Below are positions 1 through 64,000 of a stretch of 64,000 nt of DNA, one piece after another. The DNA comes from Atractiella rhizophila (Eukaryota). The notes under the pieces were generated by a model. It ran no database searches. It was not told the DNA's origin and saw only the letters and a list, made by a program, of their open reading frames with translations. Each line of letters begins with the position of its first letter. Position 1 is the first letter of the stretch. The stretch lies in contig MU271402.1 in the NCBI GenBank assembly GCA_021432655.1, forward strand, positions 1-64,000, in the 5' to 3' direction. The translations under genes were made by a program, and so were the position numbers.

Positions 1-54
1 TTCTCCCGCGTCCCATTCTCCACCAGACAAAAATACAATTAAACGACCAGGAAC

Positions 55-1454
55 ATGCCTGCAGAGTCTCTTAACATCTCACTCACAGTGCCTCCCTCGA
101 AGCCTGGCGCAGGAGAGAAAGAAGCACCGACATCCACAAACTCGAAGGACGCGGGGGAAATGCCTCCTCCACCCCCTCCATTGCAGCAACGCGTCGTGCA
201 ACCGCACCCGAAGCTCAATATCGAGACTCCGAGAGGCGGGAGGACCACATTTCGCCCACCCTCCTCAAACGCCAAGGTAGGGTTTCCGCGAAAGATGCCT
301 GGAAAAGACGCGTCGGCTCGTCATCCTTCGAACAAGAAGGAACTCGTGAGGACGCTTTCTAGGCAGAACATGTTGGGACTTCCTATCGACGGAACGGACA
401 ACTGCGCCGATGTCGGAGGACGTGTTCTCGTTGGGTCAACTTTGGCTGATGGGTTCGAGGGGGTTGGATTAACGCCGTTTGGCAGAGGAGAGAATCAGGA
501 ACCGGTATCATTTGTGAAGCAAAGTGGAAGTCTGGAGATCATCCCTCCTCCTTCGGCGGTTGTTCTTGCAAGGGACGGGGAAGAGGATGAGCTAAGGGAC
601 GAGGGAACCGGTTTTGGTTCGTCTTTCTCAATTTCTCATACATTAGGACATTGCTGATTATGCTTAGTTGAAGTAGAAAGACCCATATCGGTTGCGCCTA
701 AACGACCTTTCGTGTCCACCAACATTGTCATGAATGAGGAAGGATTCTCATTCTCCCCACCCTCCTACGTCCAGATCCATCAAACACCTTCCAAGCGAGT
801 CAAGGTCTGTCTCCTCTCGCACCATCGTTGCCACATATAGTCCTACTTCAAGAATTCCTCGCTTCTAACAAATGTCTACAGAGGCAACACCCGTACGAAT
901 CTACCCACGAACATGCCATAGGAATGGATGTCCGACAGCTTCCCTCACCTGTCTCGTCTCACGGACACGGTCAACCTCAATCCCACGCTCGTACCTCCTC
1001 GCGACACGGCTCTCGCGCGCCATCACGTCTTGGCCTTCCGAATGCCACCAGGATGGAGAGCAGGGAGAGCGGGTCGCCTCTTGTTCCTGTGGGATATCAG
1101 CAGCCACATCATCAGCAAGAGAACCACCGACAGCAGGGAGATCGAGAACGAAGCGACCAATCCTTTTTCCCAGCTCCCCTCCCCTATTGTACTCTTCCTG
1201 TCTCGTCTCTAGCCGCGCTGCAATCCCAGTACCCCTCAAGCATGAGCGAAGCAGCCTGGGCGGAGAAGGGGGAGGAGATCATGCGTCGATTTGCTGGATT
1301 GGGAGAGAAGGTAAAAAAGCGCAGTGGAAAAGGAAGAAGGACAGGAGGGAGAGGTATGACACGAGATTGGGGCGTGGAAGGAGGAATTGGTGAGAAGGGA
1401 AGCAGTTATTGGTTGCCAGCGAGAGGGGTTTGTGGGAGTGGGGAAAGGAGGTGA
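55..1454 (+). CDS. Hypothetical, largely disordered Pro/Ser/Gln-rich protein (about 3 exons)
   Basis: ORFs 55-657 and 828-1454 can be joined through GT..AG introns at ~617-667 and ~805-840. No recognisable domain. Confidence 0.55.
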
Positions 1455-1849
1455 GCGGCGTGAATGGAGTGAAGCAGGTTGAATAAAGCCTGAAGTGAGT
1501 GACCAACAAGTTTGAAGTCAATCCATCCACATGAAGACCAAATTAATACAGTATCATCAACAATATGTACTCAAGCTATGATCAAACGACAAAGTGAAAT
1601 TATCATTATTCCACCGCCTTTCGATTTATATGAAGTGTTGGTTGGATTGGTTCTTCTTTCCAGCCCTTATGCCTTATTTCTGCTGATATCAAGTTTACCC
1701 CAAACCACCAGAAATCGACTAATAGTGCCACGATGATTTGACATCGATCATAAAAGTACTGTAAGAATTGACTACATTTCCTATACACAATTCAAGTTTT
1801 ACAAGCTTTGATTTTAATTGTCCCTAAACAATAATCCGATCGGTTTCCA

Positions 1850-2724
1850 TCAATCAAGCACCTGAGCCCCATGCCCCAAGGAGACAATGGGTCTCTTCCT
1901 CACCCATTTCGGAGTCTCGAACTCATCCAAGGCGAAGGCGGCAAAAGCCTTCCTGCTGAGGTGTACACCTGGGCCTTTTCCTGCATAGCCAGCAATGTAG
2001 GACTTGTCGTCAGAGCTTGTGAGCAACGGCACACGGATTATCGTCCAGTCCAGATCTTTATGTGATTCGAACGTTCTGCCGATGGCTAGGATGTCTGAGT
2101 AGGCGTGTGGAGCACCTGTGCGAACTCTGCCAGATTCACAATCAGTTTCTTTTCGTCAGCCGGTAGGAGGCCAAGAAAAATTGGGACGCTGGACGAACCC
2201 AAGAATTAGAGCTTTATATCTTAAATCCACACCATCCTCCTCATCCGGAATGCTGATAGTTCCCAGCGAAATAAACCGTTTACAACCCTTCTTCATCGCT
2301 TCCTGTATAAAATTTTCATAGCCATGGGCTAGAGGATCGCCTTTAGGGTGTATCCCGAAGACCGGAGGTCCCAGAGCAGAGATGACGGCCTCTATCCCCC
2401 CCTCGATATCGAAAGCGCTCGCAATCGACTCCACATTGTCCAATTCACCCTTGACGACCTTGATACGTGGATGGGCGAGAAGGTCGTGTGAGAGCTTCTC
2501 TGGCGAACGAGCGTAGACCACAACTGCTATCATGAAGGAACGATCAGATCCTGCTGAGCTGTGGAAGAGGTGACAAACTGGTTATGGCTGCTCGGGAGAG
2601 ACTTTCGCGGATCAAACAGTGACCCGCTGGTCCTGTAGAGCCTTTCTCGAGCGCATTTCTTTCAGCTCCTTTTGGTATGATACCTCACAATAGACGACTG
2701 ACCCAGATAAATAACATTTACCAT
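1850..2724 (-). CDS. NAD(P)-binding Rossmann-fold protein (NmrA-like / biliverdin-reductase-B-like)
   Basis: Spliced N-terminus MVNVIYLG-STGPAG, followed by VVYARSPEKL, VVKGEL, AVISALGP, KRFISLGT and C-terminal LSRKAFAAF...W. Confidence 0.8.
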
Positions 2725-3786
2725 CCTTTCCTCAAGTTACAAGCTTCGAATCGACTACTTCAGAACTGAAATATTTTGCTGAAGACTAATCTGTCCAGGC
2801 ACAACAAACCAAGAGAGAAGAGGGCTGAGGATGACGTAAACCTTATCACACTAACCCGTGATTCTGCCAAAAAAATCTGAGCAGCTCGTCGCAACTTCTG
2901 CGTGATTATGCATATGGTAGTTATTGGCGAAGAGAGACATTCGCCTTTCACTGTCTATATCTTTAGCTCCCAGCTTCCATCAATCGCTGTGACATTTCCA
3001 AGTTGTAAAGATGGGCAGCCAGTATTTCTATTTCTGAGAATTCATTCTTGACAGGAAGGACACTCCAAGGATCATCTTCACTTTCCATCTGATCAAGATA
3101 ATCAACTGCCCTTGAAAGATTAGAGATGCTACAGCAAGCAGCGTGGACTTGCAGGTACTTTGATTCGGTAGCTCCAGTTGGGATTTGAGAGTTAAGTCGA
3201 ATCGATGGAGGAAGAAAGGGGATACCCCTCTAAACGAGGCCTTTATCTTCTGCTCTGATATTGTAAGCGTTGGACTCCCCCTCAAACAATCATGGTCAAT
3301 GAAAATCGAGTATACGCAGACACTTACTGTCGGCTGCAGCTCAGTCAGGGCTCGTCAGCAGTCAGATGAATAATAAAATGGCACACATTCCAACTGATCA
3401 TAGAGAGTGATGACAACACTTGCAGATAGTGGAACGTAAAGGACTGCTTGAGAAGTTGTATGCGAAGAAAGATGCAATGATCAAGCATGTACTAATCTAC
3501 ACCGTGGGACTGACTGAACTACCTACTACTAGTACTGGACTCAAGTTCGATGATCATCGAAACAATTGACTGACTTTTCAGCCAGCCTTCGATTAACGAT
3601 CAAGAAAGAAAAAAGGGTAAATACTGAGTAAAAATCAATGAAGAGCTGCACTCGAATGGGAATGGACGGAAACGATTCAGCATGAAATGAAAATAAGTAA
3701 TGAGATGGATGATGGCTTGATTCTCTCTCTAACGGAAATGGCAAGTAATTTACTCCGCCTCTACTTGCTGCTCACCAAGCGCCAAA

Positions 3787-5717
3787 TCAAATACTTTGAC
3801 CAAAACGATTGTTCAAGCTTCCGCATCTCCAAGATCTTCTGCGAACTGTTACAATGTACTTAGCTCTGAAGTATGTCTCAAACAAAAAGGAAAGACGTAC
3901 AGCCTCCGTCGCCTTAACGCAATGCACCGTTTTCCTCTCCTCATCAATGGCCAATGCGACTCTCATAGTCAAAGCCACATCCTCCACAGAACCCACGACA
4001 AAGCGTTCCGTCACGGCGGCCACCAACGCGCCGAGGACCATCGCCTCCCACGTTGTGGCCACCGCGTAGGCAATGCCAGCTCCAGCACCAGAAACGAGGG
4101 GAGTGAGTCCCGAAATATTACCCTGTCTCCTCGTCATCCTCAGCCTCGAACTTTTCGCCACGCTTTCCGTCCACCCCATCCCTGTAAGTGACGCATACAC
4201 GACAGCGCGCTCGCTCATCCCCTCCAATCTGCTCGCTAGTGGCGCGAGACAGTTCAGTGGTAGGGCTAGGATGCCGAATGGCAGGGGGAGGAGACGGGAG
4301 GCGCGGGAGAGTGTGACCAGGCGGCGGAGGGTGAAAGAGACCAACCCGAACACGGCGAGGAGAAGGGACGCACGAGAGATTGTTCCGAGGGAAGATGACA
4401 GAGTACGGTTGAGGGTGAGGGAAACGAGTGTATACGGTGGCGGATGTGTCGGTTCATGACTTCAATGTACAAGTTGGTTAGAAGCAACGTGGAATGAGCA
4501 AGGAGCGAATACGTACCGGTTGAAAAACCACCCTCCAACAACTCCACCTGCCACACTCCTCCTCACCTGCACCAAGAAACCAGTGATCCAAGCCCAACTG
4601 ATTGCTTTCCAAAGGCTGCCAAGCGTGGGGGAGAAGTGAAAAGTGGTCGTGGGGAGGGAACTGAGGAGAGGAAGCGTATTGAATAGTAAGAGGAGGGCAA
4701 GAACAGCGTCAAAGGCAATAAGTGGTGGATGGAGGGTCAGTACCTCTGTACTAAGGCTCAAAATGCGTGATGTCCGCTTCGCGTCCTTAAGTGCACGATA
4801 CGCCAGCAAAGATTGTATACCCCCTGCCCCTAATAGCAGTACTCCTACCATCAACGAATAGCCCAATACTGCTATCCCAGCGAGTATAAGTACGCTCGGG
4901 ATGATGAAGGGCAACACGAGAAGGAGTGAGGTTCTCAACAAAGCCAGGACTGCAGCACTGAGAACGAGAGCTATAGGTCCAAGGATTGTCAGATGACCCG
5001 GAGGATGAGAAAAGGTCGAAGTGAGCAAGAAAGCGAAGCTGTTCAGGGCGAACAGAGGGAAGAAAATTGTGTCCTGTGCCTCAGGTTCTAGGAGTGTCGG
5101 AGGAGGAGGGAGGGCTGAGGGGCGAGGGAAGACGTTGGGCCGTCCTTTCCCTTTCCCCTTAGTCTCTCGGGATAGTGCGCCTGATTCAGCCGGCGTGTTG
5201 GAAGGAGAGGATGTGACTAAGGGCTCATTGAGCGGATGCGGTGGAGGGAGATTCGCAGGTGAAGAGAAAAAGTTTGGCGGGGAGAGATCCAGAGATTCGT
5301 CTAGGGGAACTTGCGCGAATGATGTGGATGCGGTTTGGGATTGCGAAGCTGAGTGAAGTGTCGGATAATGCGAGTAATAAAGAGTCTCTCCTTCCTCTTC
5401 TGCGCATCCACCATCCAGAAACAACATTCAACAACCTGTGTTAAAGGCAATGGGATATGCGTACCATCAGACTCCTCAGCGTGATTGTCACGTCCAGAAG
5501 GGGAAGCGTTCCAACCTGCACTCTGAAAGATGCTCTTCCTCAAGCGATCTAAGGTCATACCCTCCCCTTTCCCCTTCCCATTCCCGCCTTCAAGCTCACC
5601 ACTCTCCTCCAAGTCCCCAGCCTCTGATCCTTCTGGTGGGTCAGAATAAAAGAGAGGCGCTTCATTATTCGCTGTGGATGTGGGTAGGAATCCCTCTGCG
5701 TACCGAGAGAAGTTCAT
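3787..5717 (-). CDS. Choline transporter-like (CTL/Pns1, SLC44) family membrane protein
   Basis: N-terminus MNFSRYAEGFL...PLFYS, many hydrophobic segments, VAGGVVGGWFF, ERAVVYASLTG and LAIDEE motifs. Multi-exon; exact 3' end uncertain. Confidence 0.75.
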
Positions 5718-6127
5718 ATTTCGTTAAGCGTGAGTTGGTCGTTGACAATGTAGTGTCCAGTCATTGGTCCCATTTCATTTACAGTCGGGCGGAAATGCAA
5801 TGTCAATGTCAAGTTATGTTCGGATCGAAGAGATTATCAGTATTCGAAGACAAGAGTTATTCTGTTTCTTTTCTGTTCGCACAAGCATACACACCATGTC
5901 TTGACAAAGTTTTCAGCCCAGCATGGCGCCGTATTTGTCACGGAGAGAGTGGCAGATTGTTGCACAATGAAAATCTCGTTCAATTTGCACAATCCCAGGA
6001 CGAAGCTTTGACAGAAAATCACGAAACTGAAATTTACGGCGGCATTGGACCTAACTTGATTACAAATGTGGTATATTTCCGTCTATCCACAATGCAAATG
6101 AGGTAACTTGCAAAGATTGAACTGTCT

Positions 6128-8926
6128 TCAAAGCTTCTTGTGTGAACTTTCGCTGAAGGGTATTCCCGCGAGATACTCGGATCCAACGCAAGCTAACATG
6201 AGATCAGAATCGTGTGGTAAAGGGGTAAACGAATGCGCATACCGGTGCAAGTGAGGAGATGGTTCGGATCATACCGTTTCTGTACCATTATCAGCCGACT
6301 GCCAGAAAGCAAAAAGTAGTGCATGCCTTGATCTTGAGAAGCTTCGCATAGTTAGCTGCGTTACCCCAATAGTTGAGTGGCCATTCAGAGTCGTCCGGTG
6401 AGCTTTCGTTGATGTACGCATCATGCGTTCCAATGATATCTGTCAGTTTGTCAAGCAGCTCGATTCCTTGTCCTCTGACTTCAGTCTGTTCATCTTTTGA
6501 TGCTGCCTTGCTCCATGTCGATGTCCTGAAAAGGATCAGCATTCTTATTCAGTCGACGATGGAGGAAAGCCTACCAAATAAGGTGACCAAGGGCTTCTCG
6601 CCATGCCTACAGCAATATGAGTCAGACGTGCAATACTTTCCATCGACCACGAAATCGTACGGGGTTCAAAGCCATATCTCCAGGCTTGATGGTCGCCGTA
6701 TATCCACCAGGCACTATCGAAAGCTCTTCAGGTATCCTTAATACAGATCGAAAATCGTCGCACCGTTCAAAAAGTTCCATAAAGACAAGTCACCGATGAA
6801 GTCTGCAACTTCAGCAACCAACGACTCGTTCTTATAGAGATCAGCATGGAGAAGTCTGGATACGAAATGAGCATGAAGGCGGTAACACTCAGTTGCCAGT
6901 GACGAACCTTGAATTGTAAGTGGCGGTCTGCTCAGAATCATTAGCGTATGAAGGATAATGTGGGTCAGTGAGGCTCACATCAACAGGGAAGGTGTGCTCG
7001 TTAGCGAAAAACTCGAGGGTACTGGCACGGTATTGAGATTCGTATGTTTTCCAGACAGTTGCGAAGACGATGCCAGATTTCGCGGCGAAGTCCCTCAGTG
7101 GTTTGTAGGCAGCAGCGTCGTCGGCGATTGGGTCAGAAGCTGTACCTTGCTTCAGAAAAAGGAATACAGAACAGAGTTACGGCGCACAATTGGGTTTGAA
7201 AGCAGTTCCGATGATGGTTCCGGTCAAACTGACTCCAATAGCCTATGACCCCCAGTCAACTGCATTTCCTCCTGCATCACCGACATACAACGTCACTCCA
7301 ACCATTTGCTCTCATTTCCTGTGCCATCAAAGAGCTGAATAACAGCAGGAAAATTTGAGATATACGCACGGGTTGAGAGAGCATGAGAGCGGCAATAGCG
7401 CCTTTGTACGCGGTTTCACCCAAGCCTTCCACGACGAAGTTGGAAACAAGCTCATTCTGAACAGCTGGATATGTCTTGAAAGTCCAGGAGGTACTAGAAC
7501 ACGATAAGCTGATGTGGTTAGGGTCATCCTTAAGAAGACAAACATGACCTGTAACACTACGTCAGCTGAAACATGCGAGGAATGAAGGAGGACATACACC
7601 AAGCCCAGCTCCGCCACCACCTCGAAGCAAGACTAAGCCTTTGTGCCATCAAGAAATTGATTCACTTACGAACAGCCCACCACAGATCTGCCGACACCCA
7701 TTGAGTGGAATACGAAAGGAAAGAAAAGAAAGGCGGACCAGTGTTCTGCTTTTCGTTGACAGTCATAAGCTGTCCGGTAGGTGTTACGATCTCAAACTCG
7801 AGGAGGTTGTCAACCCCCAAGCCATAATGGACAGAGTAGCGACTAAAATATTGTCAAGAGGGACCAATGCTTGGACAGCAGAACTGACGAGTGACCACCA
7901 CCCTGAGCCAGAATATGATAAGCATATTCGATACTTTCTAGGCTAATGTAACGTACTAAAGCCCATCCCGAGACGCTGACGCTGTCACATCCTCCACCAA
8001 TAACCACTACATTCTGCTCGTTGGCTGCCGCGTATAGATCTTTCGGTAGTGGTCAATGGGATAGTTGCAACGACCAAAGTGGATACGCACCGATAAACTG
8101 GACGCCGGCACCAACAGTTACAGCAGGACCTGAAACAACATTAAACAACTTAGAGGAAGGTATGAGACCCACCCTTCTTGATGGAAGTCCCAGTGAGCTG
8201 GAAGTTGTTGGTAAAGGAGATGTCCTGCATTTTGTGGACGTTGATTCCTACAGCAAAACGTCCAAATATTTCCTAGCGAGCTCGAATGTGAAGCGTACCG
8301 AAAGCACCCTTTGCGGAAGCACCTGCTTTTTATCAACCAAGTGCTCTTTAACCGACAGCCCAATCTAAACCTACCTCCAGTGAAAGAATGGCCAGTGCTC
8401 TTGACTCTCGTTCGCAGGTTGTGCTTCGCAGCAAAGAGGATGGACTGCCTCACGTCCTCTGCAGTTTCAACGAGAGACATGACAGGAGGAACCTATGCCG
8501 TAATAATTCTCGCTCAACAGAGGCGCATATTCAATCTTGAGAAGGAAGACATACGCGGCCCTGTCCACAAGGAGTGAGGAGATTGGTATCAATGTAGCAA
8601 GAATCATTCCCATATCCATCTCCAAAAGCATGGTTAACGTAGGCTCCCGGGTACTTGGAAATTTCAGAGCCAGTAGACCAGGCGAGCGCTCTCGCTGTGC
8701 AGGCAAGGGGGTCAGTGTGCCCTCCAGAGAGATGACAAACGTCTCCCGCAGGAGTGACGAGCGCTAGGCGACCGTTGATGGTGTTGTTGAGAGATTGCCA
8801 TTCAGCCTCTGACGGCCAGCAGGTGTCTCCATATCCACATTGGCTGTCTTCAGCTTCTCGAATCTGGAAGGCGTAAGAGAGGGAGATTAGGAGGGAGAGA
8901 AGTGGTAATGAACGTGGAGAGATCAT
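6128..8926 (-). CDS. Secreted FAD-linked oxidoreductase (berberine bridge enzyme-like, FAD_binding_4 + BBE)
   Basis: Signal-like MISPRSLPLLSLLISLSYA, then DTCWPS..EWQSLNNTINGRL, FAAKHNL..RVKSTGH, GGGH, YGLGVDNLLEFEIVT, DLWWAVR-GGG, and C-terminal AYINE...YWG..NYAKLLKIK..YDP. Many small exons. Confidence 0.9.
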
Positions 8927-11900
8927 TTGGGAGTAGAACGAAGGTGTCACTGAATACTGCACGAAACAGATAAAGGACAGCTCGTCGACGAGACGAGGGA
9001 CGGCTTTATGCACACAATTTGCAGTGGGTCGCGGATTCGATGGACAGAAGGAAAACCTCTGCTCCTGATGCGTGCCTCCCACTCCGGGATAGGATCAACG
9101 TGAAAGAGTTGGTCTAGAGCATTATGGTCCATCATGGAAGGAGCTAGATCGCCTCGCCTTTCTCTCTGCATTGAGTTCACATGCACACAATACCCGACTC
9201 GGTGCTTGTTATGTCCGTCTCGGTCTTTTCAACTGAAGTTGATCGTCAGATCATCAGCCAGTCAAGAGATTAAGAGATTCAAGGTATACGTATGCTAAGT
9301 TTTCCAAAGCTCCTGCAACAACGCTAAGAGCTACTACTTAAAGGTCTTAAAGGAACGCGAATCCGACTCAATGATAGACTGCTTACCACTACGATACAGC
9401 ATCTCTAGCATCCACTGAGAGTAAGCTTTCACTCGAATCAAACCGATTGCACCCCTTTCAGAAGGAAGTCAAAGCATATTTATTTGGGTATCTTATTTGG
9501 TAGGAACCAGCAAAATACTTTTCATTCCGTGAATATGGGGGTTACCGCGGAAAATAAAACAGAGAGGATATGTCACAGAACTACATCATGGTGTCCTTGA
9601 AATATGAAGGAACATTGGAGGTAGCCAAGTCTCATAGTAGACATGAGCAACTGTCTTCAATGAGGCAGTGGTAAACGCACCTTATTGGCACGGCCAAGGA
9701 GGAGGAACAGAAGGTGATAGAGAAGAGTTGAGAAGAATTGTACGAAATCACTACTTTCAGAACGAGTTTTGTGGGTAGGACATTCGCATCAAGCTCAATA
9801 AAATCTGAATTCATCATCCAGTGCATCTGAATTCTGCTGATGTTGTTCCCTCAGAGTCATCAGTTCGTTCAGCCTTCCTGATCGTTTGAATAACCTGGAA
9901 TACGCCCCACAACCCAACTTTGACAGCGATTTCCTCCCAGTAGCGCTGCCGTTTGTGGGGGTCACGAAACAAAGCCACCAAGAAAACAATGTGAACATAA
10001 TCTTTAGGATTCCAACCAGCACATCCCAACCAGCCCAAAGGGTCATACCTACCGCTTAATGAGCTCCCTCCTATTTCCATAACATATTTTGAACATCCAT
10101 TATCGAAATTAATCGAATTATCATCTATTGTGCAAAGTGGCTTCGGTTGATCGAGACCTCGACATTAGGGTTAGGGTTCCCTCCAGCTTCGTTGCTACTT
10201 GGATTGTTTCCCAACAACAAATCAAAAATCACGAGTAGTCACGGTCACGAACGCGTTGATGCTGACGGGAGAATGCTGGACGGATGTGAAAGATGCAGCA
10301 GGATGGGGTGTAGGCTTATGGTGCAGGAACCACCGTAGGTTTTCTTGGAGACGGACGTGGACAGAGGCTCCTAGGATGCGCAAATGAACCCGGGCAGAGT
10401 GTGCAATGGCGCCATCTCAGGTTCGCCATTCCATTCTCTATCATTTCTCGTTGTTTTGGTGTTGCGCGTTGGTTCATGGTGCCCTTAATCCTTCAGCTGT
10501 TGACCCAAGTTTGCCGGGAGTTTACTTCAATTTTTCCTGGCAAAGCGCAAGCTCACGTCTTGCGCGGAATGCTTATTAACTTCCTCTGGCCGAAAATCAG
10601 TGTGCTATTTGCACCCACGCAGTGAATGTTCTTCATGGAACACGCACTCTATCTCTTCGATCATTCCAGAAATGCAAAGGGAAACTACTGTTCCGTCAGA
10701 GCCACTCTGAATGTTCGCCTTCAAGGCAGGGCATTGAGATGCACGAAAAGGGAAATGGACGTCCGACTTGCGAAAGTCTAAGGTGCAAGTGGCCGAAAAA
10801 CCGAAACCTAACTTCCCTCATTCTGAGTTAGTGGGTATTGACGCTTACGCTTCCACAGGGGAGCAGGTCCATGACCTCTACAGCACATGCACGAGATGCG
10901 ATGTGTTGGGGTGCCAACATTACATCGGGTTGATAGGTCATTTAGGCTGCCTGTCCGTAAGAAGCCGAGAAAAATGGCGTGATCACGCAAAGCAGGCATC
11001 AAGGGACTCCTTGAAAGTCCAACAATTGTCTCCTTGAACTCCTTGAAAGTCCAGTGAAGCCAAAAAAAAAAATGGCACAATCACGTAAAGCAGGCGCGGG
11101 GCGAGACAATCCAGAGATAGTCGCTTCATTCGCCCGACTGTTGCAAAGTGCGAAGGCAAAGCTGGGCACAGGTCCCTGCTTGCCAATCATGCATTTGTCA
11201 TTGAAGTGTCCAATTTTCCTTCTCAATTGTCCGGACCGGCTGCTTTCCAACCGGACATCACACTTTTGACGTTTCATCAGCGATCTAACGGGTCCAAAGG
11301 TTTCCAAGGATCTTGTTGGGGACACAAACTCGCAAGTTCTACAGCCGGGAAAGTACTTGATGAATGCACAAACCGCACAATCCGTCAGGTGCAGGGCAGA
11401 CAGGAGGCCAATTGCAAACTCTCTGCGTTGCGGCCTTTTCTCTTTCTCCTGAGTCCACAATAAAGATAAAGACTCTTTGTATGACCACGGAAAACGCAGG
11501 TACGGGACGGAGACTCCTACGCAAGGGTTTCCCTTGCCTCCTTTCTGCCTTCTGAGAGCTTCATGGTTCTCACCTTGATTACTTCCTGGTTTTGGAATCT
11601 GGTTCGATTCGATGCGCAAATCGCGAAGAAGCGGTGTTGCCAGGTGTTGCAATTTTGGCTCCACCGGGTTAGAGAGCCCACGGTTTTGGGTGCCTCTCTC
11701 CTGTCAATTCCGGTTGTTGGCACATGTCAGCTCCAGTAGACAGTGTCCGTTTGTGTGGCTCACTCGTTCCCGCTCCCTGCGCCATTCAAAATGAAAATCA
11801 TGTTTAGCCACATTGCTGTTCTTGGTCAAGAAATAAAAGCTAACAGTACTCTCCCGGAGTGGGCCTGTGTGGGTGGAATTGACGTTCCTCGAACATTGTC

Positions 11901-12168
11901 TGTGTCCAGTCTGTTCAGTGAGCTGTCATTGTGAAGCCAGAACTGCGCATATGTTCTCACTCTGATAGATTTCCACATCTGACATTCCCTTCCTTACGGA
12001 CTGAGGAGGGTCTTGGAGCTTCCGACGGGGCGTACCCTCCTTTGTTCATACCCACATTTGTACTGGGAGAGATTATAAGATCTCCTCGTGCAACTGGTTC
12101 GCACCTCTCGCTCGAGGTTTCTCAGCCCATTTGCTTGCTTCGATACTTCCAAACAACAAGCATCCAAC

Positions 12169-12623
12169 ATGAAGACTTCTTGCCGCTGCACTTCTAATTG
12201 TGGTCAGTCATTTAATGATCCCATAATTCCTGACTCCTGACGTTATTTCGAACAGCTTGCCCTTCATCCAGTCGCCTGCCGTGCAGCGATCTCCGCACCC
12301 CAAATTCCTCATCATCAACCCCGCCAGCGATCCTATCTCCTATCTCACCAAGCGTTGATGCCCTTGCTGCTCTCCCCTCCCCTACTTCTTCAGAGAGCTC
12401 TCTCTTTCCTACTGGCCTTTCCGAACAGCCGAACGATCCGAACCGCAGTCATGACCAGTCGAACCCGCAGGACTTGCTATCATCAAGTACGCTCTTCAGT
12501 TGTTTAACGTTGTGGAGGTTGATGTTTCTACGAGTAGTAAAGCAAGCATATGAAGGAGTGCAGAGGCAAGAGGAAGAGACACACGTCCTTGATTTCATGA
12601 GCTGCTTCGAATTCCAGCGTTAG
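12169..12623 (+). CDS. Small spliced protein (~116-133 aa) with N-terminal CxC-x3-CxC motif
   Basis: ATG at 12169, intron 12203-12255 (GTCAGT...CTGAC...AACAG), open frame to TAG at 12621-12623. An optional in-frame 51-nt intron lies at ~12487-12537. TATA-like TATAAGA ~95 nt upstream. Confidence 0.55.
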
Positions 12624-13729
12624 CGACTCGGATGAGTTGAGCAGAGCAAATGAAAGAGATTGGATTTCGCATTTCGTCCATAAGAGATTACAGCATGTTT
12701 AAGATTAAGAATTATGTGTGCAAATCCATAGCCTTCAAACCAGTTTTCTCATGCGTCTGGCGCCAATTGTTGTATATACCACTTTGCAATTGCACATCGG
12801 CCTGACTCACTTTCATGCATGTCGAAAATTGTCTGATGACATAACACCTCCTTGAGAGTTGGAAGCCTCAGGTCTTGCAGTTTGCCCCTCACTGAAGCAG
12901 GGTCTAAATGACTCGCCGCCAGCCCGACTTTCTCCCATATCTGCTACGTCGAATTCTCGAAGGCAGTTTTGAACAACTAAATGATGGCTTCGTTACCATG
13001 GAACAAGCGTTTAGGCAGGAGCACAGAGTGTTTTTGAATAATTTGAGACTGAAGAAGGATGGTGAGGTGAGAATTCAATCATGTGCTAGATGGAGCGATT
13101 TGGTGTTGTGGTTTCTGGCCGAAGGCATCTGTTTTGGTGCTTCATCATCTTGGTGTCCCAAGGTAGTCTATGCAAGACTAGTAGTGTGTGTTTATTGGCC
13201 AGAGTTACAAGATGAACGCAAACAGCTTGAGGCTAGCCAAAGCACTCTAGGTGCTGGTACATGAATGTGAGCTTTTATGGAGTCAAGAAGACTTCGCACA
13301 TATGCACTTCTTGGAGTGATGATACTTGGTCAGTGCTCAATATAATTGTGACAAGTATGAATACAAAGGAGTTCCACATGAAGCACAAGACATGGTATGT
13401 TTCTGTAATGTTTTAATGCGCAACTTCTTGGATTTGGGATTTTTGAATATGTCTCCCTTTGAACGATTAGAACGCATATCCTATTAAAACACTGCTTTTC
13501 AATCCAGCACATGTGTTCTACTGTATGTAAGAACGCAGTCATATGAAGAATGGACATTTTGTTGATTTCCAATGTTGCGCAAGGAACACTTGGAGACTGA
13601 CCCTCAGTGTAGTTCCTGGACCATCTTCCCACACGCTTCCCCCTCTCTGTCGACAGTGGCACTCTTGGTCGACTGTACGTAACGATACCGAAGAGTGGCA
13701 ATGGTGCTATTATCTTCACAGCAACGCGC

Positions 13730-15055
13730 TTGCACATTGTCTTTGTCTTGAAATCAGCTTCATCCTCGCAGACACAGACCAATGCGAAATTAGAGCCGGA
13801 ACGACAACGGAAACGAGTGCGCGAGAGATTTACGGCGCTCGTCCGTGAATTCGTAGAGGCAAACGGAGGCAACGAGGACGACTTATATCGCTTTGCAAAA
13901 CGAGCCCTAGCCAATGTACATGGCAAATTGGAGGAGGTAAAAATGACGTTTCTGTCACGATCTGAAGAGTACGAGAATGGAGCGCATTCGGGATACTCCG
14001 AAAAAGCTGGTGACTTCGAAGTACGGATACCAGAAGTACAATACATTGTGAAGATGAAGAGGGAGAGATCCTTGAAACGCTTTCTGAAACGATTCAGGTC
14101 ACCACCACCAACTCATACGCTCTCAGTCTCTCCTCACGCATTCTTTATCCGTCCATGCCACCTGCCAGGTCATTCCGAAGAACAGTGGGAGCGCGTCTGC
14201 CTCGTCGGGAAATTCGAAATTTCTTTCGTTCCTTTGGAGCGACTGGTTAGTGTGGCGATCGGAGGAGTGCAAGCCTTGCTGAAGCCAGATCAGCTCTCGA
14301 TGGTCTTTGGATTCATTGGACGCTTGCTGGGAGGTGGTGGGGATGTTGATGGCAATGAGGTGCTGAAGTTGGACTTTGGAAGACTGATAGGAGAGAGCGC
14401 CGAAGAAGGGAGAAGGAACCGAGTGAAGGAGCGCATTGAACTGATTGCGAACACTGGTGCCCTGGGTGGTGAACCCATGAATGGAAGACGTGCGAAGCAC
14501 GATGGAACTGATCGAGAACTGGAAGGAATGGTGGGAATGAGCGAATTGGGCAGTGGATCTGTTGATTTGAGCGAGTATGCCCGACGAAAGTATGCTGTTG
14601 AAGAGACCACTGTGGATGACAATTCCAAGAAGCTTGAAGAGGAGCGAAAGCGGGACATGGAGCGGAGGATGTTGGAAAATCAGCTTGGGGGCGATGTCCT
14701 CCTTCCTCCTCCGCGGTCACTACAGCGACAATCTTCGTCCAAGGAGTCTTCGGCTCCCTCATCCTCACGATCACACCCTACCGCACCTGCACCAAGCCCT
14801 CCGACACAACCAGCCGCGAATCAAACCGAAACTCGACCACCAATACACCTTTGTGTCTACGCATCGCAGCTTAACATTGCCCTTCTCACCGAATCGCCAC
14901 AATCCCCGCAAGATGCAACTTGGATTGCGGCCCATGATGAGTTCTGGCGGAGAGGTGGCATGAACGGATTTGAGCATTTGCGAGTACGAGGAGAAAAGGT
15001 GGTGGTAGACACCGAAATTGAGAAATTGAGGTTTCCTTGGGCAGCTAGCTCGTAG
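13730..15055 (+). CDS. Hypothetical fungal protein (long terminal exon; upstream exons may reach ~12908)
   Basis: 441-codon open frame with natural composition. No domain recognised. Confidence 0.65.
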   Translation: MHIVFVLKSASSSQTQTNAKLEPERQRKRVRERFTALVREFVEANGGNEDDLYRFAKRALANVHGKLEEVKMTFLSRSEEYENGAHSGYSEKAGDFEVRIPEVQYIVKMKRERSLKRFLKRFRSPPPTHTLSVSPHAFFIRPCHLPGHSEEQWERVCLVGKFEISFVPLERLVSVAIGGVQALLKPDQLSMVFGFIGRLLGGGGDVDGNEVLKLDFGRLIGESAEEGRRNRVKERIELIANTGALGGEPMNGRRAKHDGTDRELEGMVGMSELGSGSVDLSEYARRKYAVEETTVDDNSKKLEEERKRDMERRMLENQLGGDVLLPPPRSLQRQSSSKESSAPSSSRSHPTAPAPSPPTQPAANQTETRPPIHLCVYASQLNIALLTESPQSPQDATWIAAHDEFWRRGGMNGFEHLRVRGEKVVVDTEIEKLRFPWAASS

Positions 15056-15321
15056 GTTCAACTCGACTGCTCTTGCTCTCGTGATATTGGAGCCGTCTCA
15101 CTCTCGATTCATTTTGGCAATGGACGAAGCTCAGCCACGACATTGCTCCTTCCGTATTCGAAGCGCAGGATAAGCCAGGCTGCTGAGACGATGTTAGGGA
15201 TCGGAAGTTTCGTTTGAGCGAGCTGCACACTGCCTTAGGGAGGAGACGGGCTGCAGTTTAGGTAGAGGATAAATCACGCAGCTACACCTCCAAGGCCGTT
15301 ATGATGATTAAGGAGTCCTTG

Positions 15322-15437
15322 TGTATTATTCTTTATCTAATTCAAGGTGTTCTATGCGCAGATGGTTGAGAAGTCCTGGTGTGTTATTCTTCATGTAGTT
15401 CAAGGCGTTCTATGCGCAGAGAGTTGAAGATCCTGGA
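15322..15437. repeat. Imperfect ~58-bp tandem duplication
   Basis: ttattct...ttcaagg(t/c)gttctatgcgcaga...gttga...tcctgg occurs twice in tandem. Confidence 0.75.
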
Positions 15438-15788
15438 GAAAAACTGGTTCATTAGTGCCGAATTAGTCGTCTAGTTTTGGCAAGCGAGGACAAGAACTTT
15501 GGAGGACATTAATATGGGACAGCAATCAAAGCACGTATTGTGCGATGGAAAGTGTATGAAACGCACTGTCGGATAATGCAGAGTGTCGTTGCCCTCAAGA
15601 AAAGTTCAGAGCTATAAAAATCCATATTGTCTGAAAGCAAAGATGGCTTATGTCCAGCAGCACACTCGATAAGTGGCGTTCTATTGTACGCAACAGACTG
15701 CAGATGCAGGGGAGATTTCAGCCAAAACCAAAGTGTCGATAGTGATACAACAGGACATATCATTCCACAGAATAATATACAGAATAAA

Positions 15789-15915
15789 TTACATGATAAG
15801 TTAGATGATAATTTAGATATAAGTTAAATGGTACTAACTCGCGCTTTTAGTTAGACAAGAAGTTAAACAAGAAATTAAACAAGAAATTAAACAAGAAATT
15901 AAACGATGCGTTAAG
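15789..15915. repeat. Two adjacent 12-bp-period AT-rich arrays (TTAGATGATAA[G/T]; TTAAACAAGAAA)
   Basis: Visible tandem units, e.g. ttaaacaagaaa three times plus degenerate copies. Confidence 0.8.
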
Positions 15916-16512
15916 ACAAATAAAGCAATAGGAAACCAACGACTTTGCGGCCGTTCGAAATGAAATTGCGCCAGGCAATGTATCAATTCGATTTTGAATG
16001 GCCAGTCTGCTAAATCCGTTCTATTAGTACTGAGAGTCGATAGAAAATGGGGAACACACATACCTGCACCTCTCAGATATGGACATCAACAAGCATGTCG
16101 CATCCCAATTTATCACAACCGGCACCGTCCCTTCCCGAAGACACCAGTTAGACTGGAGTCGTCTGCTCGGAGAGGGAGAATCTGTTGCCCAGCCGGAGTT
16201 AGGACGATGCAGGGGAGAGAAATAAGGAGGAAGACATGCATTCGCTGCTGGGCTTAAGCGGTCGACCATCTGTGGGAGCACAGCGAGCGAGCAGCTCCCT
16301 CATACTCATAATCGAGAGACCTACTCACCAATCAATCAGAGGCGGAGGTGGTAAGTGTGAAATGCGTACGACTGGAGAGAGAAACCTGGGACGGCGGAAG
16401 GTGAATCCGGACATGGATGCTGTGGGTTGTGACAAAAGCCTGTCAATGCTGGGAACTGCTGTCGTTGGTGAGAGAGAAGTGTAGGGATCGGGCTGGCTTT
16501 TATATCCTTGGG

Positions 16513-16555
16513 TTGATGCAGGATTGATGCAGGAATTGATGCAGGAATTGATGAT
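16513..16555. repeat. 12-bp tandem repeat (TTGATGCAGGAA) x~3
   Basis: ttgatgcagga ttgatgcaggaa ttgatgcaggaa ttgatg. Confidence 0.8.
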
Positions 16556-18390
16556 TGAGGAGCAGCACGTGATCATGGGAATTCTCGTGATTTTGTTGTC
16601 TTGCTCAGGAAAACAATTTCCTTTTATAGAAGGTGGTAGCTAGTCATTCATCTTTTGAGAGAGTTGTTATCGGGTCACGGGAATTCATGGGAAAGGGGTC
16701 ACGTCCGTCCCGCCACGGCATGGATTTGTCTTTCGGCTCTTGCCTCCCCCAGAATCCTTACGACCGCTTTGGTATCTACGAATGGCAGTATATATGCAAA
16801 TATCACGCAAAATGGGAAAGCAAAGTGGCTAGAAGCGAACACAATTGGAACAAAGGCCAAGTGTCAGTGCAGGAAGCACAAGTAATTTCCTTCAATAAAG
16901 CCCTATCAGCTGAACATGGAAAGCTACTCTCTGTTCAAGTAGATCCATGCTTGCAAATAACTTCTTTCAATGTGTTCTGTGCACTTTGAAGAGATTAGGA
17001 ACGAAAAAGGCAGACGCGTTGCAACGTGAGAGAGAAACGTGACCAAAGCGTCAATTGAGGAGAAATGCGGCTGGTCGATTTGCAACTTCGTTCAAGAGAT
17101 GACCAAATTGTCCCATCGAGATCACGGCACGAGCGCTTGCGTTATTAGGCCAAGCGGAGAGCTCCCCCGCCTAATGGCGTTGACACAAGCTGAGCAGTGT
17201 TATGCCCAGTAAGTATCTGCTTCATTGACCGCAGGGCACCATTTCAAGTGGTGCCTGAAACTCGTCGTAAACTACGCGTGTCGTGTGTGGAACTTGAACG
17301 CTTGGGCCGTCTTCCTGTCTTTTGCCTTGAGCGCTTTCGAAGAGTATGCTCATAGGTGAGGTGGTCTAGGTTTCAATATTCCCTATTGCTGCTACAGCTG
17401 CCTGTAGAGCATGGCATGTCCACTTCGGATTTTGACGCACACAGGGTTTTTTATAACCTGACTATGTAGCACTCTAGTGAATACGCAAAGACAGGCGTCT
17501 TGATGTCTTTGCATGTTTTGACAAGGCAGACGACGCATTGCTGCAGTTCAAGACGACTCACCATTAGTCCTGCCTCTTGATACCACATGTACAACATCTC
17601 TGCTATCTATCGCGCACGATCTTGTCTACGCTACATATCTTTCACCTTCGCTTTTATCCAAACCGGAGTCCAGCAAGGCAGCAGTCGTGCACAGTTAGTT
17701 GTAGAGTAGAAGTCCCAGCTCGAAGCATCAGAAAGAGTAGTTGCTATATTGATTTGGTGTGACTTCCGTCAGTGGTGATGGAGAGCAATCAGTGCCAGTG
17801 AACAGTGGATCGGGTCTTAATTGTGAACTTCACTGCCTCTCTGTTCATGCGGTCCGAAGAGGCAGTGATAAAGATGTTTCTGCTTCTTCTTTCTTCTGTT
17901 TCTGCATCTTCTGTATGGCGGCCTCTCGTATCATGTCTATGCTCAACAAAGGACGCGAAAAGAAACTAGTCCTGGCGTTTGCAACGGCGTTCACAACAAG
18001 TTTAGAGTGTGCTCCTTAGTTTCGGACTGTCAAGCACAATGGAGGTTCCTTTGGCACTAGAAACTGCTTGACTGTGCTCGTCCTTTGTAAAAGATGATCA
18101 CATCCAGCAGCAAAACAGTCGATGTAGGCCGAACATGGCAACGAGCGGGTGTTGTGAAACCCATCATCTTTTTCCAATTGGAAGAGAGCGCTCATTTTTC
18201 TCTCGGATTGGGTGTTTCCTCTGAAAATGTGGATACTAGTGATGAGATAATTGTCATACATTTCCTTTCTTGCTATTCACACATGACATCCAGGTTGACA
18301 ACAGACTAAAATCAGCAAACCAGCCAAGAGACAAGAAGCAAACTTGAATAAATCTATAACGCAGAGATTCCCCACAACAAGCAAGATACT

Positions 18391-21076
18391 TCACGGCTCG
18401 ACCTCGTCGTATATGGGCCAATAAGCAAAGGGTCCAACTGGAGTTTCTGGATGATCAGGATTATGAGCATAATCCTCCTCTTCAGCCGAACTCCAATTTC
18501 CCACCACTCCACTCCTGCTCCCAATCCCGCCCGGCTGTAGACCCTCCAGGCGCCATCTGTACCAACCAACCAACCAGAAAAATCTTAGATCGTCACAACG
18601 AACAGGAAAGAAGGAGAAAGACAGAGCGGTACGAACCTATCCTCGCCCCCGTACCCTACGACGAAAGTCCAATGAGGGATCAACGCTTCTCCTGGCCTCT
18701 GTTGTGCGAGACGAACACAACCGTGGGTTTTGATATCTTGTCCGTGTCCACCAAACGGCCGTCTGGTGCCTTCGAAGTAAAGGGTGGGGAAGGAGTCGTT
18801 TTTGAAGTCGTTTCCGTACCCGTCCCTGGTGTTGGAACGTAGTCGTTCCCTCGGCGTCGGTTTCAGGTGTGGGGGTTCGACGAGAGTGAGCTTCATGGAC
18901 CTATAATTCAGCAGTTGATGCGTTGGTGGACATCAGAAGAACAAGGGAAGGAGACGTACATGAGGTTCCCAACCGCCTCTGGGGATCTAGCGATAGGTTG
19001 ATCATGGAAATTGAAAGCGTGAAAGATGCGATAATCAACGAAAGCGTAACTTCCAATCCAGACTCCTTCCACACCCGCCCAATCCGGACTACACCATTCC
19101 CGTCTCGTCCTCCCTTTCCCTTTCCCCTTCCCATCCTCCGCATTGGCTGCCAAAGCTGAAATGAAGGCACGGTCCGGGTTGACTATCTCTCCCCTCCTCC
19201 TAGTATCCAACGGAGGGGGAATGGGTAACTCCCAATCATCTCCCTCCTTCTCTTTCCCTTTGCCCTCCTTCCCAGGACCGCGACACTCATCCACCCCCGT
19301 TCCCGTTCCCGTTCCCGATGTTGTTGTAGAAGCGGACGCGGACTTTCCCATCCTGGAAAGAATGCGCTTCAACCCTCCATCGGCCTCGACCTCAGCCTTC
19401 CACTCGTGCCTCATCGAATGCGCATTGTTCCACATCACGCTCCACAGTCCTTCCAACAGCGTCCAATGCACCGTCCCATCCGGATAGAGCGGCGCAAAGC
19501 GGTGGTGTCTCTGCATCCGGCTCACGCTCTGTTGCCTGTTTGCGTACCGGGTACCGTCCGCTTCTGCATCGTCATCGTCATCGTCCTCGTTGTTATCGTG
19601 ATATGATTGTTCTTGTGGGTGCGAGGAGAGGGGAAGGGTATCGGGGACGGCGTAATTGCTCAACCTGTACGCTACCGCTCTAAACGTTCCACGATACGGC
19701 AGCGGTCTACCTCCGCTTCCGCTCCCAAACAGGAAGTCCAAATCCGACGAGAGGAGGAAAGGCTGTCGTCTCTGACTCGCTCCCTCATTCTCATTTCCGT
19801 TCTCGCTTTGGGAGGACGGACGGAGGGGTAGACGCCAGGCGGGGAGGTAGGGTCCGAGGAGGATGTGGAGTTGGGAGCGGAGGGAAGGGTCTGGGAGGGG
19901 GATGGAGAGTGGGAAGAGGATGGGAAGCTCGGATCGGTGGACGTGAGGGTGCGTTTGGGTGTGGATCGTCGTCTGCATGGGCTTGTGGCGTGGACGGAGG
20001 TTGTAGGTTGTGTGGGTGTGGTGGGGAGGGACGTAGTCTGAGTCTTCTGAGTCTTCTGAGTCGTCGGAGTCTTCTTTTGAGTTTTCGTTGGTGTTTGTGC
20101 TGATGTTGCTGGTCGTGGCCGTGTTGTTGGTGGTATTGCTCGTGAGTAGTATATCTTCCATGATGGAATCTGGCCCGCCCATCCTCTCGTCCTCATCTAC
20201 ATCCGCACTGTCCATCCCAGCGTCCTGTACGACATCCACCATCTCCTCGTCACCATCTTCCTCCTCTTCCTCCTCATCATCCTCGTCGGAAGAAGAAGAG
20301 GAAGAGTCAGAATTATCATCCGGATGAAATATAGCCAGCTCTACATCTCCATCCTCATCCCCATCCAAATCCAAATCCTCCATGGTGTTCGAGTTGATGG
20401 AAGTGAGCGCATGAGCATGACTGTTGGTAGAGGACGTGTTACAGGACACGATGGAACGGAGGAGGTAGAACTGATGGAACCCCACCGGGTCTGAAGCGAG
20501 CAGGGACTGGATGAACGCGATGTTCTTTGATGGGTTTGGGTACGGATTGGCGGTGCGAAGGAGACGGAGGAGGGTTTGGAGGGTGGTGTTGTAGTTTTGC
20601 AGCTGTTGATATCACATCCTCAGCATTAGCATTGCACTCTCCAATCCAGTTCCAATAATGAATGATGGTGTCACTAAAGGGACAAAGAAAGAAAGCAAAT
20701 GAACCAGCGAATGTGAGTGACGCACCTTCTCCTCATCCTCTTCATCTAATCTAATCCATCGCTTCAACACCCAATACATCTTCACCCTCTCCTTCCATCC
20801 CTCTCCCTCTCCCTCTCCTCCACCTCCACCTCCACCTCCACTTCCACCACTTCCACCACCTCCACCAGCCAGTTGAACAACAGGCGACCCAACACCACGC
20901 ACATCATAACACTCGTCCCAAAGACCTCGACAGACGCACTTCCACAACGAGCCGTCCGGATGGATGAGCGCATGGAAGGACTTGCACGTGAGCGAGAGGG
21001 CGAGGAGCGTGGGTGGCGGGAGCGGAGGGAGGGAGAAGATGTGGTGGAGGATCTCGGGTGGGAGCGACAGGAGCAT
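18391..21076 (-). CDS. F-box protein of a basidiomycete family with long acidic low-complexity insert
   Basis: N-terminal F-box MLLSLPPEILHHIF...LALSLTCKSFH. C-terminal motifs DWAGVEGVWIGSYAFVDYR, LYFEG, GCVRL, HWTFV...GEDR, EGLQPGGIGS..GVVGNW and PVGPFAYW. Confidence 0.85.
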
Positions 21077-21289
21077 GTTGTGTCAGGCGAGTGCGCCTTC
21101 GATGAGTGCGTTGAGGGCGTCACGCAGAATGTGCCAGCGTAGAGCTGGTCAGATTTATAAGGGAGCAAGCCCGAGATCGGAGAGAGGCCGAGCAGGAATG
21201 TTAAACTGTGGAGCAAGAGCAAGCACCGAGAACGCCTTTACATGATCCTCAACAGACATGTTGCAAGGTACGCCATGGAATACATGATG

Positions 21290-24041
21290 CTAACCCAATC
21301 CAGCCTTCTGCACCTTCTTCAGCATCAGATCCTCGTACTCCCTCATTCCCCCATCCAGCTTCATCAGCTGTCCGCCTCTCAGCCTGAACACCGTGACACC
21401 CGCGTCTCATCTTCCTCTTCAGCCTCACCTTCTTCCTCCTCTCCCGCTTCGTCCCTCTCCCCTTCGATCACGTAGCGTATGATCCATCTGTGCACCTACA
21501 TCAATATCTACTTGATGATGAAGAAATTGGAGGTGAAACTAATGTGGAAATCGAGAAGGTAAAGTAGAAGCGCACCTATCGTGGGACACGAGCACCACCG
21601 CTCCTTCCCACTTAACCAGCGCCTCCGCCAACCCGACAATCGTATCCGCATCCAAATGAGTCGTCACTTCATCCAAAACCAACAAATCCGGGTCCGCCAC
21701 CACAATCTTCGCCAACGCCAACCTCACCTTCTGCCCTCCCGACAAATTCCTCACCGGCACATCAGTCACCAATCTCCCCTTCAACCCAAGATTCGCCAAA
21801 CAGCTCCTCAACTCCTGTTCCCCCAAATTCAGGCCTGCAGCTTGGGCGGCCGCTGAGAGGAAGGCGTGTGAGGTCAAGGAAGGGTCTGATAGGCCTGCGC
21901 GCGTCACTGATTCCACCGCGTGCTGAGAATAGTATCCGACCTTGGCGCGCGGGTGTCGCGTTACTGTCCCTTTTGAAGCGGGAAGTGAGGAGGTGAGAAC
22001 TCTTATCAGAGTAGATTTTCCAGACCCGTTCACACCACAGATGCCGATTCGATCTCCAGGGTGCACGACGAGGTTTATACCCTTTAGAGTATCCTCTTTC
22101 GCTCCTTTATATCTCACGTCCACATTCTCCAGGGATACCAGACTTCCCGTAAGTTTCGACTTCTCCATCGTAGAAGGGAAAGAGATGACAACAGTCGGTT
22201 CGAGTTCGGGGATCTCGATCGCCTGTCTACTAGTCGTAAAATATCCCACAGCATCCCGATTGAGCTTGAACCGATGGCCCTTCTCGTTCCTCTCCATCCC
22301 AAGTCGATCGTCAATCTTCTTCTGTTTCGCCGCCGCCTGTTTCAGCTTCTTATCGTCCCCCGTCTTTTTTGCAGCCTTCACATTCTCCTGAACGGATCCA
22401 ACCATGTGAGCCTTCTTCTTATCCAACGCTTCCTGCATCCTCGTCAAATAAAGAATCTTCAGTCTCTTCTCACGCTCCCACGAAGACAATGTGCCCTTGT
22501 ACAGTTCTAGCTTCTTCTCTAAACCGGCAGCGGTACGGATCATGATCAAGTCTTCACCGACACCGTCGGCAAAGTCACGGTCGTGTGTGACGAGCAGGAG
22601 AGAGGTCTGTTTAGAGAGCGTGTGGACGAGGTAGGATTGTAGCCAGATGACGGCAGGCAGGTCGAGGAAGTTGGTGGGCTCGTCCAGACAGAGAATGTCC
22701 GTTTTTTGGACCAATGCGCTTGCGAGGAAACATCTGTGGTATTGGCATGAGTGTTCTTTGTTTGTCTGGGTTGGTGGGAGAGGAATGGACTGGAGGGGAC
22801 ACGAACCGTGTTCGCCATCCTCCTGAGAGTTTGGAGAAGGGAGAAGAGATCATGTCTTCTGAGAAACCGAGACCTTTTAAAACTCGACGCGATAGGCTCT
22901 CGGTGTTATTCGAATCCATCTACCACCGGTCTTGGCTCAGTCTATACGGACGAACGCACGAAAGAGCATTGCTCACAGCTTCGAGCGCCATCCTGATCTC
23001 TTCCAAAGCCTCCACAGCACCTCTCAACTCTTCCTCCACGCCGTCCCCCTTCGCTGCATCCTCGTCCACATTTTCCAACCTGAAAATCGCATCCACTCAA
23101 TTCTCAATCTACAAAAAAGCTTATGGAGCTTGGGAGGCGTACGCGGCTTCGGAATCCTTTAGTGCCTGTTCACCGTCCAACAACGCCTTGCGAGCTTTCG
23201 CTCCCCTCGCCCCAGACCTCTTGCTTGCCACGAGCTTCAACTCCAACAGTCTCAGCCTTGCCTTCTCCAATTTGAATTGACGATATGCTCTGAGCGCTGC
23301 GAGGGTATCTTGAGATTCCAACGGTTTTTCCAACACTGTCACCAGCAGCACAATAGGGACGTTAGATCATTCGATAATTTATCGGAGGGGATGGAACGGT
23401 GTGAGGGGGATGAGAGAAAGACGCACGATTGAGTTCGCGTAAGAGCTTCTCTCGCCTCCTATCGCTCTGTACGACGTGTTGGAGCACGCTCACCTCCTCT
23501 TCCTTTCCTTCGATCGACACCGCGAGGGAATCGTCGTATACGTCGCTCGTGATGATTGTCTGTCCGAGAAGGAGGATCCTCAGGTTCCAAGGGATTCCAG
23601 GGATGAGGCCGTCCGCCATTGCTCGTAGGAGCGCTACATTCCACACAAACGCATGGAAGAGAGTTTCCTCAGCTTTCTGAAATCATGGAATTGTAATGGT
23701 AATGGTAGAAAGCGAAAGTTGGTTGGGTAGGACGCACTGCTCTTCCCGCTCCCGTTCCTCCCGACGAGAATGTATCGACCTCCTTCTTTGATCTTTAGAT
23801 GAGCATGATCGAGCACTTCCTTGCCGTCGATCGAAATCGTCACATCTTTCAAATCAATCTTCACCATCACCATTATTCGTCAGAGGCCATGCGATGCGCG
23901 AGTGCAAAGGAATGTAAATGTGGAAGTGGCGAGACTCACCTCCTTCGATTCCGGCGCATCGAGACAGTCGAGCGCGAAACGAGACTGCTGAGAGGTCGCG
24001 ATGATCGTTGGTGCTTTAGGTTGAGATGGTGTGGATGTCAT
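21290..24041 (-). CDS. ABCF-family soluble twin-ATPase (no membrane domain); apparent 1-nt frameshift in last exon
   Basis: Walker A GRNGSGKS and GVNGSGKS, signatures LSGGWR and LSGGQK, Walker B LCLDEPTNFLD and LVLDEVTTHLD, H-loops VTHDR and VSHDR. Confidence 0.92.
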
Positions 24042-24686
24042 CTCTTTTACAACTGCGCTTTATTCCCAGATGCTCCTTGATGGAGGGGAGGGATGGAGGG
24101 GGAATAATGGAATGAGAACAGATAAAAAGTACCCCATCGGTCAGGGCGTGACTCATGAAAATGACTCGAGTTTGTCAACGGCTTAGCAACTTTCAATTTT
24201 GCAGTTTATTGCAGAGCGCAATTTTTGAGCTTGAATCGTTTCAGAGCAATGCAACAATGGCGTTGTGAATATTGTGCTTCGAATGAGTCCCTGGCGGATT
24301 CATCCGTGCTTGTTACGGTTCTCTCCTTTATGACATAGGCCAACTTCGAGTTTGCAGCATTCGGAAAGGTAATCATAAATGCAAGCTAGCAAGGCAAATG
24401 CGTGGGATAGACCACATAAATACGATATCCTATTCTTTGCTAATTGCTGAAGAAGAGAGTCTGAAAATCTTAGCCAGAGCTCAAACGTCCAACACACTTG
24501 ATTGTCCAGTGAAACATTTATATCGCAGCGCCAACCAGCTCACCTTCGCTTCTACCCTTGTGCCCTAGCAGTGTTCGCTCAACTTTTTCAATACTAAGAA
24601 ACTCCCCATGAACTCCATTCGTCCAATAACAATACTTGTAGCTCCCTTTTCCGCCCGCTTTAACCAAGGAACAAAAAAGCACCAAG

Positions 24687-25088
24687 ATGAATCGAGTGCT
24701 GCCCAACCTCCTCCGTCCCGCTCTCCTTCTTCGTCCTCACGCCAGCTCCCTCCGTCCGCCCCACTCGCGGTCCTTCTCCCTCCTCCTCTCCCGCCCATCC
24801 TCCCTTCCAACCACCACCACCCGCCAGTCCCTACCCTCCCTCCCATCCTCTACACCCCTCGCACACTCACTAACCGCCCCAACAACACCAGTCATACCCC
24901 TAGCGCCGTCACTGTCGATAGGCGGAGGAGCGACGCAGATAAGGACGGTGAAGAGGGGAGTGGACTACCAACCGTCGAAGGTGAAGAGGAAGAGGAAGCA
25001 TGGGTTCTTGAGCCGGATCAAGACGAAGGAGGGGAGGAGGATGTTGGAGAGGAGGAGGGAGAAGGGGAGGAAGTATCTTGCTCATTAG
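24687..25088 (+). CDS. MRPL34: Mitochondrial ribosomal protein L34 (bL34m)
   Basis: Presequence-like N-terminus followed by [45 protein letters not shown]. Confidence 0.95.
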
Positions 25089-26627
25089 ACTTTTTCTCTG
25101 TCAGAGACGATGTTCGGTAAGCTTTGCTCTTTCTACTCTTGTCGTTGTTGGGATAGCGGTGATGTTTGCTGTTGCAGTTGGCCGGCAACATGTCACTAGT
25201 TGGTTGGAGATTCGAGGGGGGTTGGGTATATGTGTAGCTGTTATGCTATGGTTGAAGAGATATTCTGCTTAACGGAGACAATTAATTCGCCTTTTCGTTT
25301 TCCTTCCCATGAGCTCAGTCAATGGTCCAACTTTACCAGTCGAGAAGCTTCGAAGAAGGAGGGTGGTGACATTGAAGAACACCTAACGATTGAATCCGCA
25401 ACAAATTCATTTACTTATTTCATTCTCCTCTTAATCTGCTCCGTTCTCTTCAGCAAGAAAACGTTCCCGTATCCAGCTGTCCATGGTTTAAACTCGCCTC
25501 CCTTCACAATCGGCGGCAAAGCATACGATGGCTGTTTGGGAGCACGGTCCCAACGATGGCAGGATGGATAGACATCACACCATCCTCTCATGGAAGCAGC
25601 GGGCTACAGAACCTCCGTAGCCTATAAAAGCTTGAAAGATTTCCGTCTACACAAGCAAACAGGCAGGACTTGAAAGTCTACCTACAATGGCAACAGACTT
25701 TGCATGACTTGTGTAGACGAAGCTAAGGTGGAGCCTATAGAAGGATTCCGGCTGCTCGGTTGTGTTGTGTTCGTTCTGGGAAGAAGGTCGCTCCATATGG
25801 CCTTCTCAAGGAGTGGAAAGGCCAGCCTTTCAATCAATACTGCAAAATCAGAGGTGACGCAGCGTGTCTGTCAATGGTGTTCTTTACGGACTCAAACAGA
25901 GAACGTAAAGCTGAAGTACACGGCGCGAAGTCACCTTATGTGAGTCTACATTGCGCACTTAAACCATCAACCGATGCCTCACTCGTCGTTCGGTTCGCGA
26001 TGGTAGTCGTCTAACTCCATCCCAATCCCTCACCCAATTGAACAGCGGTGCAGTGTTCTCTGATTCGGTCCCAATAATATGACATTGACGGTATGTTCAC
26101 ATTCGAATAGTTGCAAATCTACCTCAGGAACTGCTCCCATAGTATACCAATTGACAGGCCGAATAAAAAAGAACCAAACGGAGCTATATTTTGATTATTT
26201 CATCTTGCGTTAGATGGTGAATCTTGAAGTCTACGAGCTTTCCATAGTCGTGGGTGCAGGTGGAATAACGCCTTCTGTAACCTGGTACACTTGGCGCTAA
26301 GCAGCTCGAGAGCGTCGGGCTTTGTCGAATTTGATTCAGGCTTGCGAGCACCCGAGTGCCAGCTTCTCGAGGCCGCCACATATATGATATTATAGGCGAA
26401 CAACAACGGAATGGGAGTGAATCAGACCGAGACGGAAATCCTGCAGGATGCTCGACCTCCGTGGAGACAGGCTAGTATGTGATTCCTCACCAAATATAAA
26501 CATTCTCCTGGCCATTTGTGTTTTCCTTCGACTCGTTAATATTGCCAGTAGACATTCTGAGGAGCCTTTATTGTGCGTCGTCTACTCTCTGCCAGTTCGC
26601 CAGATTCAGTCTGATCATTGTGACAGA

Positions 26628-27860
26628 ATGTCCCCATCACTTCCTCCCGAGCTACTCTCTCACATGTTCCTCCTCATCCTTCCGTATTGCCATTCTCAAT
26701 CACACCTTTCCTCCAACTCAGGATTAGAAGACTTCACTGGCCCCTCGTCTTTCTCTCTCGCCGTAGGCGTATACGCGAGGTCTCTCTCGAACTGCGCGCT
26801 AGTTTGTGCAAGTTGGCGTGACCCGGCGCAGAGGTTACTTATGGGATTGGAGCGGCAAGTTCGGTTCGATCCAAGGATGGGACTGGGAGAGAGACAGATG
26901 CTGTTGCCCGCGACCTGGATAAGGGAGGTCGTGGTCAAATCTGTCACAGACGTAGAAATGCTGGAGCGAGCGGGAGTGAGATGGACCAAGTGCCGTCTGA
27001 ACAATCGATACGCGTCGCCCGAAGAGTTTTCCTTTGCCAAACTCGGCGACGTCGTTGAGCGATCCAAACCGCATGAGACAGGGAAGAGAGAGTTGGACGT
27101 TGCGGTTCCGTTCTATTATCTATCGTCACCTTACGGCGCTTGGTGCGCAGAATCTGAAAGCGCTGGTCTGGCAAGGGTGGCAGCCAGCGTTGGAGTGTTG
27201 GCCTTGAGCATGACTTGGACCATTGCCTTCTCGGCGTACTCGACCCTCTTCGACAGTTCTTTCCTCCACGCGCGTTCGATCAGCCTCCACACCTTCCACC
27301 TGAGTGCCGATGAAAAGCTCTACCTCCCCCCTCTATCTTATTTCTCCACGATGACCAAGACGATAAGACACCTGTCCCTGTCCTCACTTGACTTCAACAT
27401 CATCGAACCCCTTTCCGTACTATCTCCACACCTCGAGTCCTTTGCATTCAATCATGGCGCCAGCCTACTCGACGTGCCAAACAAGATATTCGAAGATTGC
27501 AGTTTTAACGCACTGAAAAAACTGTCGATCAGAGGGCCTGGCTTTGTACGGCGCGATTTTGGAAAGGAAGATGAGAAAGTCAGATTTTTCGACAGTCTTC
27601 CTATGGGGATAGAAAGGTTTGAGGTGTCTGCTGCTCCGGGAGGCGACATCGACGTTGTGGTGGATTTGATGCTGCGACGGATGCCACAGTGGGGGCGACT
27701 GACATGGTTGAAGCTGCCCATCCAAAGGGCCGAACTCGTACTGGCATCTGAAGGGAGAGGGCAGCAGTTGAGCCTCCTTTGTGAGGCAAAAGGTGTATGG
27801 ATGGAATTCGATCCGCCCAGAGAGATGCAGCACTCGACGAACTTGTCGCATTCGTTGTAA
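26628..27860 (+). CDS. F-box / RNI-like (LRR) protein, intronless
   Basis: MSPSLPPELLSHMF...LSNCALVCASWRDPAQRLL, LRR-like segments (IRHLSLSSL, LKKLSIRG, LTWLKL), ending LLCEAKGVWMEF. Confidence 0.8.
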   Translation: MSPSLPPELLSHMFLLILPYCHSQSHLSSNSGLEDFTGPSSFSLAVGVYARSLSNCALVCASWRDPAQRLLMGLERQVRFDPRMGLGERQMLLPATWIREVVVKSVTDVEMLERAGVRWTKCRLNNRYASPEEFSFAKLGDVVERSKPHETGKRELDVAVPFYYLSSPYGAWCAESESAGLARVAASVGVLALSMTWTIAFSAYSTLFDSSFLHARSISLHTFHLSADEKLYLPPLSYFSTMTKTIRHLSLSSLDFNIIEPLSVLSPHLESFAFNHGASLLDVPNKIFEDCSFNALKKLSIRGPGFVRRDFGKEDEKVRFFDSLPMGIERFEVSAAPGGDIDVVVDLMLRRMPQWGRLTWLKLPIQRAELVLASEGRGQQLSLLCEAKGVWMEFDPPREMQHSTNLSHSL

Positions 27861-27879
27861 TCAAGTTTGATGGGAATAC

Positions 27880-28681
27880 AATGCACTGTCTGCTGGTTGC
27901 TTGACTATGCTAGGAAAGTGCTCGAATGGGTGGAATTTTGTAGGTGAAATTGACAACTCTTGTAGCTCAGGGGGAGAGAAGACGAGGTTTCGGGTTGCAG
28001 GAATGGTAGATTCTTCGGTCGATGACTCAGGGGTCGCCGGCGGTGGTCGAGGCCAGGAGAGTGTAGCCTTCTCTAGCGCAGGTTCTTTCGTTGCCTCTAC
28101 TAAGCTTTTCCCGCCGATCTTCGGAGAGTTTGGTGTAGTTGTTTCTTGGGGAGCAATCTAGAAGTCAGTAACGAAGTAGAGCGGAGGAGTAGAAGTGTCG
28201 GCTAATAACAAGCGACCGAAGAGTGACTCTTCGTTGAGCTAGGATTCTATTTCCAATTGCCGGCATGACGAATGCTCCAAAGACGACCTGCACTACAATC
28301 CTGGCGGAAGGCACGTCGTTCTCTTCTCCTATTCCTTCCACCACTACTCTCTACCCTTCCCTCGCCGCAGGGACATCCTAATCCACCATCGTTCCTTCTG
28401 CTGCAACGCTTATGGTTCCCCTTCCTCGCCTTTCTTAGCTGACTTTCCTTTTCTACTTTCTCTCAGGCTTTCCGTTCTCTTCGTCGATAATAGCTTCTTC
28501 TTTTGTTGGACCTCCTTGGTGGCTTCCTTCTCTTCTCATCACCGGCTGAACCACCGCACTCCTCTGACTTCCTAGAATGGCAGAGACTACCTCAACCTAA
28601 CTGCCTTCTCGTCTTCTACTCCGACCTCTCTCTTGCTTCCCGTTCCCGACGTCTTCGTGCTGATCCATATCCTGCTACTCC
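27880..28681. other. Mirror-image block 1 (reversed without complementation); left boundary approximate (~27860-27890)
   Basis: The unreversed complement, read left to right, encodes the Vms1/ANKZF1 C-terminus. Confidence 0.9.
27891..28679. CDS. VMS1: Vms1/ANKZF1 C-terminal half, mirror-encoded (complement read left to right)
   Basis: TTNELIRSFHELTHLK (end of VLRF1 domain), EMIRKGRLEA, ankyrin SLLHLASSSSQPIIVRWLLTEKQLDP...GRTAYEV...VRTAFRAAR, and VIM GLTEEQKMRLERERRARAAEARL, then GIGR*. One in-frame TGA at ~28455, consistent with local indel errors. Confidence 0.88.
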
Positions 28682-28706
28682 NNNNNNNNNNNNNNNNNNN
28701 NNNNNN
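28682..28706. other. Assembly gap (25 N)
   Basis: Run of 25 n. Confidence 1.
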
Positions 28707-29617
28707 AGACCTCTACGTCTACGCGAAGAAGTTTGCTGATCGACCATGCAGCAGAGTTGGTAGTGAGCTGATCAGGGTTAATAAGGACAAGTCGCCAGCC
28801 AAGGCGCGTACTTTGTAAGACTCGCACTGGAGTGACTTAGTCTACCCTACAGAGAAAGACGAGGACCGTTTTCGCTGGTGAAGAAAGGCAGAGGAGGGGA
28901 GAGCGTATGGGTCGTTTAACCTTCTATCCTGCCTTCACCTTTTCCTCCACCGACTCCAGAACTTGCTCTTTTAAGTCCAGAAGCGGTCTGTCAAGTACCT
29001 GCAACCTCTCTTTGAGCGTCAAGAACGAAAACTTACAGGCTGTAATTGCTCCAACCACAAAGAGCCCTTAGTACCCCACGGAAGATTACTAAGCTTTATC
29101 GGACGGCCTATTATGGTAATAAAAGTAGTGGACGCGGTGAGAGAAGTGGTAGTTTTAATTAAAGAAGAAAATGTCTGCGCTAGCCAACTTCTGACTGCTG
29201 AATGCAAAATACATGCTAAGTTACGGAGACAAAAAGTGGCTTGTGATTGCAACTCATAGCGTCACTTTGCAAAGTGACAGTTCTTCTTTAAGATCTCTCG
29301 GAGACGTTGTTCAACCGGCGTCGTCGGAGAGTTGCAAGGCTTGCCGACGAGTACGCCACAAGTGCAGAGTAAGCTCCGTACGATGTCGATACCTCCCTTG
29401 CTCTTAGCTAGTAGTTTCTCTACGTACTTCGGGCACTAGTTAGGTTGTAAAGACTCCGACGTTGCTGTTTACACCTAGGGAAGGAGTCGCGAATGAAACT
29501 AAAGAGGAAGCGAAAGGGCCCCGAGTACCTAGTCCCAAAGTGAGGTCATTGCTCTTGTAGTGCCTACACCTCAACTACGTTGACCTTAGCTAAAACTCAC
29601 GCGGTGGTAGTTCAACT
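28707..29617. CDS. 3' half of the Zn2Cys6 transcription factor, mirror-encoded (complement read left to right)
   Basis: LEMQMRFFKRLA...EVAEVLNEKIQVFARQFMDVGEKLA...LPDNTIIFITCATLFTIK...RCSRLIRGMLQLWRE...DPFLSAYFDFSF. Introns GTACGT..CAG, GTTGGT..TAG and GTACGA..CTAAC..CAG. One or two indels; the stop is at ~29575 or 29617. Confidence 0.8.
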
Positions 29618-30007
29618 TTAAACAGTTCGAATGTACAAGGCATTGGTGTAGGACTGTCGAAACTAAAAGGGACGAACTAAAAATTCGTGTGTTTGCCACA
29701 ACCAACACCAGTTCGAGTGCATAGAAGACTAAGAGTATCGTCTCTCGCTTGTAACTCCCTTATTATAATGTAACAACAATGTGATTACGCGTACGTTGTT
29801 CATTTTCCCTTTGATATACGCTAAACCACATCAAAAAGACTAAGAAGATCTAAATAAGGGAGCAACACAACAAATAGTTTTGTTCGAAACGTGCAGCTTA
29901 TATAAGCTTATACTCATATTATGTAAATGGGAGGTTTAAAAGGTTAAGTAATTATGAGCTTTAGGAAGGTATTACTACTAGAACCACGACTTAAAGTACG
30001 ACGCTTA

Positions 30008-31650
30008 AGTTTTGAAAGCATGGGGAAGGGGTATTCCTCCTTATATCTGGTGTTACGTTCGCCGCTGTGACAACGGGTACAGTCGGGGCAGCGATTGAAG
30101 TCTACCTAAAGTGCTTGATCACCATCTTTCATAACATCACCAACGGTATTATTCGATGCATCCAGGGTGGGATGCATTCTTAATCATCGGGTAGCTGATA
30201 CTTGTAGCTTTCCTCCATGGGCTTGTTTCACGAAACCGAAAACTGGACCTCTTTATGTCTAACCGTGTAATATTTGTCCCTACTTTACTGCGTGTGGTTT
30301 GGTGCAGACGCAGCTTAGAGTAAGGGCGAAGAAAGTTCCTCGCGCAGCAACTGAGAAGCAGCGGCTGAACTAGGAGGAGGGGTCGTTCCTTTCACGGAGG
30401 TTACTCGTTAAATGGTGCCACACACAGTCCGGTTTTAAATAGGTTCCCAAGAACCAGGGTTTGCAGCAGTAGTATAAGGCTCCGGAGCAGTAGTATAAGG
30501 TTCCGGAGCAGTAGTATTAGAAGACAAAGTATTTGGCGAACTTAAAACTTAGACTCCAACTCCTTACTCTCCTGCAACATATTGTTAGCTAGTGCGGGAA
30601 ACTCCGCTGATCCCTCCAGCCCAAGCAAGGGAAGAGCCAGTTGTCCTATAGATACAAGGAAAGTCAGGCTTAAAGGGTAGACAGAGCTCCTTTACAACCG
30701 AGTGGATATTACGTATCGGGTACTGTTGCAGGGGGGTGAGGATTTCTTCCTAAGCAGCGCGTTTCGCGAGAACTCTCGCCGGTTTTCACCATGACGGCTT
30801 TATAACTGAAAAAGAGCTCCGGTAAGGAGGAAAGGGAAACTTCTTCGCTCCTTCTACAGTATTCGCTACCACTCCGCCATTGGTCTTCAGTGCCGGAACT
30901 GGAGCACGACCTATAGCAACATTTCCTTCTGGGTTGTCTGAAAGGGACTCCGTGTTAGGAGAAGGGTAGAGTTTCAGACGTACAGCAGTAGAAGGGGTTG
31001 CTCGTTAAGAGGAGGAAACTTTTAGCTACCATCTGTTTGCTGATAACAGGGCTCTACGACTAGCGAAAACCCCCATAGCACCACTCCAAACCTCTTTGGT
31101 GGATAGAGATTTGATACTCGCTGTAAAGTCTCAGGTCCTTATGCTTGGTCAGCCCATTGACAAACGAAACATCTCAAATCGCATTTAGAAAGCTAGGAGA
31201 AGTGGCAGAGGTCCTCTCTAATACTTTAGCAACTCCCGAACATCCTGAGGTCAGAGGAGCATTTCTCCCAGTTTCAAGTCTTCTTTTTGGCCGGCAAATT
31301 TGAGGGAGTTTTCAGGGTGACTTAGTAGTATCTGACAAAGTAGGAGAGGAGGTACCCCTCTTTGCCGCCGTCTCAATACCTTACGTCGCTCTAGAAGAAG
31401 TAGTATGCGACCTTACCAGTTTTAGGACAATGATCAACGCAATGATACTGTACATGGACTCCAGTTTCCTTACTGGGGTGAAACGTCAAAAAGGAACTCC
31501 ACAGAGGGACATCTTATAGCTCCGTACGAGGTCCAGATGTAGTCGATCGACTATCGAGGGTGTATCCTTTCTGTGAAACCGAAGAAAGCAGTCGAGTCGC
31601 AACTACCGGAGCTAAGCAAATCAAAGACGAACTGATCGACGTCGTGCGTA
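30008..31650. CDS. 2OG-Fe(II) oxygenase (fungal prolyl-4-hydroxylase-like family), mirror-encoded (+ strand read right to left without complementing)
   Basis: MRAAASQAE...AKLYKANSYPT-GGFSKPHHDTPKSDQHLGTIVVCLPSIFKGGELLV...WVFLYNDIQHEVKAVTSGYRLTIAYDIF...LKGRD...YYGN...IPPYGEGVRKF*. HxD...H triad and 2OG-binding Arg present; ~6 GT-AG introns. Confidence 0.92.
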
Positions 31651-32280
31651 CTACGAAGAGAGAGCACTTAAAACGCGACTTAAAACGTTGTTAGAACGAG
31701 CACCCTGGGGGAAATTATTTGAACTTGCCTAGATTAGGAACTGATATAGACTGACGTGCTGAAACTGAACTGAAACTACGGACAGACGGCTTACGGCTTT
31801 CCATAGTTAAAGCGTCTACTCTTCGTTTCGGACTAGTATTTCTTCATGTTGCTATCCTATTCGCATTTCTTAACAATACAAGTTTCGTCTATTGCCGGAC
31901 TGATAGTTTCAAGGAAATGTCTCCCGAACGAAGAACTAAACGTTGTTACCAGTAAAAACCAAGGATAGGATGAGTCGCGACAAGCTTCGGACATCGCATA
32001 GGGACAACCAATACCTCTTGTACCTCTTGAAAGTTCGTCTAGTTTTAGTTAGTCTAAATTGCGACATCCTAGTTAGTTACAGGGTTAACCCTGTCCAGGC
32101 TTCGCTAAACTCGTTATTGCAACTACGACACTACGACACCTAAGGATCAGTCTTTCTTACATTCACCAGGTGAGCTCAGTGCACCTCGTACACTTTCCGA
32201 CTACTTAGCTCGAGTGACGTGAGTTTTTGCTGCCTAGTCGGTATAAGGCCAGTATTTTAACAACATGATATAATAATAAG

Positions 32281-32706
32281 TACCGTAGGCCCATGTAGAA
32301 GTGCGAAGGTGAGCTAAAGAATGTTAGAGAGCAGGGCGCTAGCTTACTACCTAGAAAAGGACGGTGACTGGTTGTTTGGAACTGAAGTCTGAGTCTCTGA
32401 CTGCTTCTAAACCACCAACCTCCCCGAGGCTTCGAAAACTGAACACGACACACGCGACACTTCCGGAAATCCTCGCACCTCCTTGTCTCCCTCGTAACCT
32501 CCTCGCTAACCGTATCCATATTAAACTTCTCCTTCCAACCTCCATCCCTCCCACACAGCCTCCTCTCTACCCTCCTTCCACTCGAAAGTACAAAACCAAC
32601 CTCTACAACACAACAATACCAGCTCCGCCCTTCTCTGGAAAACGAAAAGACTCGGCAGATCGGTAAAGTTCTAATACATTTGATGATTAAAGGACGGTAG
32701 TCGAGA
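32281..32706. CDS. VMS1: Vms1/ANKZF1 N-terminus with C2H2 zinc finger, mirror-encoded (complement read left to right)
   Basis: MASGYIFTLPLDFLQSL...LTCAVCAVKAFRSVEEQREHWRSDWHRYNLKRKVGG..GVSEERWEE, then intron GTGAGC...CTAAT...CAG (32579-32702). Confidence 0.9.
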
Positions 32707-34210
32707 ATTGATTTTGTGATGTCCCGGCTGATGGATTGTATAGACTCGACCGTGAGGTCGACTTCTTGCTTGTCGACTGCTGCCAAACACTCCAAAGTTA
32801 TTCGCAAATACAGCAATCTATTGCGGAGAATGTGGAAGGTGTTTTGCGGTAGAGAAAGTCTCGGCAGGACACCTTCTAGTCTCAAGATATCCTGTGTTCC
32901 ACAGGAATGTCCGTGCAGGATGCTCTGAAGAGCTTGGGCAGTACACACGTCCAACCACTAGATCGGCAAACCTGAACGGGCTTCCAACCGGACATGGAGA
33001 GGAAGGCTGACACACCAAAATAATCTTTTCCCTTTCTTTCTCTGCATTTTCCTCGCTCACCCCCTGTTGCAGCTCTAAGCGATCCAATCCAACCTGTTTG
33101 CACAAATTCGCCGCTGCATTGCGAAACACAGTGCCATCACTGAGTCCCGCTGGTGGTAATGCCGGATTGGCTGGGACCCATTCGGAGAGCAGGAGGAGAC
33201 CCTTTGCTGCAAATATCAGGAATGACGCCAAGAGCGTCAATGCACTTGCCTTGATGTTATCCAGAACCTCATCTAGTTTTAATGCAGACGGGTTTGCGCT
33301 GATTGCCTGAAAAGTACCTTGATTGACCAAAGAAGTGAGAAAGTTCGCCTCGGCAACGGTAAGGTTTGGACAGTGCTTGGATCCAAGTAATAGCCTAACA
33401 TTTTGGAGGAACTGTGACCTTTGTTCTCCTGGCAGTGGGCAAGGACGGTCCCACGGCGAGTATATATGCTGATACCTAAATTTTATTTAATAAGGAACAA
33501 CAGAGCATTGGCACACACATTTCTTCCCATTGCGCACATCGTTCAGCAGTAACAGGAGGAGTCACGCCGGGGACTGCTTGAATATCGCTCTCGCTATGGC
33601 ATTCGATGCTGATCAAAAGGCGGTTGAGGTGGAACGGGAAGTCGGACCAGTCGCGCAGCTCAGGTTTAGCACCTTCATATTCCTCGTCCTAGACATGGAT
33701 TATATTAATAGACATGCCATGGAATAAATGACTGTTACAAGAAGGCGTTGATATGTAGAATCCGTCCACAACGCGTCGACTAGAGCTTGACGACCTCCTA
33801 CAGTAAAAGTAACTTCCTTCTCCACAGAAGACGTAGCGACTGGTGCTGTTGATGGAGACTCAGAGTTGGATGGGATGTCCGATGGAGAGAGTAATGAGCA
33901 TGGGATAGTGAGTGTGAAACAGCGGTGACAGGCTTTGCTTATCGTAGCGCTGGGTTCACATCGAGCTTTCTGCTTTCTACCTATGCGACAATGGTTGTAG
34001 TCTATTTCTTTGGAATTTCGCAGAGATTACTTACATTGAACGCAGGCGCCGTGACGCTTGCGACAAATCAGCAACCAGGAGGCATTGGAGGCGAAAGGGA
34101 CGGACTTTGGTTCGCGGTCGCTTTGCTCCAAACGGAACCCTGCCTTCTGCAGCGAGAATGGCAGGGTCAGCAGTTCTCTTCTGCGGCTTCACACCTGCGC
34201 CTGTTTTCAT
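32707..34210 (-). CDS. Zn(II)2Cys6 fungal transcription factor, 5' half
   Basis: Spliced cluster ACVQ-CRKQKARCEPSATISKACHRCFTLTIPC (~33900-34056) and middle-homology-like KGLLLLSEWVP. The frame runs to ...SISRDITKSI at 32707 and continues in mirror block 2. Confidence 0.88.
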
Positions 34211-34650
34211 GCTGTCCTTCTTGCAAAGCCCTCTCACCTCTCGTGACTGTCAGCTTCGTCGCGATAAGGTTCGGAACGTTTTCCAAGTAACTTCGAGGTT
34301 AAGTCGAGGCGACGAGCGACAATCTTGCAGGTGAGCGTTGTCCATCTGGCCGTCCGATTGGAAATCAGCCTTCAAGTTGATAACTTGTAGGAAAACTGGG
34401 GGCAAGTGGCACCACTCAGAGGAGATGCGGGAAGGTTCGCATTCTCAGCGAGAAGAAGGAATATGAACTTGAATATCTGCCCCACTCCTTCAAATTGCTT
34501 TTGAGTCAAATGATCCTGCACTCCCTCATCCTTCATCCTTTTCGACGACGACGAAAAAGGCGGAAGGCACTTGGTGTGAAAGCAAAGGAAAATGTGAGTC
34601 TCCATTGACGACGATCTCGCAAAGATCCGTCAACTGAGAAGATGTGTTAG

Positions 34651-35154
34651 ATGACCTCTGTGCATATAGGACTTGTTGAATCCATTCCAGCGAGTTGCAC
34701 TCCTGGGCTTGCACTTCTCCCACACTTCATATCAGCCCTCGACAGTCTCGCGTCTTCCCCTCCCCCAGAGCTCTACGATCTCATCGCTCCTACAACATAC
34801 TTCAGCCTCAATGGCACTCGCATTCCCACTCCATTTCTAGAAAAGGCAGAAAAAGGCATGTTCCCTCAACGAGCTGCGAGGTTGAGCAAATTCTTTCACA
34901 CTCTCGAAAAAGCGTGGGATGTAGAAGAGGGAGAAGCGAGAAGAACTGTGTTTTCCATGAGCGAGAGTACGACAGTTTTCAAGGCGGATGAGAGCAGGGA
35001 AGAGGTGAAAGTCAAAGAGTTGTCTGCGATCGTTCTCGAGAGAAAGGTGGACGCCAAGTTCGGATGGGTTGTGGTGGAGATGATGAGTTGGTTCGATCCT
35101 GCTCCTGTTGCCAACAAGAAGAAATCTTTGGAGACAGCGGAAGTGAAGGAGTGA
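34651..35154 (+). CDS. Small NTF2/SnoaL-like fold protein
   Basis: Intronless 167 aa: FISALDSL..LIAPTTYFSLNG...RTVFSMSESTTVF...MMSWFDPAPV, a pattern typical of SnoaL-like proteins. Confidence 0.6.
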   Translation: MTSVHIGLVESIPASCTPGLALLPHFISALDSLASSPPPELYDLIAPTTYFSLNGTRIPTPFLEKAEKGMFPQRAARLSKFFHTLEKAWDVEEGEARRTVFSMSESTTVFKADESREEVKVKELSAIVLERKVDAKFGWVVVEMMSWFDPAPVANKKKSLETAEVKE

Positions 35155-35470
35155 GTTAGCAGGACAGATGAGAGAGGCACTGTACTCAAGCTTCGCTTCC
35201 ACACTTCTTCCTAGTTTTATGGCAATGAACATGTTAAGTCAATGATCACAAAAATGCGTTTCAGAGGACTCAGACCTGACAATGGGTGCTTGCTCTGGCT
35301 GTACAATGAGACAACACATGCTATTGACTGAGTAACACAACTAACACTATAGACAACTCTGTATTTATTTACTCTTGAGTCACATATTCATCACACCACG
35401 CTTGAAAGACGAATCAAACCTGCTGTTTACGACATAAAAAGACAGCCTCCCCTGAAGTCTATTGTTTTTA

Positions 35471-36847
35471 TTAATTCGTTGTCTTCTTTGCCTTTTTCCA
35501 CTCCTCGTAAGCTTCGCATACTTTCCTATTTTCCTTACTCCCCTTCTTCCATTGGGTCGTATTCTCCACAGCGCTTTCAATACCATCTTTCTTAACCATC
35601 TCCAACAGTTTCGTGGCATCGTCATCCCCCTCTACATCGAAGAGGTAGGCAGCCGCGATTCCCTTCAGAAGATGATCCACTCCTAGTCCTCGCTCGATGC
35701 ACATGTTGGCAGCACCAACCAATCTCTCGTTCGGGCTGAGTTTTCGGATCGGTTTCCTTCCGACGCGAGAAAGGTCGTCGTCGATGTGGGGATTCGCGAA
35801 ACGTTTGAGGGTGAGACGGATGTACGAAGCATGTTCGTCGGCTGAGAACTTGTGTTTCGCCTTCAAGCCTTCGCCAGACTCTGTGATGGCTGCTTCGACT
35901 AGAGAACGGATTGAGGAATCTGAAATGGAGTGTTGGGTATCGTGATAGCCTTTGATATGGCCGACATAGGCTATTGAACATCTTGGTCAGAACTCATTTC
36001 ATACACAGATTGCAGGATGAGATGCAGAAATATCTTGTTAACACTGAAGTGATGTAGGAAAGAGACGTACCAAGAATGGCATGCCCACAGTTCAGTGTGA
36101 ACAACTTCCTCTCCAGATACGGTTCGATATCATCCTGAACATTCATGCCCTCCACATGCACCCTGCCTTTGATTTTATTTTTCTCCACGATCCACTCATA
36201 AAACTTCTCAACTTCAACGACCAGCTTATCATCAACATGTTCGTCGCTCGATTTCCTCGAAGAGGAAGTAGGAGGCACGATTCGATCCACTTCACAGGAG
36301 GCGAATCCGATCTTGTTCTTCACGTACTCCTTCAACTTGTCCTCTTCAAGGTGAGCAAATACCAGCTTTTCAAGTTCACGAGTACCGAAGACCATATTCT
36401 CGCAGGCGATCACCGTGGCTTCCTTCTCTACCTTCTTCTCAAACCTCCGTTTCAAGCCATTCGCGATCGTCGGTGCCACCTTGCAGAGAATTTCTGGTCC
36501 AACGCTCGTCGTGATAATGTCCGCCTTCGCTATTTCTTCAAGGACGGAGGGATCGGATGTGAGCAATCCAGAGAAGTCGAACACCTTGTCCTCAATGGGA
36601 GCGGTCGCGAGCAGCTCGACTCGATACCAGTCCTGCTCGTTCAACGCATCGATGAGGGGTTCAGCAACGTCGACGAAGGTAACATGGTATCCTGATGAAG
36701 AGAGGAGGGGGCCAATAAAACCTCGTCCACTATTGCATTTAATAATGAAAATAGGATAATGAGACAAGAAGGAGAGAAAAAGGCGTACATATTGCCAGCT
36801 CCAAAGTGGACTGCGATTTTATCGTTGTGGATACCATTGGAAGCCAT
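35471..36847 (-). CDS. mtlD: Mannitol-1-phosphate 5-dehydrogenase (MtlD type)
   Basis: AVHFGAGN-GRGFIG, ADIITTSVGP, VIACENM, VDRIVP, VEKFYEW, ERKLFTLNCGHA, RFANPHIDDDLSRVGRKPIRKLSPNERL. Confidence 0.95.
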
Positions 36848-38388
36848 AATTGCAGTGATAATAGATAACTTGGAACGCAAGGTTAGTGATGATGGATCTG
36901 AGGGAGGATCTGAGGAGAATATTACTTTGGGTGGTAGGAAGAGGCAGTCTTTATAATAATCCCAGCGTTATGGCAGTTGACGTCACGATATAACTTAAAT
37001 GACGTCGGTTAAGGGACCTGGGGTTGAGAACCAACGCTTCTTCTTTTCCGGCAATGCCCGAAAGCAGGAATGATAGAAATATGTGCTGAAAATGACCAGG
37101 TGAAAGAAGAGGGACTGAAACGGATGGAGAGGATAAGAGAAAGGGCCGTCGCGGTTTTATGGTTCTTCGGCCAAATACCCGTCCCTCCATTCACCATTCA
37201 CAACCATCAGGAACGTTTGTTGAAAATGTAACTGAACTGGCAAAGAAAAGGCCGAACCCCAGATGTTGTCAATTTCCTACGGACAGGTCTGGAAAGCTGA
37301 AGATTGATTGAACTTTGCGCGGAAACAGATCGGCAGCCACCTTCGAAGTGGAGAAACAAATTTGAGTTTCTTCTGATGAGCATTGAGCAAAAATGCGTGG
37401 AATCGCCAAGGACCGGTCATTATACATTTAGTATGTTTGAGTGATGCTGCAGGAAAGCAAAAGGAAAGGAACACTGGGAGTCGTGATAAGAAAGCTTCCT
37501 CCTTCGTTACACACACAAGTGTTGCCCGGCTAAACATACCTGGAAATATGCGGTGTGTGGTGAAAAGGAACCAGTTGCCTTTGGTGAGGAGACAGTGAAA
37601 AAGGGCACATGATTGAAGATCTGTGGCCATCCTCAAGGCTTAAAGCGCTGCCTCAACTACAGTCGTGTTAGATCTTATGACAATAATTCAGCGTCAGCCT
37701 GAAAGCACCATGCAAACTGGGGCCATGGGCGGCAATGTAACTTTTTCCATAAAACAATCTTGAAAGCATCAGCAACTACAGAATACACCTTTTTGTACCA
37801 CTCATCTGATCGGATATGGGGCACATAGTCAAAGTAATCAACAACTTGAACGAGTCTGTGATTGCAACATCGTCTAGACCCTTTTGCCTTGCTATGCACT
37901 GGTCCGTCTCACCCCCCGTTCCGATCCACAGTCGAGAACATATTCGCTTGGACTCACAGGAAGACAATTCTTTATCATTTATCCTCCTAAAGCAATGACG
38001 TGAAATCACTTTTGACAACAGCATTAAGGCTGAGGTAGATTTCGCTTGAAAACTTGCAAGAGCTGTCTTTAGTCAAAAGTTTGATGAAGTTGAGAGAAGC
38101 GATTGATGCTGCAGCCCAGTGCTGTTTGTAAGCGCGTCTTGTGCTAGGGGTTCTATTCAAGTTGTTTTTTCATTTACTCATATCTGGATTCAGCAGAAGC
38201 TGGACTAATTTTCAGTGATTTAAAAACTTGACAATTTTATTCAATACAACACACACTGAACCTACATATTGAGAATAATGAAGTAACAAGCCAGATCAGT
38301 CCTGCTCAATCACAAGAAATATTTCCACAATTGCTCTACATTTAGCACAGGGCACGAACGGCTCGGTGCAAAAACATAAGTAGTTGCC

Positions 38389-41300
38389 TCACCGATCCAT
38401 GTGTAACTGAAAGGTATCCAGTAGCTGTGGACCGAACTTGTTTAAAAAGTTGATTTTGTCCTCATCGGACACTATCGGCGCAAGCTTCTCAGCACCTGGT
38501 TCAATATGGTAAATCCACTCACTTGAATTGAATGCCACTGCCATTTCCTCCTTTGAAGGCACGTTTGCCTTGGCACGAAGGATCTCAAGATCTTTCAAAC
38601 TCACTTGTAACACATCTGCCATTTTGTTAAGATGCGCTTTGTTCTCGCCTGTCTCAGCGGTGCTGGTAGTAGCTGGCTGTTGAAGATCGATCTTTCGCTT
38701 TTTGCGTCGGGGTGGCCATGCAGGAGTTTCGTCTTCTGATTCATGTTCGGACGCCTTCCTCTTTGGACCAGTCGACCGTCGTACCTTTTTGGACTTGTAG
38801 GCAGGTTCAGAGTCTCCGCCTTTCCCAGTAGCGTGCTTCCTAAGTGCATTCTCGACGATATGATCTTCTACTATTGAACCCTTCAGTAATTCCTGTAACA
38901 AGGAGGTGAGTGCAATGAGAGACGTGCATGCAACATTAACGGGGGACATACCGCATTCGTGATGCGAACTGTGCCGTAAGCATCCAGGATCTCATCGATC
39001 GGATCAACGTTAGTCTCCATCTCTTTCAAGTTCTGAATATCTGGAATGAAAGCTCAACACCAGGATCCAGATACAGAACAAACTTCTTACCTTCATCCGG
39101 ACTTGACATGAGGTTGCCCAACATCTCTCCCAGTGCCTTCTCTTCTTCGACCTCCTTCACATTCTGGGTACCACTGAGCATGTCAACGAAAATGTAAAAT
39201 AAGAGCATACCGATTCATCATCACTATCATCCCTGGGATTCTTTTTCTTTCGGCCAACCATATTGTTTGCTGCCCATTTCATTTCGGACACCCCGACCTT
39301 TCGTTTTGATCATACCTCAGCTTTCTATGACTAGCGAAAGCAGACTGAGCCGAACCTCAATCATGGTTTTATCAAGCTGCACTTCCTTGTTGAATTTGAA
39401 CAGGTTTTCAACCCCGAACAACTCTCCTTTGTGATGCTTATCGTCTTGTTTCCCGTCCCAGAGCCTGATGCATTTCATCACTGTCAGCAATCTTGCAGAA
39501 TGGCGTGGTGAGTGACCTTCTAGTGTAGGCAGCTTTGTATCCGACCTCCATTGCATGTTGTTTGTAAATCTGGCGGGTGTAAATCAATTCTTCCAACCTA
39601 TACATCGCATGAATACAATTTTCTACAGTCGAGAGGGAAGCACTCACGATCCCGCGCCGATGAGTCTGTAAACATTGACATCTCGTCGTTGCCCGATTCG
39701 AAATGCTCGGTCCTACCAAAATGGTAAGCAACGAGATGACAATGCGAGAGTGGTTGTACTTGAGCTTGTAGATCGTGAGAGGGGTTCCAATTAGGATCTG
39801 AACGGCTGGTGAGCTTAAGTGAGCTATGAAGGCTAGATTTACCGAAGATCACGACTCTGTTTGCAGCTGCAAGTAATTCAGCTGTGAAATATCCCACGCA
39901 GAAAACTCCGAACCGGTCAGATTCAAGCCCACACCACCTATTCAGCCTTCTGTAAGTGTCCCTTAAACCGATTGGAAGTGAGAGCATACCAGCCTTGGTG
40001 CTGATCAAGAAAATGAAAACGTCAGGATCATTGTTATATTCATTGACAACGTTCATCCCTAGCTCAAGCTGCCAATCAGGCATCTCCTCAGATTTCCAGG
40101 GGAGCACTCACGCTCGTCAGGAGCTGTAGTGCCGTCAAGTCTGCGATAGTTATACTCCGCGTCCAAGTTTATGAAACCTTCTATGCAATCCAGGAGTTTG
40201 ATGGAATGGCTAAACAGGAGAACCTGAACAGAATGAGAGAAGTGTTTAACAAGAAAGTGATTTGGGACAGACCTTATCTCCCGCGTCTTTCCACTTCTTC
40301 AGCATAGCTTGGAGCAACTGCCACTTGCCGCAAAGTTTAGGGTCATTTTGGTTGCGCAAAATATAGCGACGTTCTTGGTGGTCATCTGGAAAGGCTGTCT
40401 GAACCCATTCAACAGTCTGTGCATACATATCGGGGTCATTTCGAAGCACTTCTCGATCTGTCCATAGAACACAACAGGATGTCAGTTCATTTGGGATAGT
40501 GACGAAAGAGGCACACACACCAGGATAGATCAAGATAAGATGATTCGAAATCTTTTGGAACAGGTTCAAGTACTTGAAAATTTCTTGTGACCAGCCCTTC
40601 CCGCAATGCTCGCCTCTGGTCTTTTTCGGGTCGCCACAAGGACATGGTTGTGCGTGCTGGATGATGTCTTGGACTCGAGGTAGCTTCAACAGCTCTTCAT
40701 AAGCCTGAGAACAGGTGTCAGCGAGCGCATTCTTCCCTTTCCAGTCAAAACCTCACATGCGCTTGTTCAGGCGTCAAACGGCAGAAGACCGCTAAATCTG
40801 TCTTTTTTGGTAACTGCACCAGCTTCAGCTCTTAATAGCCATGGGAAACGAGACCGAACCTGCTCGACAATAAGTGCCTTTGTCCTCCTCAAGAAGAAAT
40901 GCGGCAGCAACCCCGTTACAAGTCCATGAGCCCTAGCCTATCACCAGCGATACATTGCGTAAGATCAGTATTACGCCCGATCCACATTGTGAAAGGTTTA
41001 CTCGACCAGTCGACAGGTCCATAGTTGTCGCTCCTTTACGCTGAGCCGATGAGATAGGATCTGAGACCCATGTCTTCCACAGCTTCAGGTTTCCGACGCA
41101 GCCTGGATTCGCCCAGTCGAGAATTGCCCACAGCTCGCTATATCGGTTTTGGATCGCGGTTCCCTATCCACCGTTTATAAGCAGATTGTCGGTGAAAATG
41201 GAGACAAACCGTGAGACCAAAGCGAACTGGGCATGTGAAAGTCACGAACGCCTTTCTTGTGGCGCTAGTTGGCGTCTTCAAACCTCGATGGCACTCTGTT

Positions 41301-43382
41301 TCCGTTGCTTAGCAATGTTCTGAGAGGCTTGAAGGAAGCGAGTACCCACCATCGACGATAATGGCGCTCCAATCCTCGTCTCTCAACTCATCGATATGCG
41401 CGCGCGCATAATCCGTTCCGCAAATAACAATTTCGGTCCTTCCCCTCCTAAACTGCTTCATTTCCTGTATTCCAGTTTGGTGATCGCGCAGAACAATGGC
41501 ATCAAAATACCCCCACTGAGAATCCTGTCATTAGCTGCGATATCCCTTAACGTAGGAAGGAGAAAGGTGATGAAAATGGGATGACAAACCGTCCGAAGCT
41601 CGCCCAGCCATTGATATGTCACGCTAGTTGGACAAAGAATCAGAGCAGTCTTCCCCAGGGTCGTTGCCATCATTTCTCCTGGTTCCCCTTCGTTTTCCCA
41701 CTCCTTGATCCTCTGTAATCGAGATATATCCTGTTCTGCATGACCCGTTTTACCTGTTGCCGAGGGTGGATCATCAGTCTTCCTGTTCGTCAGCAACATC
41801 AGACAGACCCATGATCGCTGCTAGAAACGCAATGACTTGGATCGTTTTGCCACTTTCAGAAGGGGTCCGTTCGTCAGTACTTTGATTGATTGGAGAGATC
41901 AAGCAACTTACAGTCCCATGTCATCTCCAAGGATCCCTCCTTTTCCATCTTTATATCTCTCATAGAAGAAGCGTACTCCGTCTCTTTGATACTCTCTTAA
42001 AAACCTTCCAACCCCAAATCAAATCAGTCGTGCCTTAATAGAAGGAAAATAGAAGTGGGCCGGACCGATTGATGCTCGCCGGAACTCTCACGTCGTCGAA
42101 GAGATCCAACAAAAGGTCGCCCGTAGCTTCTACTTCACTGGAAGAGATGGTGAAATGCGGTCTCGCTACTTGAGAGTAGGGAATGAAATCGTCGACAGCT
42201 TTAGCTTTGCCTTTACCGTTCGACAAGGTCTATCGACCAATTCAATAAGTAACCATTGTGGGTGAAGCTAGAAAAACAGACAGCTGGCTCTTGCTCTTCT
42301 GGATTTAGCCGAACTTTGGAAAGGGAGGGGAAAGACGGCCAGACAGTGTCGGTGGAATTCTTCCCCTCTTGCTGGGTACGCTGCGTCTCGACCTTGATTT
42401 TTGCAGGTGATGATTTCTGAGTCTCTTCTTCGCCTTCAGACTCAGAAGCTGTGTCAAAACACGATGGTCCAAGGTCAAGCAACTTCACCTCCGCATCCAC
42501 CTTGATTTCAGAATCTGACGCCTCCGACGCCGTATCATAAGTCGTATTAACGCTCGCCATCAAGCCAGCAATTCCGCTCCCGCTCGCTTCTGGTTCTCCT
42601 TCAGACTCCGAAGCGGTATCCAACTCCGTTTTAATCTTCTGCTCCTCCCTCCCTCTCCCACTCTCAACCCGCACTCCGCCTTGCCCTGGCCTCAAGGGTA
42701 AGGTGCTAAGGGTCTTCTTGGTGCGATGGCGAGGACGTGATGCGCCGCCGCCTCTGTAGGCTGTCTCCTCAGCGTCTTGAGGGATGGAACGAAACTCGAC
42801 TACGTAATCTGACTCGTCGGCTGAAGAATCGGAAGAATCCAATATTTCGAGTTTGACATCTATGTTATACAGACTTCAGGCGATTGTTCCAAGAAGGTAG
42901 AGCTGGGGGTCATCTACCTAACAACTCGATGAGCGGATTGTACCTCATTTCTAGCTCAGCTCGTCGCGAGCTCATACGCGCTGGATTCTTGCCTAACCAG
43001 CACACAAAACACAGATGGGAGAGTTAGAAACATGTCCAGTTCACATTGTACACGAATTACGGCCAAACACACATATCCCCTCCCTCGAGTAATTAGGCAA
43101 GCGCATACCGGATTTATACCTATAAAGCACCTCTTTCCCTTCATCATCAACCCCAACGACCTGTTTATCATCTTTTTTCCTCCCATTCTTCTTTCCTTTG
43201 CCACTTCCGTCAGCAATCTTGCTCCGCCCTCTCCCGCGTCCGCGTCCTCGACGCCTTCCACCTGCCGATCGTTTCTTATCATCCTCCAGCTCTTGTGCCA
43301 TTTGCCGTCGCATAGACGCTTCAAATTCAGACTCTTCTTCTTCTCCATGGGACAATTCCGCGGCGGAGGGCTGAGAAGACAT
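38389..43382 (-). CDS. SNF2-family ATPase, ERCC6L2/Rad26-like
   Basis: PASINR-FLREYQRDGVRFFY, GILGDDMGL-GKTIQVIAFL, CGKW..L..MLKKW, FIFLISTKAG, DPNWNPSHDLQAQ, EELIYTRQIYKQ, GELFGVENLF and a VIGSSK-like LLKGSIVE. Many introns; 5' exons approximate. Confidence 0.88.
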
Positions 43383-44329
43383 ATTTTTGCAGCCGAAAAG
43401 GGAAGTCGTCGTTGTTGGTGCTCGGGATCGCAACTTTGACTTGGTATGACTTCTTAGTTTTACCAAGTCCCACTGCCCTTTCGAGGCTTTGGCATACTGC
43501 TTTTGCTCTTTCCGGAGTCTCAACCCACATCCTATGTCACATTCCAGCCCATATTCCATGCCCATGACGCTCCATGGCTTAGCTTCCATGATGCAGCTGA
43601 TGAGTGTGCACGTGATCCTCATCGAAACACCTGATTCTTCCCCGGAAACAGAAACACGCCTGACGGACCGTATCCGCCTCGAGTCCCTCTTCTTCCGTGC
43701 CAAGAGCCACCTTCTCCTCGGAGCATATAGATTTCCTGCACTATGCAGTACCTTTTGCACTCTTTCCGCCATTCATCATCCCAGCTGGGAGGAAAGGATC
43801 AAACAACAATGCCACACTCTCCGGGAGACGGATCGTGAGCGTGACGCTCCACCACGCGTCAAAAGCGAAACATTATCGGGAAGGTCAAGGCTGAAGTACT
43901 CAATTTGGGATCATGACGAATGGCGAAACAAGCGTGGTCCTACCTGATGGCCTTCTCAATGCCTACCCCGCCTGTCCCGCCTTCCTTATCACGTCGTGTG
44001 TGTCAACACTTCAAATTTATCTCTTCGTCACGGCTGAACACGCCAATTCCGAGTCCGCAAAGGCGTTGTGCGTCCGTTTTCAGCTTTACGCAGCTTAGCT
44101 TCAAAGAGGAAATCAAGTCGCCCCTCGCAAAGGTGGACGGCCACCTGCTGCCATCTGGTCACACACCACAATTACCATGCTCTCGCAGGACGGATCCATC
44201 GATGTTGCTGTTTGCAAGCCTCATGTCAAGATATAAAAGCCGCGCGTGAAGGAGGCAGTAGGTCGCCCAGCTCTGTCAATATTGTTCTGAGCTGCAGAGG
44301 ATACCCTTTCGTCTTTCGCTTTCAAAATC

Positions 44330-46221
44330 ATGAAGTACTCCATTTTGGCGGCGGCCACAACGCTGGCCTCCACTGTTTCCGCCTCTTTCATCCCTCGCGA
44401 TTTTAACCATACCGCGCTTCAGAAGAGGTTACAAAGCCTCTCCTATTCTCTCAGTTTCGAATCCAGAGGATCTTCCTTCTTCAACGGATGGGTACATGAT
44501 GGACCTGGAGATCCAACAAATGGTTTGGTTAGCCTTGTCCTCTTCCTCTTTGGTCTGAAGTACTGAGCAAGTTGACGCAGGTGAACTACCTTACCGACAG
44601 AAACCAAGCTACCTCGCTCGGTTTGATGGGCGTTAACAGTGCTGGCAACGCTTTCATGAAGGTCGACTCGACATCCAATCTTGGGTATGGCGTCAAACGA
44701 AACTCCATCAGAATTCACACCAGCCAGTCTTGTGAGTGAAAACGTTTTCCTACGCAATGGAATCGAGCTGACATATTTTGGTTCAAAGTCGCTCGCCCTA
44801 GCTTGATCATCCTCGATGCTGTCCACCTGCCCTTCGGTGCGTCATATATCTCCGTTAATGATTGTAGGAAATCTAATTCGTGTGGATTGGCTCTAAAGGC
44901 TGCTCTGTGTGGCCCGCTTTCTGGTCTTACGGAATGGCCGCTGCCTGGCCACAACTCGGCGAAATTGATATCGTCGAGCAGGTTCATAAGTGCGTTTTAA
45001 TTATTCTCCATGTAAAGCTTATATCTCACATGTTCTGTGATTAGCTCTGGTTACAATCAGGTGGGTCAGATTAAATGCAGGTGACGAAATTTCTGACTAG
45101 ATGGTGATGACCAGGCTACCCTTCATACCACAGCTGGATGCACTCAATCCGGAAGTCCTCTGACCGGCTCGGTCCTTGCCACAAATTGCGACTGGACTGT
45201 GGTAGGTCTTTTCTTGGTTGTGGTGCATCCCTTGAAATAGAACTAAACGGAGATTGACAGAATGGCAATGCTGGATGCTCCATCAAAGACAATACCGCCA
45301 ATTCTTATGGGCGTGAGTGGCTATCACTGGCTTCTTCGGGTAGAACTCTAAATCCAGTTTAGAGTCTGCTTCCAACGTCGGAGGAGGTGTTTGGGCCGTC
45401 CTCTATGACGACACTGGAGTATGCTTTTGCTCTTCGCTCAGCATAGTTGATTGCTCAACAATGTTATAAAGGTGTACTATTGGCACTTCCCTAGAGGATC
45501 CATCCCCTCCGACATCTCAGTCGGCAACACGACTCCCCATCCTGCCAACTGGGGAACGCCCGTTGGAGTCTGGTCGTCCTCCACTTGTCCCACCTCTTTC
45601 ATTGGTGCTCAGAACCTTATCTTCGACATAACCCTTTGCGGTGATTGGGCTGGTAAGTCCTTCCTTGCCAAAGCCTCAATAGTATTGATTCTTGCATGAA
45701 AGGCGCCACTTTCTCCTCGGCAGGTTGTGGAAGCGATTGCACCGCTTTTGTCCAGGTAAGTATCCACACATGTCTGCTATTGAATTTGCCGATTCTTTAT
45801 CGTCCAGACCGGCTCGAACTTTGTAAATGCATACTGGGAAGTCGGATACGTTCGCGTCTTCAGTGGATCCGGTTCTGGAGGAGGAGGAGGTACCAACAGC
45901 CATTTCGTTGACCTCACGCCCTTCTAGCGGCGACAGGAGGAACTCAAGTCTCCGCGGGATGCTCCTGTGGAGGTGCCATCTACGACCCGAGTGCATGTGA
46001 GCTGTTTTCCCGGAGAATTTGGGAGTAGATCCTGAAGAAGAATTAGACCAATGCAACTCCGGCTCACTGTGTCCTTTGGGTTACAGCTCCTGTGGAGCTG
46101 CCTGTTACTTGCCTTCCCAGTACGGCTGTTGCAACGGCAACTTGACACGTGAGCGCTCTACTTCCAATCTCCTCCATAGAGTTTGACCATTTTGGAAAAA
46201 GCTGCTGGTCAAGGATGCTAA
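44330..46221 (+). CDS. Secreted GH16 endo-1,3(4)-beta-glucanase with C-terminal Cys-rich CBM52-like module
   Basis: Signal [30 protein letters not shown], catalytic [24 protein letters not shown] Gly linker leads to [42 protein letters not shown]. Confidence 0.9.
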
Positions 46222-46742
46222 ATGTGTCCAAAATTCGCTCTGGAAATGTTCTGGTTACTTTTGTCTGTGAACTTGTACGCAAACATTAACGATGCAAAGA
46301 AAGTCAACACACATCGAAACTTGGAGGCAGCTGCGGAAACTGGGGCAGAGCTCCTCAAGGAACAGCCACCCGGCGCGAACCTCGCAGTAGTAGGAAGAGC
46401 AAATATTCTGCTTTATTGCCTCTTGAACCTGGCACCCTGTTGACGACGCGCCGATTTGAGCGTTAACTCGAACACCTTTGTTGTTCGTTTGTTGACCTGC
46501 ACGCAAGGAGGACTGAGCGGGAAGGAAGCAATTGTGACCAGGACACACGGCAAACTCGCGGCCCCTGGATCGAAGTCAAACAACTTTTCTGTCTGTTTCT
46601 GCTACATCTTTCAAACCACAAGGCGTTTAAACAAGGCGTTGATTTTGTTTCTACATTCCAATCTTTACTTCGAGGCTCCCTGACCGGAGGCTCTCGATCC
46701 CTCTGTCTCTCCTTCTCCATTGTCGGCGGGAAATCTCGAGTA

Positions 46743-48316
46743 ATGGAAACCATGGACGCTCTTTCTGACTTTAACGCTGTTGACGGTTCCATTGACGGCT
46801 TGACCTCCTTTCTCAAGCTTTGGGTCCACCGGAACTGCACTATGCTTCGTTTTGACGGCTCTGCTCAAGACATGGCGGTTTTCGACAACATAGAGCGGGC
46901 GCTCGGCTTTCTCACCAGCATCTGGAGAGCACAAGGAGTCGACACTTCCAAAAATCTAGATGATTTCAAAGCCACAATTCCTAGCATCTTCTTGAAAGAA
47001 CAAATCTGCCCCACGAGTATCTCTCCCGCCATGTCGAAGCTTTCATCCACCGACGTTCCAACTGAAATAAGCGAAAAATCAGAGGCCAACCGTAACAACC
47101 GCTTTTTGCAACTGCCAACCGAGATCCTATCAACCATCTTTTACGATGCTCTTCACGTGGATGGGGTCAGGGGACACCGGTACATGAGTCCGTGGCTTTG
47201 CATTTGCAAGTCGCTCTTTCCCATTGTGAGTGCTCTTTTCATTTTACAATCAGCATATTTACCGTTAGAGAAATATAGGTGATGCGAGAGCTCTCCGCAA
47301 ATCCCATGACGATTTACGACCGGAGGTCCATTTGTGCATTCTTGCGCATGCTTACGCGTGTGAAGCTTGAAGATATCCGGCACCTGGTCATTAGAGCATC
47401 ACCAAAAGATGTCTTCGACCACACTTCAGTCTTAAAAATCGTCGGCTTGTGCTCCAGAATCACCACTCTCAGTTTGAATCCAAACGTCTACGACATTCCA
47501 GTTAATGACAAACCACATGCTTACCTTGATGTCCTCGAAGCCTTGCGTCCCGTGAAGGATCGAATCAGAACGTTATACATCCACGATGACACAACACCCG
47601 TTTTCTGGACAGCATTGAAGACTTTTCAGCGCATTTCACAACTCGGCGTGCTTGGGCGATATCCGGATACCAATGTCGGTTTGGGACATCTAGGATCTCA
47701 GCATTACGGATACGGATTCAAGGAATTCGAGGTGACGGACGAGGATCTCTCACAAATGTTACCTTCTCGACTCACGAAATTGACCATGGCGGGGACGATT
47801 TCCGCTTTTCTTCGGGTTCTGAAACGTGCCCAACAAACCGATGCGCCATTCCCAGGACTTCAGAGCTTGGATATCGACTTTGGCAACGACACAGGACTCA
47901 TGTATTACATCTTCGAGGCAATTTCTTCCACCGTCCAACACCTCTCTTTCTTTTGTGACAACCGGTCGGACAAGGACGAGGCTAGCGAGAGATTTTATGC
48001 AATACTCGGAAAATGCACCAACCTGACTTTCTTTAGGCTCAAAGGGATGCGATTACTGCCCTGGAAACCGGATTCTGCCGGTTTATTCCAACCTTCGCTT
48101 GAACAACTCAGCTTGCACCATTGTTCTGGGGACGGGATGGATTGGAGCTTGTGGAAAATGCCTTTGAAAGCAAGTAAAATCACACTCTTGAAGCTTGACC
48201 TGGACAGTTACAATGTGTCCAAGTCGCATACAGAGAAATGGAGCTCCACCAGGGCATCAATTATCAAATATTGTCGCGGGAAAGACATCAATTTAATACT
48301 CCCAAAGAAGGGCTAA
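46743..48316 (+). CDS. F-box / LRR protein (2 exons)
   Basis: RFLQLPTEILSTIF...LCICKSLFPI, an intron, then LRR-like segments (IRHLVI, ITTLSL, LTKLTM, LQSLDI, LEQLSL) ending YCRGKDINLIL. Confidence 0.85.
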
Positions 48317-48767
48317 TTGTGTATCCCTTCCAGTTGATGAAGTATTCGTGTACAAATGCAATTACTCATCAACGTCCGGCATTCAGCATATCTGTACATG
48401 TGAACTTTCTCCGTTTTCATCGCATTACAACTATGTTCGCTGGCACAAAGTGTCCTTTAAAAGCAGAAACACACATGCGCCGTGACAATGTCCCTAATGC
48501 TGAGGCGAAAGTCCGAAGAAAGAAAAATATTAGTAGTTCTCATTTTACGCAAACATGACGAGCTTGCTCCTGACATCGTACTCCCAAGTTGTTAACGCCA
48601 ACTGTTCCGCGTTACGCTGAACATAACAGGCCAGGCAGACCGGTCGATGAGTTACCATATCTCTTTACCTAGTCCGCAGTTCCTGATTTTTTTTGTCAGC
48701 CACTTGTAAGAATACATGTCAACGGTTGCGCTTAGCCTTTTGGAAGCCGAGACAACTTCCAACTCTC

Positions 48768-49204
48768 ATGACCACTAACTTACCTCCAAACAACCATTCT
48801 CCCCTATCTCTTCCTAATCTCCTACCATGGACACTGTACTCCTCGCTTCCCTCCTTCCGTTATGTGCAGCCTTACGCATCGACGCGCATTGTCTGACCTT
48901 TCACAGTATGCGGTTTCTTATATTATGCGGTTTCTTTCACACTGACACTCGCTCACGTTGTCATACAACAGTAATGCCCATGCCTACATTGGGACGATCA
49001 GCGTCGGAGGTAGGATACGGATGTACTCATGTGGGAGAACAGTTTTGACCTCTGGATTTCCCTTTCGAATGCGTTAGGAATCACCACAGAACAGTCTAAT
49101 GTCCCTGCTCAACTCAACTATATGGTTGGTGCTGCAGCAGGTCTCATCAACTTTGCGACTGTCAAATTCGACATCGCGAAGAAGAGGGACGCTGAGGTAA
49201 ATTA
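48768..49204 (+). CDS. Possible small spliced membrane protein
   Basis: Intron-like GT..CTGAC..CAG segments and a last exon ITTEQSNVPAQLNYMVGAAAGLINFATVKFDIAKKRDAE. Phases not fully resolved. Confidence 0.35.
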
Positions 49205-49882
49205 GAAGTATCGCAACCTTCTGTGTACTAGCGACACGTGCGTGAAGGCAATTGGAGAAAGGCGTCTCTTCGGATAAGATTGGTATAATCGACTTGTTTT
49301 CAATTCTGTTTCATAATTTGTAGCAGCTTTAGAAAAGCTTGCAAGTTTGGGATGTCGCACTGCATTCACAGTGCCAACCTCATCTTTCGATTTCCGGCTC
49401 AAAATGGCAAGAAGTTAGCGCGTTAATGCACATTCGTATTCGTACAATCGTTAATCATCCTTTACTGTTGCATATGTGCCATCATGCAATGCTAACACAT
49501 GAGAACCACAACCAACACACAAGTAGTTCCCCGCTGTTCCTTTCAACAATAGTCTTTGCTCGCCAACTCAGCCAGATAACCCAACGATCAATGTATCAGG
49601 GTCGCTTGGTCTTTCTAACTCATAATTTATTTCAATGATTGTCGTCCTCCCTGCATTGCACACCCTTGCCCACAACCCTAACTCTAGCAACTGCTCCAAT
49701 CGCGCTTGCTGCAATCACGGTCGAATTACAGATTACAATATTTCTGGGGATCTTGAGCAGGGCACCCTTCTACTATCACCTCCATTTAGCAACGCATCGC
49801 CTCGAAATCGCTTTGCAAATCGATCAGCACGCCGTCAGGAGCTCGCACCCCAGTTTAACCACTAAGCCGGGCAAGCAACAAG

Positions 49883-52800
49883 ATGTTTTCCTTTCCCTCC
49901 CTCTTATCCACCCATCTCCAACGGCGATTCTTATCTTTTCTGCTGAAGAGAGCGCTGGGAAAGTTGGTGAAGGGTGGAGAGATCGAGATGGACAAGGTGG
50001 AGGCTGATTTGGGGAAGGGCAGAGTGGCGGTCAGGGATTTAGAGATTGAAGTTGGGGGAGAGGTATGTTTCTTGCTTTCGTATTGTCATGTGTAGGACAG
50101 AATGTCGAGAGTGGGATGTGGTTGAACCTGTCGAGCTATGTTTCTTGACTCAGACTCTGTTACGTATTCGTTTGCACTTTCAGAGTTTGAGAGTGAGGAA
50201 GGAACCGTGGCGGAGGTGATGATAGTATACGCATTTTGTTGCTCGTTAGATCAACATGAGGGATTAAAATCTTCATTTTAACCTTTCTGTGGGATCAATC
50301 AGCAAGCTGAGAGCATAACCATGTTCCGGAATGGAGACACATCTATGCTTCACTTCTTTTGTCTTTGTAGGAGTTTGGCTATCGCCCAAACTCCATATGC
50401 TAGCTTACGCCGACCTCAACTTTGCAAGCCGAGTGTGAGTCAGACTAGTTGCATTCTTCAGTTCTGTCTGTGGTTCAGCACGAAGAGATAAAGTATTTGT
50501 TATGCTTTGTAAGGTGCTGTAATTCTTCCGTCCCTTTTCACGATCGGCACGAACCCGTCCGTATGCGAAGATTATGCCTATCGCTTCAGCAGAACTGTGA
50601 TGGATTACGCCACTGGCAATAGCAATAGTAAGGTCTGCGGACACAGCGTTGGGTCAGCCATGACTGTGGTCAGTCGTGTCCGCATCCGGTGACCAGAATG
50701 GCAACAGCTTGAGGCACCACAGTCGGTCTGTCTGCTCTTTGGTTCCCGAAGATGAGACAGGCACTTTGAGCTTCAGTTACGTATCTTTATTTGGTTTTGA
50801 GCTATGAAGTATCTGTTGCTCATTTAGATGGGTTCTCAATATTGCTGCTGCTTCATCCACCCTCCAACTACGTGTATGCACGTTGCTTGTAATAGGAAAA
50901 GAAAAGCTGTGAGGAATTGATAGATACCACTTGGATGCAACTCTCTCTTATCGTGACTCCGTTGTTAGCATCGACTGACTTTGACCGCTAGCTATTCACA
51001 AAGCATCTCCCTCCCAGTTTTCCCTTTCGGCTTATATCCGGCCGAATAGGATTGATCTGCCTTACCATCCAGTGGACCTTGTTCTCCTCGAGTTCTACCC
51101 CCACAACGCCATTAACATTCGAAGTTTCCGATGTCTCTCTGGTCTTCGAAACCCGGTCTCCTTCATCATCATCACTTCCGCTCTCAACGTTGGATGTGGA
51201 GGAAACCTTAAACTCGACGCTCAATTCAGTGACGGAAGAGTTTGTCCGAAGGGAGCTGAACCGGGAAGAGGAGGAGGAATTGAGAAGAGAAGTCCGGAAG
51301 AGCAAGAGTATAGCTTCAATACGGAGCTTAGCAAATTCGGAACAGATGGACGTACCTGGTGCTTTTGGAGGTAGCCCTTATGAATACGTCCCTCCTGAGC
51401 TTCCCGACGACGAGGACGCCGCTGAAATCACACTCTTGTCGAGCGCGATTGATCGGCTGCTCAAGAATCTTAAAGTAAGGATCGAAAGGGTGAATGTCAG
51501 GATTCAGGAAGGGGCTGCCGGCGGAGGCAACGATGACGATCCATTCCGAAATCCAGACTTGGACAAGTCAGAAGTTGGAATTCAAATGGAGCTTCGGGTG
51601 AAGGAAATCGGGTATGAGGTTGAAACTCCGGCATTGTTGGAGGTGCCAACGGGCTCTGAAGAACCTCCGAAACCAGTCTTCCCTCTTCGTACTCTTCGAA
51701 TATCGCCACCGGAACTTCATCTACTGCGTCCAGCTCAACAGCAGAAAGAATCTTCACCATCCGTCGCAGAACCTGAGGATAATGACAATGCATCCTCTTC
51801 GTCTGAAGGCAGTTCGGAGGGAAGCGAGATAGAGATGATGAGCTCTGGGATAGCGGACCTTCGGGAGAGCCAAGCTTCGAGATTGAGCCATAGGACATCA
51901 TATCAGAGCTTTTACTCCTTCCACGACGCTTCCAGCCGTTTCATGGACACGGAAGAATCTGATCATGCTGGCACAGACGGCACGGAGGAGGACGAAGGGA
52001 CATGGGAGCTCCTGTGCTCGTTCGGAACAGAAGATATCATGATTCGGATGGACTCGAAGACGGGAGATATAAATGTCCAGATGGGCACTTTTCAGCTTTT
52101 GGCAACCCCGGATCAACTTGCCATTTTGCAAGAGTTTCTCGATAAGCTTCCTGCCGACAATGCCCAAGATTACGATCTGGATGATACCACTCAACTCGAT
52201 CCTAAGACTCAGAGGAGAGGGAAGCGAGCGACGAATCTCACTGTTCTATGCAAAGCGGTCAATGTCGTCGTTATCAACCAAAGGATGTTTTCAATGGATC
52301 CCAGTTGGACAGACGTGAAAGAACGATTTTGGTCAAGTGCTCCTCACAGCGGTACATTGGCCGACGTCCCCCATTTTCGTTTAAGAGCTGACAGGCTCGA
52401 TTGTGAGGTCACAAAGCATCCTGATGGTGACGTCGAAGCCTCCTTTAGAGTGACCGACTTCAGCGTATCTGAAGGTATCTCAACCCCAAGTGGATACAGG
52501 ACAATACCAGTGGTTATATTCGATCCTAACCTTGCCCAGCAGTACGACTTCACCCCCAAGGCACCGTTTCCTTCGTATCCCTCAGCGGATTTCTTACTCC
52601 TCCCCCCCTCGAAGTACAAGCCTCATGGGAAACCGAGACTTCGAAGAAGCGTCCCCGTAGTCCCTTCGCATGCTGTTAGCCTACGGAGAATGCACAACGG
52701 GAGGCTGAGCTTAGACCTCGCTCCCGTGAGACTTTTCGTGGATTTGAGCCTGTTGGAGCGTTTGACGCCACTGCTAGAGGTATTGAGGCGTCGACGGAAA

Positions 52801-55800
52801 AGGGAGCGTGATGGGAGTGAAACTGCTAGTGAAGGGGCGAGGACTCCGAAAGGGGCCACAGATTGGGAAAGGCGTCATAGCGAAGGCGAAACTGTTCTGG
52901 AGGATCTCAAGAAGAGTTGGAGGCGGGAGACCCAGCCAATAAGCGAACCGGAGGTTTCGTTGAAGGTTACATTTATCAGAATCGACCTTCGCTGTCCTGC
53001 CACGTTCCCCCGACGGGAAAGCTCTGACACCTGGCCACCACCGCTTCGATCGGGAATAGTAACCCTGGACGTACATGGATTCCAAGTTCTTATGCGAAAC
53101 GATGAAAACGCGCTCGAGGGACCCGACCGACGTTTCGACGCGTTTTGGGAAAATGCCTTTCTCTTTTACCTACCGGCTTCGGGAAACTTGAGCGGCTCTC
53201 TGCTGGCGCTCTCCTCTCTGAGCGGAGACGTTGGAAGTTCAACCGTGAACGCTCAATCTAGCCGGCTTCCTACCGTGTCTTTTGTCCCTTCTTCGTCAGG
53301 CGAAGAGCCTTCCACAATCGTGGTCAATATACCTTTTATTCAGGCGAATATATCTAAACCAACACTGGATGGGCTCATTCTCCTTGCAGACGACCTTGCT
53401 CTTTGGGCCGCTCGCACGTTCGATGACTCTCCTTCAAGCACAGAGGTTTTGGGTAGCCGCTTTTTTACTGCCAAAAGCTTTGTTCGACGACCGCCTGATT
53501 TAAGAAACGTTTCAGAGGCAAGCTCGGAGGTTTTGAGCCAGGGAGCAAAGAAGAAGATGCAAATCAAGGTGAATTTGACCGAAGGTGAGTATGCCTGCTT
53601 TACTCGAGTAAAGACCTAAAACTCCACTCGGTTAGTAATCGCTCAACTCCAGATACCAAAGCAAGGCTTAGAACCTCAGACCCGTAGCCTTCGAGCAGGT
53701 TTGTCTGACGCTGAAGTCGTGCTTGAGACTGGCCGTGATGGCAAGGTAGTGTGATAGTCGCCTTCTAGCGAAGACTGACGTTGTTGTAGGATCAAATGTT
53801 CATCAAATTCGAAACAATGGACATGTTCTTATCAGACGTTACATTGCCGGAGGAGACCCGAGTGATTGTCAAGCGGACGTTCCCACAGAGTTTGGTATGC
53901 ATTGCCTCGATTTTCTGCTCCAGCTACTAAAATGTACATTCAGATGCATGGCCATCGTCCAGCCGTCCTTGTCAAAGTTTTATCGACCACTGAATCCGGG
54001 ACGAGGCTCAAGGAGTCCAGAATTTCAGCTCAGTTTGCCAAACTCACCTACTTTTTTACGCCAGATCTCCAGTGGATAGAAGACGTATCCGCCTATGGCA
54101 AATCTCCTGAGGGTGCCTTCGAGAACGCCGTTCCTAACGAGCTTACGAAAATCAGGCTACGTTTAATTGACGTATCGCTGCATCTCACACCACCTTCATC
54201 CAGTTCTCGGCTCGTCGCAACAGTGGAGGATCTGGAGCTCAGTACCAACCTCATGCCCGACGTACCTCGAACTCATGCGAAAGTTTCTATTCAAGAGCTG
54301 CATGCTCTTCTGATCGACAGTGTTCAACCGGAGATTCCCTCTCATCGTGAAGCAGGCTTGGAACGGCCTACTGACTATTGGAAGGTTCGCACACCCTTCG
54401 AGTCATAACCGTGCTAACGTTGCAAAGATCGCTGGATATGCCGAAGTGATCTCACTCGAACGAGCCACCATCCTCTTGGGCTTGGGCAATGGCCTAGTTC
54501 TTCCTGATTTAGAGGCACGCGTTTTCTGTCTCGGGCCTGCTCCCTTTCTCACGGAGATATAGGTGCTTATCGAAGACACGTCCTGTATTGTTTCCGTCTG
54601 CGCTGATTCCTTGATCACGGTAGGGGAATTTTTTGGGGACCTGTCGAAGTTTGGAAGCGAACGTACAGCGTACGTCCAATGCTTGAAAGTTCCTAGCCGT
54701 TAACAATTATGACAGCAATCACATTAATCGGCGACGGTCTCGAAAGATGAAAGCATCCACGGATTTACTTGGTGCATCCCCATTACCCTCGCTTTTAATC
54801 GCAGTTTGATAGTCTTATTAGCAAACATCGAGAAGAAGGCATTTGTGAATGCCCCCCTTTTCGATGATGAGCCAGACTTTCTTCCAGACAACATCCCGAG
54901 CAACTTAGAGTATCTTCTCAATGCTCGACGCCAGCGACGTGCAGATCAGACACCTTCGGAAATCCTTGGATCATCGATACATCCACAGGAAACAGTCATC
55001 TCCAACATCGAGGGCGAAACGATTAAGATGCTTGATGCAGGAGGGATCAATCTTATTGAGGACTATTTCCGTACACCGAAACACATAGACACCGATGGCG
55101 ATGATGGGTACGTACTTTCTCCATGACTTACCCTGCTAAATAGGCTATTAGACCCTTAGCCAGCTCCATCCGCTGCACCATCAACAACCTGGACTTTCGA
55201 TTCCACCTCTATCGCGGATTCGACTGGGTGATCACTCGGAAACGTCTGGAAGAGCAAGCTAAGGTTGTCCGTCGACGTCTGATGAAGATACGGCAACTAC
55301 TAGCCAACGGACAAACACTAGATGAAAGCCTACAGCAAGGAGGTGGATCGGTACTCGATTCTGATGAGCTTGGGCTGCCTGCGGATGCGAGGAACATGAG
55401 CGCGAACGATCTCATTACTCACATCGATGAAGAGTTGCGAGACGATATCTCTGAAACGTCATCACAGCACTCTATGACCTCTTCGACAGCGAGCAGCGGG
55501 TGGGAAACGAATTTCTCTGGTCCCAAACCGCCTCCGAAACGAGTGTCCTTCCCGCGATCGCTCAAGCAAAGCGCACGGCCCCGTTCCAAGAAGAACTCCC
55601 TTGAGTTCAACCTCCTCAACGTTGCCTTACGATTTGAAGGCTTCCCAGATCCGTCACCGACTAAGAGCAAGATTCGATTAGAAGTCGACAACTTCAACAT
55701 TGTAGACAACATCAAGACATCAACCTGGCATAAGTTCCTCACTGAATTGCGAACCAGTGACGGGGGAGTTGTCCGCGCTACTGGATCACCAATGGTGCGC

Positions 55801-57082
55801 ATGGAGATGAAGACCGTCCGTCCATCGACTTCTGGTGAAGAAGTCGTTCTCAGGGTATGGCTTCTTCTCAGCCAGGGCTACTTTAACCTCTGCGGCTGTT
55901 GCAGGTCAAAATATTTCCGATTCGCTTGCACGTGGATCAAGATGCACTAGACTTCATGAAAGCCTTCTTTGCCTTTCAAGTTCCAGGCTCACCACCCCCT
56001 TCACCTGCCCTGACGGCAAAAGAGGAAGGTGGTCAAGCGTTCCTTCGTACGCCTCTAACTCCAACCTTACCATTCAGCATCAACTGATGGGCGTCGACTC
56101 TGTCACAGAGCGTGTCGAGATATGGCCCGTTAAGATTAAGATGGACTACAAACCTAAGAGGGTCGATTATTCCGCTCTGCGACAAGGCAAGACTATCGAA
56201 TTGATGAATTTCTTCCACTTTGAAGGATCGGAGATGACTCTACGGCATATAACTGTCAACGGCGTGCGTTCATACCTGTTCAGCGCTTTGGTCATTCACA
56301 CCTCATGATGCGTTTGGTATAGATATCAGGGTGGTCAAAGATGGGCGACCTTCTGCAAGATGTTTGGACTCGCGATGTGAAGGCAAACCAGCTGTCGGAT
56401 GTCATTTCCGGCATTGCTCCAATCCGCTCTGTAGTGAACATAGGCACCGGAGTCGCAGACCTGGTCCTCCTTCCCATCGAACAGTACAAGAAGGACGGTC
56501 GCCTCATTCGCGGCTTGCAGAAAGGAGCAGCATCCTTCGCGAAAACTACAGCTTTGGAGACAATTAAACTGGGAGCCCGACTGGCCACTGGGACTCAAGT
56601 CATTCTGGAGCAGGCGGAAGCCGTTCTGGGGGCTAAATTCCTATCCAATCTCACTGCGGAAACCATTGCTGATACCGCGCTGGACATGGGAGGAGGCGAC
56701 ACGGATGAATCCGATAACGAGTTCGAAGCAGTTAGTCGTTACGCCACTCAGCCAGCGGACATTATAGAAGGCCTTCAGTCAGCATACAAGAGTTTTGGAG
56801 GAAATTTGCGAGAGGCAGCCCAGACCATCCTCGCTGTTCCCATGGAGGTGTATGAGCGGTCCAGCTCTGATGTACATTTGCTTCTTCCCTAGTATCTAGC
56901 TCCGCTGACTTGATTGCTTGTAGGGCCGAGCGAGAGCAGTCGTTCGAGCCGTCCCGATCGCAGTCATCCGACCAATGATTGGAGCGACGGAGGCAGTCTC
57001 AAAAACCTTGCTGGGGTTACGGAATACATTGGATCCCGAAGCGCAAGATGAAGACGCTGACAAGTACAAACGGAGAACGTAA
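49883..57082 (+). CDS. ATG2: Autophagy-related protein 2 (lipid-transfer protein)
   Basis: Chorein-N LQRRFLSFLLKRALG; IVDNIKTSTWHKFL; PIRLHVDQDALDF; KMDYKPKRVD; ELMNFFHFEGSEMTLRH; C-terminal AVVRAVPIAVIRPMIGATEAVSKTLLGLRNTLDP...KYK. Confidence 0.95.
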
Positions 57083-57534
57083 CGAACGAATTTAAGATAA
57101 CGACCAGTACGGTTTGGTTCTTGCTTCCTTATCCTGTAGCAGTAGCTATTTCTCTTCTCAGTCGCATACTCTCGCATGTTGTTCAATTTCAATGGGTATC
57201 AGTCCTCGCATTTTTGTACAAATCTCTCTCATGCTTCCCGAGTTCTCTCACATTCATTCACAATTCACCCGTTCACCCTTAACTCTCATCCAGAGTCATG
57301 CGACCACCGTTCTTGACAACCTTTGTTTGGTGATAACGTATGATATATATACCTTAATTGCATTGCATCGCTTCCATGTAAGGAGCAACTCATTTCCTTG
57401 CATAATATTTGGAGCTCATATTAACTTAATCTGGTCCTTCGGTTCGTTGATATGTTAACAGGATAGTTCCTTGCATACATCGCAAATGATGGTGAAATTT
57501 GTCCAAACGTCCACAGTATGAAAGTTATCTGAAA

Positions 57535-59722
57535 TCACCCATCATAAAGCTCACCTTTCCTCAAAGGGACCACCTCATCCTCTCTCCCGAAAGCAGCAAC
57601 CTTCCCCTCCCCCTTCCCCTCTCTCAAAAACTCTCCAAATCTCACCTTCTCCCTCCTCAACGCCTCCGCCGTCGTGCTCCCTACCGTCGTCCCTTTCGAT
57701 AATGCGTCAAAAGCGGGATTGCGAGTTGTGACTATGAGCTGGGAGAATATGGGACCGGTAGGCGCAATGGAGAGGGAGAGCGCGCTAAGAAAACATTAGA
57801 AACCGTCAACTATGGCGGACTGGGGTCAAACGTACCGCAATCCAAAGAAGCAACAGAGCAAAGCGGCAGATAAAGCGGCGAGATAACTACTGAGGAGGAT
57901 AACGGGCTGATAAACGAAGACTGTCTGAGTAATAGTGCTCGTGCAGACCCCGTCCTGAGTTTGGGTTGAAGGAAAAGTCAAGGTGGAGATGGTGACGTTG
58001 GCCATTACTTCCGGTACGACCTCCTCCATTGGTCTAAGCACGTCCACCCTATCACGCCCGATCCGCACAAGTCCCATGCTAGCGATAAATGCTGGGATCC
58101 GAAGCTCGTGGCCCCAGCCTTCCTCGTAATCTTGCGCTATGGTCACTTCACCCTTGAACAATTCGTTCACCACGTCCAAGGTGGCTTCGTTGAACTCGCT
58201 CATGTCTATCTCCTTCGTTTCGACGATTGTAAAACTGTAAGATGGGATGGAGGAGACGTAGTCGAAGGTGACATTATAGGAAGCATTGACAGGTTTGCAC
58301 ATGATCGTAATTAGGCAGCTGACGTCCTGGCACGTCGTTCCCGGAGTGGAGTATTGCATCCAAAGGTCTGAGTACCCATCGATGACGAAATTTTGTTCTT
58401 CATTCACCGTCCATATGACTGTAGCATCGTCAAGGCCATCTTGCTTGCCGCAATATTGGTTGGGACAACGATAAATGGATTGGTCGTCTAGTTTTGCCGC
58501 GAGCATTGCGTCCCACCTGATCAATGCTTCACGATCAGACAAATTAGACTGAGGAAAAGTCAAGCGGAATGAGACCTACTCCGACGCTTCCTTCCCCATA
58601 CACTGAAATCCAGGCGCCCAAAAGGCTGAAGCCGTGGTACAGTTCGCCTGGCATCCTTGTGGAAGAGGGACGGACAGCGGCGCACCTGCAGTCGCAGTTT
58701 GCCTCGAAAGTCTCCAGAAATCTGTAGTTGGACCCAAGTAATCACTCTCGTCGAATTCTGTAAAGGACTCTGAAGGCGTCCATATTCGCACTTGACACGG
58801 TCTTTGGATAGGTTCACTGGTTCGTATCTCGACTCGCAAACTACTAGGCGTGAAAAAGAGGACAACACCCACGGTCCAACCGATCAGTGAAACAAGGAGT
58901 GCGAGAGGAGCTTGGACGATGAGAGAGTGATGGAGAAAGTGTAGGGGATTAGAAGGGAGGCTGAAGAGGGAATCGATGTTGTCGATACGAAGGAAACGGG
59001 TGCGAAGCGTGTGCCAGAGAACTTCTTGGAACGAGACGGCAATGGCAATGGAAAGGGCAGATTTTACAACGAACACTAGAGATCGAATCAATTGGAGGCA
59101 ATAAAGTTGAAAGAAGAGGGAGGCACCTGCGCCCGTGGATAACGTGCTAATGAGTGTCTGAGAGTGAGAGGAGATCGGGGAATTGTGCAGAGATGAAAAA
59201 ACGAAGTGATGCGCTAAAATGAGAGCCTGACATTTAGTCAGTCACACAAAAAGGAATTTGGGAAAGGAAGCGGACGAATGCCAGAGCCGTGCAAGCAACA
59301 ATAGTCTCAACCGGGCCTGCGAGAGTTCTGAGGAAGCGGCGAGGTTTGGATTTAATACCTTGGGTATTGGCGCGTACTTCACTTGCGTTGTTCTAATGTT
59401 GTTGAAAGTTAGGCATGAACCCTCATGTAACACAGAGCGTTGGCGAACATACCTCTTTCTCGACGTAAGTAACTGTTGAAGCTATGCTTGATGAACCAGT
59501 AGAATCTCGCTTCACCTTTTCGGTTTCGTTCCTCCCATCGGCGCTCTGTTCCTTCCAAGAAATTTAGCACCACAACGGTGCAAAATGACAACTGCTTACT
59601 TGGTCCGATCTCCACCATGTATTGAGAACCTCAACTTCATCATGGTTTTGGTAGATTGACAAAGATCGATGTCGGTAGATATCGTCACGCTCGAAGAAGT
59701 CGTAGGAATTTCCTGTTTGCAT
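57535..59722 (-). CDS. Conserved fungal multi-pass membrane protein of unknown function
   Basis: SFQEVLWHTLR...IDSLFSL...FTPSSL, VFVYQP..LL..Y, FSQLIVTTRNP..D, VRFGE and AAFG..EV..LRKG motifs. 5' exons approximate. Confidence 0.75.
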
Positions 59723-60992
59723 TCGTAACAGTTATGGTAGGACAAAATTCACAAAACGGAGAAGCAGCGCTGGCAGCTGCTTGGGTATCTGGTATCTCTT
59801 CCACACGAAGCCAGAGGGACGCGCATTGACAGTTCTTTTATACTTTACGATGATCGTATCATGAAAGGAGGGAACAAAGGGGCACTAATGAAAGTCGAAA
59901 TCGTGCTGTTTAGCGTGACATGTGCCGTCGATAGAAGCAATCGGTAGCACAGCTCATTTCAGGTTCAACAAAGGGGAGAAATGCCGTCGCATACTCCTAT
60001 GGAGTCGAAACCACGAAATAGGACATATCCTCGCTTACAGTAGTAGATTAGAAGCGAGCAACCGCTTTACACATCGCTGGCTGACCTAGGGAGGTGAGCT
60101 TCGCATATGCATATGATGAGTCATGAGTTCATTCTGCATCTTCATCGTCATCGATGTTATGTGGGGACGTCGTATTGTTAGGGCTACAGCTGAGACTACT
60201 GGTAACGCATCAGCCGATCTAACTATTAGCCTACAAATTATCAAAGAGCAAAGTCTGTGAGGTTCCACATATCGATCTCCTCTTCAACTCATCGCCCTGA
60301 TATCTTTTTCAATCTTCACCACCATGCACAGTGTACCTGCTGACTTTTCTCATAGCAAGTACCGAAGCGTTTAAATCAAGCGGCGCAGTGAAGGATCGGC
60401 TTTCTTTGAGCGACAGGTGGGAATGACATCCCAGGCTCACAAACTGAATCATGCTCTTGGTATCTTGTCAGTGTGGCCCGTTTTCAACCAGGCTCTGGGA
60501 ATCATCCTGGCAGCAGCATTCCGTACCAGCTGGGCTGAGGCAAGGACCGCTTGCCCAACTCGCACGACGCACGCCAAGGCGATCTTTCATGCCATGCAGT
60601 TGCCTGTATTCCTTAACACCTCACCTCAATCCTCAGTCGAATCTGGTTCTTCGTTATTCTACTACATCGTTAGCTTATGTCATTCCCCTTTCAAGTTTCA
60701 GCGCGGTCGGCATTTACGAACTCTTTGTCACGCGGAAGTATCGCATGATGCCGCATGCGCGTAGGTTAAAAATGAAAGGGATAAGCTGACGACTTTCACT
60801 ACTGTACTTCAGAGCCGGTTGGCGCTGTTACCGGTTTTCTCTGCCAAAACTTTTTTCTGGAGCGAGCCTCGCATACTGCACCAGAGACCGCGGTAAGGTA
60901 CATAGATGAAAGGGTTCAGTAAAACCATTTATATACAATTCCCTCGTTCTCTGCAGCCCGACCAGTCCCAGTTCCCGTGTACCGTTTAGCCA

Positions 60993-63405
60993 ATGGGTAG
61001 CATCATCCACTCTGACTATCCTTTCAGTGAGAGGAACATCCCCCAGGATGTACGTTCCTCGCTCGATATTCTGCGAATGCTGTAAATGCTAATGGTGGAA
61101 CAGATCTCGAGCTACAGGCTCATCTTTCATTCTTTAAAGAAAGAGGATGAATCCAAATTTGCAATACACGATTGTTCTATCGACCGTGGCCTAACGTGAG
61201 TCTCATCGTAGCCTCCTGACACATACCTCAAGCAGATTGCAAAACAGGTATTCTGAGCTGAACACCCACGTAACTCGAATATCCTCCTCTCTCACTTCTA
61301 CGCTCAGCCCTAACAGCCGCATCGTGCTCTTCTCTACCAATTCACTCCACTTCCCGGCGATCATCCTCGCCTCACAACGCTCCGCACTCACAATCTCTCT
61401 CCCATCCAGCGCGCTAACAGCTGAAGAACTCTCTAATGTGCTCAAACCCCTGATGCCCATAGGATTGGTGCTCTGTGGGAAGGGGTTAAAAGAAAGAGTC
61501 CTTCAATCACGCATTGCTGTAAAGACGATAGAGGTGGAGAGTGATGAATGGGAGGAGTTCTTAAGGCTTGGTAAGGGGAAGGAAGGCAAGAGTGAGCGGC
61601 CGGTGAGAGGCGACGAGGTTGGATGTGCGTTCATAGCCACATGCTTCCCTCGAATCGCACTGACGTGCCAGATAGTTGTGCCTTTCTCTTCAGGGACTTC
61701 GGGAGTTCCTAAAGGCGTCTCTTTGACTAGACGTAACGTCAATATGGCTATTGTGCAACTAACCGAAATCGACACTGTAGTGAAGCACGGACACAGGAAC
61801 CTGAATTTTCTCGTATGCAGCTTTTATCCGCATGTTGCTTAAAAATAATTGCCGTTGATAATGATTGGCACAAAAGCCCATGGTGAGTCCAGAATCTCAT
61901 TTGACAAAAGTTACCCTGAAATCTTCTCAAAGGCACATATCTACGCAATGGGGTCCGCACTTCTGCCTTAAAGCGCCATTCAATGTTGACTTGTCAGCCG
62001 CAGGATATTACACGGGACCCTTTTACAAAGAGGAACGTTGTTTTTCGCTTCATCTTGGGACGTGGAGCTCTTCGTTCGTTCTATAGACCATTATCAAGTC
62101 GAGGTCTGTTACGGTTCTTATTCCACATTGTATCCTGATGAATGGTTGTAGACTTGCTATATCGTTCCACCATTGGCTTTAGCAATGATCGCACATCCTC
62201 AGATGAGTCTCAACGACCATTCAAAACTTCGTTACATCATTTCAGCGGCTGTAGGTCTCTCCCACAAACCCTTCATGTGTGCTATTTTTACACCTACTCA
62301 TCGACTTGTAGGCACCTCTACCCCTTGATGTAGCGAACAGGCTCCAGGCGAAATTCAACGGATGCAAAGTGTGCGAAGGTCTTTGTCTTCTCCAATGCCA
62401 CTATGATCTTCTGACTAGTTTTCTGCCCAGGTTTTGGAATGACAGAGACCGCAACTGTTGCACTGTGCGTGCCATTTGTACTACGCGCTCTGTCTTAAAC
62501 TGAAGCTTTGAGCAGAGTTCCCGATCCGGAGCATCCTAGTCATACCCTTGGTTCGCTAGGAAGACTCGCACCTGGCATGCAAGCTCGTTTGGTGAACCAC
62601 TCGACTGGCATGGAAGTAGCATCAGGAGAAGCTGGAGAGCTATGGCTTAAGGGACCCGTGAGATTTCAGCTCACCACCACTGTTGTTTGATCCATAGATT
62701 TCATTGCAGAACGTCATGAAGTAAGTCTGAGATTTTCGTTGTCATAATTGCTCATTATGATTGCTGTAGAGGATACTACAACAATCCGAAAGCTACCGAG
62801 GAGACCATTGTCGCAGGAGGATGGTACAAGACTGGAGATATTGTTTCTTACGACCCTCAAACTGGTAAGTTCTCTCTGTCGTCTTTAATTATCTCTCTTG
62901 AAAAAAGTGCAGGATTCTTCAAACTAGTAGACCGTGTCAAGGAACTGATTAAATATAAAGGCATGTCATGATCATTTTTTTTGCTTGACACTCTAGATGA
63001 CCAAATCTTGACAGGGTATCAAGTCGCACCAGCTGAGCTTGAAGGTGTTCTCCTACAGTGTCCGCTTGTTCTTGATGCCGCAGTAATCGGTATCATTTCA
63101 GACAAAGAAGCGACAGAGCTACCGCGAGCATACGGTGCGCCGTCTTCTATCTCCAAATCGTTCTGCTCAATCAAAATCTGGGAGTAGTTGTTCCTAAAGA
63201 CCCCTCACATCCGCATCACGATCTGTCGTTGCAGATCCAAGCCTTCGTCGCCAGTCGTGTCGCACATTACAAGCGCCTTCGCGGTGGGGTCAAGGTGGTT
63301 GCAGTGATTCCAAAGAATCCAACGGGAAAGATTCTGCGGCGAGAACTCAGGGCGTTGGCCGCCACTGAGGTGGTGGATAATGGTCCACGAAACTCGAAGT
63401 TGTGA
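60993..63405 (+). CDS. 4-coumarate-CoA-ligase-like acyl-CoA synthetase, peroxisomal (PTS1 -SKL)
   Basis: PFSSGTSGVPKGV, GFGMTET, GELWLKGP-NVMK-GYY, GWYKTGDI, DRVKELIKYKG-YQVAPAELE, IPKNPTGKILRR, ending NSKL*. Confidence 0.92.
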
Positions 63406-63576
63406 GGTACTGAGGCAAGATACACCGAGACAACGCTACCAGTATATAACTGAAAGATTTGGTGAAGATTGCTCTCACGATAAACCACTTGGCTGGGTGG
63501 CACAGTGCAGCAGCTTCCTACACATTCCAAGTTGTTTCACGGTTGCAAAACGTGTTTAACAATCTGACATCAATTA

Positions 63577-64000
63577 TCACTTAAAGATCAAATGAAAGTC
63601 ATCCCAATTACGGTAGAAGAACATGATCACGAAAAATAAGCCGAATAGAGACCCATAAAATAACATCTCCCTTCTTTTCTCGCATTCTTCACACTCTCGC
63701 AGCGCAGTCAATCCGATCCAATCCAGTTCAAAGTCTCCATGCTGTTTATTGAAATTTGACCGGCACATGATCGAAATCCTGCCCATCGACAAGCATATCA
63801 ACACTCCTCCTCTTAGAATGAAAAGAACAGCTACGAACTCGACAATGTGTTGTCTCCTCAATCCTAGTCGCCCGTTCTTTGGCACTTCCCTCCCCCTATA
63901 AGTTTCTTTGAAGCTGTTCCAGGGGACGATTACATCCCTCTCCTCTCCCGGCTTTATCTTCAAGTCTTTCTTCACATCAAAAGCGTACTCGTGTACCACT
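63577..64000 (-). CDS. CIA30/NDUFAF1-like domain protein with C-terminal TM helix (5' end outside window)
   Basis: VPWNSFKETYRGRE, ISIMCRSNFNKQHGDFEL, hydrophobic tail MLFYGSLFGLFFVIMFFY. Confidence 0.75.
   Translation of the reverse strand, partial: VVHEYAFDVKKDLKIKPGEERDVIVPWNSFKETYRGREVPKNGRLGLRRQHIVEFVAVLFILRGGVLICLSMGRISIMCRSNFNKQHGDFELDWIGLTALRECEECEKRREMLFYGSLFGLFFVIMFFYRNWDDFHLIFK

What the first reader, a model, noticed from the sequence alone, without database searches (positions are those of the whole stretch)
27880..32706. About 4.8 kb of mirror-image DNA flanking the gap, hiding three genes from all six reading frames
Seen: no ORF of 60 aa or more between 29.4 and 31.9 kb, and CTA/TAG look frequent by eye. 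Reading the + strand backwards without complementing, or the complement without reversing, gives long protein frames with recognisable motifs and canonical GT..AG introns. The blocks on either side of the Ns are mirrored independently. Established: antiparallel replication and recombination produce reverse-complement inversions, not pure reversals. Inference: a gap-extension step wrote reversed-only sequence. The 25-N placeholder is typical of long-read gap fillers such as PBJelly, and indels cluster here. By my junction placement block 2 is 4,000 nt (+/-1). The corrected order is F-box(+) Vms1(-) 2OG(+) TF(-) SnoaL(+) mtlD(-).
Basis: partly seen in the sequence, partly recalled or inferred. 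Interest (0 to 1): 0.9.

Follow-up and report, generated by a model that had tools for sequence, protein, structure and literature searches.

The report
Letter-reversed DNA beside an assembly gap
About 4.8 kb on either side of a 25-N gap in this fungal scaffold was written backwards without complementing, a software error and not biology, and it hides two genes and the end of a third from ordinary annotation.

Summary
Window 27886-28681 (796 nt) and 28707-32700 (3994 nt), either side of the 25 Ns at 28682-28706, are each letter-reversed on their own.

Evidence:
- A cross-validated 5-mer test prefers the reversed reading in 9 of 9 bins inside the blocks and in 3 of 117 outside.
- Contigs of three public runs leave the window at 27886 and enter it at 32701. 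Their overhanging letters equal the reversed block ends, 30 of 30 each.
- A 686-aa fungal protein stops aligning exactly at 32700 on the deposited sequence. After un-mirroring it aligns through the junction to residue 658.

The un-mirrored blocks carry three things: the C-terminal 40% of a Zn2Cys6-like regulator, a 2OG-Fe(II)-oxygenase-like gene (weak profile support), and a Vms1-like gene interrupted by the gap (motif-level support only).

- The claim that indels cluster here, and the attribution to PBJelly, are untested.
- The labels F-box and SnoaL got no significant Pfam support.

This is not a biological feature. Interest is low, except as a data-quality warning.

The parts
27886..28681 (.). 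Block 1, 796 nt, written letter-reversed (not complemented). Its true left end is deposited position 28681.
   Evidence: Contigs of X1, X2 and X3 leave the window behind 27886. Their 30-letter overhang equals the reverse of 28680..28651, preceded by the C shared by 27886 and 28681. The 6-mer log-likelihood is -42 with a held-out model.
28682..28706 (.). Run of 25 N. In the true order it lies between deposited 27886 and deposited 32700, inside the Vms1-like gene.
   Evidence: The conserved middle of the Vms1 architecture is absent from both blocks (architecture from PMC3639040, passages).
28707..32700 (.). Block 2, 3994 nt, written letter-reversed. Its true right end is deposited position 28707.
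   Evidence: The overhang before 32701 (X3 30 letters shown of 255; X1 and X2 18 letters) equals the reverse of 28736..28707. 6-mer log-likelihood -556. P0001 aligns through 32701|32700 only after un-mirroring.
28707..29576 (.). C-terminal part (about 275 residues plus introns) of a Zn2Cys6-like regulator gene. It is readable left to right on the complement of the deposited letters and continues the natural exons at 32701-34195(-).
   Evidence: tblastn of P0001 on the un-mirrored copy: residues 326-526 in one alignment across the junction, then 525-555 and 564-658. Coordinates converted and the stop codon found.
32701..34195 (-). Natural-orientation N-terminal part of the same regulator gene. 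The public gene model here is a 185-aa fragment (P0002).
   Evidence: P0001 residues 13-411 align to 34195..32700. Spliced joints CT..AC appear at 33473/33517, 33687/33738, 33977/34032 and 34056/34106 in X3. P0002 maps to 33474..32821.
30269..31650 (.). 2OG-Fe(II)-oxygenase-like gene, readable right to left on the deposited + strand letters (true strand +). HxD and the distal H lie at deposited 30905-31084.
   Evidence: A home-made profile from 41 bacterial PF13640-bearing frames puts the un-mirrored frame first of 1394, E 0.0024. Nothing comparable appears among the 1389 deposited frames. A trimmed profile gives E 0.19 but aligns HxD, H and R. GT..AG introns of 46 and 54 nt join the frames. 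Start and stop codons.
32281..32700 (.). First exon and part of an intron of a Vms1-like gene (true strand -), with a C2H2-like finger at deposited 32443-32514. It runs into the gap.
   Evidence: The pattern C-x2-C-x11-14-H-x3-6-H matches 1 of 1394 un-mirrored frames and 0 of 1389 deposited frames. ATG confirmed. GTGAGC follows the exon.
27886..28679 (.). C-terminal part of the Vms1-like gene (true strand -). It ends in a VCP-interacting-motif match at deposited 28629-28661, with the stop at 28677-28679.
   Evidence: RX5AAX2R (consensus from PMC5468458, passage) matches 1 of 1394 un-mirrored frames and 0 of 1389 deposited frames. The in-frame stop between the two frames has a 57-nt GT..AG solution. 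A home-made ankyrin profile did not hit it.
26421..27860 (+). Natural left neighbour, a 479-codon open frame. Its stop lies 27 nt from the un-mirrored stop of the Vms1-like gene.
   Evidence: Pfam F-box-like only at E 0.35, 11.1 bits against a cut-off of 24.3.
35994..36818 (-). Natural right neighbour, a mannitol dehydrogenase family gene (N-terminal exon).
   Evidence: Pfam Mannitol_dh, E 4.1e-45.

Best explanation
The two stretches flanking the 25-N gap are true genomic sequence written in reverse letter order without complementing, each stretch on its own. The real locus reads: left flank up to 27885; then deposited 28681 back to 27886; then an unclosed gap; then deposited 32700 back to 28707; then the right flank from 32701.

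This is a computational error in how the record was produced. The genome did not do this.

Most likely (inferred, about 0.6), a finishing step extended both contig ends into a scaffold gap. It failed to close the gap, left a minimal N run, and wrote both extensions with only half of a reverse-complement operation.

The consequence is that a Vms1-like gene, a 2OG-oxygenase-like gene and the last 40% of a Zn2Cys6-like regulator cannot be seen in any of the six reading frames. The public gene model of the regulator is a 185-aa fragment.

The confidence of 0.95 is for the artefact itself, not for the step that made it.
For: Shown:
1. Contigs of X1 and X2 (one sample, organism code A, about 2.5% different from the window in the flank: 26 of 1030 letters) and of X3 (organism code B, 5 of 1104) align up to 27886 and from 32701. 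Their overhangs are letter for letter the reversed ends of block 1 and block 2, 30 of 30 each (tables 7 and 8).
2. X3 carries spliced joints and a poly-A overhang, so it behaves as RNA-derived. Its contigs also run into both un-mirrored blocks (255-letter overhangs).
3. P0001 (686 aa) aligns on the deposited window only with residues 13-411, ending exactly at 32700. On the un-mirrored copy, residues 326-526 cross the junction in one frame and the alignment reaches residue 658.
4. 5-mer likelihood: 9 of 9 inside bins favour the reversed reading against 3 of 117 outside.
5. Only after un-mirroring do a 2OG-type HxD...H...R frame, one RX5AAX2R match and one C2H2-like match and GT..AG introns of 45-75 nt appear. 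That intron size fits the 43-104 nt seen in the flanks.
6. The reversal pivots on the N run, and each side is reversed separately.

Inferred: the step that made the error. The PBJelly paper (passages) describes extending both flanks, a 25-N gap definition, and leaving Ns when a gap is only reduced.
Against: - No reads of the assembly's own strain could be identified as such, so the deposited orientation was not tested in its own raw data.
The 2OG call therefore rests on a weak home-made profile (E 0.0024, and 0.19 after trimming). The Vms1 call rests on two short patterns.
- A home-made ankyrin profile gave no hit on the Vms1-like frame.
- No paper describing such a bug turned up in the phrase searches.
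- The error could equally have entered after assembly.
Confidence: 0.95

Rival explanations
1. The reversal entered after assembly. It could come from hand editing, format conversion, submission or database processing, or from the copy used for this scan, and not from a gap-extension program. This is a rival only for the step that made the error, not for its being an artefact.
For: Nothing in the window identifies the program. The attribution to a gap filler is an inference from the 25-N run and the two-sided pattern. The public gene model P0002 is a fragment ending at 32821, before the junction. That fits, but does not prove, that annotators saw the mirrored record.
Against: The two blocks are reversed separately and end exactly at the N run. 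That is what per-flank extension would produce, and it is hard to get from a single editing slip.
Confidence: 0.3
2. A real rearrangement in the sequenced strain produced DNA whose letters happen to be the mirror of the ancestral locus.
For: None beyond the deposited sequence. The strain's own raw reads were not examined.
Against: No known replication, repair or recombination process yields reversal without complementation (established knowledge). The breakpoints coincide with an assembly gap. Three runs from two organism codes, one of them 0.45% from the window in the flank, carry the un-mirrored order at both junctions. Three genes would be destroyed at once.
Confidence: 0.005
3. An ordinary misassembly: a reverse-complement inversion, or a foreign or strain-specific non-coding insert.
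For: The ORF desert and the lack of laid contigs would also fit an insert.
Against: tblastn searches both strands, and on the deposited window it finds nothing for P0001 residues 412-686 at significance; the best hit is E 0.56. The overhangs of independent contigs equal the reversed, not the reverse-complemented, block ends. The strand-symmetric k-mer model would score a reverse-complement inversion as natural, yet all 9 inside bins score as mirrored.
Confidence: 0.005

Closest known systems
Reverse-complement inversion misassemblies at contig joins
   Same: A block next to a scaffold gap stands in the wrong orientation, with breakpoints at contig ends.
   Different: In those, the genes stay readable on the other strand and reads still map. 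Here the letters are reversed without complementing, so no strand is readable.
Deliberately reversed, non-complemented DNA used as a decoy or negative control (Dfam, PMC3531169, search listing only; RRE preprint 10.64898/2026.04.14.718546, passage read)
   Same: The operation and the property are the same: base composition is kept and all homology and coding signal is lost.
   Different: Those are made on purpose and never deposited as genome sequence. This one sits inside a public-type scaffold. In phrase searches all 9 listed papers, of 15 holding a term, use the operation as a control or for constructs. None reports it as an assembly error.
Extended but unclosed ('reduced' or 'overfilled') gaps of PBJelly (PMC3504050, passages read)
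   Same: Both contig ends are extended into a gap, no overlap is found, Ns are left, and 25 Ns is the program's gap definition.
   Different: The paper describes no reversed output. Whether this assembly used that program is unknown.

Membership tests
Reverse-only (non-complemented) sequence artefact | Oligomer statistics fit the genome only when the letters are read backwards | tested here: met
   Cross-validated 5-mer test: 9 of 9 inside bins negative, 3 of 117 outside. TAG/CTA and GAT/ATC frequencies are swapped.
Reverse-only (non-complemented) sequence artefact | Homologues align only after letter reversal, and in frame across the junction | tested here: met
   P0001 stops at 32700 on the deposit and runs through to residue 658 on the un-mirrored copy.
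Reverse-only (non-complemented) sequence artefact | Independent sequence data continue from the flanks with the un-mirrored letters | tested here: met
   Overhangs at 27886 and 32701 in X1, X2 and X3 equal the reversed block ends, 30 of 30.
Reverse-only (non-complemented) sequence artefact | The sequenced strain's own raw reads contradict the deposited order | not testable with these tools
   No run could be tied to the assembly itself.
Reverse-complement inversion | Genes readable on the opposite strand of the deposit | tested here: not met
   tblastn on both strands finds no significant match for P0001 residues 412-686 on the deposit.
Gap extension by a long-read gap filler (PBJelly type) | Minimal N run kept, with new sequence added on both sides of it | tested here: inconclusive
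   25 Ns, and both sides affected separately. This matches the behaviour described in PMC3504050, but no program name, log or second gap is available (no genome held).
Fungal Zn2Cys6 transcription regulator | Zn(2)-Cys(6) cluster near the N terminus | tested here: inconclusive
   Paralogue P0001: Zn_clus E 7.4e-4, 20 bits against a cut-off of 21. The window's own exon 33703-34026(-) gave no Pfam hit at E 0.01, but aligns to that part of P0001 at 57%.
2OG-Fe(II) oxygenase (PF13640-like) | Profile match over the double-stranded beta-helix core, with HxD...H and a basic residue | tested here: inconclusive
   Home-made profiles give E 0.0024 (first of 1394 frames) and E 0.19, with HxD, H and R aligned. 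Pfam's own model could not be applied to a changed sequence.
Vms1/ANKZF1 | N-terminal C2H2 zinc finger | tested here: met
   Single pattern match in the N-terminal frame: 1 of 1394 against 0 of 1389. Spacing x13/x5. Architecture from PMC3639040.
Vms1/ANKZF1 | Conserved middle domain (MTD/VLRF1) | not testable with these tools
   It would fall in the N gap and is absent from both blocks.
Vms1/ANKZF1 | Ankyrin repeat | tested here: inconclusive
   A home-made profile from 27 bacterial Ank_2 pieces gave no hit at E 1 on the candidate frame.
Vms1/ANKZF1 | VIM (RX5AAX2R) at the extreme C terminus | tested here: met
   One match, 6 residues from the stop: 1 of 1394 frames against 0 of 1389. Consensus from PMC5468458.

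The most novel reading that the evidence does not exclude
The reversal is systematic and not a single slip. On this reading, a finishing program, or one build of it, wrote every extended but unclosed gap flank letter-reversed. This assembly, and possibly others finished the same way, would then hide many genes next to short N runs. A simple reversed-against-natural k-mer scan of public assemblies would expose them.
Probability: 0.35. Interest if true: 0.4.

Novelty: not a real feature. Interest (0 to 1): 0.2.

Why it matters
This has no biological meaning. It matters for data quality. Two genes and 40% of a third are invisible to six-frame searches and gene callers. One of the two looks like the conserved ribosome-quality-control factor Vms1. 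The public model of the regulator is a 185-aa fragment. Absence calls, orthologue tables and completeness scores for this genome would therefore be wrong at this locus.

The k-mer test used here needs no reference data. It separated the blocks cleanly, so it could screen other assemblies for the same error.

Tried and rejected
- Whole genome: none is held, so other N runs of the assembly could not be scanned.
- Earlier findings of this scan: nothing for this genome. Word searches gave nothing relevant.
- Depth: no contig of X1-X4 was laid on 28408-32679 (table 2).
- Run shares: the best holders held 0.36, 0.35 and 0.25 of the sampled words of 28707-37000. I did not use this as evidence. No RNA holder was listed.
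- Paralogues of the hidden genes in the natural part of the window: none. The best tblastn hit was E 0.24.
- The search for related loci with the mannitol dehydrogenase exon in genome contigs: no relative found.
- Ankyrin profile: the first version was built from wrongly chosen frames. After rebuilding, it still gave no hit on the Vms1-like frame and one weak stray hit at E 0.38 elsewhere.
- A possible 1-nt frameshift in the regulator near un-mirrored 32600: considered, then dropped. A 75-nt GT..AG intron also fits, and the short similarity that suggested it is not significant.
- Pfam on the natural neighbours: no family at E 0.01 for 7 of 8 frames. F-box-like E 0.35. No SnoaL family for 34651-35151, which has no relative other than itself in the large protein collection.
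- Literature: no report of reversed-only blocks as an assembly error.
- Left out: direct Pfam, structure or database searches with the un-mirrored proteins, and laying reads on the un-mirrored sequence, because changed sequence may not be given to those tools.
Full report
WHAT IS IN THE SEQUENCE

The window has one N run, 28682-28706, 25 letters long.

Around it the six ordinary reading frames are almost empty. No ATG-started ORF of 60 aa or more lies inside 29400-31900. No stop-to-stop frame of 100 aa or more lies in 29001-32000. Six stop-to-stop frames of 60-81 aa do exist there. Of 616 sliding windows of 2.5 kb, only 8 hold no ATG-ORF of 60 aa or more, and all 8 start between 29301 and 30001.

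TAG/CTA occur 38.3 times per kb in the blocks against 16.6 in the flanks. Their letter-reversals GAT/ATC occur 18.7 against 35.3. Reading the complement without reversing, or the strand backwards without complementing, gives frames of up to 189 aa.

IS IT MORE THAN CHANCE?

I used a strand-symmetric k-mer model trained on one flank and applied to the other. It compares each 500-nt bin as written with the same bin letter-reversed.
- All 9 bins inside 28001-32500 prefer the reversed reading (-27 to -93).
- Of the 117 bins outside, 3 are weakly negative (minimum -14) and the median is +47.
- An earlier version with partly self-trained flanks gave 9 of 9 against 0 of 119.
- No other part of the 64 kb shows the signature.

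INDEPENDENT SEQUENCE DATA

Runs holding the right-hand part of the locus were found. Contigs of four of them were laid on 22000-38000.

X1 and X2 are one sample (organism code A). They differ from the window by about 2.5% in the flank (26 of 1030 letters in one contig). X3 (organism code B) differs by 5 of 1104.

In all three runs a contig aligns up to 27886 and then continues with letters that lie nowhere in the stretch. In all three a contig starts with such letters and aligns from 32701 on (table 7).

A script that printed the reversed ends of the two blocks shows two exact matches:
- The 30 letters behind 27886 are the reverse of deposited 28680..28651. The C of 28681 coincides with the C of 27886.
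- The 30 letters before 32701 are the reverse of deposited 28736..28707.

So the true order is: left flank; then block 1 read from 28681 back to 27886; then the gap; then block 2 read from 32700 back to 28707; then the right flank.

X3 also shows spliced joints of 43-104 nt with GT..AG or CT..AC ends and a poly-A overhang (tables 5 and 7). It therefore behaves as RNA-derived. An RNA cannot carry the un-mirrored letters if the genome held the mirrored ones.

HOMOLOGY

The natural exon 32821-33486(-) finds one longer relative, P0001. This is a 686-aa hypothetical protein that its source names as from Atractiella rhizophila. It has a near-threshold Zn2Cys6 domain (E 7.4e-4).

On the deposited window, tblastn aligns residues 13-411, and the last alignment ends exactly at 32700. 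Nothing significant matches residues 412-686 on either strand.

On the un-mirrored copy, which was kept inside scripts only, residues 326-526 align in one piece straight through 32701|32700 at 50% identity. Residues 525-555 and 564-658 follow in order. The codon at the junction takes two letters from the flank and one from the block, and a conserved motif follows at once. Reads and homology therefore place the right junction at the same nucleotide.

A second hit, P0002 (185 aa, same source name), is identical in its aligned residues to window 33474..32821 apart from two modelled introns. It is evidently the public gene model of this locus, and it is only a fragment of the regulator.

THE OTHER TWO HIDDEN GENES

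The 2OG-oxygenase-like gene:
- I collected 41 bacterial frames carrying Pfam PF13640 and built a profile from them.
- Among 1394 frames of the un-mirrored window, the best hit is the frame at un-mirrored 30281-30703(+), E 0.0024. Among the 1389 frames of the deposit, the best is an unrelated 43-aa frame at E 0.11.
- A profile trimmed to the domain is weaker (E 0.19), but it is again the only hit. It aligns the HxD, the distal H and the R. This is modest support.
- The frames of this gene are joined by GT..AG introns of 46 and 54 nt.

The Vms1-like gene:
- The published architecture is zinc finger, conserved middle, ankyrin, coiled coil, then a VIM at the extreme C terminus (PMC3639040, passages).
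- It is matched at two points. A C2H2-like pattern occurs once, in the N-terminal frame (1 of 1394 against 0 of 1389 frames). The VIM consensus RX5AAX2R (PMC5468458, passage) occurs once, six residues from the stop (1 of 1394 against 0 of 1389).
- The two halves lie on the same true strand on either side of the gap, and the conserved middle is missing. The 25 Ns therefore stand for real missing sequence.
- A home-made ankyrin profile gave no hit.
- The name Vms1 rests on motifs and order only.

- The junctions are 27885|27886 and 32700|32701, not 27880 and 32706. Block 2 is therefore 3994 nt, and the round figure of 4000 is not real.
- 'Indels cluster here' could not be tested. Each frame break I looked at has a GT..AG solution of 45-75 nt. 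One suspected 1-nt shift was withdrawn.
- F-box-like is sub-threshold (E 0.35). The 167-aa frame at 34651-35151 has no SnoaL hit and no relative except itself.
- mtlD is confirmed as a mannitol dehydrogenase family gene at 35994-36818(-).

HOW IT AROSE

No biological process reverses DNA without complementing it (established knowledge). The pivot on an N run, the separate reversal of each side, and the un-mirrored order in other samples all point to software.

The most economical story is a gap-extension step that added 796 and 3994 nt to the two contig ends, found no overlap, left a minimal gap, and applied only half of a reverse-complement to each extension.

The PBJelly paper (passages) describes just such two-sided extension, a 25-N gap definition, and leaving Ns when a gap is only reduced. 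It describes no such bug. I cannot tell which program was used, and a later editing or conversion step remains possible.

Phrase searches of the literature found reversed, non-complemented DNA only as a deliberate control, never as an assembly error.

VERDICT

It is not a biological feature. Its value is as a warning about this record, and possibly about others made the same way, and as a demonstration that a simple reversal test finds such errors.

Noticed in passing
window 32821-33474 (-): The public gene model at this locus (P0002, 185 aa, 'hypothetical protein') is a short fragment of a regulator whose paralogue is 686 aa. It reads through a real intron (32958-33015 by homology) into a stop.
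   Followed up: partly
window 34651-35151 (+): A 167-aa frame, spliced to an upstream exon in X3 and X4 (joint 34593/34651, GT..AG). It has no Pfam family and no relative other than itself in the 5.8-billion-protein collection.
   Followed up: partly
window 30470-30525: About 2.6 copies of a 21-nt tandem unit. Un-mirrored, it encodes an acidic D/E/Y-rich repeat near the C terminus of the 2OG-like protein.
   Followed up: no
window 22928-22974: In X1 and X2, about 20 substitutions and two insertions crowd into 47 nt of an otherwise 1-3% divergent flank. X3 skips 22920-22976 as an intron (CT..AC), so this is a fast-evolving intron.
   Followed up: no
window 27858-27860 and deposited 28677-28679: After un-mirroring, the stop codons of the convergent left-neighbour gene and the Vms1-like gene lie only 27 nt apart, so their 3' ends must overlap.
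   Followed up: no
window 18501-19000, 24501-25000, 48501-49000: These are the only three natural bins with a slightly negative reversal score (-0.3, -3.9, -14.3). They are isolated, lie inside long natural ORF regions or next to them, and I take them as noise.
   Followed up: no
window 34801 and 34937 (run X4): The overhangs of X4 contigs are sequencing-adapter-like letters, so some contigs of that run carry untrimmed adapters.
   Followed up: no
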